Of a DNA stretch of 64,000 nucleotides, positions 1-64,000 are shown one piece after another (positions within the stretch are counted from its first letter, which is position 1; the number at the start of each line of letters is the position of its first letter). The notes under the pieces were generated by a model. It did no database searches, was not told the origin of the DNA, and saw nothing but the letters and a program-made list of their open reading frames with translations. Origin of the DNA: an uncultured Pseudomonadota bacterium (lineage in GTDB: Bacteria; Myxococcota_A; Polyangia; Fen-1088); assembly GCA_963847705.1 (NCBI GenBank), contig CAWKBC010000027.1, positions 800,001 through 864,000 of the forward strand, in the 5' to 3' direction. The position numbers and the translations under genes are program-made.

Positions 1-1212
1 GGAAACGCCGCGCTCGGCGTGGCCGTGTACGCCACCCGGCCGGGCGCGCCCCAGTATGTCGACGAGACCCTCGATGTCGCGCTCCAGCACGTTCCTCTCG
101 GCAGCTCCAGCTTCCGGTTCGACACGGCGTTCTCGGTGGTGCGCATGCAGACCACCTCGCCGCCGCGCTTTCGCCCCGGGAGCGTGACCGAATTCTATCT
201 GTGGGACGCCGAGATCTCGCGCCGGGAGATCGACTCGCAGACGGTGGTGGCGCTGGGGCGTATCTGGCCCTGGCACACGCCCGGTCTTCCCATCCTCGAC
301 GGCGCGCAGCTCGGACGGCGAAACGAGCTGGGGACGGTCGAAGGGGGCGTCTACGCGGGGCTCATCCCAGACACGCTGACCCTCGCGCCGACCTTCGATG
401 CCTGGACGACCGGCGTCTACGGCGCGCTCTCGCAACCGGGCGCGCGCGACGACACGATCCGGATGGCCGCCGAGGAGGCAAGGATCGGGGTGCGGCACTC
501 GCCGACGGCGGGATGGGTCCGCGAGGCGCAGGGGCAGGCGACCATCGAGCTCGCGGGGGGCGGCGTCGCCGCCAGCGGCTGCCTGCGGGACGCGCCGGAG
601 GTCGACCGCCAGCCGGTGCTGGAGCTGGCCAATGGGGAAGCCTGGGTGCGGTCCGCGTCGGTGGGGGCGCGCATCCAGGTGCGCTACCTCGGGGTGGGGC
701 CGGAGCAGGAGCCTCTCTTGCGCGACGAGCTCCCCCGCGTGCTCGGTGGGTTCCACGGCAGCGCGGGCCTCTCCTGGGATCCGGCGCGCACCGTCGGCCT
801 TGCCCTGAACGGCGACGCGCACCACGAACAAGAGGGGAACCTGAATGAGGTCAACGCGGGCCTCGACCTCCATTTTCCTCGCCTGTTTGGGCAGAGCGGC
901 GGCCTCTGGCTGGGCGCCGCGGCGGGGCAGGGGTGGATGGAGAGCCGCAGCGCCTACGCGCAGATCATCCTGACCGCCCCCCGGGTCCGGCTGCTCGGAC
1001 GGGTCGGCGGCGACGTCAGCCGCTTCGCCGATCCCAGCGGCGAGGTCGCGGTCTCGGAGCTGGGCGGCTCGCTCCAGCTCGAAGGGAGGCTCACGCCGCG
1101 CCTGCGCCTGGTGGCCCGCTCGCTGGTGCGCGTTCCCCTGGCCATCGCGGGCGTCCTGCCCGACGCGACGTCGGGTCTCGTCTCCAGCCTTGATCTCGTG
1201 GCCGCGTACTAG
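1..1212 (+). CDS. Hypothetical protein, 5'-truncated by the window; C-terminal part resembles an outer-membrane beta-barrel
   Basis: Frame is open from base 1 to TAG at 1210-1212 with GC3-rich codons; amphipathic alternating strands; ends in an aromatic residue (LDLVAAY). Confidence 0.65.
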   Translation, partial: GNAALGVAVYATRPGAPQYVDETLDVALQHVPLGSSSFRFDTAFSVVRMQTTSPPRFRPGSVTEFYLWDAEISRREIDSQTVVALGRIWPWHTPGLPILDGAQLGRRNELGTVEGGVYAGLIPDTLTLAPTFDAWTTGVYGALSQPGARDDTIRMAAEEARIGVRHSPTAGWVREAQGQATIELAGGGVAASGCLRDAPEVDRQPVLELANGEAWVRSASVGARIQVRYLGVGPEQEPLLRDELPRVLGGFHGSAGLSWDPARTVGLALNGDAHHEQEGNLNEVNAGLDLHFPRLFGQSGGLWLGAAAGQGWMESRSAYAQIILTAPRVRLLGRVGGDVSRFADPSGEVAVSELGGSLQLEGRLTPRLRLVARSLVRVPLAIAGVLPDATSGLVSSLDLVAAY

Positions 1213-1410
1213 CAGGGCGTCGGCGCAAGGCGACGGTGAGCGCAGCGAACCATGCCCGACATCGTGGCGCCGAAGGCGCCCCAGGAGTCGGATCTCGATG
1301 CCCACGTCGGAAACGAATAGGACGCGGTTCGACGCAGCGTCCAATCGCGCGGCCCGTCGGCCGCGGTGTGCCGGCGGCGTTCCGGCGATGTGTTAGCTTG
1401 GGCGGCCGAC

Positions 1411-2556
1411 GTGCTGAATCTCCGCAACCTCGACCGCGGTGAGATGGGCGAGGCGCTCGCGTCCTGCGGCGTGAGCAGCCAGGTCGCCCAGCGGGTGTTC
1501 GCCCGGGTGCATGGCCTGGGCGCCACCGGGTTTCCACCGGGCTCGGTGCGGGGGCTCGCGCACGCCACGACCGCGGCCCTGGAGCGCGGCTGCGAATGGC
1601 CGGACCTGGAGGTCATCGAGCGGCGGCGGGCCGCCGACGGGTTCGTGAAGTACCTGTTTCGGACCGCCGACGGTCACGCCATCGAGGCGGTGCGGATTCC
1701 CTTGCCGGACCCGGCCGACGCGCGTGCGCTCAAGGAGCGGCGCCGGGCCGGTGAGGCGGCCGGGCTCCAGACGTTGCCGACGGCGAAGTACACCGTCTGT
1801 CTCAGCTCGCAGGTCGGGTGCGCGCTCGCCTGCGATTTCTGCGCGACCGGGCGCCTGGGGGGGATTCGCAGCCTGAAGACCTGGGAGATCCTGGCGCAGC
1901 ACCGGCTGATCGCCGCCGAGGCCGATCATCCGGTGAGGGGCGCGGTCTTCATGGGGATGGGCGAGCCGTTCCTGAACTACGAGAACGTGATCCGGGCGGC
2001 CCGCATCCTCTGCGATCCGGCGGGGCCGGCCATCTCCGCCAAGGCCATCTCGATCTCGACCGCCGGCGTGCTCCCCGCGATTCGCCGCTTCACCGCCGAG
2101 GGGCATCACTTTCGCCTCATCCTGTCGCTGGGTGCGCCGCTGGGCGCGCAGCGGCGGGTGCTGATGCCGATCGAGGACCGCTGGCCGGTGGTCGACGTGC
2201 TGGCCGCGCTCCGCGAGCATGCCGAGGCGCGGGGCGTGCGCGCCATGCTGGCCTACGTGGTCATCGGGGGCGTCAACACCTCGCCCGCGCACGCGCGTGC
2301 GCTGGGCGAGTTGCTGGCCGGAATGCGCGCCAAGCTGAGCCTGATCGACGTCACCGACGAGACCGGCCGCTACCAGCGTGCCGGCGACCAGGAGCTGGCC
2401 ACGTTCCGCGACGCCCTGGCCGCGCTCGGTATCCCCGTTGCCCGGCGGTACTCGGGCGGCGCCGAGATCGGCGCCGCCTGCGGAACCCTGGCCGCCACCC
2501 GACAGGGCGGCCAGGATGCCTTGGTTCAGGTTCGGCTCGAGAGCGAGCGGCTCTAG
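1411..2556 (+). CDS. rlmN: RlmN/Cfr-family radical SAM RNA methyltransferase
   Basis: TVCLSSQVGCALACDFC (CxxxCxxC plus upstream Cys), MGMGEP, ISISTAG and C-terminal AACGTL. GTG 1411 is inferred as start (ORF is open from 1366). May be a paralog rather than the true ortholog. Confidence 0.8.
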   Translation: MLNLRNLDRGEMGEALASCGVSSQVAQRVFARVHGLGATGFPPGSVRGLAHATTAALERGCEWPDLEVIERRRAADGFVKYLFRTADGHAIEAVRIPLPDPADARALKERRRAGEAAGLQTLPTAKYTVCLSSQVGCALACDFCATGRLGGIRSLKTWEILAQHRLIAAEADHPVRGAVFMGMGEPFLNYENVIRAARILCDPAGPAISAKAISISTAGVLPAIRRFTAEGHHFRLILSLGAPLGAQRRVLMPIEDRWPVVDVLAALREHAEARGVRAMLAYVVIGGVNTSPAHARALGELLAGMRAKLSLIDVTDETGRYQRAGDQELATFRDALAALGIPVARRYSGGAEIGAACGTLAATRQGGQDALVQVRLESERL

Positions 2557-2569
2557 CCCATCGTCTGGC

Positions 2570-4662
<2,093 letters not shown>

Positions 4663-4666
<4 letters not shown>

Positions 4667-5238
4667 GGATTCATCTCTCCTGAATCGTGCGAGCCGGCCG
4701 CGCTCGATCCAATCTGGCGGCCGACGGAGGCGAGGCGTTCGCGGAGTCGATCGAGCCGCGGTGCCTCAGTTTGACCGAATCGCACCAGCTCTTTTCCGTA
4801 GCTGGCTTCGGTTTCGCGAAGCTCACCGTGGATCACGGCGAGCTGTTCCCATTGTTTGGTGAGCGGCCCGGGGCGCGGGTGCCCGTAGCGGCAGCGCTGT
4901 TCCGCGGCCTGCCACTGGCCGAGCCAGAAGGCGCGGTCCTCGGACCAGCGCTGCGCCTCGTCCGCGTCGTAGTGCGCGACCAGGTGGTCGAAGTTGTCGA
5001 GGTGACGCTCGAGCCCCTGTTCCACGTCGCCCAGCTCCTCGGCGCAGCTCTCCAGATCCGCGGCCGAGGCGCCCGCCGGCGCGCCCAGCGGCTCGACGTG
5101 CCGCCGGCGCGAGATCGTGACGCCCACCGAGACCAGCAAATAGCAGCTCCCCACCGAGACGAACGTCAGCACGAGGCCAGACAGAAATCGACGGTAGCGA
5201 TGGTATTCAGGTGGTGAGGCAGGCGATTCGGGAGACAT
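4663..5238 (-). CDS. Hypothetical membrane-anchored helical protein
   Basis: N-terminal hydrophobic segment; ATGA overlap with the helicase start; typical codon usage. Confidence 0.7.
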
Positions 5239-5348
5239 ACGCGGTCCCAGCGCAAGCGGAGCGCCGCCGGCGTCGTCGTCCCCGGAGCGCCGGGGAGCGC
5301 GTCGAACCTACGAGGCCGGGCCCGGCGTGTCAAATCGGCCGAAGCTCG

Positions 5349-7040
5349 TCAGGGCGTGACCGGGGCTGCGACCGCCACTCGGAACCACCCGTTTCCGTCG
5401 GTGACGGCCACCCCCCGCAGGGTGGGGGCGGTGCGGTTCGGTCCGGTGCAATCGGCGCCGGTGCAGCGGACCTCGAACAGTCGGACGGTCGCGGAGGCCA
5501 GCGGGGTTATCCCATCAGGGGCAAACACCGTGCCCGCGACCGCCGCGCCCGCCGGCAGGGTCACGTCGTGAGTGACCGACGCTGGCCCGCCCACCCTGAA
5601 TCCATATTCCGTGAAGCGCGGCGCGGCGGAGCCGGTCGGAGGATCGTAGTCGAGTTGATAGGTTCCTGGATCGAGAGGCAGGTCGAACGTTCCGTTGGCG
5701 GCGGTGGTCGTGCTGGCGGGCGCCGGGGTCGCCGAGGTGCAGGATGCGTTGTCCAACGTCTCCTGCGTGGCCGTGATGGCCACGTTGGACAGCGGATAGC
5801 CCTGGTTGTCGCGGACGGTGCCGATCAACGTCGGGCGCGCCGTGAGCACGATCGTCATCAGCGTCGGCGCCGAGGCCACGTTGACCGCGCTGCCGCCCAC
5901 CGTCACGCCGATCGTGGAGTCGCAGGGGATGGCGAACGCGGAGTTGGCCGGTGGGACGACGGAGACCTGGTAGTTGAGGGTCGTCTGGGCGGTCCCCGGG
6001 AGCAGCGACAGTCCGACGATTCCGTTGTCGGTGAGCCCGTCGCGGGCAAAGTCCGTCGAACCGACTGCGCTGGTGCCCACCACGGTCTGCGCGTGGACGA
6101 GCGCGCCGCTGACCGGCGTACCGTCGCTCCCTTTGACGTTCAGGTTGAACTGATTCAGGTTGCTGTAGGCGGGCAGCATGATGGAAAGCGCTGTCGCGCT
6201 GGCCTGCGGGGCGATCGGGTCGGAGATGAACGAGGGATCGGCGACAGGGGACGGTTCTTGCGGCGTCAACTGGATGGTCAGCGGATCGCCGTTGGCGGTG
6301 ACAGCCGAAGGGAGCAGGAGCCGGAAAGAATCGACTGAGCCGTTCGACTGGGTGAGCGGAGCATTGCTGACCAAGACCCCATCCTGGAAGGCGCGGGCCA
6401 CGAAGGTCGCTGCCGGGGGCGTCCCGACCGCCGAGAGGAGCGTTCCGCTGATCGTGAAGTCATCGCCCGGGATGCTCTCGCCGAGCATCGCGCTCACCGT
6501 CACCGGAAAAGAGAAAGGGGGACTCTGCTGATCGGCGGGGGCGAGCGGGAGGAGCGCCAGGGTCGCTGCGCTGGAGATCGCGGTCTGGGGGACGGTCAAG
6601 GATGCGCCAATCACGCTGGCCGAGGCCCCCCCGACCGTCGGTGCCTGGAAGGTCAGATCGGGCCGTCCAGGAATCTTGGTCGGAACGGTGAGCACGACGC
6701 TCGCGGTCGATGGTGCCGCGACGCCGGCGGCCGCGGTAAAGGTGGCGGCAACCCCCTCCTGCGCGGCAGCGATGAGCTGCTTCGAAGGGATCGGCTCCAT
6801 GGAAAGGTCGACCGTCGGAAGCTCGGTGATCGCCGCGGTCGTCGCATTCGTGGGTGGATCGATCTCCATCGCCAGGCTGAGGCTGCCGGTCAAGTTGGGG
6901 ACGCAAGCGATCGTCGCGCAGTGGGTCCCGATGCTGCCGCCGGAACCGGAACCGGGGCTCGCGCCGCTGCTCGAACCGACGCCGGCGCAACCGCTGAAAA
7001 TCGATGCGGCAGCCAGAAACAGCAGCGCCGTGCGCCTCAT
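5349..7040 (-). CDS. Lipoprotein with repeated beta-sandwich (carboxypeptidase-regulatory-like) domains
   Basis: MRRTALLFLAAASIFSGC lipobox; GTVRDNQGYPLSNVAI...GTFDLPLDPGTY pattern; ATG 7040 overlaps the upstream TGA (ATGA). Confidence 0.75.
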   Translation of the reverse strand: MRRTALLFLAAASIFSGCAGVGSSSGASPGSGSGGSIGTHCATIACVPNLTGSLSLAMEIDPPTNATTAAITELPTVDLSMEPIPSKQLIAAAQEGVAATFTAAAGVAAPSTASVVLTVPTKIPGRPDLTFQAPTVGGASASVIGASLTVPQTAISSAATLALLPLAPADQQSPPFSFPVTVSAMLGESIPGDDFTISGTLLSAVGTPPAATFVARAFQDGVLVSNAPLTQSNGSVDSFRLLLPSAVTANGDPLTIQLTPQEPSPVADPSFISDPIAPQASATALSIMLPAYSNLNQFNLNVKGSDGTPVSGALVHAQTVVGTSAVGSTDFARDGLTDNGIVGLSLLPGTAQTTLNYQVSVVPPANSAFAIPCDSTIGVTVGGSAVNVASAPTLMTIVLTARPTLIGTVRDNQGYPLSNVAITATQETLDNASCTSATPAPASTTTAANGTFDLPLDPGTYQLDYDPPTGSAAPRFTEYGFRVGGPASVTHDVTLPAGAAVAGTVFAPDGITPLASATVRLFEVRCTGADCTGPNRTAPTLRGVAVTDGNGWFRVAVAAPVTP

Positions 7041-7525
7041 GGGCATGAGAACGTCCAGTTTGCGCGGACCACGAAGCCGTCGCTTGACGGCGGCAAGGCG
7101 TCGAGCACCATGACATTCGACTGGTCGAATTCGCGGTCGGCGAGGATGAACTCGAGTTGGTGGACAGCGAGGGTTGGCGCGGGGTTGAGGGCGCAGGGCG
7201 ACGAGCCAAGACTCACCGAGACTGTTTGCTGGCTCCCGGTTGCCGAAGGCTGGATGTGCGCGATCGCCTGCGGGCGGGTGCTGGCGCTGTAGGGCGGATA
7301 GTCGATCACCCACCGGTAAGCGAGTGTGTCGTCGACGTTCTGGTCGGTCACCGTCACCTGAAAGTCCTGCGAGGCGTTCGCAACGAAGAGACCGAAGCCC
7401 GGGAGTGCGCTCACTATGAAGGGGGGAACGTTCGGCTCGCCGGGCGGGTCCTGAAAATTCGGGGCGACGGGAACTACGCAGGCCGAAATCGATGAAACCA
7501 AAGCAAGCAGAACCACTGGGAGCAT
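7037..7525 (-). CDS. Hypothetical lipoprotein
   Basis: MLPVVLLALVSSISAC lipobox; start set at ATG 7525, downstream of a sigma54 motif (the ORF extends to 7678). Confidence 0.72.
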   Translation of the reverse strand: MLPVVLLALVSSISACVVPVAPNFQDPPGEPNVPPFIVSALPGFGLFVANASQDFQVTVTDQNVDDTLAYRWVIDYPPYSASTRPQAIAHIQPSATGSQQTVSVSLGSSPCALNPAPTLAVHQLEFILADREFDQSNVMVLDALPPSSDGFVVRANWTFSCP

Positions 7526-7535
7526 CTTCAAAGAC

Positions 7536-7552
7536 AGCAGGGAACGTGCCAG
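7536..7552 (-). promoter_or_regulatory. Sigma54 (-24/-12) promoter
   Basis: Minus strand reads CTGGCACGTTCCCTGCT: GG-N10-GC with the TGGCACG core, directly downstream of a sigma54 activator gene. Confidence 0.8.
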
Positions 7553-7605
7553 CGGTCGCGGGCGCGCCCCGGGCGGGCCCCGGCGCCGCTGGGCTGCCGC
7601 GGCCC

Positions 7606-7638
7606 GGACATCGCTGTCATGGTCGGCCCCGATTTGTC
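7606..7638. promoter_or_regulatory. Candidate enhancer site for the sigma54 activator
   Basis: Palindrome GACA-TCGC-TGTC at 7607-7618 plus a second TGTC half-site 20 bp away, about 55-85 bp upstream of the -24 box. Confidence 0.4.
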
Positions 7639-7674
7639 GAGTCCTGCCCCAGCCGCCGGTGTTGATGGCCGGCC

Positions 7675-9513
7675 TCATCCGCCCTCGTTGCCGCCGTTCG
7701 CTTCGGGCAGCCCGTCATCGAGCAGCCCGCCCCCTTCGCCCTTTTCGAGGTGGCGGAAGATGGTGCGCGGGTCGACGCCGAGATCGCGGGCGGTCTTGGT
7801 GCGGTTGCCGCTGTTGAGGATCAGGATCTCGTTGATGTAGTCGCGCTGGAACTTCTCCTTGGCCTCCGCCAGCGGCAGGATGGCCGGCAGATCGTCGGGC
7901 GAAAGGTCGAGGTCCTCGGGACCGAGCAGGGCGCGGTCGGCCAGCACGACCGCCTTCTTGATGCGGTTCTCGAGCTCGCGGATGTTCCCGGGCCAGCGGT
8001 GGCGCTTGATGGCGGCGATGGCGTTCGGGGTGAGCCCGCGGACCTGTCCGCCGTACTCCGGCGCGTAGCGTCCCACCATGTACCGGGCCAGCACCACGAT
8101 GTCGTCGCCGCGATCGCGCAGCGGCGGCAGGTGAAGCTGCACGACGTTGAGTCGGTAATAGAGATCCTCGCGGAACCGCCCCGCCTTCATCTCGACCTCC
8201 AGGTCACGGTTGGTCGCCGCGACGACACGAATGTCGATCGCCTCCGGGCGCGTGTCGCCGACCCGCACCACCACCCGCTCTTGCAGCGCGCGCAGGATCT
8301 TGACCTGAAGCGACAGCGGCATCTCGCCGATCTCGTCCAGGAACAGCGTCCCGTGGTCGGCCGATTGAAACCGCCCGACCTTGTTGCTGACCGCGCCCGT
8401 GAAGGCGCCGCGCACGTGCCCGAACAGCTCCGACTCCAGCAGGTTCTCCGGGATGGCGCCGCAGTTGATGGTGACGAAGGGGTGCTTGGCCCGCTGCGAC
8501 CGGCTGTGCAGCTCGCGCGCGATCAGCTCCTTGCCGGTGCCGGTCTCGCCGGTGATCAGCACCGAGATGTCGGTGGCCGCCACCTTCTGCACCTTGCGGA
8601 AGATCTCCTGCATCCGCGGCGCCGAGCCGAGGATCTCGCCGAAGCGGATCTGCTCGATGCGGCTCTGCAGCGAGCGGTTGTCGAGCTTGAGCTCGTTGAC
8701 CAGCAGCGCGTTGCGCACCAGCAGCGACGCCTGCGCCGCGAAGACCGACAGCACCTCCAGGTGCGCGGCGGCGAAGAGCTGGGCCACGTTGTCGTTGCCG
8801 ACGTAGATGACCCCCAGCATGTTGCCGCGCTCGAGCAGCGGCACGCACATGACCGAGGTCAGCTTGAGGTTCACCACCGAGAGCGAGTTCTTGAACGCCT
8901 CGTCGTGGAGCGCGTCCGAGATGATGAGCGGCTGCCGCGTCTTCACGACGTGGGCCAGGATCGAGTCGGAGAGCTGGGCGACCGCATCGGAGATCGTCTC
9001 GCGGCGCAGGTTCCGCGCCGCCTTGACGATCGGCTCGCCCGACTCCATCAGGACCAGGAACCCCTTGTCGGCGTTCGACACCTGGATCATGACGTCGAGG
9101 AGCTGATCGACCAGCGTCGGCAGCTCATAGCTCTCCATCAGCTTGCCGCTGAACTCGTAGAGCTTCTTGTAGGAGGCCAGCTCGGTCGCGTCGGCGCCGC
9201 CCGCCGGCTCGTCGGCGCCCGGTTGGTCGTAGAGCGAGAACTCCAGCTCGACCGCGCCGATCCGGATCCGGTCGTCGTGCGCCAGCTTCTGCTTCTGTCG
9301 CTTGCGCCCGTTGACGAAGATCTCGGCGTCCCGATCGGTGGCCGCCAGGTTGAACTCACGGCCGTCGAAGTGAATGTGGGCCGGGCTGTCCGACAACGAC
9401 GGATCGGGGAGCGCCACGTCGGCCTCCTCGCCGCGCCCCAGCGAGGTGAGCTTCTTGTGGATCCGGTAGACCTTCGTCCCCTTGCCCGGAAGCTGGATTT
9501 TGAGTGTGGCCAT
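7675..9513 (-). CDS. Sigma54-dependent enhancer-binding protein (FHA-like, GAF, AAA+ and Fis-type HTH domains)
   Basis: GETGTGKE, ESELFGH, GAFTGA, LFLDEIG, WPGNIRELEN and C-terminal TARDLGVDPRTIFRHL; true start MATLKIQ at 9513 inside the 929-aa artefact ORF. Confidence 0.93.
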   Translation of the reverse strand: MATLKIQLPGKGTKVYRIHKKLTSLGRGEEADVALPDPSLSDSPAHIHFDGREFNLAATDRDAEIFVNGRKRQKQKLAHDDRIRIGAVELEFSLYDQPGADEPAGGADATELASYKKLYEFSGKLMESYELPTLVDQLLDVMIQVSNADKGFLVLMESGEPIVKAARNLRRETISDAVAQLSDSILAHVVKTRQPLIISDALHDEAFKNSLSVVNLKLTSVMCVPLLERGNMLGVIYVGNDNVAQLFAAAHLEVLSVFAAQASLLVRNALLVNELKLDNRSLQSRIEQIRFGEILGSAPRMQEIFRKVQKVAATDISVLITGETGTGKELIARELHSRSQRAKHPFVTINCGAIPENLLESELFGHVRGAFTGAVSNKVGRFQSADHGTLFLDEIGEMPLSLQVKILRALQERVVVRVGDTRPEAIDIRVVAATNRDLEVEMKAGRFREDLYYRLNVVQLHLPPLRDRGDDIVVLARYMVGRYAPEYGGQVRGLTPNAIAAIKRHRWPGNIRELENRIKKAVVLADRALLGPEDLDLSPDDLPAILPLAEAKEKFQRDYINEILILNSGNRTKTARDLGVDPRTIFRHLEKGEGGGLLDDGLPEANGGNEGG

Positions 9514-9524
9514 GGATGGTCCTT

Positions 9525-10464
9525 TCAGAAGCTGAGAGCAGCCGAGAGCCCGAACGGCGTCAGGCCGACCTGAACCGCCGGTGGCGGCGGCGTCACCGGC
9601 GCTGTCGGCGCTATCGGCGCTATCGGATCGGTCAGCAGCACGTCGCGCTGATAGTGCCGGATGGCGTCGACCACCCCCCAGATGGCCGCCGCGAAGAACA
9701 GTCCCCCGGAGATCAGCTGGACGCGGAGGATCGTGCGGGAGGTCTCCTCCTGGGAGTGATCGATGTCGGCGGTGGGGCAGGCGCCGGTCGACGGTATCGT
9801 CTGCAGGCATTTGCGGTAGGGGTTCCCGCCGTAGAGCGCGAAGTTGGTGGTGAAGGCGCCCACCGAGATCGCCGCCAGCGCCGTCTCGACGCCGAAGAAC
9901 AGCCACCCTTTGCGCGGCTGGCCGTTCTGGAACTGGCCTGCCCCGAAGGGGACGAAGTTGAGGAGATAAGAGTGCCGTTCGTAGCGCAAGACGGTGGTGA
10001 CCGGCGGGTGCAGCCGCGCCTCGCGCTGCAGGCGGGCGGCGATCTCCTGGTCGCGGCGCCTGCGGCGGGCTTCGATGGCCACGATCTCGGACTCCTCCTC
10101 CTTGACCACGGCGTTGAAGGCGTCGACCACCTGCTGCGGGTCGAGCAGCGGATCGAACCGGTAGTCGGGACGCAGCTCGAGCAGCTTGTGGAACTCCCGC
10201 TTCGCCTCCTCGCTCCGGCCGGAGAAGATGTACGAGACGCCCAAGAATCCGGTGCGCCTGGACCACCTCACCCTCGCTGTCGAGCAGCACCTCCGGGTAG
10301 AGCAGCGGGTGCAGCAGATCGATGGCGCGCTTGTACTCGGCCCGCCCGAACGCCGTCCGCCCGCGATCGAAGGCCTCGTGCGGCGTGCTCCGCGCCTCCG
10401 GCGGGTGCGCCGGGGCGGCGACGAGGAGCGCGCTGGCCAGCGCGGCCAAGAGCCCGACGCTCAT
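9525..10464 (-). CDS. Secreted TPR-like protein with C-terminal hydrophobic segments, ~312 aa after correcting a +1 indel at 10245-10249
   Basis: Signal peptide and AFDRGRTAFGRAEYKRAIDLL in one frame; LGVSYIFSGRSEEAKREFHKLLEL in the next; removing one A joins them as HRILGVSY. Confidence 0.78.
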
Positions 10465-12278
10465 TCGGTCGTCGCGCCTGTCTTCAACTTCACGACGTGG
10501 GTGAGGCGCTCGCCGGCGCGCACGCGGATCTTCTCGGTGGCGAAGGCTTCGCCCGCGTCGACGGAGACCTCGATCTCCTTGCTGGAGTCGTCGTCGGTGA
10601 AGAACGGGACGTCAATCTCTTCGCCGGGGCGGCCGGCGGTCGCCGCCACCTTGCGATTGGGGTCGCTCACCAGCACCCGCGCCGTCGCCACCGCGGGTTC
10701 GGTGGTGACCAGCAGGTGCGCCGCGCGCCACTTCAGGCGGCGGGCGATGATCGCGTCGGCCGGCAGCGGGTGATTGGGCCCGATCTCCACCCGCTCGACG
10801 AAGCAGCAGCCGCTGGGGCTGCGCAGCTCGAGCACGTGGTCGACGTTCCAGGGGACCGCGATCGTCGTGTGGTCCGGGTCGTAGGCGAACTGCCGCTTGC
10901 CGTCGAGGTAGACGTCGACGTTCTGGGGGGTCGGCCCCAGGGTGAAGGTGCGCGAGGCCCCGGCCGGGTCGACGCCGCCCGCAGCGTGGCCATCGCCGCG
11001 CGAATGCGCCGGGTGGACCAGGGCCGACACGCGTCGCTGCGCCACAGGGGCCGTCACTTGCGCCGCCGGAGCTGGCGCCGGCGGAAGCAGCGGCGGCGGG
11101 CGGGGGACGGCAGGCAGCGGCAGGGTGACGGCGACGGTCGGGGGGTGAGAGCTCCGGTGATGCGCGGCCGCCAGAACAGCGCCCGCGGCGAGCGCGACCA
11201 GCGCGGTCGCCGTCATGGCCTGGTACACCCTGCGACGGCCATGCAGACGCCGCAGCGCCGCGGTCACGGTCTCGTTGTCCGGGTCGAAGGCGAGGACCCG
11301 GTTCCACAGCTCCAGCGCTTTCGCCCGGCGCCCGGCTGCGAGCTGCGTCCGCGCCGACCCGGTCAGGGCGGTGGCGAGGCGCTTGGGGAGCGCCTGATCG
11401 TAGGCGGCGGGGGCGGCGAAGTAAGCGCGCAGCTCGGCGCGCACGTCGGTCAAGCCTGCCTCGGTGAGGTAGGCCGTCAGGTCGTCGCCCATCGGGGTGA
11501 CGTCGGGGTAGCGGTCGTCGGGGCGGTGGGCCAGCGCGCGGCTGATGATCCGCGACAAGACCTGATCGACCCCTCGCCCGACCGTGCGCGGGTCGGGGAA
11601 CTTCCCCTCGGCGATCCGGCGCAGCACCTCGTGCGGGTTCCGCCCGGAGAACGGCAGCTCACCGGTGGCCAGGAGGTAGAGCATGATCCCGACGGAGAAG
11701 ACGTCGGTGCGAAAGTCGAGCTGCTTGCCCTCGATGATCTCCGGCGCCATGTAGGCCGGCGAGCCGAGCAGCTGGCCGGTCACGGTCATCCGCTGGAAGT
11801 CGAGGACCTGCGCGATGCCGAAGTCCATCAGCTTGATGAGGCCGTCCTTGCGGATCATCACGTTCTCGGGCTTCACGTCGCGGTGGATGACGCCGAGGGA
11901 GTGCGCATGCCCGAGCGCGTGGCAGACCTCGACCGCGATCAGCGCCGCCACCTCGGAGAACCCCAGTGGGCGCCCGTTCAGGTACTGCTTGAGCGTCTGC
12001 CCGTCGATGAACTCGGTGACGATGTAAGAGCTCGCCGAGCCGAGCCCCGAGTAATCGAAGATCTCCAGGATGTTCTCGTGCCGGAGCTTGGCCACGGCCC
12101 GCGCCTCGCGTTCGAGGCGCGCCTTCGAGTCGGGCTCACCGGCCAGGTGCTGGTGGAGGATCTTGATCGCCACCTCGCGCTTGAGGGTCTCGTCCTGCGC
12201 GCGATACACGACCGCCATACCACCCTGACCCACCTCTTCGATGAGCGTATATCGTTGAGGAACGCGGGCCTGCTCCAT
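10461..12278 (-). CDS. Hanks-type Ser/Thr protein kinase with TM segment and extracytoplasmic C-terminus
   Basis: GQGGMAVVY, VAIK, HRDVKPEN, DFG, YMAPE, DVFSVG. Confidence 0.95.
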   Translation of the reverse strand: MEQARVPQRYTLIEEVGQGGMAVVYRAQDETLKREVAIKILHQHLAGEPDSKARLEREARAVAKLRHENILEIFDYSGLGSASSYIVTEFIDGQTLKQYLNGRPLGFSEVAALIAVEVCHALGHAHSLGVIHRDVKPENVMIRKDGLIKLMDFGIAQVLDFQRMTVTGQLLGSPAYMAPEIIEGKQLDFRTDVFSVGIMLYLLATGELPFSGRNPHEVLRRIAEGKFPDPRTVGRGVDQVLSRIISRALAHRPDDRYPDVTPMGDDLTAYLTEAGLTDVRAELRAYFAAPAAYDQALPKRLATALTGSARTQLAAGRRAKALELWNRVLAFDPDNETVTAALRRLHGRRRVYQAMTATALVALAAGAVLAAAHHRSSHPPTVAVTLPLPAVPRPPPLLPPAPAPAAQVTAPVAQRRVSALVHPAHSRGDGHAAGGVDPAGASRTFTLGPTPQNVDVYLDGKRQFAYDPDHTTIAVPWNVDHVLELRSPSGCCFVERVEIGPNHPLPADAIIARRLKWRAAHLLVTTEPAVATARVLVSDPNRKVAATAGRPGEEIDVPFFTDDDSSKEIEVSVDAGEAFATEKIRVRAGERLTHVVKLKTGATTE

Positions 12279-12288
12279 CCGTCTACCC

Positions 12289-12302
12289 TGACGAACGTGT
12301 CA
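12289..12302. promoter_or_regulatory. Palindromic candidate operator upstream of the kinase operon
   Basis: TGAC-GAACGT-GTCA about 10 nt upstream of the kinase ATG; same GAC-N6-GTCA geometry as 7607-7619. Confidence 0.35.
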
Positions 12303-12397
12303 TAGGGCCAACCTGAGAGCCCGATATTACGCGGATTTGCCGCCCGGCATCAAGCGGGGGGCAAGTGCCTTGGCTGTCAGGCCTCGGTCAAGACGGT

Positions 12398-13733
12398 TCA
12401 GCCCTGGCCGGTCTGGCCGGCGCCGCCGGTCTGCCCCGTTCCGTCGACCGGGTGGGCCAGAAAGTAGGGGAGGGCCTCGCTCATCAGGTCGAGCTCGGGG
12501 TCGAGTTGCTTGCCGATCCCCTCGGTGACGGCAATTGCGATGTTCACGATGGTGAAGCTGGCGTTCACCCGCACCCGGTGGCGGCGCAGGATTCCCAGCA
12601 TGTCGAGAAGCACCTTGCCGACCTGGACCTGCCCGAGCCGGTAGCCCCAGAAGCGCCCCACGAACTCGATGATGGCGGCGCGGTAGCGCTCGAACGCCTC
12701 CGGATCGCGGGGCGTGCCGGCGGACTCGGAGAGGCCGTACATGATGTGCGCCATCGCGTCGCCGTCCCGCTGCGCCCAGGCGGCGAAGAAGCGCGCGAAC
12801 CCCTTGCGGTGCGGCTCGTCGAGAATCGCCGACCAGGCCGAGGTCGAGCAGCGCCAGCTTGTCGTCCGGGGTGATGAAGATGTTCCCGGGGTGGAGATCG
12901 GCGTGCACGAAGCCGTCCTCGAAGATCATCTTCATCAGCATGCCGAGCCCGATCCGGGCGACCCGCTTCGGATCCGAACGGGTGGCCGGGGTGGAGAGGA
13001 TCTTGGTCCCCTCGATGAAGCTCATGGTCAGGATCCGCTCGGTCGACAGCGCCTCGATCACCTCGGGGAAGACGACGTCGGGGTGATCCTTGAAGTTGTT
13101 CCGGAAGCGGCGGTTGTTCTGCGCTTCGATCCGGAAGTCGAGCTGCGCGAAGATGGCGCGGCCGAACTCCTCGACGGCGGCCACCGGCGCCAGCGTCGAG
13201 ACCGAGGGGATGAGGTTCAAGAGTCGCGCCCCTTGCCGCATCACCACCATGTCGAAGGAGCAGAGCTCGACGAGGTTGGGGCGGCGGATCTTCACCGCCA
13301 CGATGCGGCCGTCGGTCAGCCGCGCCTTGTGCACCTGCGACACCGACGCCGAGGCCAGCGGCACCGGCGCGAACTCGGCGTAGATGGTCGCCAGCGGGCG
13401 GTGGAGATCCCCCTCGATGGTGCGGACCACATCCTCGAATGGGAACGGCCCGACGTGATCCTGCAGCTCCGCCAGCGCGTTCGAGATGTACTCGGGGAGG
13501 AGATCCGGGCGCGTGCTCATGATCTGCCCGACCTTGATGAAGGTGGCGCCGAGCTCGCGGAAAAGGTCGACGACGACCCGCCCCAGCCAGGCCCGCCGCC
13601 GATCGCGGCCGGACCGCCGCAGCCAGAGCAGCCACCAGCCGATCCAGAATCGTGCCCAGTGCTTGGTGACGCGGGCCCAGATGCCGACGGCCCGTGCCAC
13701 CAAGCGCCAGCGAGGCAGGGGCTTCGCCGCCAT
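12398..13733 (-). CDS. ABC1/AarF/UbiB-family atypical kinase, ~444 aa after correcting a +1 indel at 12823-12827
   Basis: LGATFIKVGQIMSTRPDL, ASASVSQVH, VAVK, HADLHPGN, LLDLG; the C-terminal EGIGKQLDPELD lies in the adjacent frame. Confidence 0.88.
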
Positions 13734-13760
13734 GATTGAAAGTCTATACTATAAGGCGCA
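13734..13760. promoter_or_regulatory. 27-bp bidirectional promoter with back-to-back -10 boxes
   Basis: TAGACT (minus, 13746-13741) 7 nt before ATG 13733; TACTAT (plus, 13747-13752) 8 nt before ATG 13761. Confidence 0.6.
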
Positions 13761-15605
13761 ATGAGCGTCGCCCCCGCTTCGATGCCGGCCGAAATTGCTG
13801 CCTCTGACCTGCGCAAGAACGAGCCCAGGACCGCGGTGGAGATGTGGAAGCGGCGGGTCGCCAAGATGCCGGCCGGCCCCGCCTTTCGCCACTTCGCAGG
13901 CGTCGCCTGGAAGACCATCAGCTACGCCGAGGCCGACGCCGCGGCGCGCGAGATCGCGGCCGGGTTGATCGCGGCCGGGGTGGTCCCGGGCGATCGGGTC
14001 TGCCTGCTGGCCCAGACCCGACTCGAGTGGGCGCTCTGCGACGTCGGCATCCTGCTGGCGGGTGGCGTCACGGTCCCGATCTACGCCTCGAACACCGCGG
14101 AGCAGTGTGAGTTCATCATCCGCGACGCGGGCGCGAAGATCGTGATCGTGGAGGACGCCGCCCAGCGCGACAAGGTGCTGCCGCTGCGCGACCGGCTGTT
14201 CACGGTGACCGGGATCGTCCAGATCGCCGAGGAGGCGCCGGCGGGGAACGCCGTCCGTTCCCTGGCTGCGGTGCGCGACGATGGACGACGCTGGCTGGAG
14301 GCGCAAAAGGGTGCCGCCGCAGATCTGCTGGAGGCGCACGCGGAGACGGTGGGGCCCGAGTCGCTGTTCACCATCGTCTACACCTCGGGCACCACCGGGA
14401 CCCCCAAGGGGGTGGTGCTGACGCACGAGAACCTCACGTCGTCCGTCTGCAGCGCCGTGCGCGCCATGGGGGTCAACGAAGGCGACCAGCAGTATCTGTT
14501 TCTTCCGCTGGCGCACATCCTGGCCCGCCAGACGATCTGGGTCGGCTTCGCGGCCGGCTACGTCACCACGTTTTCGCGCGGGACCAACCAGATCAAAGAG
14601 GATCTGGTGGCGGTGCGGCCGACCTTCATGGCCGGTGTCCCGCGCATCTACGAGAAGTTCTACGCCGGGGTGAGCGCGGCCCTCGCGCAGGGGACGGGGT
14701 TGAAGCGCCGGCTGGCCGACTGGGCGCTGCGCGCGGGCCGGGCGCACGCGGCGGCCGAGCGCGCGGGGGGGCATCCAGGCGGGCTCGGCCACTGGCTGGC
14801 CGACAGGCTGGTCCTCTCCAAGCTGCGGGCGCGCCTCGGCCTCGACCGCTGCCGCTTCCTCATCTCGGGCGGCGCGCCGCTCTCCGCCGAGATCGCCGAG
14901 TTTTTCCACGCCACGGGGCTCCTCATCATGGAGGGCTATGGGCTCACCGAGACGACCTCGGGGGTGTTCGTCAACCGGTTGGACCGCTACCGCTTCGGCA
15001 CGGTCGGCCCGATGATGGACGTGGTGGAGTCGCGGATCGCGGACGACGGGGAGATCCTGGTGCGCGGGGCACCCGTTTTCCGCCAGTACTACAACAACCC
15101 GGCCGCCACCGCGGAGTCGGTCGAGCCGGACGGCTGGTTCCACACCGGCGACATCGGCGTCATCGAGGACGGATTCCTGCGCATCACCGATCGCAAGAAG
15201 GACCTCATCGTCACGGCCAACGGCAAGAAGGTCGCGCCGCAGCCGATCGAGAGCGCGCTCAAGGCGACCTCGTCGCTGGTGAGTCAGGCGCTGGTCTTCG
15301 GTGACAAGCGCCCCTACTGCGTGGCCCTGCTGACGTTCTCCGAAGAGGCGGCCAAGCGATTCGGGGCGGGCGCCGCCGATTCCCAGGAGCTGAAGGCGGC
15401 CTTGCAGAAGGCGGTCGACGAGGTGAATGGAAAGCTCGCGCCGTACGAGCGGGTCAAGCGCTTCTCCATCCTTCCGCAGGACCTCACCGAGGCGGCGGGG
15501 GAGCTGACGCCGAAGCTGAGCGTCAAACGCAAGGTGGTCATCGAGAAGTACCAGCAGACCATCGAGGCGCTTTACGAACGCGGCTCCGCCGCCCACGCCG
15601 ACTGA
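13761..15605 (+). CDS. fadD: Long-chain fatty acid--CoA ligase (AMP-binding)
   Basis: YTSGTTGTPKG, FLPLAHI, EGYGLTET, GWFHTGDIG, ITDRKKDLI. Confidence 0.92.
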   Translation: MSVAPASMPAEIAASDLRKNEPRTAVEMWKRRVAKMPAGPAFRHFAGVAWKTISYAEADAAAREIAAGLIAAGVVPGDRVCLLAQTRLEWALCDVGILLAGGVTVPIYASNTAEQCEFIIRDAGAKIVIVEDAAQRDKVLPLRDRLFTVTGIVQIAEEAPAGNAVRSLAAVRDDGRRWLEAQKGAAADLLEAHAETVGPESLFTIVYTSGTTGTPKGVVLTHENLTSSVCSAVRAMGVNEGDQQYLFLPLAHILARQTIWVGFAAGYVTTFSRGTNQIKEDLVAVRPTFMAGVPRIYEKFYAGVSAALAQGTGLKRRLADWALRAGRAHAAAERAGGHPGGLGHWLADRLVLSKLRARLGLDRCRFLISGGAPLSAEIAEFFHATGLLIMEGYGLTETTSGVFVNRLDRYRFGTVGPMMDVVESRIADDGEILVRGAPVFRQYYNNPAATAESVEPDGWFHTGDIGVIEDGFLRITDRKKDLIVTANGKKVAPQPIESALKATSSLVSQALVFGDKRPYCVALLTFSEEAAKRFGAGAADSQELKAALQKAVDEVNGKLAPYERVKRFSILPQDLTEAAGELTPKLSVKRKVVIEKYQQTIEALYERGSAAHAD

Positions 15606-15616
15606 GCGCGCCGCAG

Positions 15617-16447
15617 CTACGGATTGAAGCCGCGCAGCTCGACCAGCAGCCCGGCGATGAGCGCCCGCAGCCGATCGAACCCCGGCTGCACGATCACGAA
15701 CTTCTCCTCGTCCATGTAGAGATCGCGCCTGAGCTCGATCTGGATCGCGTGCACATCGTCGGCCGGGCGCCCGTGGTGCGTGGTGATGAACCCGCCCTTG
15801 TACGGCTCGTTCGGCTTCACGGTGAGCCCTGCGGCGGCGAAGTGGCGCGTGACCAGCGCCCGCAGCGCCGGCGAGCAGCTGGTCCCCTCCCGATCGCCCG
15901 GGACGACATCGGCCCGCTCGCTCCCGGTGTCGGTGTGTCCGGCCCGACCGCGCGAGGGCATCGAATGCCCGTCGACCAGGACGGCAAACCCGAAGCGGGC
16001 GCGGGCGCGCAGGAGGGCGCGCGCGATGGCCTCGTGGTAGGCGGTGTGGATGGCGGTCCGGCCGCTCCACTCCGGCAGCGTGAGCGGGCGCGCCAGCGCC
16101 GGCGCGCCGGTGGTGGTGACCGCCCAGATGAATCCGCGGCCGTCGGCGTTGCGGGGGGCCCGGTGTTCCGGCACCGCGCCCGGCGCGACGTCGTCGGGAT
16201 CGCGGTTGAGATCGCAGACGAAGCGGGAGAGCTGCGCCGCCACGTAGGTCTCCGGCCCGTCGGGCTCGCCGATGCGATAGAGGCGATCGACGAAGAGATC
16301 GGCGTCGCCCCGCACGTCGAGCTCGGGTGTCAGCGTCTCCTCGTAGCCTGCCGTGCGCACCCCGGCGTGCGGGACGCTCACCACCACCGGGGTGGTCGGC
16401 GCTGCGGCCGATCGCGCCATGAACGCGCCCTCCACGATTCCCAACAT
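15617..16447 (-). CDS. hutG: N-formylglutamate amidohydrolase
   Basis: SVPHAG, DLFVDRLY, SRFVCDLNR, DGHSMP, PYKGGFIT, HAIQIELRRDLYMDE. Confidence 0.88.
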   Translation of the reverse strand: MLGIVEGAFMARSAAAPTTPVVVSVPHAGVRTAGYEETLTPELDVRGDADLFVDRLYRIGEPDGPETYVAAQLSRFVCDLNRDPDDVAPGAVPEHRAPRNADGRGFIWAVTTTGAPALARPLTLPEWSGRTAIHTAYHEAIARALLRARARFGFAVLVDGHSMPSRGRAGHTDTGSERADVVPGDREGTSCSPALRALVTRHFAAAGLTVKPNEPYKGGFITTHHGRPADDVHAIQIELRRDLYMDEEKFVIVQPGFDRLRALIAGLLVELRGFNP

Positions 16448-16469
16448 CGCTAGCTGCCTTCTAACACGG

Positions 16470-18599
16470 CTAAAAAGTCATTTTGTAACCGAGATCGGCC
16501 AGGAGCCCGGCGCTGTTCCCCTCGATCTCGTCGCCGGCCGACGTGCGTCCGAGGTCGATCCGGAGGTAGCGGAGTCCGATCGCCAGCCACCCGGGTCTGA
16601 GCGGGTAGGTCAGCTCGCTCCCGGCGCCCATCGCCAGGGCGTTCACGATGGCGCTGTCGATCATCGTCGTTCCTGCCGGGCTCGCGGTGACGCGCGCCCA
16701 GCCCCAGGACCAGCCGAGGTCGGCCTCGGCGGCGAGCTCCAGCGCGTGCGGCAGGGCAAACCCGACCCGCGCCACCGCCAGCAGCGGAAACACATTGGTC
16801 TCGAGCCTCGCCGTTCCCGTATGGTTGACGCCGCCGCCGGTGACATCGCCGCGCAGGTACCCGGCCGCAAAGCCGGCCGCCAGGTGAACGCGCCGGGCAG
16901 GCAGCGGCGCCAGCCCTTCGACGAAGGCGGTCGGCCCGACGGTCTCTCCGAAATTCGTGAAGAGGCCGGTCCGTGCGGCGGCGATGACGCGCACCGGCGG
17001 CGGCGTCACCTCGAAGCTGGCATCCGCCCGCAACATCTCCGAGGCCATCACCGCGAGCGTCTCACGGTGGGGCTCTCGCGTCCGCTCCGGGACGTACTCG
17101 GCCAGATACTCGCCGTCGCGGGGAACACGAACCTCGCGAATGCTTCCCTGGGGGGTCTCCCAGCTGAGCCCTGACACGGAGGTCGGCGTTCCGTTTCCGT
17201 CGACCGCCTGGACCCGCACCTGGGTCCCGCGCTTTCCGTCGGCCACGATCGGCCCCGCAGCGATCTGGAGCGTCAGCCGCTCCGGGGGCCCGCCGGTGAC
17301 ATGCAGCGGTTGCGTCGCCACGACCTCGCCCAGCGCCGCATCGACCATCATGTTCTCCCGCCCGTCGTACTTGGCCGGGGGCAGCACGGAGAAGGTCGCC
17401 GCGCCCGCCGGCGTCACCGCCACCGAGGTGGGGCGACCGTCGACGCGCACGAACACATCGGCGGCCGAGGTCGGATTTCCGAACCGGTCGCGCGACGAGA
17501 TGGAGAGGGAGACGGGACGGGGATCGCCGACGATGAGCCAGCGGTCGCTGGCGGTGATGGAGAGCTGACTGGGCGGGGCGGCGTGCAGTGGAAGGACCAG
17601 CTCGGCGCGCCCGCCCGTGGCGCTGCTCGGGCCTGGGGCGATCGCGGTCAACGCGACCGCGCCGGCGCCGACGTGGACCGGCGCCTCGAAGAGGAAGCGG
17701 GCCTCGCCGGGCGACCCACCCAGCGGGTGGACCAGCCCGGCCGAGGCGGCCAGCACCAACTGCCCGGCGGGCGCGGGGGCGCCGTTCTCGTCGAGCGCGC
17801 TCACCACGATCTCGCTGAAGCCGCCCACCTCCAAGGACGCGGGCGACAGCAGGAGCACGCGCGGGAAAGACGGCAGTTGCAGGTCGACCTCGGTCGCGCG
17901 GGCGCCGCCGCTCCTGTCCACCGCGCGCGCCTCGGCCTTTCGCACGCCAGGGGGGACGTCGATGGGGATCTCAACGTGACCCTGCCGATCGGCGACGACC
18001 GGACCGAACTGGCGGTCGCCCACCCGCATCGTCACCGAGGCGCCGCCGCTGGTGTGAAACGGGAACAGCGTCGCGCCCTCGAGCGCGATCCGCGTCGCAC
18101 AGTGCAGCCGCGCGGCGCCGGCGCCGAATTCGACCACCAGGAGCGCGACCTGGGGAAATCGATCGGCGGGGGGGTGATAGCGGGTGGTGAAGCGTCCCGG
18201 CGCGCCCGGCAGCGGCGCATCGAGCGTGCCGACCGTCGCCAGCGCACGCAGAGGGACGAAGCGCGCGGCGTCGGGGCCCGAAAGGTCGATGAGGACATCG
18301 ACCTCTCTGTCGACGCCCAGCTTGAGCGCCGGACGGGCAGGGGTCATGGCGATGGTCGTCGCCAGCGCGGTCTCCGGCGCTGTTGGCGACGCGCTCGTCG
18401 GTCCGGTCGTCGGCGCGGTCGTCGGTCCGGTCGTCGGTCCGGTCGTCGGTCCGCTCGTCGGCGCGGTCGTCGGTCCGGTCGTCGGCGCGGTCGTCGGTCC
18501 GGTCGTCGGTCCAGGTGTCGGCTCGGCGGCGAGCGCGAGCGTCCCGCCTGGGGTCCACGAGACGACCAGGAGCAGGAGGACGGCGCGGGCGGCCGGCAA
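16470..18599 (-). CDS. Secreted protein with Pro/Thr linker, Ig-like (invasin-type) domains and a C-terminal beta-barrel-like region
   Basis: Signal peptide; PTTG/PTTA repeats; DRFGNP and ADGKRGTQVRVQAVDGNG motifs; ends DLGYKMTF. Confidence 0.75.
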   Translation of the reverse strand: MPAARAVLLLLVVSWTPGGTLALAAEPTPGPTTGPTTAPTTGPTTAPTSGPTTGPTTGPTTAPTTGPTSASPTAPETALATTIAMTPARPALKLGVDREVDVLIDLSGPDAARFVPLRALATVGTLDAPLPGAPGRFTTRYHPPADRFPQVALLVVEFGAGAARLHCATRIALEGATLFPFHTSGGASVTMRVGDRQFGPVVADRQGHVEIPIDVPPGVRKAEARAVDRSGGARATEVDLQLPSFPRVLLLSPASLEVGGFSEIVVSALDENGAPAPAGQLVLAASAGLVHPLGGSPGEARFLFEAPVHVGAGAVALTAIAPGPSSATGGRAELVLPLHAAPPSQLSITASDRWLIVGDPRPVSLSISSRDRFGNPTSAADVFVRVDGRPTSVAVTPAGAATFSVLPPAKYDGRENMMVDAALGEVVATQPLHVTGGPPERLTLQIAAGPIVADGKRGTQVRVQAVDGNGTPTSVSGLSWETPQGSIREVRVPRDGEYLAEYVPERTREPHRETLAVMASEMLRADASFEVTPPPVRVIAAARTGLFTNFGETVGPTAFVEGLAPLPARRVHLAAGFAAGYLRGDVTGGGVNHTGTARLETNVFPLLAVARVGFALPHALELAAEADLGWSWGWARVTASPAGTTMIDSAIVNALAMGAGSELTYPLRPGWLAIGLRYLRIDLGRTSAGDEIEGNSAGLLADLGYKMTF
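18394..18521 (-). repeat. Coding 12-bp tandem repeat, about 10 copies (plus-strand unit GGTCGTCGGTCC/GGTCGTCGGCGC)
   Basis: Directly visible; encodes PTTG/PTTA/PTSG. Confidence 0.95.
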
Positions 18600-18600
18600 C

Positions 18601-19435
18601 TCAGAGCTCCTGCGACACAGGCAGCGTCAAGCGAAACACGGTGACCACCGGCTCGTTCCAGCTCCCGGGATCGTCGGCGAGCGCCGAGATCTCCGCCCGC
18701 GCCCCGCGCGATCTCGCGGCTGACCGCCAGCCCGAGGCCCGTCCCCTGTTCGTCCCCCTTGGTGGTGAAGAACGACTCGAACAGCCGCGCGCGCAGCGCC
18801 TTGGCGATGCCGAGGCCATTGTCCGCCACCTCGATCGAGGCGAAGCGAGGATTCTCCGCCATCACCCGCGCGCGCACCTGAACGATGGGGGCGGGCGCGC
18901 CGGAGACGGCGTCGAGCGCGTTGGCCAGCAGGTTGATCAGGATCTGCTCGAGGGCGTGCGGGGCGGCGGCCACCGGGGGGACGTCCGGGGCAATCTGGGT
19001 TCGCAGCGTCACCCGGGCTTTGCGCAGCCGAAAGTCGAGCAAGGAGGTGACCCGCACGAGCACGGCGCCCACCTCGGCGCGCGTCTTGCCGCCGCTCTGC
19101 GAGGGGACGGAGAGCTGGCGCAGGTTCGCCACCAGCCCCGTCAGGCGCTCGGACTGCTCGACGATGTGGCGGGCGAAGTCCAGGACCTCGTCGAGCTCGA
19201 CGCGATCCCGTTCCAGCAGCAGCTGGGCGAGGCCCTTGATGGCGAACAGGGGCTGGCGCAGCTCGTGAATCTGCTTGGCGGCGAACCGACCGAACTCCGC
19301 CAGACGGCCCGCGGCCGTCAGCAGATCGCGCAGGCGGCGAAGCTCGGCGTCGGAGACGGTGGGGACAGGCGGGGAGCGCTCCGGTGCCGAGGGCGGGGGA
19401 GGGGAATCGCCGGGAGGACCAAGAGGCGTGCTCAT
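18601..19435 (-). CDS. Sensor-less cytoplasmic histidine kinase, ~277 aa after correcting a +1 indel near 18685
   Basis: HELRQPL H-box, QILINLLANA, DNGLGI, FFTTK, GTGLGL; the final strand TVFRLTLP is in the adjacent frame. Confidence 0.85.
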
Positions 19436-19442
19436 GCGCGGC

Positions 19443-20411
19443 TCATTTCTTCCACAGGTCGGTGGCCTCGGGCGTCAGCGCCGGGGGCGGGCCGCGGCGC
19501 AACAGCGTGGCCGACGCCTGCCGGGTTCGTCCTCCCAGGTCCTCCACCTTGACGTCGACGGTGTTCTTCCCGGTGCGCAACGGCACCGTCGCCGTGAACT
19601 GTCCATCGGTGCCGACCTCGGCCCGGGTGCCGTTGACGGTCACCGACGAGGAGGGGGCAGCGCGTCCCTTCACCTCCGTGTCCGCGACGGCGTGGCGCTG
19701 CTCGGCGGCCGGCCAGACCACCTCCAGCAGGACATCCTCGGGGATGCGTTCGGGATCGCTGGGCGCTGCGCCGGCCACGCTCGTCGACTGGGTGCCTGGG
19801 GGGAGCGTGAGAGATTTCCCGCCGGCGGTGAACTTGGCCTTGCCGGCCAGCGACGCGACCGAGACGCGTCCTCGCTCGTCCGACAGCACCACGAAGTGCG
19901 CCGGGCCCTCGTTGGCGGTGCGCGTGTCGCGGGAGGTGATCTCGACGCTGTCGCTGCCGCTGACGCGCGCGAGCAGCTTTCCGTGGCGCAGATCGACGGT
20001 GGCGCCGCTGGCCAGCCGATCGAGCCCGATCTCGACCCGCTCGCGCAGCTCGATCTCGGTCCCCGCCGAAAGCTGAAGGATGGCGCGGCCGCCGGCCGCC
20101 GTGCGCACCACGTCGGTCCGGGTCAGCGTGTCGCCGGCCTTGATCGGGACCCATTGCCCGGCGCGCTGCGCCTCGACGTTCCCGGTGGACGAGGCGACCT
20201 GGAACGTCGCTTCGTCGCGCGCGGGGGCCGCGGCGGGGGCGGCAGAAGGGGCGACCGCCGCGTTGCGGGCCATCGCCTCGGACGGCCCCGGCAATGCCGG
20301 CGGCGAGCTCAAGTAGCGGCGTGAGGTGACGGCGGCGACGGCGACCGCGCCCAGGCCCAGCGCGATCAGCCCCACGTTGCCGAGCTTGCGGCTGGGAGGC
20401 CGGGTGCTCAT
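19443..20411 (-). CDS. Membrane-anchored FecR-like domain protein with C-terminal Ig-like domain
   Basis: TM segment, then GNVEAQRAGQWVPIKAGDTLTRTDVVRT...DLRHGKL; C-terminal DGQFTATVPLRTGKNTVDVKVED; ATGA overlap at 20408-20411. Confidence 0.75.
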   Translation of the reverse strand: MSTRPPSRKLGNVGLIALGLGAVAVAAVTSRRYLSSPPALPGPSEAMARNAAVAPSAAPAAAPARDEATFQVASSTGNVEAQRAGQWVPIKAGDTLTRTDVVRTAAGGRAILQLSAGTEIELRERVEIGLDRLASGATVDLRHGKLLARVSGSDSVEITSRDTRTANEGPAHFVVLSDERGRVSVASLAGKAKFTAGGKSLTLPPGTQSTSVAGAAPSDPERIPEDVLLEVVWPAAEQRHAVADTEVKGRAAPSSSVTVNGTRAEVGTDGQFTATVPLRTGKNTVDVKVEDLGGRTRQASATLLRRGPPPALTPEATDLWKK

Positions 20412-22314
20412 GGACGGTGCGCCCGCCCTTCGTCTGCCGGAAAAATGAGGGTGAAGGTGGTCCCGCCGCCGACGCTGCTGTCGACCGTGACGGTGCCGCC
20501 GTGGTCCTCCACGGTGCGATGCACGAACGAGAGCCCCAGCCCGGTCCCCGAACGATCGCCCTTGGTGGTGAAGAACGGATCGAAGATGCGTGGCAGATGT
20601 TCGGCGCTGATCCCGGTGCCGCTGTCGCCGATCCGGACGCGCACGACCTTGTCCTCGATCTGACTGGTCTCCAGCGTCAGCGTCCCGCCCTTCTTCATGG
20701 CGCTGCGCGCGTTCTGGATGATCTGGATGAACGACTCTTGCAGCTGCGTGGCGCTGCCGCGCACGGCGGGGGTGGCGCCGTACTTCCGCACCACCGCGAT
20801 CCCGGCCGCCGCCATGTCGCTCGGCCCGCACAGCTCCACCGCGTCGTCGAGGGTGCGCGCCAGATCGACCGGCGTGGTGTCGTGCCCGCTCTGCCGCTGG
20901 GCGAGCCGCAGCATGTTCTGCACGATCTTGCGGATGCGCAGCGCCTCGCTCTCCAGATCCTGCAAGAGCGGCCGGGCCGGATGCCCGGCCGGCAGATCGG
21001 CGATGAGCAATTGCACGATCCCCAGCGCGCCGGTCAGCGGATTGTTGATCTCGTGCGCGACGCCCGCGCCCAGCTCGCCCAGCGCCGAGAGCGAGCGCGA
21101 ACGGAAGAGAAGGTCCTGCGCCTGCCGCAGCTCGGTGGTCTTGTCCGCGACCCGCTTCTCCAGCGTCTGGTTCCAGGCCTTGATCTCGTCGGTCTGCTGC
21201 GTGATCTTCTGCCGCGCCGCTTCCAGGCCGGTGGCCATCTGGTTGAAGGCCACCGCCAGCTCCCCCAGCTCGTCGGGCGCCGCCGGCGCGATCCGGGCCT
21301 CCAGCTGGCCGGCGCCGATCTGGCGCGACCCCACCACCAGCGCCGCCACCCGATCGCTCAGGCGCCGGGCGAAGATCCGCGCCGCGATCGAGCCGATGAG
21401 GGCCGCCACCGCGATCCAGATCAGCGTGGCCCAGGTGATCTGGTTGACCGGCAGCAGCGCGGCGTCGACGGTCTTGTCGACCAGCGCCCCCATCCCCCAG
21501 CGGGCGACCGGAGCAAAGGCGCCGATGAGCCGCCGCCCGTCGCGCACGTAATCGGCGACGATCGGCCCCGAGGGGGCCTCTCCCTCGCGCGTGCCGGGCA
21601 GTCGGATGGTGCCGAGGCTGCCGACGCCGCCATGCGCCGACGAGGCGATGAGCCGCGCCCGCCCGTCGGTCAGCGCGACCTCCGTATCGGCGTTGCCCAA
21701 CGAGGCGACGTAGCTCCCCAGCCGCTTGAGCGACACCTCGGCCGCCAGGATCCGCCGCCCGCCGCCCAGCTTCGGATCGAAGGCGACCGCCAGCACCACG
21801 TGCGGCAGCCGCATCGGCCCCCCCAGGAAGATCGGTCCCATCCCCTCCCCGGCGCCAAGCGCCGCGCCGAGCGGGGCCATGAGGCCGACCCCCTCGACGT
21901 CGGTCGGCCGCATCGGCTCGTGCCCCTTGAGGGCATCGTAGCGGTTCGGGTTCTCGAGATAGGCCGGCTGCCCGATCAGCGTGCCGTGCTCGTCGAACAT
22001 GGCGACGGCGCAGAAGTCGTCGCTCTGGTGATAGACGAGCTGCAGAAATTTCAACAGCGCCTCCGACGACGGACTCTCGTTCGCCGAGGAGCGGGTCAGA
22101 TCGAAGATCTTCGCGTCCACCCGCAGGATCGACAGCTGGTTGTCGATGTGGCTCTCGGCGTAGCCCGCCACCTGCTTGGCGACGGTCAGCTCGTTCTCTC
22201 GAGCGCGTTGCGCAGGGCCCCCTGGCCGATGTACAGCGACGAATAGCCGGCGATGCCGAGCGGCAGCACCGAGACGCCGATGGCCAGCAAGGTCAGCTTG
22301 GAGAGGAGCTTCAT
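20408..22314 (-). CDS. Membrane sensor histidine kinase (Cache-like, HAMP, HisKA, HATPase), ~635 aa after restoring 1 nt near 22198
   Basis: MKLLSKLTLL TM1 in one frame; DELGELAVAFNQM HAMP, AHEINNPL, DSGTGI, FDPFFTTK, GTGLGL in the other. Confidence 0.9.
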
Positions 22315-23667
22315 GGTCCGACGCTCCCCGGACAGCCGCCGTCGGGGGTGAGGGGAGCGGGGAGGGAGACGGCTGCATCGGCGGCGGCGTCCACCACCGC
22401 CGGCAGATATCCGTACGGCACGCCTGCTCCGGTCAAGGAACCGCCGAGCGCATCCGCCGCCGCGACCGTCTCCGTCCCCATCCCGGGCGGGGTGAAGCCC
22501 TCGACCCGGTTGGCGTTCACGAAGGTCGGGCAGACCAGCAGCCTGCCGTCGAAGGTGATCACCGTGGTCGCGGTCCGAAAGTTCTCGCCGACGATCGTGA
22601 TCGGCGTGAAGCCGCTCTGGGGGCCGGAGGTCGGGCTGACCTCGCGCACCGTCGGCGGCGACAGGTAGGTGAACGAACCGGTGAGCGTCGCGGAGGCGCC
22701 GCCGGTCGTGACGGTCACGGCCGTCGGTCCAGCCGCGTGCGGTGGGGTGAGCGCGGTGATCGAGGTCGGCGTGACGTCGTAGAGCGTCGCGACCTGGCCG
22801 TCGAACGCCACCTGCGTCACTCCGGCCACGAAGCTGGCTCCGGAGAGCGTCACCGCCGTCCCCCCCTGCGTCGAGCCGGAGCTGGGAGAGAATCCCGCCG
22901 GGAGGGGCGCCGGGACCAGCGGCATCGCGGCGTGGGCGGTCTGGATGAGGCCACCGGTGCCGGTCGCCTGGGCCTCGATCGTCAACATGTCTCCATCGGC
23001 CGTCGGGGCGGGCGCTGGAAAGCGGAACGTGCACGAGGCGCGGGGTCCTCCGGTCAGCGAACAGGTCTCCGTCGAGGGCGCCGCCGTGCCCGCGGTGATT
23101 GTCACCGCCAGGCCAGTCAGGGTGCCATAGCCGTCGTCGGCCGCGACGAGCACGTCGACGGATGCGTTCGCGCCGATCGCGCTGCCGTCGCGCGGGTTGG
23201 TGATGCTGACCGTCGGGGGCGTGGTGTCCGTCCCCAGCGAGGTAAAGGCCAGAGCGAGGCGCGTGCTGTGTCCGCGGGGATCGGCCGACGATCAAATCGT
23301 ACTGCCCTCCGGGGAGTCCGGGCGGAACGATGGCGCTCAGGATGTTGACGCTCACCCAGGTGACCTGCTCGAGGGCGAAGCTGCTCGACCCGGTCGTCGC
23401 CTGGGGCGCCGACGCGGCCTGGCCCACCAGCGTCGCGCTGAACCCGCTGACCTCGACGCCGGCGCTCCCGGCCGTGGTGTCGAACTGGTAGGCGGGACGA
23501 AACACCCCTCCATCCATGGTGGCAAAGATGTTGGCCGCCACCGGAGCGTTGTTGTACGCCATGGCGGGCGTCATCTGACCGAGAACGGCGGGCGGCTCCG
23601 CGCTGAGGCCGCACCCCGCGACGGTGCCCAGGAAAAACGCGGCCGTGGCGGTCCTAGCCGGGGGCAT
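22311..23667 (-). CDS. IPT/TIG-domain lipoprotein, ~451 aa after correcting a +1 indel near 23284
   Basis: FFLGTVAGC lipobox; SPSSGSTQGGTAVTLSGASF and SPTSGPQSGFTPITIVGENF IPT motifs; TAGAAT 7 nt before ATG 23667. Confidence 0.8.
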
Positions 23668-23715
23668 CGCGCGCATTCTAACACCGAGGAGAGCCCATCC
23701 CGTGCGGGCCGATCG

Positions 23716-23742
23716 GTCGAGAGTCAGTCGAGAGTCAGTCGA
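23716..23742 (+). repeat. 11-bp tandem duplication (GTCGAGAGTCA x2.5) spanning a stop codon
   Basis: Directly visible; includes the TGA of the upstream reductase gene. Confidence 0.8.
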
Positions 23743-24469
23743 AAAAGGCCTCGGTCCTGATCTGAGCCTTGCGGTTCACGCCCCGGGCGATGAGCTCACG
23801 CTTGACCTCGGTGATCATGGCGCCGTTGCCGACCAGGTAAAACGTGGGCGAAACCAGCTGGGGGAGGCTGTCCAGCAAGGCGGCCGTGATCCGCCCGCGC
23901 CCGCCGTGCCAGGAGGCGTCCGGGGCGGTGAGGAAGATCCGCAGGTCGGCGGAGGCGCGCCTCGCCAGCGCCTCAATCTCGGCGCGGGCGAAGAGATCGG
24001 CCTCTTCGCGGGCCCCCCACATGACGATGCAGCGGCGGGACTCTTTGCCGCTCTCGCGGCGGCGGCCGAGCTCGCCCAGCATCGGCATCACGGCCGAGAT
24101 GCCGGTCCCGGTCGCGCCAAAGAGGACGTCGCCCGGGTGCACCGGGTCGAGCACGAAGAAGCCGTGCGGACCGGTCATGTTCAGCACGGTCCCGATCGGA
24201 AGCGACATCAGGAACTCCGAGGCCTTGCCCTCGGGGATCACCCGGATGATGAACCGCAGGACCTCGCCGGCGTCGCTCTGGGAGGCGATCGAGTAGCTGC
24301 GGCGTGGGATGAGGTCGGCGCCGGGTGCGTCGGGGCCGATCGACATCGAGACGAACTGGCCGGCCTTGAACTCGAGGCGGGACGGCGAGCGGAGCGCGAA
24401 GGAGAGCTCAGCGATGTTGGCGGCGATCGTTTCGCGGGCGATGAGCTCCGCGGTGAAGGGGGCTGGCAT
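23735..24469 (-). CDS. FAD/NAD(P)-binding ferredoxin-reductase-like oxidoreductase
   Basis: FKAGQF, RRSYSIAS, GKAS, GPHGFF, ATGTGI; start 24469 is supported by TATGAT 7 nt upstream. Confidence 0.88.
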   Translation of the reverse strand: MPAPFTAELIARETIAANIAELSFALRSPSRLEFKAGQFVSMSIGPDAPGADLIPRRSYSIASQSDAGEVLRFIIRVIPEGKASEFLMSLPIGTVLNMTGPHGFFVLDPVHPGDVLFGATGTGISAVMPMLGELGRRRESGKESRRCIVMWGAREEADLFARAEIEALARRASADLRIFLTAPDASWHGGRGRITAALLDSLPQLVSPTFYLVGNGAMITEVKRELIARGVNRKAQIRTEAFFD

Positions 24470-24506
24470 CGGCGCGATCATAATCGAGGCGTGCTAGCTT
24501 CGCCGA

Positions 24507-25229
24507 ATGTCCCGAACGTCGATGTCCGCGCGCCAAAAGCTGACCTCTGTGGCCCTGGTCGCATTCCTGGCGGCCGCGAGCGGCGGCGCCTGCAGCAAGA
24601 CGGACGAGGCCGGCAAGCCGTCGACGGTCCCTCCGCTGGATCCAGCCACTGCGCCGAGCGCGCCGGCAACCGCCACGCCCCCGCCAGCGATGCCAGCGGC
24701 AGCGATGCCCGCGGCAGCGCCCCCGGCTGAGGCGCCTGCCGCCGACAGCCCCGGCGCGTCGATCACCGGCTCCATCGTCCTCGCCCCCTCGGTCGCCAAG
24801 GCGAGGCCGAAGGGGGGGACGCTGTACCTCGTGGCGCGCCGGATCTCCGACAATCCGACGGCACGCGGGACGCTCATCGCGGTGAGGAAGCTCCCGGCGA
24901 CCAGGTTCCCGCTGCCCTTCTCGCTCACCGCCGCCGACATGCCCTTCCAGAACGGTCCGTTCGACGGCGACCTGGTGCTGACCGCGCGCATCGATCAGGA
25001 CGGCGATCCGCTGACCCACGAAAAAGGGGACGTCTTTGGCTCGCTGCCCAAGGTCCCGGTCGGCTCGCACGACGTGAAGCTGGCGCTCGACCAGGTGCAA
25101 AAGGAGACCGAATCGCTGGCCGCCGGCGCCCCGATCATGGGCGGGATGGGCGCGCCCGGAGCGGCCGGCGCGATGCCGCCCGGGCATCCCCCGATGGGGG
25201 GCGGCGCGCTCCCTCCCGGCCACCCATAG
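24507..25229 (+). CDS. Lipoprotein with a CcmI/CycH C-terminal-like domain and PPGHP tail
   Basis: Signal peptide ending GGAC; GTLYLVAR...FPLPFSLTAAD...LTARIDQDGDP; MPPGHPPM and LPPGHP. Confidence 0.65.
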   Translation: MSRTSMSARQKLTSVALVAFLAAASGGACSKTDEAGKPSTVPPLDPATAPSAPATATPPPAMPAAAMPAAAPPAEAPAADSPGASITGSIVLAPSVAKARPKGGTLYLVARRISDNPTARGTLIAVRKLPATRFPLPFSLTAADMPFQNGPFDGDLVLTARIDQDGDPLTHEKGDVFGSLPKVPVGSHDVKLALDQVQKETESLAAGAPIMGGMGAPGAAGAMPPGHPPMGGGALPPGHP

Positions 25230-25251
25230 CCAGAGGCCATGTGATCGCGTC

Positions 25252-25377
25252 GGGCTCGCGCGAGCTTGGCTCGCGCGAGCCCATCGCGGGGGGCGCGGGA
25301 CCCTTTCAGGGTCCCGATGTATGAGTCGCGCGAGCTTGGCTCGCGCGAGCCCATCGCGGTGGGCGCGGGACCCTTTC
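25252..25377. repeat. Two tandem copies (70-bp period) of a REP-like palindromic element
   Basis: 25256-25307 and 25326-25377 differ at 1 nt; 14-bp stem GGGCTCGCGCGAGC-TTG-GCTCGCGCGAGCCC and hairpin CGGGACCCT-TTC-AGGGTCCCG. Confidence 0.88.
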
Positions 25378-25411
25378 TTGGGGGCCTGCATGTGGTAGTT
25401 TCCGCGGCAAC

Positions 25412-25651
25412 ATGGACTACAAAAAGCTGCGCGACATGGTCAGCCACCGGACGACGTTCGAGTACGACTCGGGGGCGAAGATCATCGGAACGATCGCCGC
25501 CTGCATGCCGGCGAACGGGCCGGTGCAGATGCTGGTGCTGTCGAAGGTGCAGGTGCTCGACGCGAACCAGAGCGTCATCGCCAAGTACGAAGAGCTGCCG
25601 CTCGTCCCCAACAACCTGATCGGCTTCCAGATCACCGAGGGGCCATTGTGA
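25412..25651 (+). CDS. Small protein with an Sm/LSm-like sequence pattern
   Basis: 79 aa, strong GC3 bias, GTGA overlap with the next gene; pattern TFEYDSGAKIIGTI...MLVLSKVQ...LVPNNLIGFQI. Confidence 0.7.
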   Translation: MDYKKLRDMVSHRTTFEYDSGAKIIGTIAACMPANGPVQMLVLSKVQVLDANQSVIAKYEELPLVPNNLIGFQITEGPL

Positions 25652-27159
25652 AGCGAGCGGCGACCACGGTCGCCGTTTGGGTCGCGTTGCTCGCGGGGGC
25701 CTGCGCCGGGCCGGCTTATACGATCGTCGATGACCCGTTCGACATCGCGGAGACCACGAGCGCCCCGGAGATCAGCGCGATCGTCGACGCGGGCGGGGGG
25801 GACGTGACGCTGTCGGGGCCGCTGGCGATGGAGGCGTCGGACGGTGTGGCGGTCATCGGGGAGACGCTCTGGGTGCGTGGCAGCTCGTTCGGCAAGCAAC
25901 CGACGGTCCTGGTGGGGGGCCGGCCCGCGGCGGTCCTGGGACGCACGCGGGAGGGGGGCCTGGTGGTGCGCGTCCCGGCCGGGACGCCGACCGGCTCGCA
26001 GGCGGTGGTGGTGAGCAACGAGCTCGGCAAGAGCGAGCGCCCCATCTCCGTCCGCCGCTACGCCGCGGTGCTGGCGCCGGGCAGCGGTCAGATCGGCTGG
26101 GCCGTGGTCGGCGCCGACGGACCGATCGCAGCGGGCGCCACGCCTGTTCCGGAGGCGCGCTGGCTGGCGCTCTCGAGCGACGGCCGCGCGGCCTACGTCG
26201 CGGAGACGCGCGGCGGGACGATCGACGTGATCGATCTGCCGGCGCCCGGCGCGCCGAAGCTGATCTACAAGCTGGAGCTGGGGAGCGCCGGCGGTCCGGT
26301 GCTGGCCCTGGCCGCGGCCGCGCACGCGCCGGTGCTCGCCGTGGTGCGCGCCAACGACGTCGTGCTCGTGGATACGAGCTCGCCGCTGCACCCGGCGCGC
26401 AGCGCGCCGCGCGCGTTCCCGCTGTCGGTGCGCGACGCCAAGATTGCGGCCGCCGACATCTCGCCCGACGGCAAGCTGCTGGCGCTCGCCACCCAGGCGG
26501 GAAACCAGGTCGTGATCCTCGATCTCGGTCCGTCCGGCCAGGCGCCGATCGCCAGCGTGCTGGCCATCGCGCCGGAGATCCGCGAGAGCATCCTCTGTGA
26601 CGTGGCGTTCGCGCCGGCCGGCGACACGCTCTGGGTCCTTTCCGGTGACACCCCCAGGAGCGCGGTGGTCGGTCCGGAGCCGACGCAGCTGCGGGCGGTT
26701 CGCCTGACGAGCGATTCGCAGACGCTGGTCCGCCTGACGGCGGCCCGGCTGGTCGAGATCACCGACGCCGCGGCGCCCGCGCGGGTCAGTGTCGGCCGCG
26801 CGTTGCCGCTGGCGAGCGGCGCGGCGATCCGCTTGCCGCCGGAGCGCAACACCGTGTTCTTCGCCGCCGCCGCGCAGGCGGGCGGTGGGACCGGGATCTT
26901 TCGCCTCGACGCCGAGGATGCCGCGACGGTGATCGTGGCCAGCCCGGCACGCGTCGGACGTCCGGATATCTCGCCCGAGGGGCGCTGGCTGCTGGCGCCG
27001 GCGGCGTCGCCCGACGGTGCGGTGCGCGTCCTGGCGGCGGCCATCGACGGACGCCCGGCGCCCGCCGGTGCCGCGCTTCCCGTCGACGCGATCGCTGCGT
27101 TGCCAGGCGAGGGACCGCCTGCCGCGCGCCCGACGCCCGAGCTGAGGATTCAGCCCTGA
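25648..27159 (+). CDS. Lipoprotein with IPT-like domain and beta-propeller repeats
   Basis: LLAGAC lipobox; LALSSDGRAAYVA, ISPDGKLLAL, VAFAPAGDTLWV and ISPEGRWLL blades. Confidence 0.78.
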   Translation: MKRAATTVAVWVALLAGACAGPAYTIVDDPFDIAETTSAPEISAIVDAGGGDVTLSGPLAMEASDGVAVIGETLWVRGSSFGKQPTVLVGGRPAAVLGRTREGGLVVRVPAGTPTGSQAVVVSNELGKSERPISVRRYAAVLAPGSGQIGWAVVGADGPIAAGATPVPEARWLALSSDGRAAYVAETRGGTIDVIDLPAPGAPKLIYKLELGSAGGPVLALAAAAHAPVLAVVRANDVVLVDTSSPLHPARSAPRAFPLSVRDAKIAAADISPDGKLLALATQAGNQVVILDLGPSGQAPIASVLAIAPEIRESILCDVAFAPAGDTLWVLSGDTPRSAVVGPEPTQLRAVRLTSDSQTLVRLTAARLVEITDAAAPARVSVGRALPLASGAAIRLPPERNTVFFAAAAQAGGGTGIFRLDAEDAATVIVASPARVGRPDISPEGRWLLAPAASPDGAVRVLAAAIDGRPAPAGAALPVDAIAALPGEGPPAARPTPELRIQP

Positions 27160-27164
27160 AGAGG

Positions 27165-27452
27165 GTGCGTGCCGTGGTGCGGGGCCGCGTGCAGGGGGTC
27201 GGTTTCCGCGCCTCTGCGGCGCACGAGGCGCGCCGTCTCGGCGTCGCCGGCTGGGTCCGGAACCTGCACGACGGAACCGTCGAGCTGGAGGCGCGCGGCG
27301 CGCCGGCCGCGGTCGACGCGCTCTGCGCCTGGCTGGCCCAGGGACCACGCGGCGCGCGGGTGACGGGCGTGGACGCTTACGAGGTGCCCGCCACGAATGA
27401 GATCCAAGATCGGCTGGGCGGGAATGACGGGGACGGATTCGAGATACGCTGA
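27165..27452 (+). CDS. acyP: Acylphosphatase
   Basis: GRVQGVGFR, GWVRNLHDGTVE, GPRGARV. Confidence 0.93.
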   Translation: MRAVVRGRVQGVGFRASAAHEARRLGVAGWVRNLHDGTVELEARGAPAAVDALCAWLAQGPRGARVTGVDAYEVPATNEIQDRLGGNDGDGFEIR

Positions 27453-27490
27453 CGCTGCACACGGATCACACGCTGACTTGCACGCTGACT
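27446..27490 (+). repeat. ACGCTGAC direct repeats upstream of acs
   Basis: Copies at 27446, 27470 and 27482 (multiples of 12 bp), followed by a GGAGG Shine-Dalgarno. Confidence 0.6.
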
Positions 27491-27506
27491 CGCGCGGAGG
27501 GCGCTC

Positions 27507-29492
<1,986 letters not shown>

Positions 29493-29538
29493 CCGCCCCC
29501 GTCGACCGGGTCGGCGAGCGGAAGGGGCCGCGCGTGAC

Positions 29539-31578
<2,040 letters not shown>

Positions 31579-31617
31579 TGGGGCGCCATCGTACCGCGAA
31601 TGGGTTATATACGCCGC

Positions 31618-31791
31618 ATGGCGCTCAACCCAGAGCTCATCGATATCCTCGCTTGCCCCAAATGTAAGGGCGCCCTCAAGCTGCGGGGCGACGAATCGGC
31701 CTTCGAGTGCGGGGTCTGCAAGCTGTCGTACGCCGTCGTCGACGACATTCCGAACTTCATCCTCGAAGAGGCAAAGCCGCTCAGTCCCTGA
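31618..31791 (+). CDS. Trm112/UPF0434 (YcaR)-family protein
   Basis: LIDILACPKCKG...C..C...YAVVDDIP, 57 aa. Confidence 0.9.
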   Translation: MALNPELIDILACPKCKGALKLRGDESAFECGVCKLSYAVVDDIPNFILEEAKPLSP

Positions 31792-31870
31792 GAGCGAAGC
31801 CGCTCAGTCCCTGAGAGCGAAGCCGCTCAGTCCCTGAGAGCGAAGCCGCTCAGCACCTGACGCGAAGCCG
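31771..31870 (+). repeat. 23-bp tandem repeat GCGAAGCCGCTCAGTCCCTGAGA, about 4.4 copies
   Basis: Units start at 31771, 31794, 31817, 31840 and 31862 (partial); internal hairpin CTCAG-TCC-CTGAG; no spacers. Confidence 0.95.
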
Positions 31871-31995
31871 AAGTACCAGAGACGTGAAGTACCGCATCTG
31901 ACGGTCCGCCAAATCATGGGCAGACCGACGATCGCCACCGGTTGAGCTGCTTCTGGTTTTTTTGCGCTCTTCAGGGGGAGCCTTACACTGCCAGT

Positions 31996-32376
31996 ATGAG
32001 CACTGATCGACGCCGAGCCCCCCAGGAGCGCCGCCAGACCGACCGCGTCCCCGCGGTGTTCGCCGTGAAAAAGGCGATCACCGGCCCGGAAGGGCGCGTC
32101 GATGGCCAGATCCAGCTCTGCCAGGCCGAGGACATCGCGCCCGCCGGCATGACCATCAAGCGCCCCCGTGGCAGCGCCGTCCTGCCCCGGACCGAGGTGG
32201 CCTTGTCGTTCGCGCTTCCCGGATCCGACGACGAGATCTCCGCCCGCGGCCTGGTGGTCAGCGACGCCAGCACCGGCAGCTTTCGGCGCACCGGCGTGCG
32301 GTTCCTGGCGCTGGCGCCCCAGCACGCGCAGGCCATCGCCGGGTACTGCCGCCGGGGCAGCCGGCCGCCTCGCTAG
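31996..32376 (+). CDS. PilZ-domain protein
   Basis: ERRQTDR (RxxxR), EDIAPAGM (DxSxxG variant), TGVRFL; TACACT 6 nt before the ATG. Confidence 0.8.
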   Translation: MSTDRRRAPQERRQTDRVPAVFAVKKAITGPEGRVDGQIQLCQAEDIAPAGMTIKRPRGSAVLPRTEVALSFALPGSDDEISARGLVVSDASTGSFRRTGVRFLALAPQHAQAIAGYCRRGSRPPR

Positions 32377-32395
32377 CAACGCGCTCAGCAACGCG

Positions 32396-33937
32396 CTAGC
32401 TGCCGAGCAGCGTCCGCCGACGGAGGGAGACGCGACGCACGGGCGCGTGACCCACCAACCGGGCGGCGCCCCAGCCCGAAATCAGCTCCCCCTCGAGGCC
32501 CAGCCCGGGGAGGTTCTCCCGCCCGACCAGCAGCAGGTTCTTGACGCCCGTGGCGTGCGGGAGCCCGCTGACGTCGAACAGTCCCGCCGCGGCGCGGGAG
32601 TAGAGCGGCGGCGGAACGACTGCCGCGGCGGCGGAGGTCTTGCTGGTCGTCTGAGCTGTCTTGCTGTCTGCGCCGGTGCCGTCGCCGCCCCGCTGGGCGC
32701 CGAGGCCGTCATAGGGGGAGGCGACGACCAGGATGTTCTTGGTCAGCTCGGGCCAGAGCCGTTCCAGCGTCTGGAGCAGCCGTCCGCGGAGCGCCCGCAG
32801 GTAGCTGGGCCCGGCGTCGACCAGGTGAGCCGGGACGGCGCATTCGATCCAGAGCGGGATCCGCTCCGGCTCGCGCGGCCCGGGCCGACCGACGGTGACG
32901 GCGATGGCGTTGTCCTCGACGAGCGGCCGCGCCGGATCGGCGATCGCCAGCAGGCGCACCGGCGTGCCGGCCGGGACCCCTGCAGGGGCGACGATGAGAG
33001 AGAGGGCGTAGCGATAGCCACCCACCCGCAGGGCCGCCGGTCGTGCGCGGGCCGGCACCGGTGGCGCGGAGGGTCCCAGCGTCGCCCGCAGCGACGCCGA
33101 AGGCCCTGCCCAGAGGAGCCAGTGGCAGCCGATCTTCTCGTCGCGCGGGCTCACCTGCAAGCCGACGGCGCGGCCGCGGCGCATCACCACCCCCAGCGGC
33201 TCCAGCCGCCGGCGCCGCTCGCCGCCGAAGGTCTCGATCCGCTGCAGCAGCAGCTCCTGCAGCGCGGCGAGGCCGCCGTCGAGCACGTGCAGCCCGCGGC
33301 GCGCCAGCGCGAACGCGCGCGCCTCGGTGACCACGCCGACGTCGCTCGGTGCGAGGGCGGTGGTGAGCGCGGCCGGCGCGGCCGCCATCGCCCGGAACGG
33401 ATGGTCGGCCGCCAGCGGTCCCAGGGGATCGTGCCCGGCGCGCGGCAACAGCGACTCCAGCCGACCCAGCTCCCGGCGCTCCCAGAAGCCGGCCGGTGGA
33501 AGCGTCATCGCCGTCGCCAGGATCGGCTCCGCGATCCGACCGAGCGCGTCCAGCCGCTCGATCGCGGCGGTCACCGTCGGCGCCGTCGCGCCGAACGCCC
33601 GCCCGAGCTCCCTCTCGCCGGCGGCCGGATCGGCCCCCAGGTCGAGCCTCTGTTTTCCCACCGACAGCCGCACGAAGGGTGTGGCCAGCGCCCGCCGCTT
33701 GACCACCGCCACGCAGTCCAGCTCCTTGAAGACGCGCGCCGCCTGCGGATCGTCGAGCGGCGGGAGCAGCGCCGGCGCACGCGAGAGCGAGGTGCCGCCC
33801 GCATCGAACGCCGCCTGCTCCGGCTCATCGGCCACCACCAGCACCCGGAATCCGCGCCGCGCCAGCAGCGCCGCCGCGACCAGGCCCGACGTTTCGCCCC
33901 CACAGACGACCACGTCGTAGAAGTTCGTGTCGACCAT
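32396..33937 (-). CDS. FAD-dependent oxidoreductase-like (phytoene dehydrogenase-related) protein
   Basis: YDVVVCGGETSGLVAAALLARRGFRVLV Rossmann start; C-terminal NLLLVGRENLPGLGLEG. Confidence 0.75.
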   Translation of the reverse strand: MVDTNFYDVVVCGGETSGLVAAALLARRGFRVLVVADEPEQAAFDAGGTSLSRAPALLPPLDDPQAARVFKELDCVAVVKRRALATPFVRLSVGKQRLDLGADPAAGERELGRAFGATAPTVTAAIERLDALGRIAEPILATAMTLPPAGFWERRELGRLESLLPRAGHDPLGPLAADHPFRAMAAAPAALTTALAPSDVGVVTEARAFALARRGLHVLDGGLAALQELLLQRIETFGGERRRRLEPLGVVMRRGRAVGLQVSPRDEKIGCHWLLWAGPSASLRATLGPSAPPVPARARPAALRVGGYRYALSLIVAPAGVPAGTPVRLLAIADPARPLVEDNAIAVTVGRPGPREPERIPLWIECAVPAHLVDAGPSYLRALRGRLLQTLERLWPELTKNILVVASPYDGLGAQRGGDGTGADSKTAQTTSKTSAAAAVVPPPLYSRAAAGLFDVSGLPHATGVKNLLLVGRENLPGLGLEGELISGWGAARLVGHAPVRRVSLRRRTLLGS

Positions 33938-33948
33938 GCGGGGTGGTT

Positions 33949-34587
33949 TTACAGGCTGCGCAACGGCGCATTCCCGGGCGCCGCGCCGAGGACCCGCACG
34001 CGCCGCCCCTCGACCACCACCCGCCGCTCGGCGATGGCCCGCACCACCGCGGGGAGCAGGCGGTGCTCTTCGGCCAGGATGCGGGCCCGCAGCGCCTCGT
34101 CGTCGTCATCGTCCTGAAGCTGGACGGCGGCCTGAGCGATGATGGGGCCGGTGTCGACGCCCCGGTCGACGAAGTGAACGGTGCAGCCGGCGATCTTGAC
34201 CGCGGCGTCGTAGGCCTGCCTCACCCCGTGCACGCCGGGGAACGCCGGCAGGAGAGCGGGGTGGATGTTGATGACGCGGCCCGGGAAGGCGTCGAGCAGC
34301 TCGCCCGAGAGCACCCGCATGAACCCGGCCAGCACGACCAGATCGACCTGGTGCGCCCGCAGCGCCTCGACCAGCGCGCGATCGAAAGCGGCTCTGTCGC
34401 TGTGGTCCCGGTGATCGACGAGGAAGGTCGGCAGCCCGGCCAGACGGGCCCGCGACAGCGCCTGACAGTCCGGGACGTTGCAGCCGACCACGGTCAGCCG
34501 CGCCGGGCCGAGCTCGTTGCGCGTGCTCCGGTCGATGAGCGCCTGCAGATTGGTCCCGCTGCCGGAGACCAGCACGCCGACGTTCAT
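33949..34587 (-). CDS. purN: Phosphoribosylglycinamide formyltransferase
   Basis: [45 protein letters not shown]. Confidence 0.97.
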
Positions 34588-35636
34588 TGCGTGAGGAACT
34601 CCACCGGCGCGTCCGGTGCGTCGGCCGCCGCCACCTGGCCGACGGAGAAGACCTGCTCGCCCGAGCGTTCGAGCAGCGTGATGGCATCGGCCTCGCGCTC
34701 GGCGGGGACGCAGACCAGCATGCCGAGGCCCATGTTGAAGGTGCGGCGCATCTCCTCGGGCGCCACGCCACCCCCCTGCGCGAGCAGCTGAAAGAGCGGC
34801 GGGATGGGCCAGCTGCCGAGGCGGAGTTGCAGCTTGAGCCGCGCGCCGTCGGGGATCATGCGCGTGGGGTTGTCGACCAGGCCACCGCCGGTGATGTGGG
34901 CGGCGCCGCGCAGGAGGTCGGCGTCGGCCAGCGCGCGCATCGACCGGACGTAGATGCGGGTGGGGCGCAAGAGCGCCTGCCCGAGCGGCTCGTTGAGGCC
35001 CGGTGTCTGGGCGCCCAGGTCGAGACGCATTTCTTCGAGGAACACCCTGCGAACCAGCGAGTAGCCGTTGGAGTGAAAGCCCGAAGAGGCGAGGCCGAGC
35101 AGCTTGTCGCCCGGGCGGATGGCCGTCCCGTCGACGCGGCGGCTCTTCTCCACCACGCCGACGCAGAAGCCGGCCAGGTCGTATTCGCCTGCCGCGTAGA
35201 AGCCCGGCATCTCGGCCGTCTCACCGCCCAGGAGCGCGCAGCCGGCGGCCTGACAGCCGTCGGCGATGCCGCCGATCACCTGCTCGGCGACGCCGACCTC
35301 CAGCTTCCCGGAGGCGAAGTAGTCGAGGAAGAACAGCGGCTCGCCCCCGCAGACGACCAGGTCGTTGACGTTCATGGCCACCAGATCGATGCCCACCGTG
35401 TCGTGACGCCCGGTGAGAAAGGCCAGCTTCAGCTTGGTCCCCACGCCGTCCGTACAGGAGACCAGCAGCGGTTCCTTGTACCGGCCGGGGATGGCGCAGA
35501 GACCGGCGAATCCGCCCAGCCCTCCCATCACCTCGGGACGGTGGGTGCGACGGACGTGCCCCTTGATGCGCTCGACCAGCAGGTCGCCGGCGTCGATGTC
35601 GACGCCCGCGTCCCGATAGCTGAGGCGGGTGGTCAC
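34584..35636 (-). CDS. purM: Phosphoribosylformylglycinamidine cyclo-ligase
   Basis: [46 protein letters not shown]. Confidence 0.97.
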
Positions 35637-35998
35637 GCCGACTCGCCGTCCGCGGACGCCACAGCGCGGCGGGACGGTCCGGCGTTGCTGATGGGGAGCG
35701 AGCCGAAGCGCTCCACGAAGCCCTTCAGCAGGCGGTCGAGCTCATCCTGCGGTTGCGGCGCCTCGGCGAAGCGGATCCAGCGCGCGCCCGCGCTGACCGC
35801 CCGCTCGATTTGACGCGCGCCGCGCCCGGCCACGAAGCGCCGCAGCGTCTCGTCGGGATCGGAGCAGGCATAGAGAACCATCGCGCTCCGGCCCGAGCGG
35901 TAGTCCATCGCGCCCTCGGCGCGGGTCTGCAAGACGCCGGCAACTTCCGGGGCCGCGGTTCTTGCATCAGAGATCTTGTGCCAGGCTCCAAAATGCAC
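35633..35998 (-). CDS. Hypothetical protein, possibly a degenerate GIY-YIG-like fold
   Basis: GTG 35998 with TATGCT 6 nt upstream; stop overlaps the purM start; APEVAGVLQ...MVLY...[13 protein letters not shown] pattern. Confidence 0.6.
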
Positions 35999-36055
35999 GC
36001 GCGCAGCATAACAAACCACGCGCGGTTCGCTCAGTGTATTCTCCGGTTTCGCACG

Positions 36056-36916
36056 ATGGCCTGGTACAAACGCGAGAACAGCGACGACGATCTTTCGGAA
36101 GAAAAACGGAGCGTCCCGGCCGGGGTGTTCACCAAGTGCCCCGCGTGCCGGGCCGCCCTGCTCACGGCTGACCTGGAGAAGAACGACAACGTCTGCCCGC
36201 AGTGCGAGCACCACTTCCCGCTCTCCTCGGCGCGCCGGATCGAGCTGGTGCTGGACCCCGGCAGCTTCGTCGAGGCGGACGGGTCGATCGAGAGCGTCGA
36301 CCCGCTCAGCTTCCGTGATTCGAAGAAGTACAGCGACCGGCTGAGGGCGGCCCGCCGGACCGCCGGCAGCGCCGACTCCCTGCGCTCCGGCTCGGGCCGG
36401 ATCGAGGAGATCCCGGTCGAGCTCGGCGTCTTCGTGTTCGAGTTCATGGGCGGGTCGATGGGCTCCGTCGCGGGTGAGAAGATCACCCGGGTGTTCGAGC
36501 GGGCGCTCGAGCGGAAGGTGCCGGCGCTGATCTTCTCGGCCTCGGGCGGCGCGCGCATGCAGGAGGGGGTTCTCTCGCTGATGCAGATGGCCAAGACGTC
36601 GGCGGCGCTCGGGCGCCTGCGCGAGGCCGGGCTGCCTTACCTCTCGATCTTGCTGCACCCGACCACCGGCGGCGTGGCCGCCAGCTTCGCCATGCTGGGC
36701 GACGTGATCATCGCCGAACCCAAGGCGCAGATCGGGTTCGCCGGCGCGCGGGTCATCCAGAACACCATCCGCCAGCGGCTGCCGGCCGGCTTCCAGCGTG
36801 CCGAGTTCCTGCTCGAGCACGGGTTCCTCGACGCCATCGTGCCGCGGAAGGAGATGCGCGCCACCCTGGCGCGGCTCCTCCGCCACCTCGGCACGCGCGC
36901 CCCCGCGCAGGCGTAG
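36056..36916 (+). CDS. accD: Acetyl-CoA carboxylase carboxyltransferase beta subunit
   Basis: C4 zinc finger (CPAC...CPQC), FMGGSMG, SGGARMQEG, PTTGGVAASFA. Confidence 0.96.
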   Translation: MAWYKRENSDDDLSEEKRSVPAGVFTKCPACRAALLTADLEKNDNVCPQCEHHFPLSSARRIELVLDPGSFVEADGSIESVDPLSFRDSKKYSDRLRAARRTAGSADSLRSGSGRIEEIPVELGVFVFEFMGGSMGSVAGEKITRVFERALERKVPALIFSASGGARMQEGVLSLMQMAKTSAALGRLREAGLPYLSILLHPTTGGVAASFAMLGDVIIAEPKAQIGFAGARVIQNTIRQRLPAGFQRAEFLLEHGFLDAIVPRKEMRATLARLLRHLGTRAPAQA

Positions 36917-36926
36917 GCCGGCCCCC

Positions 36927-38219
36927 ATGGCGCCGTCGTCCGCGCGCTACGTCGATCTGCTGGCCCGGCTGGCGGGCGCGGCGAAGAGCCTGGGTGTCGA
37001 CATGGGACTCGGCCGCGTTCGCACCGCGCTGGAGCGGCTCGGCGATCCGCAGAAGCGGTTCGCGGCCGTCCAGATCGCCGGGACCAACGGCAAGGGCTCG
37101 ACCGCGGCGATGACCGAGGCCATCCTCCGTCGGGCTGGCCTCCGCACCGGCCTTTACACCTCGCCCCACCTGGCGCGGTTCACCGAGCGCATCCGGGTCG
37201 CCGGGCGTGAGGTCGACGGCGAACGGCTGGCGGCGCTCGACGCGCGGGTCGTGGCGACCGGCGTTCCGCTGACCTACTTCGAGATCGCCACCGTGCTCGG
37301 CTTTCTCGTCTTCGCCGAGGACGCCGTCGACGCCGCGGTCCTGGAGACCGGCCTGGGCGGCCGGCTCGACGCGGTGACGACCGCCGAGCCGCTGGCCACC
37401 GCCATCACCTCGATCGGCATCGACCACACCGCCTACCTCGGCACCACGCTGGCCGAGATCGCGCGCGAGAAGGCGGGCATCCTCAAGCCCAACGTCCCCT
37501 GTTTCCTGGGGCGTCTCCCGGAGGAGGCCCACCGCGAGATCGCCCGCCGCGCCGCGGAGGTCGGGGCGCCGCTGCGCCACCTCGGGTCGGACTTCTCGCC
37601 GCCCCTGGGACCGCTCGGTCTCGGCGGGCCTCACCAGCGGGACAACGCCGCGGTCGCGCTGGCCCTCGCGCGCGCCGTCTCGGGACAGCTGGGCCGACCG
37701 CTCGACGACGCCACGGTGAGGGAGGCGCTGGCAGGCACGGCCTGGCCCGGACGCCTCGAGCGGGTGGGGAAGGACCTGCTGCTCGACTGCGCGCACAACG
37801 CCGAAGGGGCCCGCGCGCTCGCGGCCGCGTTGCCGGAGATCGCCGCCGGACGGCGGATCGTCTTCCTGATGTCCGTCGCCGAGGACAAGGACGTCCGTGG
37901 CATCCTGGCGGCGCTGGGGCCGCTGGGTTACGCGCTGGTGGCCACCCGGGCCGACAGCCCGCGCGCGCTGCCGGCCGCGGCGCTCGCCACGGAGGCGGCG
38001 CGGTTCTTTCCCAGACGGACCGCCGTCGCCGCTCCGACGGCCGCGCTCGCCGAGGCGCGCCGGCGCGCCGCCGGTGGGCTGGTCGTCGTGTGCGGCTCGA
38101 TGTTTCTGGTCGGTCCGCTGCGGGCAGCGCTCCTGGGCGACGCGGTCGATCCGCAGCGGACCTCGGATCCGCTCGCGCCGGCCTCGCCAGGACCGCCGAC
38201 CTCTGTCCGTCGGGCCTGA
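36927..38219 (+). CDS. folC: Folylpolyglutamate/dihydrofolate synthase
   Basis: AGTNGKGST, YTSPHL, ETGLGGRLDA, EKAGI, WPGRLE, DCAHN. Confidence 0.95.
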   Translation: MAPSSARYVDLLARLAGAAKSLGVDMGLGRVRTALERLGDPQKRFAAVQIAGTNGKGSTAAMTEAILRRAGLRTGLYTSPHLARFTERIRVAGREVDGERLAALDARVVATGVPLTYFEIATVLGFLVFAEDAVDAAVLETGLGGRLDAVTTAEPLATAITSIGIDHTAYLGTTLAEIAREKAGILKPNVPCFLGRLPEEAHREIARRAAEVGAPLRHLGSDFSPPLGPLGLGGPHQRDNAAVALALARAVSGQLGRPLDDATVREALAGTAWPGRLERVGKDLLLDCAHNAEGARALAAALPEIAAGRRIVFLMSVAEDKDVRGILAALGPLGYALVATRADSPRALPAAALATEAARFFPRRTAVAAPTAALAEARRRAAGGLVVVCGSMFLVGPLRAALLGDAVDPQRTSDPLAPASPGPPTSVRRA

Positions 38220-38233
38220 GCGCTGGCCGCCGG

Positions 38234-41200
38234 CTACCAGCCGGCGACGTGGAGGCCGCGGGGGACGGCCTTGCGGCGCGGCGGAACGGGCTGGACGGCG
38301 TAGGCGGTCTTGGCGGCGGCCACCGGCTCGGTCTCGATGGTGAAGTAGAAGAGGCGCAGGAAGTTGTGGCGGCCCACCCGCTCGTGGCCGAAGAGGCCGC
38401 CCAGGACCTCCCACATGAAATCGCCCGGCCGTTTGACGCCCGAGTCGTAGAAGGGGAAGACGTAACGGCGGTAGGTGCCGTCGGGGCGGCCGTCGGCCAT
38501 CAGTCCTTCGCTGTGATAGTAGTTCGGGAAGACCCAGGTCCCGACGTGGTTGGCGCTCTGGCGGCGGACGAAGAAGGGGAAGACCACGGTCGTCCGATCG
38601 GGGCCGCGCTTGAAGTCCCAGAGCAGCGGGAAGCCGACCATGCTGACGTCGGTCGGCGTGCTGTGCCGGTAGAAGAGCAGCGGCAGGATGACGGTGGTGG
38701 TGTCGTGGGTGACCTCGTCCGCGAAGCGCCCGAAGATCGGCAGCAGCATCGTGGTGCGCCCGAGGTGGTACTCGTGCAGGTCGTAATAGAGCGGCACCCC
38801 GACGTACGCCGAGGTGGCGATGTCCCGGTAGTGCCAGAAGAGCACCAGCGTGCTCGAGAGCCCGCTCTCCGGGTTCCCGCGCGAGACATGCAAGAGCGGC
38901 GGGATGACGGTGGTCGTGGTCTCGGTCGCCTTGTTGGTATGGCTGAAGACCAGCGGCGCCAGCATCGAGAACGAGCTCTTCGGGCTGTCGGTGTGGAGGA
39001 TGGGACCCGCGTACCAGAAGTGCGACGGGCCGCGCCGGTGATAGCCGGCGAGCAAGGTGTAGAACGAGAGGTGATCCTTCCCGCTCCCCTCGTAGAAGAG
39101 GGGCAGGAGCGCCTGCGAAGCGTCGCCGTTGGCGTCGTTGCGCGAGTACCAGGCCAGAGGCAAGAGGCCGCGTGTCCGCTCGGACTGGTGGTGCGACCAG
39201 TAGAAGGGACCGGCCAGGGTCGAGGAGCTGTCGGCGGCCGTGCTGGCGAAGTGCCAGAAGATCGGAAAGACGATGTCGCTGCGCCGGTCCTTGTTGACGT
39301 CCGACCAGTAGATCGGGAAGAGCGCGTTGACCGTCCCGGCCGGATCGCGGTCGTGGAAGAAGAGCAGGCAGGAGAACCAGTCCCGGGTCCCGTCGGCGCT
39401 CTTGCGCTGGAAGAGCAGAAGCGGCGGCACGATGGTCATCGTGCGCACGCTGTTCTCGGCGTAGGCAAACAGCGGGAACAGGCCGACCAGGTGGGCGTCG
39501 GGGGTGGAGCGTTCGAAGTAGGGGCCGACCACGGTCGTCTGCCGCCCGCCGAACGAGGAGTGCCAGAAGATCGGCAGCAGCGTGTCGACCCCGTCGCCGT
39601 TGGCGCGCCGCATGCGGAAGTAAGAGGGGACGATCCAGGTGTCGCTCTCCTTCGCGTCGGCGTAGTGACCGAAGAGCGGGATGATCCCCTGGCTCTTGTA
39701 ACCGGGACCCTCCACGCGGAACCAGGGGCCGACCTGCGTCAGGTGCTGGCCGTCGCTGCGGCGCAGGACGTCCGCGTAGAGAAGCGGAACGACCCCCGCG
39801 TCGAAGTTGCTGTTCTTGAACCAGACGTAGGGGCCGACGAAGCCGCCGCTGCCGTTCGGCGTGTGCACCGAGGCGCCGAGCAAGCTGGCGAAGAGGTGCG
39901 TCTGTGCGTCGCGGTGATAGTAGAAGAGCGGGAAGACGGTCAGGCTCTTGGCGTCGCTTCCACCCGGTCGCGCGCCGCGCCGGTAGTAGAGGAGCGGAAA
40001 GAGGCCATCGGTCGTCTCGCCGCCCCAACGCTGGTGCCAGTAGGGGCCGACGACGGTCGTCGACTTGTCGGCCGCCCGGTCGGCGAAGTGAAAGAAGAGC
40101 GGCAGCAGCGCGAAGTGCGAGCGGTCGTGGCCGATGCGCCAGTAGAGGAGCGGGATGATGGGGCCGATGGCCACGCTGGTCCCGTCGCGGTCGCGCTCGA
40201 CGAACCCCAGCGGCGTGACGGTGGCGCTCTGCCCCTGGCGCTCACTGGCGGTGTGAAAGAAGAGCGGGAACTGCACGGCGTAGCTCTCGCCGTCGTGATG
40301 GCCGTAGAAGAAGAGCGGCGTCACCGCGCCGTCGGCGCCGTGCGGATCCCGGTGTGCGTAGTAGAGCGGGAACAGAACCGTCGTCGATGACCGCTCGCTG
40401 GCGAAGTGCCAGTAGAGCGGAAAGACCACGCCGTGACCGCGGCCGGCATTCTCGCCGAAGTAGGCGATCGGAAACAGGCCGCCGCTCCAGCCGCCGTTGG
40501 TGAAGTGACGCCAGTAGGCCGGGCCGACGATGGTGGTGGTGTCGCGCGGACCGGAGCGATGCGCGAAGAAGGGAAAGAGCGCCGTCGCGGTGGAGCCGGT
40601 CGCCGCGTCCCAGAAGTGCCAGAAGAGTGGGAAGAGGGAGGTGGTCGATCCCTGGGGATCGGTCCGCCGGTAGAACAGCAGGGCGACGAGCCGGCCCATC
40701 GCATCGGCGGTGCGATCTTCGTGGCTCAGGTAGAGCGGGGTGAGCATCATTCGCTCGCCGCCCCGATCGCGGTGGGCGAAGGAGAGAAGCGGGACCGCCA
40801 CCCAGGTGCGGGTCCCGTCGCGGTCGTCACGGCTGTAGCCGCCCAGCGGCGTCACCAGGTTGGTGGCCAGGCCGTGCTCCGCGCGATCCCAGTAGAAGAA
40901 GGGGACCAGCAGGCGGTGGGCGCGGCCGGTCTTGTCGTCGCCGCCGGTCCACCAGAACGGTGGGAACGCGTTGAAGTACCAGCCACCCTCGCGGATGTGG
41001 ACGTACGGAACGGCCACCGTCGTGTTCGAGGTCGGGCCGCGAAAGCTCCAGACCAGCGGGAAGACGATCGTGGTGCCGTCGTCCTTCCCTTCGAAGTCCC
41101 ACACCAGCGGGAAGAGGACGTGGTAGCTCGAGTGCGCCGTCTCATCGCCGCCCCACCAGTAGAGCCAGGCCACCGAGCGGCTGTACTCGGGCCCGTCACG

Positions 41201-42075
41201 ATGGCTGTACCCGAGCCAGGTCAAGAGGCGGTAGCCGGTCTTGTGGCCGTTGTAATAGAAGAACGGGAGGGCCAGCAGGTTGGCGTCGTCGTCGTGCCGC
41301 CAGTAGAAGCTCAGCGGCAGCGCGAAGGTGAAGGCGTGGCTGGCCGTGCGGGTGGAGAAGAAGATCGGGAACCCGAGAATCGCTCGAATCGGGTGGGCGA
41401 GCGCCACCACCAGTAGAGGTAAGCAGCCGCCCCGAAGGAGCTCGAGGTCTCGGGGTTCTTGAAGCGGAGCGTGCCGAGGATGGGCGCCGCCCAGCTTCCG
41501 GTGCCCGACGCATAGAAGAGCGGAATCACCCCGAAGGAGTGCGTGTCGCCCTGGTGCCCGCTGACGATGGGGCCGTACCAGGTGATGAGGCTTCGCTTCG
41601 CGCGGTCCTCGAACCGCCAGTAGAACGGCGCGAAGATCAGGGTGTCGCTGGTCGGGCTCCAGTAGTGCCAGTAGAGCGGCGCCACGACGCGGTAGCCGGT
41701 GGTCCCTTTTTGCGACCAGTAGAGGCCGAGGAACTCGCTGAACCCGCCGTCGCGGTAGTAGAGGTAGGCGACGTTGGTCCGCAGCTGGATGGGCGTGCAG
41801 ACGTTGGACTGACAGATGTTGTCGCCCGTGCAGTCCTCGTCGCGCCGGCAGCTCTGCGGGGCCGGCGTGCTGGCGGTTGGAGCGGGCGCGGCTGCCGCTG
41901 GCGCGGCCGGAGCATCTGCAGCCACCTTGCGGAAGGGATCGAGGCGCAGCGGCCTTCCGGAGGCGTGGCTTCCGGCCGCGTGGCCGAACGGATCCGGCGC
42001 CCCCGCGCGCGCCCTTCCGGCAACGCAAACGAGGACGACCAGTGAGGCGACGAGGACGAGAGGGCGGCGGTTCAC
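38234..42075 (-). CDS. Very large secreted aromatic-rich repeat protein, ~1279 aa after removing two inserted bases at 41377-41390
   Basis: Signal peptide (VNRRPLVLV...ARA), C-x5-C-x5-C-x4-C motif, then dozens of FPLFW/PLFY/GPYW repeats in both frames; the 2-nt offset between frames matches two GAATC sites. Confidence 0.8.
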
Positions 42076-42091
42076 GAAATCGGGGCGGTCC

Positions 42092-42667
42092 CTACTGCGG
42101 GGGGAGCATCTTCCATTCGCCGTTCTCGCGAACAAAGGCGACCTCGCCGGTGTCGCTCTCGTCGCCCTTCTGGCGAAGGACCTTCAAGGTGGCGGTCTCC
42201 CCCTTGATCTTCGATTCCTTGATCTGGAACTTCGTTCCTTCGAACTCTTTCTGCATCTTCTTGATGCCTTCCTGCGCCTGACCGAGGCCCATCTGCGTGG
42301 CCAGCATCCCCTGGTACATGAGCGCGTAGCAGTCGATGGCCTTCTCGCCCGCGCCGTCGACCAGCGCCTTGCGCCAGCGCTCGAACGTCTTCTCCGGCGT
42401 CGAGAACTCCGGACGCGGCGGCGCCAGCTGGAAGGAGATCGAGCGGATCTTCTCCCTGGGCAGCTTCATCGGCTGACCGTTGGTCTCGACGGTGTAGACG
42501 CCGTCGTAGTAATGGATGATCTTGGCGTTCAGCTTGGTCTTGTCGACCAGCTCGATGGTCTCCGCGCGCGCGAAGGCCGCCCCGAGGCTGGTCGTCAACA
42601 GAGCGGCCGTCAACAGAACGGCCTTTGCGGTGGCCGTCACCACCGAGAATCGTTTGTCGTAAGTCAT
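42092..42667 (-). CDS. Secreted hypothetical protein (small beta domain plus NTF2-like domain)
   Basis: Signal peptide; STPEKTF...ATLKV...FVRENGEWKM pattern; strong codon bias. Confidence 0.72.
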   Translation of the reverse strand: MTYDKRFSVVTATAKAVLLTAALLTTSLGAAFARAETIELVDKTKLNAKIIHYYDGVYTVETNGQPMKLPREKIRSISFQLAPPRPEFSTPEKTFERWRKALVDGAGEKAIDCYALMYQGMLATQMGLGQAQEGIKKMQKEFEGTKFQIKESKIKGETATLKVLRQKGDESDTGEVAFVRENGEWKMLPPQ

Positions 42668-42697
42668 GGTCGTCCCCGGCAATTCGACCGCGCGGGC

Positions 42698-43942
42698 CTA
42701 GAGCGAGATGCCCGGCGCCGGGAACTTGCTGGTCAGCTCCAGGACCTCCGACAGCACCTTCGCCGCCGTGGCGTCGGTCGGGTCGCTGACGACCCGATCG
42801 ATCCACAGCGCGATCTGGCGCATCTCGGTCTCGCCCATTCCGCGGCTGGCCACCGACGGCGAGCCGAGCCGGATCCCCGAAGGATCGAACGGCTTGCGCG
42901 TGTCGTAGGGGACGGCGTTGTAGTTCAGCTCGATGCCCGCCTTGTCGAGCGCCTTGGCGGCGATCTTGCCCGACACGTTCTTGTTGGTCAGGTCGATCAA
43001 CATCAGGTGGTTGTCCGTTCCGCCCGACACGACGTCGAACCCTTTGGACATCAGCGTCTCGGCCATCACCTTGGCGTCGGCCACCACGCGCTTGGCGTAG
43101 GTCTTGAAGTCCGGCTGCGCGGCCTCTTTGAGCGCGACCGCCAGCGCCGCCGTGTTGTGCACGTGCGGCCCGCCTTGAATGCCGGGGAAGACCGCCTTGT
43201 CGATCGCCTGGGCGTACTCGGCGCGGCAGAGGATCATGCCGCCGCGCGGGCCGCGCAGCGTCTTGTGCGTCGTGGTGGTGACGACGTCCGCGTGGGGGAT
43301 GGGGGAGGGGTGCACGCCGCCGGCGATGAGGCCGGCGATGTGGGCGATGTCGGCGCAGAACTTGGCCCCCACCTCGCGCGCGATCGAGCCCATGATCTCG
43401 AAGTCCCAGAAGCGCGAGTAGGCCGAGCCGCCGGCCCAGAGGAGGGCAGGGCGCTCTCTTTTGGCCAGATCCCGGATCTCGTCGTAGTCGAGCAGGCCCG
43501 TGTCCTTGCGGATCCCGTAGGGAACCGACGTAAAGTACTTGCCGCTGATCGAAACGCTCCAGCCGTGGGTCAGGTGCCCGCCCATCGGCAGCGCCAGCCC
43601 CATCACCTTGTCGCCCGGCTTGAGGAAGGCCAGATAGACGGCCAGGTTCGCGGGCGAGCCCGAATAGGGCTGGACGTTGGCGTGCGCGGCGCCGAAGAGC
43701 GCCTTGGCGCGATCGATGGCCAGCGTCTCCAGGGGGTCGACGAACTCCTGCCCCTCGTAGTAGCGCTTGCCCGGGTATCCCTCACTATACTTGTTGGTGA
43801 AGACGGAGCTCGACGCCTCGAGGACCGCCTTCGAGACGTAGTTCTCCGACGGGATCAGGCGGATCTTCGCGGCCTGGCGCCGTTCTTCGGCACGACAGAG
43901 CTCGAAAACCTCGGGATCACTCGCGGAAAGTGCTTCCATCAT
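42698..43942 (-). CDS. glyA: Serine hydroxymethyltransferase
   Basis: LIPSEN, KYSEGYPGKRYY, GGHLTHG, TTTTHKTLRGPRGG, FPGIQGGP. Confidence 0.97.
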   Translation of the reverse strand: MMEALSASDPEVFELCRAEERRQAAKIRLIPSENYVSKAVLEASSSVFTNKYSEGYPGKRYYEGQEFVDPLETLAIDRAKALFGAAHANVQPYSGSPANLAVYLAFLKPGDKVMGLALPMGGHLTHGWSVSISGKYFTSVPYGIRKDTGLLDYDEIRDLAKRERPALLWAGGSAYSRFWDFEIMGSIAREVGAKFCADIAHIAGLIAGGVHPSPIPHADVVTTTTHKTLRGPRGGMILCRAEYAQAIDKAVFPGIQGGPHVHNTAALAVALKEAAQPDFKTYAKRVVADAKVMAETLMSKGFDVVSGGTDNHLMLIDLTNKNVSGKIAAKALDKAGIELNYNAVPYDTRKPFDPSGIRLGSPSVASRGMGETEMRQIALWIDRVVSDPTDATAAKVLSEVLELTSKFPAPGISL

Positions 43943-44016
43943 GGCAGCGGAAGCTAGTCTCCCCTTGGGTCGTTCGTCAATGGCTCTTCCCCGGTTCGTA
44001 GTTAGATGTAGGTGAA

Positions 44017-44046
44017 TCTGGTATTTCGACCAGAAATGCGGCATTT
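44017..44046. promoter_or_regulatory. Two adjacent operator-like palindromes in the divergent glyA / lipid-operon promoter region
   Basis: TCTGGT-ATTTCG-ACCAGA (44017-44034) and AAATGC-G-GCATTT (44034-44046) in an AT-rich intergenic stretch. Confidence 0.5.
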
Positions 44047-44062
44047 AATGGTCCAGTTGCAC

Positions 44063-45187
44063 ATGCAAAAGCTCCGCGGTGCGTTGATCGGCTACGGATT
44101 CATCATGGAGAAGGGGCACGCGGCTGGCTATCAGCAGCGTGGTGACGTGGAGATCGTGGCGATCGCCGACATCTCCCCCACCCAGCGGGCCGTGGCCCAG
44201 GCCGCCTGGCCGAACGCGCGTCTCTATGGTGACGCGCGCGCGCTGCTGGCGGCCGAGGCCGACGAGATCGACTTCGTCGACATCGCCACCCCGCCCAGCG
44301 ACCACGCGGAGATCGCCCTCGAGGCGCTGTCGCTCGGGCTCCATGTCCTGTGCGAAAAGCCGCTGGCCGCGACGATCGACGAGGCGCGGTCGATGCTCCG
44401 CCAGGCGGTGAAGTCGGAGCGGGTCATCTTCCCCTGCCACAACTACAAGCACGCCCCGGTGATCAAGACGGTGCGCGGCATCCTCAAGACCGGCCGCATC
44501 GGCAAGGTCCACCTGGTGACGTTGCAAACCTTCCGCAACACGCACGCCAAGGGGGTCACCGGCTGGCGCACCGACTGGCGGCGCGAGCGCCGCTTCTCGG
44601 GCGGCGGCATCGCCATGGACCACGGCAGCCACACCTTCTATCTGGCGTTCGAGTGGCTGGGGTCGTACCCGACCGGCATCACCGCGCGGGCGGCCACTCT
44701 CGGTCCGTTCGACACCGAAGACGACTTCGCCTGCAGCCTGCGCTTCCCGACCGGCACCGCCTCGGCGCACCTGTCGTGGAACGCCGGGGTGCGCAAGGTG
44801 CTCTACACGCTGCACGGCGAGCACGGCGCCATCCGCGTGGAGGACGACGACGTCGAGCTGGCGGTGCAAGAACGTGGCGTGGGCGGCGCGAGTGGCGCCG
44901 GACCCACGACCTGGACCTTCGAGCGGCAGGCGATCTCGTCCGACTGGATGGACTCCAGTCATGTCACCTGGTTCAACTCGCTGTTCGACGACTTCAAGGC
45001 GGCGATCGCCAAGCGTGAGTTCGTGGGCCGCGAGGCGGAGGAGGCCTTCCTCTGCGTGCAGCTCATCTCGACCGCCTACGCCTCGGCCCGCGACGGCAGC
45101 CGCGAGCTTCCGCTCTCCGGCCTGGCCGCGCTGGCCGGCGACGACGTTTCGGACCGGATTTTGCGAAAGGACGGCGGGCGTGTCTGA
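44063..45187 (+). CDS. Gfo/Idh/MocA-family NAD(P)-dependent dehydrogenase
   Basis: ALIGYGF, DIATPP..H, HVLCEKP, GGGIAMDHGSH; exact start uncertain. Confidence 0.9.
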   Translation: MQKLRGALIGYGFIMEKGHAAGYQQRGDVEIVAIADISPTQRAVAQAAWPNARLYGDARALLAAEADEIDFVDIATPPSDHAEIALEALSLGLHVLCEKPLAATIDEARSMLRQAVKSERVIFPCHNYKHAPVIKTVRGILKTGRIGKVHLVTLQTFRNTHAKGVTGWRTDWRRERRFSGGGIAMDHGSHTFYLAFEWLGSYPTGITARAATLGPFDTEDDFACSLRFPTGTASAHLSWNAGVRKVLYTLHGEHGAIRVEDDDVELAVQERGVGGASGAGPTTWTFERQAISSDWMDSSHVTWFNSLFDDFKAAIAKREFVGREAEEAFLCVQLISTAYASARDGSRELPLSGLAALAGDDVSDRILRKDGGRV

Positions 45188-46025
45188 CCTCTACATCGCG
45201 ATCGCCGTGACGAGCTTCTTCGTCGCGGCTCTCCTCGTCTACTTGATCCGCTCGGCCCTGGTCGGCCGGGTCCGCCATGCGCGCACCGAGGCCGACGGCG
45301 GCAGCGTGTTCGTCAACAAGACGACGATGGAGATGGTCTACTGGCTCATCGATCCGATGATCTCCTTCATCGCCGCCCTGCGGATCACGCCCAACATGGT
45401 CACCCTGGGCTCACTGATCCCGGCCGCGGGGGCGGGCGTGGCCATCGGGTGTGGCTGGTTCGGTCTGGGGGCGACGCTGGCTGTTCTGGCGGCCTTCGGT
45501 GACATCATCGACGGCCTGCTGGCCCGCAAGATGGGCCTCTCATCGGACGCAGGCGAGCTGGTCGATGCGGCAGTCGATCGCTACGGAGAGATGTTCTTCT
45601 TCGGAGGCCTCGTCTACTACTACCGCGATCACGATCAGGTCCTGTTCATCGTCCTGGCCGCCATCATCGGGTCCTTCATGGTCAGCTATACGACCGCCAA
45701 GGCCGAGGCGATGGGCGTCCCGGCCCCGCGCGGCGCCATGCGCCGGGGCGAGCGCGGCGCTTACCTGATGACCGGCGCGGCCTTCACGCCGCTGGCGAGC
45801 GCGTTGTTTGCGCGTTCGCCGTCGCTGGCTTTGCGCGAGATGCCAATCCTGCTGGCGCTGTCGATCGTGGCGGTGGTGGCGAACATCTCGGTCGTGCAGC
45901 GGCTGCTGGCCATCGCCACGCTGCTCCGCGAGCGCGACGCGGCGGCCAAGAGCAAGGCGTCAGCGGCGGCGTTCGACGACGAGGCCATGGCCACGAAGCC
46001 CGACGTCCCCGTCGGGATGGTTTAG
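45180..46025 (+). CDS. CDP-alcohol phosphatidyltransferase (PI/PIP-synthase-like)
   Basis: ITPNMVT; DIIDGLLAR-x8-G-x3-D-x3-DR signature; SYTTAKAEAMG...GAMRRGER. Confidence 0.9.
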   Translation: MSDLYIAIAVTSFFVAALLVYLIRSALVGRVRHARTEADGGSVFVNKTTMEMVYWLIDPMISFIAALRITPNMVTLGSLIPAAGAGVAIGCGWFGLGATLAVLAAFGDIIDGLLARKMGLSSDAGELVDAAVDRYGEMFFFGGLVYYYRDHDQVLFIVLAAIIGSFMVSYTTAKAEAMGVPAPRGAMRRGERGAYLMTGAAFTPLASALFARSPSLALREMPILLALSIVAVVANISVVQRLLAIATLLRERDAAAKSKASAAAFDDEAMATKPDVPVGMV

Positions 46026-46032
46026 AGCCGGC

Positions 46033-46476
46033 TTGACGGATCGACCGCCAGACCGCTCGGCGGAGGGCGCGCCGAAGGGGTTCTGGCAATGGATGCGCCA
46101 CCACGCGGCGGCGATCGCCGCCACCGGCGCCGACTACCTGGTGATGATCTCCTGCGTGGAGCTCCTGCACCTCAGCCCCGTGGCGGCCACGCCGCTGGGA
46201 GCGCTGTCAGGCGCGGTCACCAACTTCACGCTGGGGCGGCGGTTCACTTACAAGAAGACCGACGTCCCGGTCCCCAGCCAGGCCTGGCGTTACGCGCTCG
46301 TGTCGGGCGCCAGCCTGGGACTGAACACGGCCGGTGAGTATCTCTTCCAGCACGTCCTTCACATCGAGTATCTCTTGGCCCGCGTCATCAGCTCCGTGAT
46401 CGTGAGCAACGTCTGGAACTACCCGATGCAGCGATATTTCGTATTCTCAGCGCCACCAGCGGTCAAGAACGCCTGA
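46033..46476 (+). CDS. GtrA-family small membrane protein (putative flippase)
   Basis: Four hydrophobic segments; ATGADY, VTNFTLGRRFTY, WNYPMQRYFVF; start uncertain. Confidence 0.82.
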   Translation: MTDRPPDRSAEGAPKGFWQWMRHHAAAIAATGADYLVMISCVELLHLSPVAATPLGALSGAVTNFTLGRRFTYKKTDVPVPSQAWRYALVSGASLGLNTAGEYLFQHVLHIEYLLARVISSVIVSNVWNYPMQRYFVFSAPPAVKNA

Positions 46477-46498
46477 GCGTCCGCCCCCCTCGCCCCCC

Positions 46499-47863
46499 AT
46501 GAACCAGAGCCAGCCCAAGAACCAGAAGGCCTCCATCGTCACCGCCGTCCCCGGACCGGAGAGCCAAGCGCTCCGTGCTCGAGAAGACCTCCACGCCGCG
46601 CCCGGCCTGCAGGGCTACGCCCTCATGGCGGGGATCGTCGTCGAGGAGGGGCGCGGAAGCGCGGTCACCGACGTCGACGGGAACACCTACCTCGACTTCA
46701 TCGGCGGCATCAACGTGAACGCGCTCGGGCACAGCCACCCGACGCTGGTGCAGGCGGTGCAGGAGCAGGCGGCCAAGGTGTCGGTCGGCTCGTTCACCTC
46801 GCGCGCGCGTGTCGAGCTCGGCGAGCGGCTGGCGGCCAAGCCGCCGGCGCCGGGCGTGCACCGGCTGCAGCTCTATTCGGGCGGCGCGGAGGCGGTCGAG
46901 AGCGCGCTCCGCCTGGCCAAGTGCCACACCGGCAAGTACGAGATGGTCAGCTTCTGGGGCGGCTTCCACGGCAAGACCATGGGGGCGCTCTCGCTGATGG
47001 GATCGACCTTCAAGGACAAGCTCGGCCCGATGGTGCCGGGGTCCCATCAGATCCCCTACGCCGACTGCTACCGCTGCCCGGTCGGCCTTTCGTACCCGAG
47101 CTGCGGCGTCGCCTGCGCCGAGATCGGACGCAAGCAGGTCAAGACCGCCGGCGCCGGCGAGATCGCGGCGGTGATCGTGGAGCCGATGCAGGGGACGGCC
47201 GGCAACGTCATCCCGCCGAAGGAGTTCCTGCCGGCGGTGCGCGCGCTGGCCGACGAGGTCGGCGCGCTGCTCATCGCCGACGAGATGATCACCGGACTCG
47301 GGCGCACCGGGAAGCGCTGGGGGCTGGACCACACCGGCGTGCGGCCGGACGTGGTGACGATCGGCAAGGCCTTCGGCGGCGGGTTCCCGCTCTCCGGGCT
47401 GCTCACCACCGACGAGATCGCCCAGGCCAAGCCCTGGGGGAATCCGTCCGGCTCGTCGTCCAGCTATGGCGGCAACCCGCTGGGGGCGGCCGCCGGCGCC
47501 GCCGCGCTCAAGATCATCGACGAGGAAGAGCTGACGGAGAATTCGCGCGTCGTGGGCGCCGCGCTCAAGCGCGAGCTCGAAGCCTTCGTCGATCGCTACC
47601 CGTTCGTCGGCTTCGTCGACGGGGAGGGGCTCCTCATCCGGATGGAGCTGGTCAAGGACAAGAAGACCAAGGAGCCACTGCCGCGCCGGGTGACCGAGCG
47701 GATCTTCACCGAGGCGGTCAAGCGGGGGCTGCTCACCATGGCCTACTCGGCCAGCTTCCGGATCCAGCCGGCGCTCACCATCGACGAGGCGACGGCCAGG
47801 AACGGCGTCGCCATCCTGCGCGAGGTGTTCGACCTCGTCGAGCGCGAACGGCTCTGGCAGTGA
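46499..47863 (+). CDS. Class-III PLP-dependent aminotransferase
   Basis: DVDGNTYLDF, SGGAEA, FHGKT, IVEPMQG, IADEMITGLGRTG, PDVVTIGK, YGGNP. Confidence 0.93.
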   Translation: MNQSQPKNQKASIVTAVPGPESQALRAREDLHAAPGLQGYALMAGIVVEEGRGSAVTDVDGNTYLDFIGGINVNALGHSHPTLVQAVQEQAAKVSVGSFTSRARVELGERLAAKPPAPGVHRLQLYSGGAEAVESALRLAKCHTGKYEMVSFWGGFHGKTMGALSLMGSTFKDKLGPMVPGSHQIPYADCYRCPVGLSYPSCGVACAEIGRKQVKTAGAGEIAAVIVEPMQGTAGNVIPPKEFLPAVRALADEVGALLIADEMITGLGRTGKRWGLDHTGVRPDVVTIGKAFGGGFPLSGLLTTDEIAQAKPWGNPSGSSSSYGGNPLGAAAGAAALKIIDEEELTENSRVVGAALKRELEAFVDRYPFVGFVDGEGLLIRMELVKDKKTKEPLPRRVTERIFTEAVKRGLLTMAYSASFRIQPALTIDEATARNGVAILREVFDLVERERLWQ

Positions 47864-48429
47864 AGCGGGCGCCCCCGCCGAACGCCGATCGCGTGGACGG
47901 AGCCGCGCTCGTCCCGGCGGGGTCCGTCGCGGGGGGGCTGGGGGACCCTCCCAGGGTCCCCCAATTGAAAGGTTGGCGCGACACCACCGCGCACGTCATC
48001 TCGGTCTGGTTCGGCTGCGGCCACGTGCCCTACATGCCGGGGCACGCGGGGACCATCGGCGCGATCCCGCTCTACCTGCTGGTGCGCCCGCATGGCCCCT
48101 GGGCAGTCGCCGCGGCGGCGCTGGTGGTCACGCTGGTCGGCATCTGGTCCTCTGGCATCGTCGAGCGCCGGCTCGGGTACAAGGATCCGCAGATCGTCTG
48201 CGTCGACGAGGTGGCCGGCGTGCTCGTGACCTGGATCGCCGCGCCGCCGACCTGGCGCGCGCTCATCGTCGGTGGGCTGGCGTTTCGTCTCTTCGATCAG
48301 ATCAAGCCCTGGCCGGCCCGCGCGGCGGAGCGCCTGGGCGGCGGCGCCGGCGTGATGCTCGACGACGTGGCCGCCGGCGTCTGGGGCGCCGCGCTGGTCC
48401 TCGCCGGCCGCGCCCTCGGCTGGCTCTAG
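47860..48429 (+). CDS. pgpA: Phosphatidylglycerophosphatase A family lipid phosphatase
   Basis: PGHAGT, DPQIVCVDEVAG, FRLFDQIKPWP, GVMLDDVAAG; GTGA overlap at 47860 (alternative start TTG 47965). Confidence 0.9.
   Translation: MKRAPPPNADRVDGAALVPAGSVAGGLGDPPRVPQLKGWRDTTAHVISVWFGCGHVPYMPGHAGTIGAIPLYLLVRPHGPWAVAAAALVVTLVGIWSSGIVERRLGYKDPQIVCVDEVAGVLVTWIAAPPTWRALIVGGLAFRLFDQIKPWPARAAERLGGGAGVMLDDVAAGVWGAALVLAGRALGWL
47927..47965. repeat. REP-like element related to the 25252-25377 repeats
   Basis: TCGCGGGGGGGC followed by hairpin TGGGGGACCCT-CCC-AGGGTCCCCCA; compare TCGCGGGGGGC-GCGGGACCCT-TTC-AGGGTCCCG. Confidence 0.65.
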
Positions 48430-49349
48430 CGCAAAGGCTCCGCGCCTCCAGTTTCCCCGGAGGCTACCCCAACGACCGCCCCACGGCCGGCGGGTCGGCG
48501 CTCCCGGCGCGACAGCACCAGGGCGACGCCGCCGAGCACGGCCATTCCGGACAGCAGCAAGCGGGGGGAGACCTGCTCGTGCAGCAACACCACGGCGCCG
48601 GCGGCCGCGATCACCGGAACGCTCAGCTGGACGATCCCCGCCTGCATCGCGGTCAGCCCGCGCAGAGCCCGGTACCAGACGGCATAGCCGAGCCCCGAGG
48701 TGACGGTCCCCGAGAGCGCCCCCAGTCCGGCCCCACGGGCGCTGAGGTGGAGCGCGCCCGTCTGAGTTGCGGCGACGACCAGCACCAGCGGTGTTGCCCA
48801 AAGAAAGCTGCGCGCGTTGGCCGCCAGCGGCCCCAGCGGATCGGTGGCGCGCTTCCCGGCCAGCGAGTAGACGCCCCAGGCGACACCGGCGGCCGCCATC
48901 AGCGCCGTTCCGACCGGATCGGGGCGGGTCGCCGCCGGCAGCACCAGCCAGGCAAGGCCGCCCGCTGCCAGGGCCAAGCCGGTCCAGACGCGGAGGGTGG
49001 GGCGCTCGCCGCGCGCCAGCCCCCACCCGATCATGGTGAGCTGCACACAACCGAACAGGACCAAGGCGCCGGCTGCGGCGCCGATGCGCAGGTAGGCGAA
49101 CGAAAAGGGGACCGCGTAGCCGAACAGGGCCAGCGGCCCGACGATGCCGGGCCCGCGCAGCGGCCGCCAGCCCCCCGCGCGGACCCGCACCAGGAGGGCC
49201 AGGATGGCCGCACCGCTGCCGAGGCGGATGGCCGTGTAGCTGGTGGCGTCGATCAGATGGCCGGCCAGGGCCATCCGGTTGAGCAGCGAGTTCGCCGCGA
49301 ACGCCACGAGCGCGAGCAGCGTGAGCAGGATCGTCTCGGGGGCCCCCAC
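48426..49349 (-). CDS. DMT/EamA-family transporter
   Basis: About 10 TM segments; AFAANSLL, IRLGSGA, SGLGYAVWY, QLSVPVIAA; TACCCT 6 nt before GTG 49349. Confidence 0.9.
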   Translation of the reverse strand: MGAPETILLTLLALVAFAANSLLNRMALAGHLIDATSYTAIRLGSGAAILALLVRVRAGGWRPLRGPGIVGPLALFGYAVPFSFAYLRIGAAAGALVLFGCVQLTMIGWGLARGERPTLRVWTGLALAAGGLAWLVLPAATRPDPVGTALMAAAGVAWGVYSLAGKRATDPLGPLAANARSFLWATPLVLVVAATQTGALHLSARGAGLGALSGTVTSGLGYAVWYRALRGLTAMQAGIVQLSVPVIAAAGAVVLLHEQVSPRLLLSGMAVLGGVALVLSRRERRPAGRGAVVGVASGETGGAEPLR

Positions 49350-49394
49350 AGCCGCAGGGTACAACGCCCGGGTGCTCGCCGGTCGCGCACCCGG

Positions 49395-52004
49395 CTAGGA
49401 GCCGAGCTCGACGCGCGGCGGCCCGGGGGTCTCGTCGCCGTTTCCGTTTCCGTTGGCGCCCACCGTGGTGGCGCTGTCCCAGGGGATCTCGGGGAGCTTG
49501 GGGCTGGAGCGGGGGCGGACCAGCATCAGCACCGCCGGAAGCACGATGACCGCGGTGGTCAGACAACAGAGCTCGCCGAACACCGCCAGGAGCCCGAACA
49601 GAAACAGGCCGACGTTCTGGGCCACCAGCAGCGACGAGTAGCCGATCACGGTGGTCAACGAACAGAGGCCGACCGCGCCGCCGGTGCCACGCACGGCGGC
49701 CACCACGTCGCGGCCGCCGTCGCGCAGATAGCGCGCCATCACGTTGACCGCGTAGTCGACGCCGATGCCGAAGGTGATGGGGAAGGCGATGAAGTTGACG
49801 AAGTTGATCTTGATCCCCAGCTTCATGGTGATCGCCAGCAGCCAGAGGACGCCGACCATCAGCGAGCCGATGACGAACGGCGTGGCCAGGCTCTTCCTGA
49901 AAATCAGGAGCACCGTGGCGACCACGCCCAGGAACGCCAGCAGCGACGCCAGCGGGCCGTCGCGCACCATCGACGAGATGATGTCGAACGACAGCGCCGG
50001 CCCGCCCGCCACGCGCCCCGGCCGCCCGCCCAGCGCGACCGGAGCCTGCGCCGCGGCGCGCAGCTCGCGGACGAAGGTGGCGATCGTCTCGCCCCGCCAC
50101 CAGCTCTCGGCCGGATTGGGATAGACCAGCACCGCCCGTCCGACCGATCCGTCCCGCTCGCGCAACCCGCGCGTGATGACGTCGGGGACCTCGTCGGGAC
50201 GAATGGGCGCGGGGTTCGGCGGCGCATCCTCCGGGCCGATCAGTCGGTCGAGCTTCTTCCGATCGGTGTCCGTCATGTTGGAGCGGACGTGAGGCGTCAT
50301 CTTGCGGCGGATGACGGCCAGCTCCACCTGCTTCTCCGGTTCGTCGGGCGGCACGACGTCGTCGTAGGTCCGGATCGAAGCGATCATCGAAGCGAGCGGC
50401 GGGTGCGAGGCCTGGTCGCGCAGCCGTGCCGTCACCGCCCGCGCCTCCGCCTCCGAGTCGGTCAGGATCACCGTCGGCGTCAGGTAGCGGCCGAGCAGGG
50501 TGTCCATCCGCCTCCCCCAGTGTCCTTCGCCCGACTTCCAGGTGTCGCGCCGCCGCAGCCGCGAGAAGTCGAACTCCAGCTGGTCGCGCCCGAAGTGCCG
50601 CACCTCCCAGACCGCCCCCAGCGTCAAGACGAGAGCGGCACCGGCGAACACCAGCGGGCGGGCCCCGACCGCGCGGGCGATCGCTCCCACCAGCCGCCCC
50701 GAGACGCGCCGCACCCGGGGCGCGTGCTTCCCGCGGTCGAGCCAGCTCAAGAGCGGCGGCATCAGCAGCACGGTCGTCCCCCAGGCGAACGCCATCCCGA
50801 GTCCGCCAATGACCCCGAACTGCCGGAAGCCGCGGAACTGCATGGCGACCAGCGACGCGTAGGCCACGCCGGCCGCCAGCGCTGCCGACAGCGTGCCCCA
50901 GCGGGTCCCCCACAGCGCCACCACCAGCGCCTCCTCGACCGTCTTCCCCTGGCGCCGCGTCTCCAGGTAGCGGGCCAGCTGGATGATGCCGAAGTTGATC
51001 CCGTTGCCGATGATGATCGACCCCAGGAACGCCGTGTTCGAGTTGAGCTCGGTGATCCGGAACGGCGGCAGGCTGGCGAGGCCAAAGGCGTAGACCGCGG
51101 CCAGCGCCAGCGGCAGGAACAGCGCCGGGATGCTGCGCGTCCAGCCGTAGAACAGGACGATGGCCAGCAGCACGGCGACCACGACCAGGACCGAGGAGAG
51201 CGTCAGGTCCTGGACCAGCGCCGCCATCTCCTCGGCCGAGATGGCGACGTCACCTGTCAACCCGACCTGCATGCCGGGGGCGTAGGCGCCGGTCCCTCCC
51301 AGCGCCCGCATATCGGCCTCCACCTTACGGATGAGAGTCCCGGCCTGCGCGGCGCTGGTGGAGAAGCCGCCGACCTCGATCAACATCAGCGTCAGGCCGA
51401 GCTGGCGGTTGGAGAAGCGGTTCCCCTCGAGGTCCCCGCCGCCCAGCTGGCCGGCGTACTTGTGCTCGAGGTCGCTGAAGTCGAGCGCCGGGGCCGGCTC
51501 GTCGTCATCCAGCAGCGTGTCGGTCTTCTTGGCGTACTCCCAGTGAAGGCGGGCCTCGACCCGCTCCCGGATCGTCTTCAGATCGTCGAGCGCCATCAGG
51601 CTGCCGGCGTGCTTCTCGACGAAGGCCCGCTCCGCCGCGTAGCCGGTGCGCACGTCGCTGACCTCGCTCCTGGGGTAGCGGCGGACCCGCGCGGCGAGAT
51701 CCTCGAGAAACCGCTCGCCGGCCGACAGGTGGTCGGGGGCGCCGACGTCGACGATGATCCCCAGGTACTGCAGCCCGGCCATCCGACTTCGCAGCTCCTG
51801 GATGGCCACCACGCTGGGGGCGTCGCGGGGCAGGAGCTCTTCGATGTCGCTGCGCAGATGACCGTAGAGGGAGATGGTCCGCCAGACCGCCGGAATCGCG
51901 GCGCAGAGCGCGATCGCCCAGAGCAGCGCGCCATGGCGAAGCGTCCAGGCGACGAAGCGGCGGGTACGGGGCCCGGGCGCGGGTGAAAAGGAGTCGGGGG
52001 ACAC
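49395..52004 (-). CDS. MMPL/RND-family lipid transporter
   Basis: Two repeats of (1 TM, large periplasmic loop, 5 TM); GNGINFGI and GIGVDY motifs. Confidence 0.9.
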   Translation of the reverse strand: MSPDSFSPAPGPRTRRFVAWTLRHGALLWAIALCAAIPAVWRTISLYGHLRSDIEELLPRDAPSVVAIQELRSRMAGLQYLGIIVDVGAPDHLSAGERFLEDLAARVRRYPRSEVSDVRTGYAAERAFVEKHAGSLMALDDLKTIRERVEARLHWEYAKKTDTLLDDDEPAPALDFSDLEHKYAGQLGGGDLEGNRFSNRQLGLTLMLIEVGGFSTSAAQAGTLIRKVEADMRALGGTGAYAPGMQVGLTGDVAISAEEMAALVQDLTLSSVLVVVAVLLAIVLFYGWTRSIPALFLPLALAAVYAFGLASLPPFRITELNSNTAFLGSIIIGNGINFGIIQLARYLETRRQGKTVEEALVVALWGTRWGTLSAALAAGVAYASLVAMQFRGFRQFGVIGGLGMAFAWGTTVLLMPPLLSWLDRGKHAPRVRRVSGRLVGAIARAVGARPLVFAGAALVLTLGAVWEVRHFGRDQLEFDFSRLRRRDTWKSGEGHWGRRMDTLLGRYLTPTVILTDSEAEARAVTARLRDQASHPPLASMIASIRTYDDVVPPDEPEKQVELAVIRRKMTPHVRSNMTDTDRKKLDRLIGPEDAPPNPAPIRPDEVPDVITRGLRERDGSVGRAVLVYPNPAESWWRGETIATFVRELRAAAQAPVALGGRPGRVAGGPALSFDIISSMVRDGPLASLLAFLGVVATVLLIFRKSLATPFVIGSLMVGVLWLLAITMKLGIKINFVNFIAFPITFGIGVDYAVNVMARYLRDGGRDVVAAVRGTGGAVGLCSLTTVIGYSSLLVAQNVGLFLFGLLAVFGELCCLTTAVIVLPAVLMLVRPRSSPKLPEIPWDSATTVGANGNGNGDETPGPPRVELGS

Positions 52005-52189
52005 GTTGGGGCGGCGCTCGCCGCGGCCATGATACAGAAGAGCCGACCCAAACGCCCGTAAGCACAGGCGTGAACGGGCGTGCGGGACCGCACCCCGGGC
52101 CCCCTGGCGCCAGGCGGGGCCATCGGTTTCGGCGCCAGGGATCTCAGAAGATCCCCGTCCAAAAACGTCATGGTATGTTGTCGGGCTCC

Positions 52190-53713
52190 GTGCCGTTCGT
52201 CCCTGACCGTGGAGGCTTTCTCGATCTGGCCCGTCGTGGCCGGATCGCCTTCGTCTATCGCGAGGTTCTGGCCGACACCGACACCCCGGTCTCCGCCTAC
52301 GCCAAGCTTGGCCGCGGGCCTTACTCGTTCCTGCTGGAGAGCGTGGTCGGCGGCGACAAGTGGGCCGCCTACAGCTTCGTCGGCGTCCGGCCGCGCGCGG
52401 TCGTCCGGGCCCGCGGCGCGGAGGTCGAGGTGCTCACCTCGGTCGACGGCGAGATGCGGGTCACGGAGCGGGCGCGCGTCGAGCGGCCGCTGCAATTCCT
52501 CGACGCCTACCTGGCCAAGCTGGCGCCCGCGGTGCCGCCGGGCCTGCCGCGCTTCTTCGGCGGCGCGGTCGGCTGGCTCGGCTACGACGCCATCCGCGGC
52601 TTCGAACGCATCCCCAGCACCAAGCCCGACGTTCTGGGCGTGCCGGAGATCTGCTTCGCGCTCACCGACACGGTGGTCATCTTCGACAACCTGCGCGGGA
52701 CGGTGAAGGTGGTGGCGGCGGTCGACGTGGGCGAGGGCGATCCGGGACGCGCCTACGACGACGCCTGCAGCCGGATCGACGCGGTGCTGGAGCGGCTGGC
52801 CCGCCCGGCGCCCCCGCTGCGGGTGCTGGAGCCGCTGCCGCCGCCGGTGCCCGAGATGCCCCGCTCGAACGTCAGCCAGGACCAGTACGAGGCGGGCGTG
52901 CGGCGCGTGCAGGAGTACATCCTGGCCGGCGACGCCTTCCAGGTCGTCTACTCGCAGCGCTTTCAGGTGCCGCGCGGGGGCGTCGACCCGTTCGACGTCT
53001 ACCGCGCGCTGCGGGTGATCAACCCGTCGCCCTACATGTTCCACCTCGAGTTCCCGGAGGCCATCGTGACCGGCGCCTCACCCGAGGCGCTGGTGCGCCT
53101 GGAAGGCGCCGAGGTCGAGGTGCGGCCGATCGCCGGGACGCGCCGGCGCGGCGCCACCATCGAGGAGGACGCGGCGCTGGAGACGGAGCTGCGCAACGAT
53201 CCGAAGGAACGCGCGGAGCACGTCATGCTGGTCGACCTCGGGCGGAACGACGTCGGGCGGGTCTCGGCGCCCGGGACGGTGAGGGTCAACGAGCTGATGG
53301 CCGTCGAGCGCTACTCCCACGTCATGCACCTGGTGTCGAACATTCGCGGGACGGCCGCGCCGGGGATCCGGGCCGCCGACGTGGTGCGCGCCGCCTTCCC
53401 GGCCGGGACGCTCTCGGGCGCCCCCAAGATCCGGGCCATGGAGATCATCGAGGAGATCGAGCCGTCGCGGCGCGGGATCTACGGCGGCGCCGTCGGGTAC
53501 ATCTCGTACACCGGGAACCTGGACCTGGCGATCGCCATCCGGACGCTGGTGACCCTGGGCGACACGATCCACGTCCAGGCGGGCGCCGGGATCGTCGCCG
53601 ACAGCGTGCCGGCCCAGGAGCACCTGGAGTGCGTGAACAAGGCGCGCGCCGTGCTGAGCGCGGTCGAGGTCGCGCGGCGCGGGTCAGCGACGCCGGAAGG
53701 GCGAGGGCGTTAA
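52190..53713 (+). CDS. trpE: Anthranilate synthase component I
   Basis: TPVSAY, FLLES, GDAFQVV, NPSPYM, PIAGT, EHVMLVDLGRND, GTLSGAPKIRAM; start is GTG 52190 or ATG 52175. Confidence 0.95.
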   Translation: MPFVPDRGGFLDLARRGRIAFVYREVLADTDTPVSAYAKLGRGPYSFLLESVVGGDKWAAYSFVGVRPRAVVRARGAEVEVLTSVDGEMRVTERARVERPLQFLDAYLAKLAPAVPPGLPRFFGGAVGWLGYDAIRGFERIPSTKPDVLGVPEICFALTDTVVIFDNLRGTVKVVAAVDVGEGDPGRAYDDACSRIDAVLERLARPAPPLRVLEPLPPPVPEMPRSNVSQDQYEAGVRRVQEYILAGDAFQVVYSQRFQVPRGGVDPFDVYRALRVINPSPYMFHLEFPEAIVTGASPEALVRLEGAEVEVRPIAGTRRRGATIEEDAALETELRNDPKERAEHVMLVDLGRNDVGRVSAPGTVRVNELMAVERYSHVMHLVSNIRGTAAPGIRAADVVRAAFPAGTLSGAPKIRAMEIIEEIEPSRRGIYGGAVGYISYTGNLDLAIAIRTLVTLGDTIHVQAGAGIVADSVPAQEHLECVNKARAVLSAVEVARRGSATPEGRGR

Positions 53714-53716
53714 GCC

Positions 53717-54288
53717 ATGCTGCTGGTGATCGACAACTACGACTCCTTCACCTACAACCTGGTCCAGTACCTGGGTGAGATGGGGCAGGAGATCCGCGTG
53801 GTGCGCAACGACGAGCTCCCGGCCGCGCAGATCGCCGCGCTGGCGCCGTCGCACATCGTGATCTCGCCGGGCCCCTGCACGCCGAACGAGGCCGGCATCA
53901 GCCTGGAGGTCATCAAGACCTACGCCGGGAAGATCCCCATCCTGGGCGTCTGCCTGGGGCACCAGGCGATCGGTCAGGCCTTCGGCGGCAAGGTGGTGCG
54001 CGCCGCGCGCGTCATGCACGGCAAGACGTCGCCGATCTCCCACGACGGCAAGGGCCTCTTCACGGGGCTGCCCAATCCGTTCCAGGCGACCCGCTACCAC
54101 TCGCTGCTGATCGAGCGCGCCAGCGTCCCCGATTCTCTGGACGTGACGGCCCAGACGGCGGAGAACGAGATCATGGCGGTCAGGCACAAGACGTTGCCAG
54201 TGGAAGGCGTTCAGTTCCATCCCGAGTCGTTCCTGACCACGTCGGGCAAGGACCTGCTGCGCAACTTCATCGAGCGGCGAGGTCGGCC

Positions 54289-54292
<4 letters not shown>
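53717..54292 (+). CDS. trpG: Anthranilate synthase component II (glutamine amidotransferase)
   Basis: [33 protein letters not shown]. Confidence 0.96.
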
Positions 54293-55343
<1,051 letters not shown>

Positions 55344-55347
<4 letters not shown>

Positions 55348-56117
55348 TCCTCGACGACATCGTGGCCCGCACCCGCTCCGACCTCGCCGAGCGCAAGCGG
55401 CGGCGACCGATCTCGGTGCTGGAGTCCGAGGCGGTGCGCCGGCCGGCGCCCCGCAGCCTGGCGCGCGCGCTGCGCCGGCCGGGCGAGGTCACCTGCATCG
55501 CCGAGTTCAAGCGCAAGTCGCCCTCGGCCGGGTGGATCGCGGAGAGGGCGGCGCCGGCCGAGATGGCGCGCGCCTACGCCGCCGGCGGGGCGCGCGCGAT
55601 GTCGGTCCTGACCGAGGGACCCTTCTTCGGCGGGAGCCTCGACGATCTGGCGGCGGCCCGGGCGGCCTCGGAGCTGGTCATCCTGCGCAAGGACTTCGTC
55701 GTCGATCGCTACCAGGTCGTGGAGGCGCGGGCGGCGGGCGCCGACGCGATCTTGCTGATCGTCAGCGCGCTCAGCGATCTCGACCTGGCGGCGCTCCTGG
55801 GGGCCACGCGCGAGATGGGCCTCGAGGCGCTGGTCGAGGCGCACGACGCCGACGAGGTGGCGCGGGCCGTGGCGGCCGGCGCCGGCATCATCGGGATCAA
55901 CAACCGCGACCTGCGGACCTTCACCGTCGACCGCGAGCTGGCCGCCCGGCTGCGCCCCCGCGTCCCCGACGAGCGGGTGATCGTCGCCGAATCGGGGATC
56001 CGCGACGCCACCGACGTGGGCCGGCTGCGCGCCGCCGGCATCGACGCCATCCTGGTCGGCGAGGCGCTGATGCGCGCGCCCAATCCGACGGCCTCGCTCC
56101 GGGCCCTTTTGGCTTGA
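55344..56117 (+). CDS. trpC: Indole-3-glycerol phosphate synthase
   Basis: IAEFKRKSPS, SVLTE, LRKDF, GINNRDL, ESGI. Confidence 0.96.
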
Positions 56118-56121
56118 AGGC

Positions 56122-56739
56122 GTGGTGAACCTCCTGGTCAAGATCTGCGGCATCACGACCGCCCGCGACGCCGCCATGGCCGCCGAGCTGGGGGCCGACG
56201 CCATCGGCCTCAACTTCTGGCCGGGGTCGAAGCGCTACGTCGACCCGGCCGACGCCGCTCCGATCCTGGCTGCCATCCCCGCCGGGATTCTCAAGGTGGG
56301 GGTCTTCGTCAACGAGCCCGAAGAGGAGATCGCCTTTCGAATGGACGAGCTCGGGCTCGACCGCGTGCAGCTGCACGGCGACGAGAGACCGGGCGACTAC
56401 CTTCATCTCGACCCGTCGAGGTTGATCCGGGCCGTTCGCGTCCGCGATGCGGCCTCGTTCGCCGCCGCGGCGGGATGGAAACCCTCCCTCTGGCTCTACG
56501 ACGCCTTCGTCGAGGGGTTCGGCGGCGGCGGCCTGGCGGCGCCCTGGCCGCTCATCGCGCGGCAGGCGCGCCGCCCGTTCTTGCTGGCCGGCGGCTTGAC
56601 GCCCGACAACGTCGCGGCCGCCATCCAGGCCACGCGCCCCGAGGGGGTGGACGTCGCCAGCGGCGTCGAGCGGTCGCCCGGCGTGAAAGATCCGGCCAAG
56701 CTCGCGGCGTTCCTCGTCGCCGCGCGCGCTGCGATATAG
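56122..56739 (+). CDS. trpF: Phosphoribosylanthranilate isomerase
   Basis: KICGIT, QLHGDE, LAGGL, DVASGVE. Confidence 0.95.
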   Translation: MVNLLVKICGITTARDAAMAAELGADAIGLNFWPGSKRYVDPADAAPILAAIPAGILKVGVFVNEPEEEIAFRMDELGLDRVQLHGDERPGDYLHLDPSRLIRAVRVRDAASFAAAAGWKPSLWLYDAFVEGFGGGGLAAPWPLIARQARRPFLLAGGLTPDNVAAAIQATRPEGVDVASGVERSPGVKDPAKLAAFLVAARAAI

Positions 56740-56748
56740 TTCCGCGCG

Positions 56749-57962
<1,214 letters not shown>

Positions 57963-57966
<4 letters not shown>

Positions 57967-58787
57967 GCTCGGCGCCCCGCCTGGCGGCCCGGTTCGCGCG
58001 GGCCCGCGTCGAGAAGCGCGCCGCCCTGATCGTCTATCTCACCGCCGACGATCCCGACGGCGCGACCAGCCTGCGGCTCATGCGCGCCGCCGCCGAGGCG
58101 GGGGCCGACGTCATCGAGATCGGCATTCCCTGGAGCGATCCTTCGGCCGACGGCAAGGCCATCCAGGCGGCCATGCACCGCGCGCTCGGGCGGGGAGGGG
58201 GGTTGCGGCGGGCGCTGGGGCTCTGCAGCGAGCTGCGCGCCGCCTGTCCCGACGTGGGGCTGGTGCTGTTCGGCTACGCCAACCCGATCCTGGTGATGGG
58301 GGTCGATGTCTTCGCGCTCAAGGCGCGCGACGCCGGCGCCGACGGTCTCCTCTGCGTCGACTATCCGCCCGACGAGGATCGCGCGCTGCCCACCGCGCTG
58401 GCCCGTGAGGGGCTGGACTTCGTGCCGCTGCTGGCGCCCACCTCGACCGACGCGCGCATCGATCTGGCGCTCGCCGCCGCCGGCAGCTTCGTCTACTACG
58501 TCTCGATGACCGGAACGACCGGCACCGCGCTGGCCGATCTCGACGGGCCGCGCGCCAAGGTGGCCGCCATCCGCGAGCGCGGCGGCGGCAAGGTCCCTGT
58601 CGCCGTCGGCTTCGGCATCCGCACGCCGGAGGCCGCGCGCGCCGTCGCCAGCTTCGCCGACGCGGTGGTGGTCGGCAGCGCCGCCGTGGAGATCATCAAT
58701 CGGGCCACCGCCGCGAAGCGCGATCCGGTCCCCGAGATGAGCGCCTTCGTCCGCTCGCTGCGCCAGGCGGTCGGCGGCAGCGGGTAA
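57963..58787 (+). CDS. trpA: Tryptophan synthase alpha chain
   Basis: [37 protein letters not shown]. Confidence 0.96.
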
Positions 58788-58864
58788 TTCCGCCAAAAAG
58801 CGGGGGAGTTTCTGCTTGGGGTGATTTTTCCCTTCGGCTATCGTCGCGCCCAGGAGGGGTCCCC

Positions 58865-59615
58865 ATGAAACACCTGCGAACCATCGGAACCGCCGTATTT
58901 GCAGCGCTGGCCGGCGTCGTCGGCCTGACCGGCGGCGCCGCCGCCCAGACACCGACCGCTGGACCGCCGCCGCCGCCGGCCGCGGCGATGCCGGCCAAGC
59001 CCGCCCCCGCGCCGGCCCCCGCGCCGGCCGTTGCGAGGCCGGTCGCCGCCCCGACCCCTGCGCCCGCTGCCGCCAAGCCGGCCCCTGCCGCCGCCCCGGC
59101 CGCCGCCAAGCCCGCTGTCGCGGCTGCGCCGGCCACGGCGTCGCAGAATCGCGCCGAAGCCGGCCGCCGAGCTCGAGCAACTGAAGATGTTCGAGGCGAC
59201 CTGGCGATGCGCAGGGAAGCAGCCGGCCGGCCCGCTGGGCCCGGAGCAGGACTACAAGTCCACCTTCAAGGGCAAGAAGGACGTCGAGAGCTTCTGGATC
59301 TCCTTCCAGTACAGCCAGAAGAAGTCGAAGGCCCACGCCCTGCCGATCATCGCCAAGGGCTATCTCGGGTACGATCCGGCGGCCAAGAAGTACGTCTCGC
59401 TCGGCGTCGACAACATGGGGGGCTCGGTGACCGAGTCGTCTCCCGGGTGGGAGGCCGACAAGCTGACCTTCACCGGCGACGGCCAGATGAGCGGCCAGAA
59501 GATCAGCTTCCGCGAGACCTACACCAAGAAGAGCGACAAGGAGATGGTCTGGTCCGGCGAGCTGAAGATGGGGAAGGACTGGATCCCGGTCGGCACCGAC
59601 ACCTGCAAGAGGTAG
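58865..59615 (+). CDS. Secreted protein with Pro/Ala linker and DUF1579-like beta domain, ~249 aa after correcting a +1 indel at 59146-59150
   Basis: AGGAGG Shine-Dalgarno and signal peptide; GYLGYDPAAKKYVSLGVDNMGG in the adjacent frame; join reads ASQIAPKPAAEL. Confidence 0.8.
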
Positions 59616-59698
59616 CCAGGACGCCTTCAGGACGCCTTCGGCGCCACGTCGTCGGTCATGCTTCGCGGCGCTCACCGGCGCCTGGCGGCGAGGCCCTC

Positions 59699-60445
59699 CT
59701 AGAGAGGGAAGACGGCGTCCGCCTGGGTGGGGGCGCCGTCCTTGACGTCCACCTCGACGGTCGACGTCACGCCTGCGCCCTTGCCGTCGGCGGGCTCGTG
59801 CCACAGCTCGACGGTGTAGTGCCCGGCGGGGACGTTCTTGATCTCGTACTTTCCGTCGGCGCCGGTGACGGCGAAGTAGGGGTGCTCGAAGACGTAGAGC
59901 CAGGCGTTCATCCAGGAGTGGCCTGCGTCGCATTGCAGCCGCACCAGGCCGGGCTGGGTCAGCTTGGTCGGCAGCCGCTGGTCCTTGATCGGCATCGCCA
60001 CGTTGAAGGTCTGAACCGGGCCGATGCTGCCGTGAATGTTGTGCAGCACGCGATCGCTGTTGACCAGCGTCAGCGAGGTTCCGACGGTGACGGCCTGGAC
60101 GTGCGGTTTGTAGGTGCACCCCACCTGATCGACGGCGGCCCCGGCGGTTGGCGGCGGCGGGGACGTCGGCCTGGGCAGGCGCAGCGACACCACGACGTTG
60201 GCGAGCGCGCCGTCCGGCCCCACGAGCACCGCCTCGTTCGGCTTGCTCGCGCCGCACACGGCGCTGTCCTTCACCACGGCGTGCGTGGGCAGCGCCGGCG
60301 GTTTGCCGGCCAGCTTCACCGTTCCCGCGACGACACCACTGGCCGAGGCGGCAGCTGGAAAGAGGCAGAACGCCAGCCCGAGCGCCGGCCACAGCATCCG
60401 CCGTCCCCCGCGCTTCGCGCGTCCCTCGTTGCCTGCCGCGTTCAC
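59699..60445 (-). CDS. Secreted cupredoxin-like protein with a carboxypeptidase-regulatory-like domain
   Basis: DQVGCTYKPHV, NSDRVLHNIH, CDAGHSWM (His/Cys/His/Met), HPYFAVT, VPAGHYTVELWHE. Confidence 0.8.
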   Translation of the reverse strand: MNAAGNEGRAKRGGRRMLWPALGLAFCLFPAAASASGVVAGTVKLAGKPPALPTHAVVKDSAVCGASKPNEAVLVGPDGALANVVVSLRLPRPTSPPPPTAGAAVDQVGCTYKPHVQAVTVGTSLTLVNSDRVLHNIHGSIGPVQTFNVAMPIKDQRLPTKLTQPGLVRLQCDAGHSWMNAWLYVFEHPYFAVTGADGKYEIKNVPAGHYTVELWHEPADGKGAGVTSTVEVDVKDGAPTQADAVFPL

Positions 60446-60825
60446 TTGCTCGGACCGATGGCGCCGACGCGGGTTCGCAGCTCGGTCACCACGTCTGGTC
60501 CGAGCTCAGCCGTCATCCGGGTGATGATCTCCGCGCGCATCAGCACCACCTCGTGCGCCAGCGCCGCCGAGGCGACCCGCACCAGCAGCGTCGTCCCCGC
60601 CAGCCGCTCCGGTTGCGTGCGCGCGCGAAGCATCTCGCCGACGGCGCGCGCGTAGCAGTCGAACACCCGGAACTCGCGCGCCCGCCCGCTGCCGCCGAGG
60701 CGGGCCAGCACCTCGCCCATGAGCGCGTCGCTGGTGACGGGCGCCGGTGCCTGGGGCCGCACGGGTCCGCGGGCGCGCGGTCGTCGGTAGGGGCGCGAAC
60801 CAAAGCGAGGAGCGTCCGCGGGCAT
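60442..60825 (-). CDS. dciA: DUF721/DciA-family protein
   Basis: TLLVRVASAALAHEV...II..M...LG...V.ELRTRVG pattern; TATCCT 6 nt before ATG 60825. Confidence 0.75.
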   Translation of the reverse strand: MPADAPRFGSRPYRRPRARGPVRPQAPAPVTSDALMGEVLARLGGSGRAREFRVFDCYARAVGEMLRARTQPERLAGTTLLVRVASAALAHEVVLMRAEIITRMTAELGPDVVTELRTRVGAIGPSK

Positions 60826-60952
60826 CCGGGCAGGATACGGGCGCCGTCCGCGCGATGGCAACGGCAAAGGCGGCAAAGGCGGCCCAGGCGGCGCAAGGGG
60901 CGCCAGCCGGCCAGGGACGACAAAGAGCGCTGGCCGGCGCTATCATCCCGGG

Positions 60953-61349
60953 ATGTCACGAGAGATCATCTCGACCGCCGGCGCCCCCAGGGCGATCGGC
61001 CCGTATTCCCAGGCGGTGGTGGCGCCCGCCGGACGGCTGCTGTTCTGCTCGGGGCAGATCCCGCTCGACCCGCACACGGGCGAGATGGTCGGCGCCGGCG
61101 ACGTCCGCGCGCAGGCCGAGCGCGTGCTCGAGAACCTCGGCGCCGTGCTGGTCGCCGGAGGCGCCTCGTTCGGCGCGGTGGTCAAGACGACGATCTTCCT
61201 CGCCGACCTGCAGGACTTCGGCGCGGTGAACGAGATCTACGCCCGCTACTTCCCGGACAAGCCGCCGGCGCGGGCCACGGTTCAGGCCGCCGGTCTGCCC
61301 AAGGGCGCCCTGATCGAGAATCGACGCGATCGCCGCGCTGGGCGCCTGA
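60953..61349 (+). CDS. ridA: RidA (YjgF/YER057c/UK114) enamine deaminase, 131 aa after correcting a +1 indel at 61318-61322
   Basis: APRAIGPYSQA, SGQIP, VKTTIFL, PARATV, LPKG; removing one A restores LIEIDAIA and TGA 61347-61349. Confidence 0.92.
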
Positions 61350-62845
61350 ACACCGGCGCTGGCATTGTCGACGATCTGGACGGGCGGGGCCGGGACCTCG
61401 GCCAGCGCCGCCTTCCAGTCGGCGAAGCGGCCGCCGGCCCGCGCGGCCTGGGCGGCGGCCCTCCCGGCGGCGAACCCGCCTTGCGCCAGCCGGTACTCCA
61501 CCCAGGCCCACTTCGGAGAGGTCGGCCGCAGGGTCACGCGCCCTTGCACCGCCCGGCGCAGACGGGCCAGGCGATCGTCGAGCACGTCGATCGCCTCGAA
61601 CGCCGAGCCGTCGAGCGGGGTCTTGCGCTTGGCGACGAAGGGGGCGATCCCGAGGACGACCTTGCGGGCGACCTTGGCCAGCTCTTGCGAGAAGCGCCCC
61701 AGCTCGTCGATGTCGGCGTCGGTCTCGCCGGGGACGCCGATCATCATGTAAAGCTTGAACTGTGACATCCCATGTTCGCGCGACAGCTGGGCGGCGCGCA
61801 GCAGGTGCCGCTCCTTGGTCTTGCGCTGGATGATGTCGCGCATCCGCTCCGAGGCGCCGTCGGCGGCGGTGGTGAGCGTCCGATAGCCGCCCCGTTTCAG
61901 CAGGCCCACGATCTCGTCGTTCAGACGATCGGCGCGCAGGCTGGAGATGCCGACCTCGCGGCCGCCGTCGACGATGTGGCGCAGGATCTCCGGCAGCCCG
62001 GGGTGGTCGGTCACCGCGGCGCCCACCAGACCCACCCGCCGCACGTCGGACGGGATCAGTGAGGCCACCTTGGCCGGCGCGACCAGGCGCATGCCGCCGT
62101 TGGTCGACCGGCGCATCACGCAGTAGGTGCAGCCGCGGTGGCAGCCGCGCTCGGGCTCGATGAGGAACATGTCCGACAGCTCGGTGTGCGGCGTCCGGAT
62201 CTGCGAGTGGGCGGGCAGCAGCGTGTCGTCGGCCGCGGCCACCGCCGGCGGTCGCTCGCCGTGCACGGGCGGCACGTAGAAGCCGGGACGCGAGGCCAGG
62301 GTCTCGAGCAGCGCCGCGCGCGACGACGTCGAGCGCATCGTCTCGACCAGCTCGACGATGGTCTCCTCCGCCTCGCCGAGCAGCAGGACGTCGGCGTAGG
62401 GGGCGGCGGGGACGGGGTTGGAAAACGTGAGCGGCCCGCCGATGACCACCAGGGGATGACGGTCCGGGCGGGCGGCGCGCTCCTCGGCGAAGAGCGGGAT
62501 GCCGGCCATGTCGAGGCAGTCGGCCAGGCCGGCCAGCTCCAGCTCATAGGCGAGCGAGAACGCCACGACCGGGAAGTCGCCCACCGGCCGCATCGATTCG
62601 TAGGTCCGCAGCGGCTCGCCGGAGGCGCGGGCGGCCCGGGCGTCGTCGGGCAGGAAGGCCCGCTCGGCCGCCACGCCGGGCAGCGCGTTCAGCCCCCGGT
62701 AGATGGTCTGAAAGCCCAGCGACGACATCCCGATCGCGTACGGGCTGGGGTAGCAGAGCGCGAAGGGGAGCTCCGCCTGCTTGTCGATCGTGCCCACCTC
62801 GTCGGCGAGGCGGGAAGCGCGGAGATCTCGAAACGGGACTGTCAT
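61282..62845 (-). CDS. Radical SAM protein (COG1032/TIGR03960-like), ~520 aa after the same indel correction
   Basis: YPSPYAIGMSSLG, RGCHRGCTYC, SSLRAD, KLYMMIGVPGET; corrected stop at 61284-61282. Confidence 0.88.
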
Positions 62846-62902
62846 GCTGCGGGACCGCGAATGATACGGGGAAAACGCCGCTTTTGCTCGCTCGGTCGCC
62901 GG

Positions 62903-64000
62903 CTATTCGGCCGCCTCGGGCACCGCCGCGGTGGGCCCGACCATCTGCAGGCGGTAGAGGCGGGCGTAGAGGCCGGAGTCTCCCCTGGCGAGCAGCGCCT
63001 CGTGCGTCCCCTCCTCCGCGACGTGGCCGCGGTTGATGACCACGATGCGGGAGGCCCGCTGCACCGTCGACAATCGATGCGCGATGACGATCGACGTTCT
63101 CCCCAGCATCAGCTCACCGATGCCACGCTCGATGGCCCGTTCGGTCTCGGGATCGACGCTGGCGGTCGCCTCGTCGAGGATCAGGATCTCGGGATCGCGC
63201 GCCAGCGCCCGGGCGAAGGCGATCAGCTGGCGCTCGCCGCTGGAGAAGTTCACGCCCCGCTCGAGCACCCTGGCGTCGAGCCCGTCCGGGCGGTTGGCGA
63301 CCACCCGATCGGCGCCCACCCGCCGGGCCGCCGTCAGGAGCTGCTCATCCGTGAGCGCGTCGTCGCCGAGCGCGATGTTCGCCCGCAGGGTTCCGGAGAA
63401 CATGAAGACGTCCTGGCTGACCACCACGATTCTCCGCCGCAGCGCCCGGGGAGCGAGCGTCCGGACGTCGACGCCCCCGACGCGGATCGTCCCCCCCTGC
63501 AGGTCATAGAGCCGCGGCAGCAGCTTGATGATGGTCGACTTGCCGGCGCCGGTGGCCCCGACGATGGCCAGCGTCTCGCCGGCGGCGATCGAGAGCGAGA
63601 CGTCGTCGAGCACCGGCCGATCGGCGCGGTAGCCGAAGCTGACGTGGTCCAGCTCGATGAGCGGGCCCGCGGAGGGCGCCGCCGCCGACGCTGGGACCGA
63701 GGGCGCGTCGGGCTCGTTGGTGTCGAGCAGGGTGAACACGCGCTCCGCCGCCGCCATCGCCTGCTGCATGACGGTGTACTTGGTCGAGAGATCCCGGATC
63801 GGCGCGAAGAACTTGCCCAGGTACTCGACGAAGGCGACCAGGACGCCGAAGGTCAGCGTCCCGCCGGCGATCCGGTTGCCGCCGTGCCACAGCAGCCCGG
63901 CGACGGCGATGGCGCCGACCGCCTCGACGATCGAATAGAGCGCTGCGTCGGCGGTGATGGCGCGGGCGTTGGCGCGCCGGTAGTCGAGGTTGATGGCGTC
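62903..64000 (-). CDS. ABC exporter, fused permease/ATP-binding subunit (MdlB/MsbA-like), 5'-truncated by the window
   Basis: GATGAGKST, FSSGERQ, ILDEAT, IAHRLST; frame open to the window end. Confidence 0.93.
   Translation of the reverse strand, partial: DAINLDYRRANARAITADAALYSIVEAVGAIAVAGLLWHGGNRIAGGTLTFGVLVAFVEYLGKFFAPIRDLSTKYTVMQQAMAAAERVFTLLDTNEPDAPSVPASAAAPSAGPLIELDHVSFGYRADRPVLDDVSLSIAAGETLAIVGATGAGKSTIIKLLPRLYDLQGGTIRVGGVDVRTLAPRALRRRIVVVSQDVFMFSGTLRANIALGDDALTDEQLLTAARRVGADRVVANRPDGLDARVLERGVNFSSGERQLIAFARALARDPEILILDEATASVDPETERAIERGIGELMLGRTSIVIAHRLSTVQRASRIVVINRGHVAEEGTHEALLARGDSGLYARLYRLQMVGPTAAVPEAAE

Follow-up and report, generated by a model that had tools for sequence, protein, structure and literature searches.

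We identified, in the window (the whole 64,000-nucleotide stretch of DNA that was analysed), a locus that is the inositol-lipid module of Bacteroides thetaiotaomicron (PIP synthase, GtrA and PgpA) with an added dehydrogenase/aminotransferase pair. The dehydrogenase (DH) and the aminotransferase (AT) likely convert inositol phosphate to amino-deoxy-inositol phosphate, which a co-adapted PIP-synthase-type transferase (PIPS) would attach to CDP-diacylglycerol (CDP-DAG), likely giving a zwitterionic phosphatidylinositol (PI) analogue after dephosphorylation; we regard this reading as probable. The most likely product is phosphatidyl-amino-deoxy-inositol, which would be passed to ceramide in some relatives. 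An aminated head group had been proposed in a preliminary description of this DNA and is still the best reading, but two parts of that proposal found no support, namely that the pair stands in for MIPS and that the lipid is flipped, which would be the task of GtrA.

Gene content and organization of the locus

Five plus-strand open reading frames were found in the families and at the positions of the preliminary description, with Pfam matches in agreement. They are tightly packed, as it had reported: neighbouring genes overlap by 8 nt at 45180 and by 4 nt at 47860 and are otherwise 7 and 22 nt apart. These five genes are real and conserved. Together with a nearby transporter gene, the features are as follows.

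44063..45187, plus strand: Gfo/Idh/MocA NAD-dependent dehydrogenase (DH), 374 aa (PF01408, E 6e-23; PF22725; PF02894)
45180..46025, plus strand: PIP-synthase-type CDP-alcohol phosphatidyltransferase (PIPS), 281 aa (PF01066)
46033..46476, plus strand: GtrA-family membrane protein, accessory (PF04138)
46499..47863, plus strand: class III PLP aminotransferase (AT), dedicated subfamily, 454 aa (PF00202, E 9e-97)
47860..48429, plus strand: PgpA-family lipid phosphatase (PF04608)
49395..52004, minus strand: MMPL/HpnN-like RND transporter (MMPL; PF03176)

The MMPL gene is inverted relative to the operon and set apart from it by an EamA gene. Its product shares 51–55% identity with MMPLs encoded co-directionally with the operon in six related loci (L030, L034, L036, L044, L065 and L097) and 33–39% identity with paralogues of its own genome. 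From these sequence relationships, the MMPL/HpnN-like protein is likely the exporter of the module. A promoter and terminator scan of the locus gave nothing exceeding shuffled sequences. The host is soil myxobacterium-like, and its genome is 85% complete.

The locus shares PIP synthase, GtrA and a PgpA-family phosphatase with BT_1522-BT_1526 of B. thetaiotaomicron (Heaver et al. 2022, PMC9246714), and adds DH, a class III AT and the MMPL exporter. PIPS and PgpA are encoded in the window and MIPS elsewhere in the genome, on contig C14, so that MIPS, PIPS and the PgpA-type phosphatase of the B. thetaiotaomicron-type cluster are all encoded. In many relatives, both MIPS and a BT_1522-like PAP2_3 enzyme lie within the operon.

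Conservation of the gene neighbourhood

The association of DH and AT with lipid genes exceeds chance and recurs elsewhere, as the preliminary description had expected. Of the loci of 80 AT relatives searched by tblastn, 63 have DH, 62 the transferase, 39 GtrA and 21 PgpA; contig ends truncate many of these loci, and five of the DH matches are distant (32–35% identity). The conserved neighbours occur in several gene orders and orientations. In L030, L034, L065, L250 and L252, MIPS-DH-PIPS-GtrA-AT-PAP2_3-PgpA-MMPL form a single run, holding all five BT_1522-BT_1526 families (PMC9246714) plus DH, AT and MMPL. PAP2_3 homologues were found in 23 of the 80 loci, and the one tested reached 152 bits (cut-off 480). 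In Anaeromyxobacteraceae loci a HAD phosphatase replaces PgpA at its place. Lipid flipping by GtrA finds no support: the B. thetaiotaomicron knockout of the GtrA-family gene BT_1524 is reported to lack a lipid phenotype (PMC9246714), and GtrA was seen in only 39/80 loci.

DH orthologues were found in 9/251 genomes, all nine of which also encode AT. The only AT-positive genome without DH carries, immediately after AT, a radical SAM gene whose best PDB match (E 3e-12) is BtrN, an aminocyclitol dehydrogenase. AT stands without any module gene in view in L035 and L075, and PIPS or DH is missing nearby in L017, L020, L022, L026, L029 and L031. Three further loci (L144, L145 and L147) are MIPS-PIPS-(GtrA)-PAP2-(PgpA)-MMPL operons without DH and AT, and L146 is similar but also lacks MIPS. 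These four operons are natural deletion controls, lacking exactly DH and AT.

AT also occurs within a second, CDP-inositol-type module containing CDP-AP, HAD and nucleotidyltransferase genes (L078, L081-L085, L087-L091 and L093). In Bacteroides (Phocaeicola) vulgatus, a nucleotidyltransferase, a CDP-alcohol phosphotransferase and a HAD protein make up a putative alternative inositol-lipid cluster (PMC9246714). Binataceae loci and L093 hold these three families together with AT orthologues (53–55%) and often a related DH, in an architecture unlike that of the window.

In soil metagenomes, 7275 clusters among 8000 scored matched the AT family at E <= 1e-80, a threshold that may take in non-orthologues, and a plasmid search returned distant matches only (37–38%). 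One soil metatranscriptome matched 6% of words; its contigs were mostly <95% alike and showed neither strand nor level, and it was rejected as expression evidence.

The PIP-synthase-type transferase and Glu126

The motif SYxxAKAE...GxxxRxER noted in the preliminary description reads SYTTAKAE and GAMRRGER in PIPS, and its assignment as PIP-synthase-like rather than PgsA is borne out by NCBIfam scores and by PDB sequence and fold matches. The best NCBIfam models are three PIP/archaetidylinositol-phosphate synthase models, with 95–102 bits where the cut-offs are 170, 180 and 350; these were built for other lineages, and the shortfall lowers the case for an equivalog, not for a protein that works like one. 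With the BT_1523 model, the synthase scores 102 bits (cut-off 350), and it carries Glu126. A plain PgsA was rejected (TIGR00560, 24 bits against a cut-off of 109). In Foldseek, ranks 1–12 are PIPS structures (E about 1e-7 to 1e-6), with PgsA at E 0.013 and Pss at 0.059, and the best PDB sequence matches are PIP synthases too.

PIPS shares the fold and the D-x2-DG-x2-AR...G-x3-D-x3-D motif of actinobacterial PgsA1/PIPS (PMC6506517, PMC4634129), and the CDP-AP motif aspartates D108, D111, D129 and D133 are invariant in 27 aligned sequences. It keeps equivalents of R94, S132, Y133, R152, R155 and R195; in the phosphate pocket, R134, S169, R192 and R241 align with R94, S132, R155 and R195 of Mycobacterium tuberculosis and are invariant or nearly so. 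It differs in Ala86 to Glu, Lys135 to Thr, Arg137 to Lys and Pro153 to Gly.

The first of these differences is Glu126, near the inositol site by alignment; its counterpart in M. tuberculosis PgsA1 is Ala86, which lies a single helical turn away from Ala90. Exchange of Ala90 for Tyr is reported to impair PgsA1, presumably because the inositol ring is then misplaced (PMC6506517). Glu126 was found in 78/78 AT-linked PIPS copies and 0/35 unlinked homologues, a contrast that amounts to only two to three independent contrasts (sign test p 0.5), and residue 126 is the sole alignment column that fully separates linked from unlinked synthases. All 54 readable synthases of 80 metagenome loci carry it as well, some of these contigs repeating the genome set. 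In a quick tree (same-contig duplicates, fragments <200 aa and L057, with masked residues, dropped; L183 unclassed), the synthases of the four operons without DH and AT fall within the AT-linked ones at two points; their residue 126 is Ala, Lys or Gln. PIPS Lys135 may contact the inositol ring (PMC4634129); its position is Thr/Ser in 56/78 linked copies and Arg in 22/78. The change of Lys135 to Thr was rejected as a pathway marker, as it tracks lineage and not AT in independent pairs. Glu126 together with the lost Lys135 suggests a changed acceptor, with Glu126 as a putative counter-ion for a head-group amine, and PIPS is predicted to join CDP-DAG to amino-inositol phosphate.

Inositol supply and the dehydrogenase/aminotransferase pair

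MIPS is absent from the window, as first described, and the genome search for ino1/MIPS recommended then located the gene on contig C14. It is present in 48/50 AT-bearing genomes tested and lies inside the operon in 11/80 related loci, often as the first gene. In the phylum sample it occurs in 10/10 AT-positive genomes against 157/251 overall, where MIPS is frequent in the phylum regardless and related genomes are non-independent. The idea that DH and AT stand in for MIPS was therefore rejected: with a MIPS gene in the genome, and frequently at the head of this operon in relatives, the pair comes on top of MIPS, and inositol phosphate, rather than free sugar or DHAP, is its most likely substrate.

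The DH fold is common to sugar and cyclitol dehydrogenases including GenD2, KanD2, WlbA and inositol dehydrogenases, the closest sharing ~24% identity, and DH lies as close to glucose-fructose and levoglucosan dehydrogenases as it does to inositol dehydrogenases. Inositol 2-dehydrogenase IolG was rejected (TIGR04380, 63 bits against a cut-off of 355). A GabT- or ArgD-type AT, which the preliminary description would have counted against its proposal, was likewise rejected, as was an ornithine aminotransferase equivalog: AT is below the cut-offs of all models among the best 25 of 69 matching families, GabT and ArgD included (TIGR00700, 277 vs 507; TIGR00707, 277 vs 410; best listed model, 356 vs 552). 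AT has FHGKT and QGTAG where GabT, ArgD and ornithine aminotransferases have the FHGRT arginine and QGEGG glutamate, to which we assume functional roles in those enzymes. Its nearest relatives are ornithine/GABA transaminases and racemases (~35% identity), and in the ESM Atlas it matches generic aminotransferase clusters only. K290, D261 and R421 are invariant in 21 aligned orthologues, R421 being presumably the arginine that usually binds the carboxylate of the amino donor. No close relative of DH or AT has been characterised, and profile and fold searches picked out no single substrate for either. The prediction is that DH turns a single ring hydroxyl of inositol phosphate into a ketone and that AT aminates the resulting keto-inositol phosphate.

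Both steps have counterparts in aminosugar pathways. NtdA is DegT-type, and GabT1 and ValM are class III aminotransferases. Bacillus NtdC and NtdA oxidise and transaminate glucose-6-phosphate in the kanosamine pathway (PMC8788734), and with NtdB they share with our locus the oxidation, transamination and dephosphorylation of a phosphorylated polyol, but they yield a soluble aminosugar without a lipid step, and AT here is class III. Azasugar GabT1 and validamycin ValM (PMC8382821, PMC12041759) also aminate a sugar-phosphate or cyclitol ketone, but for secondary metabolites. DH and AT could accordingly aminate another phosphorylated polyol, turning glucose-6-phosphate into kanosamine-6-phosphate or a ketose phosphate into an amino-alditol phosphate; the product would then either undergo cyclisation by MIPS or serve the transferase as it is. 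The DH fold, as near hexose 3-dehydrogenases as inositol dehydrogenases, would allow this. We nevertheless consider it unlikely. Where DH and AT have been lost, the synthase still lies in a MIPS operon and differs at one diagnostic residue, which makes an inositol-like acceptor probable; no MIPS column is AT-linked when 13 in-operon copies and that of the host genome are set against 4 copies from operons without AT; and AT does not match the published GabT1 consensus (PMC8382821), agreeing by eye only in the final Cys-x-Arg-Cys region. Controls were few (4, 8 and 5) in this comparison of MIPS, PAP2_3 and PgpA, in which PAP2_3 showed no AT-linked change and PgpA one weak column.

AT is fused to PIPS in at least two proteins (P0297 and P0306) from two unrelated clusters, a minimum count since a search with the P0297 N-terminal part returned itself alone and missed P0306. 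Both fusions keep Glu126. Such a fusion would also place AT at the membrane if PIPS made ordinary PIP/PI whose head group the pair then modified at the inner leaflet, and the retention of all PIP-synthase phosphate-binding residues fits that order too. It is nonetheless improbable, leaving unexplained why Glu126 is gained with the pair and lost without it, and why an ordinary synthase persists as a second copy in many AT-positive genomes; AT, moreover, is found with the CDP-inositol-type module too.

As the two reactions can in principle run backwards and Gfo/Idh/MocA enzymes are mostly catabolic, the pair might salvage environmental inosamine to inositol or change ring stereochemistry, leaving the lipid non-aminated. 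Among the conserved neighbours, however, neither an uptake system nor iol catabolic genes recur, MIPS is co-operonic and Glu126 would go unexplained; this reading is likewise improbable. Also improbable is that the PLP enzyme is no transaminase but a lyase or racemase working separately in lipid turnover. Its distant matches do include racemases, isoleucine epimerase, PbfA and ethanolamine-phosphate phospho-lyase, but all fall far under their cut-offs, and strict pairing with a hydroxyl dehydrogenase and the invariant R421, with its presumed donor-binding role, fit ketone transamination.

Proposed pathway

For amination of inositol phosphate ahead of lipid synthesis, the following steps are proposed. 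The unlinked MIPS gene (G000:C14) is observed, and by family its product would make D-myo-inositol-3-phosphate from glucose-6-phosphate. DH would then oxidise one hydroxyl, C2 being the simplest guess because it adjoins the C1 hydroxyl that attacks CDP-DAG, and AT would swap the ketone for an amine. PIPS would transfer the phosphatidyl group, with Glu126 as the putative counter-ion of the amine. PgpA is predicted to remove the head-group phosphate by analogy with BT_1525 acting on PIP, and MMPL may export the lipid. Relatives that have both a BT_1522-like PAP2_3 and ceramide-synthesis-like genes would hand the head group on to ceramide. The host genome, 85% complete, yielded no clear orthologue of either; its only match to a BT_1522-type PI-ceramide synthase is at 25% on C32. 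A glycerolipid is thus the likelier end product here.

Biological implications

On balance, we lean towards a dedicated phosphatidyl-inosamine and inosamine-phosphoceramide pathway in myxobacteria, Bdellovibrionota, Gemmatimonadota and Binatia, in which aminoglycoside-type chemistry acts on inositol phosphate, a cassette of two genes, together with a single synthase residue, serves as an on/off switch, and MMPL exports a lipid mistakable for phosphatidyl-hexosamine in mass spectra. A literature search (titles and abstract openings, mostly outside subscription journals) found neither an amino-inositol lipid nor such a gene set, nor any detection of an aminated lipid of the predicted kind. The predicted lipid is isomeric with phosphatidyl-hexosamine and easily misassigned. 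AT is encoded in Anaeromyxobacter oryzae and A. paludicola, both of which are in culture, so that lipidomics is feasible as a cheap test of this reading. If it is true, amino-inositol would be a membrane-lipid head group for which we found no report. An anionic lipid would become a zwitterion, with altered surface charge and a free amine open to further substitution, and Glu126 would offer a one-residue handle on acceptor choice by CDP-alcohol phosphotransferases.

Organization and surroundings of the operon

The ORF and family analysis reproduced the five ORFs of the operon, with the overlaps and families assigned in the preliminary description. Next to the operon are a divergent glyA and, on the downstream side and in the opposite orientation, the genes of an EamA protein and of an MMPL/HpnN-like transporter.

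38237-41410 (-), upstream to about 42028: protein of >1000 aa with repetitive aromatic-rich motifs
44063-48429 (+): operon encoding Gfo/Idh/MocA dehydrogenase (DH), PIP synthase (PIPS)-type transferase, GtrA, class III aminotransferase (AT) and PgpA
47887-47961: GC-rich repeat of ~75 nt with a strong hairpin, in frame within the 5' end of pgpA
48426-49364 (-): EamA transporter gene, between pgpA and the MMPL gene
49395-52004 (-): MMPL/HpnN-like transporter, proposed exporter

The AT relatives at 75-90% identity are, where named, mainly from Polyangia/Myxococcales MAGs, suggesting that the source genome is probably that of a polyangian myxobacterium. The EamA gene was not seen at the same spot in the close relatives mapped. 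At least 100 copies of the hairpin repeat were detected across the genome by blastn, and the in-frame copy gives pgpA 20 extra codons compared with close relatives L207 and L208. The aromatic-rich protein has no Pfam match; in about 10 Polyangia loci it is conserved beside glyA and a gene with a weak DUF4878 match.

Conservation of the module and the DH-AT cassette

The surroundings of AT relatives in GTDB genomes (80 loci) were compared. The lipid genes co-occur with DH and AT elsewhere: 63 of these loci were found to have DH, 62 the transferase, 39 GtrA and 21 PgpA. Clustering of all neighbours, with counts taken over L013-L092, placed a PAP2_3 protein in 23/80, MMPL in 27/80 and inositol-phosphate synthase (MIPS) in 11/80 AT loci. 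Gene order and orientation differ widely between loci, while DH, AT and the synthase remain together. The fullest run is MIPS-DH-PIPS-GtrA-AT-PAP2_3-PgpA-MMPL, which contains all families of the Bacteroides thetaiotaomicron inositol-lipid cluster BT_1522-BT_1526 (PMC9246714) and adds DH, AT and MMPL to it. Genes of PMT_2-family glycosyltransferases recur close to the module (L017, L021, L022, L024 and L061) and possibly serve further decoration of the head group.

Four loci (L144-L147) carry the same operon minus DH and AT, L146 also having no MIPS in view. Neither AT nor DH was found in their genomes, which are 97-100% complete, and in a quick tree their synthases fall within the AT-linked clade at two places. 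The DH-AT pair behaves as a removable cassette. In a family-level sample of 81 genomes, AT occurs in 18. A distinct synthase orthologue was likewise identified in 18 genomes, 17 of them AT-positive, and the exceptional cases lie at contig ends or are partial. Most of these genomes also retain a second, ordinary PIPS-like paralogue. The second PIPS-like gene of the genome studied here (contig C25; L103 7029-10678, -) has Ala at position 126 and adjoins a GT4 glycosyltransferase and an LPG_synthase_TM gene, and likely belongs to an ordinary or glycosylated PI route.

The synthase and Glu126

Sequence and fold searches put PIP synthases first, far over PgsA and Pss, in agreement with the earlier assignment of the transferase as PIPS-type rather than plain PgsA. 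In Mycobacterium tuberculosis PgsA1, R94, S132, R155 and R195 reportedly bind the phosphate of inositol phosphate (PMC6506517, PMC4634129). These residues are retained in the window synthase as R134, S169, R192 and R241, suggesting that its acceptor is likely phosphorylated.

One alignment column, Glu126, fully splits the two classes, being present in 78/78 AT-linked and 0/35 unlinked synthases (65/65 versus 0/22 in the first set, 18/18 versus 0/12 in the family set), an association that comprises just 2-3 independent contrasts (sign test p 0.5). Glu was also found in 54/54 readable synthase motifs from 80 metagenome loci, data that overlap in part with the genome set. Glu126 aligns to Ala86 of PgsA1, one turn ahead of Ala90, a residue with a reported influence on how the inositol ring is positioned (PMC6506517). 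An acid at this position would suit a protonated amine. A Lys135-to-Thr change was rejected as AT-linked since it tracks lineage rather than AT.

The aminotransferase and the dehydrogenase

The AT retains the PLP lysine, the aspartate and the donor-binding arginine. It scores under the equivalog cut-offs of all models listed and has no GabT/ArgD motifs, so a GabT/ArgD-type enzyme, named earlier as the alternative, does not fit. The DH is a typical Gfo/Idh/MocA enzyme, with structural neighbours including GenD2, KanD2, WlbA and the levoglucosan and inositol dehydrogenases (19-24% identity). Neither profile nor fold comparisons pointed to a substrate for either enzyme. Precedents for the chemistry have been published: NtdC/NtdA oxidise and transaminate starting from glucose-6-phosphate (PMC8788734), and GabT1/ValM act on sugar-phosphate and cyclitol ketones (PMC8382821, PMC12041759).

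PIPS and AT are fused in two proteins, P0297 and P0306, that came up when a profile was run against 1.84 billion representatives; each has the synthase Glu together with the motifs of the AT subfamily. The cluster of P0306 has three full-length members on two contigs, which makes an artefact of gene calling unlikely. The sole AT-positive genome without DH encodes PIPS-AT followed by a radical SAM/SPASM gene (L094 6997-8019, -) whose top PDB match is BtrN (E 3e-12), a weak hint that it may be a substitute oxidant in place of DH. Relatives of this gene occur close to L021, L024 and L219 too, where DH is present.

In Binataceae loci and L093, the same AT (53-55% identity) is found amid a CDP-alcohol phosphotransferase, HAD phosphatases, a nucleotidyltransferase and a probable ATP-grasp protein. 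These loci resemble the cluster of B. vulgatus for which a CDP-inositol route has been proposed (PMC9246714), indicating that AT accompanies both known routes to inositol lipids. A conserved 273-aa protein is encoded between the nucleotidyltransferase and AT (L078 7131-7949, L093 8135-8968). It has no Pfam match and only a weak RimK/ATP-grasp match, and its motifs are presumably like those of ATP-grasp inositol phosphate kinases.

Distribution of MIPS

MIPS is absent from the window, as the preliminary description states, but its suggested replacement was not borne out, a full-length MIPS gene being located on contig C14 of the same genome. MIPS is present in 48 of 50 source genomes of AT loci, drawn from those of the 80 whose AT locus does not itself contain MIPS. 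Phylum-wide, MIPS was identified in 157 of 251 sampled genomes, AT in 10 and DH in 9; all 9 DH genomes are also AT genomes and all 10 AT genomes have MIPS, counts that describe patterns rather than p-values because related genomes are not independent. A small comparison revealed no AT-linked column in MIPS, which fits amination after cyclisation.

Possible sphingolipid island in Anaeromyxobacteraceae

In many Anaeromyxobacteraceae loci, AT-DH-MMPL leads directly into serine-palmitoyltransferase-like, GNAT and epimerase-family genes, all scoring under curated cut-offs; PAP2_3, MlaC and an outer-membrane efflux protein are encoded close by.

L167, L170, L171, L173-L176: AT-DH-MMPL with SPT-like/GNAT/epimerase island, MlaC and efflux protein nearby

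We take these three genes to be a ceramide pathway, and the island may possibly provide complete sphingolipid synthesis and export. No clear orthologues of the island genes were found in the window's own genome (85% complete).

Proposed pathway and cultured carriers

The analysis established the gene content and its linkage, the cassette behaviour of the DH-AT pair, a synthase that belongs to PIPS by its fold and residues, the co-variation of Glu126 and the existence of fusions. Beyond this, we consider a pathway from inositol-3-phosphate to phosphatidyl-amino-deoxy-inositol, with a ceramide form in some relatives, to be fairly likely. Inositol-3-phosphate would be oxidised and transaminated, the aminated inositol phosphate would be phosphatidylated, and the product would be dephosphorylated and then exported. 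No report of an amino-inositol lipid or of this gene set was found in the literature searched, which took in few subscription journals. The pathway would be a variation on the known inositol-lipid pathway, with a predicted product that is undescribed.

Two cultured species have AT orthologues named by NCBI, WP_248362242.1 in Anaeromyxobacter oryzae and WP_248342819.1 in A. paludicola. Loci L166 and L167, whose AT is identical to these proteins, carry DH, a Glu-type synthase, GtrA and PAP2_3. With AT carriers among cultured species, the predicted amino-inositol lipid would be directly testable.
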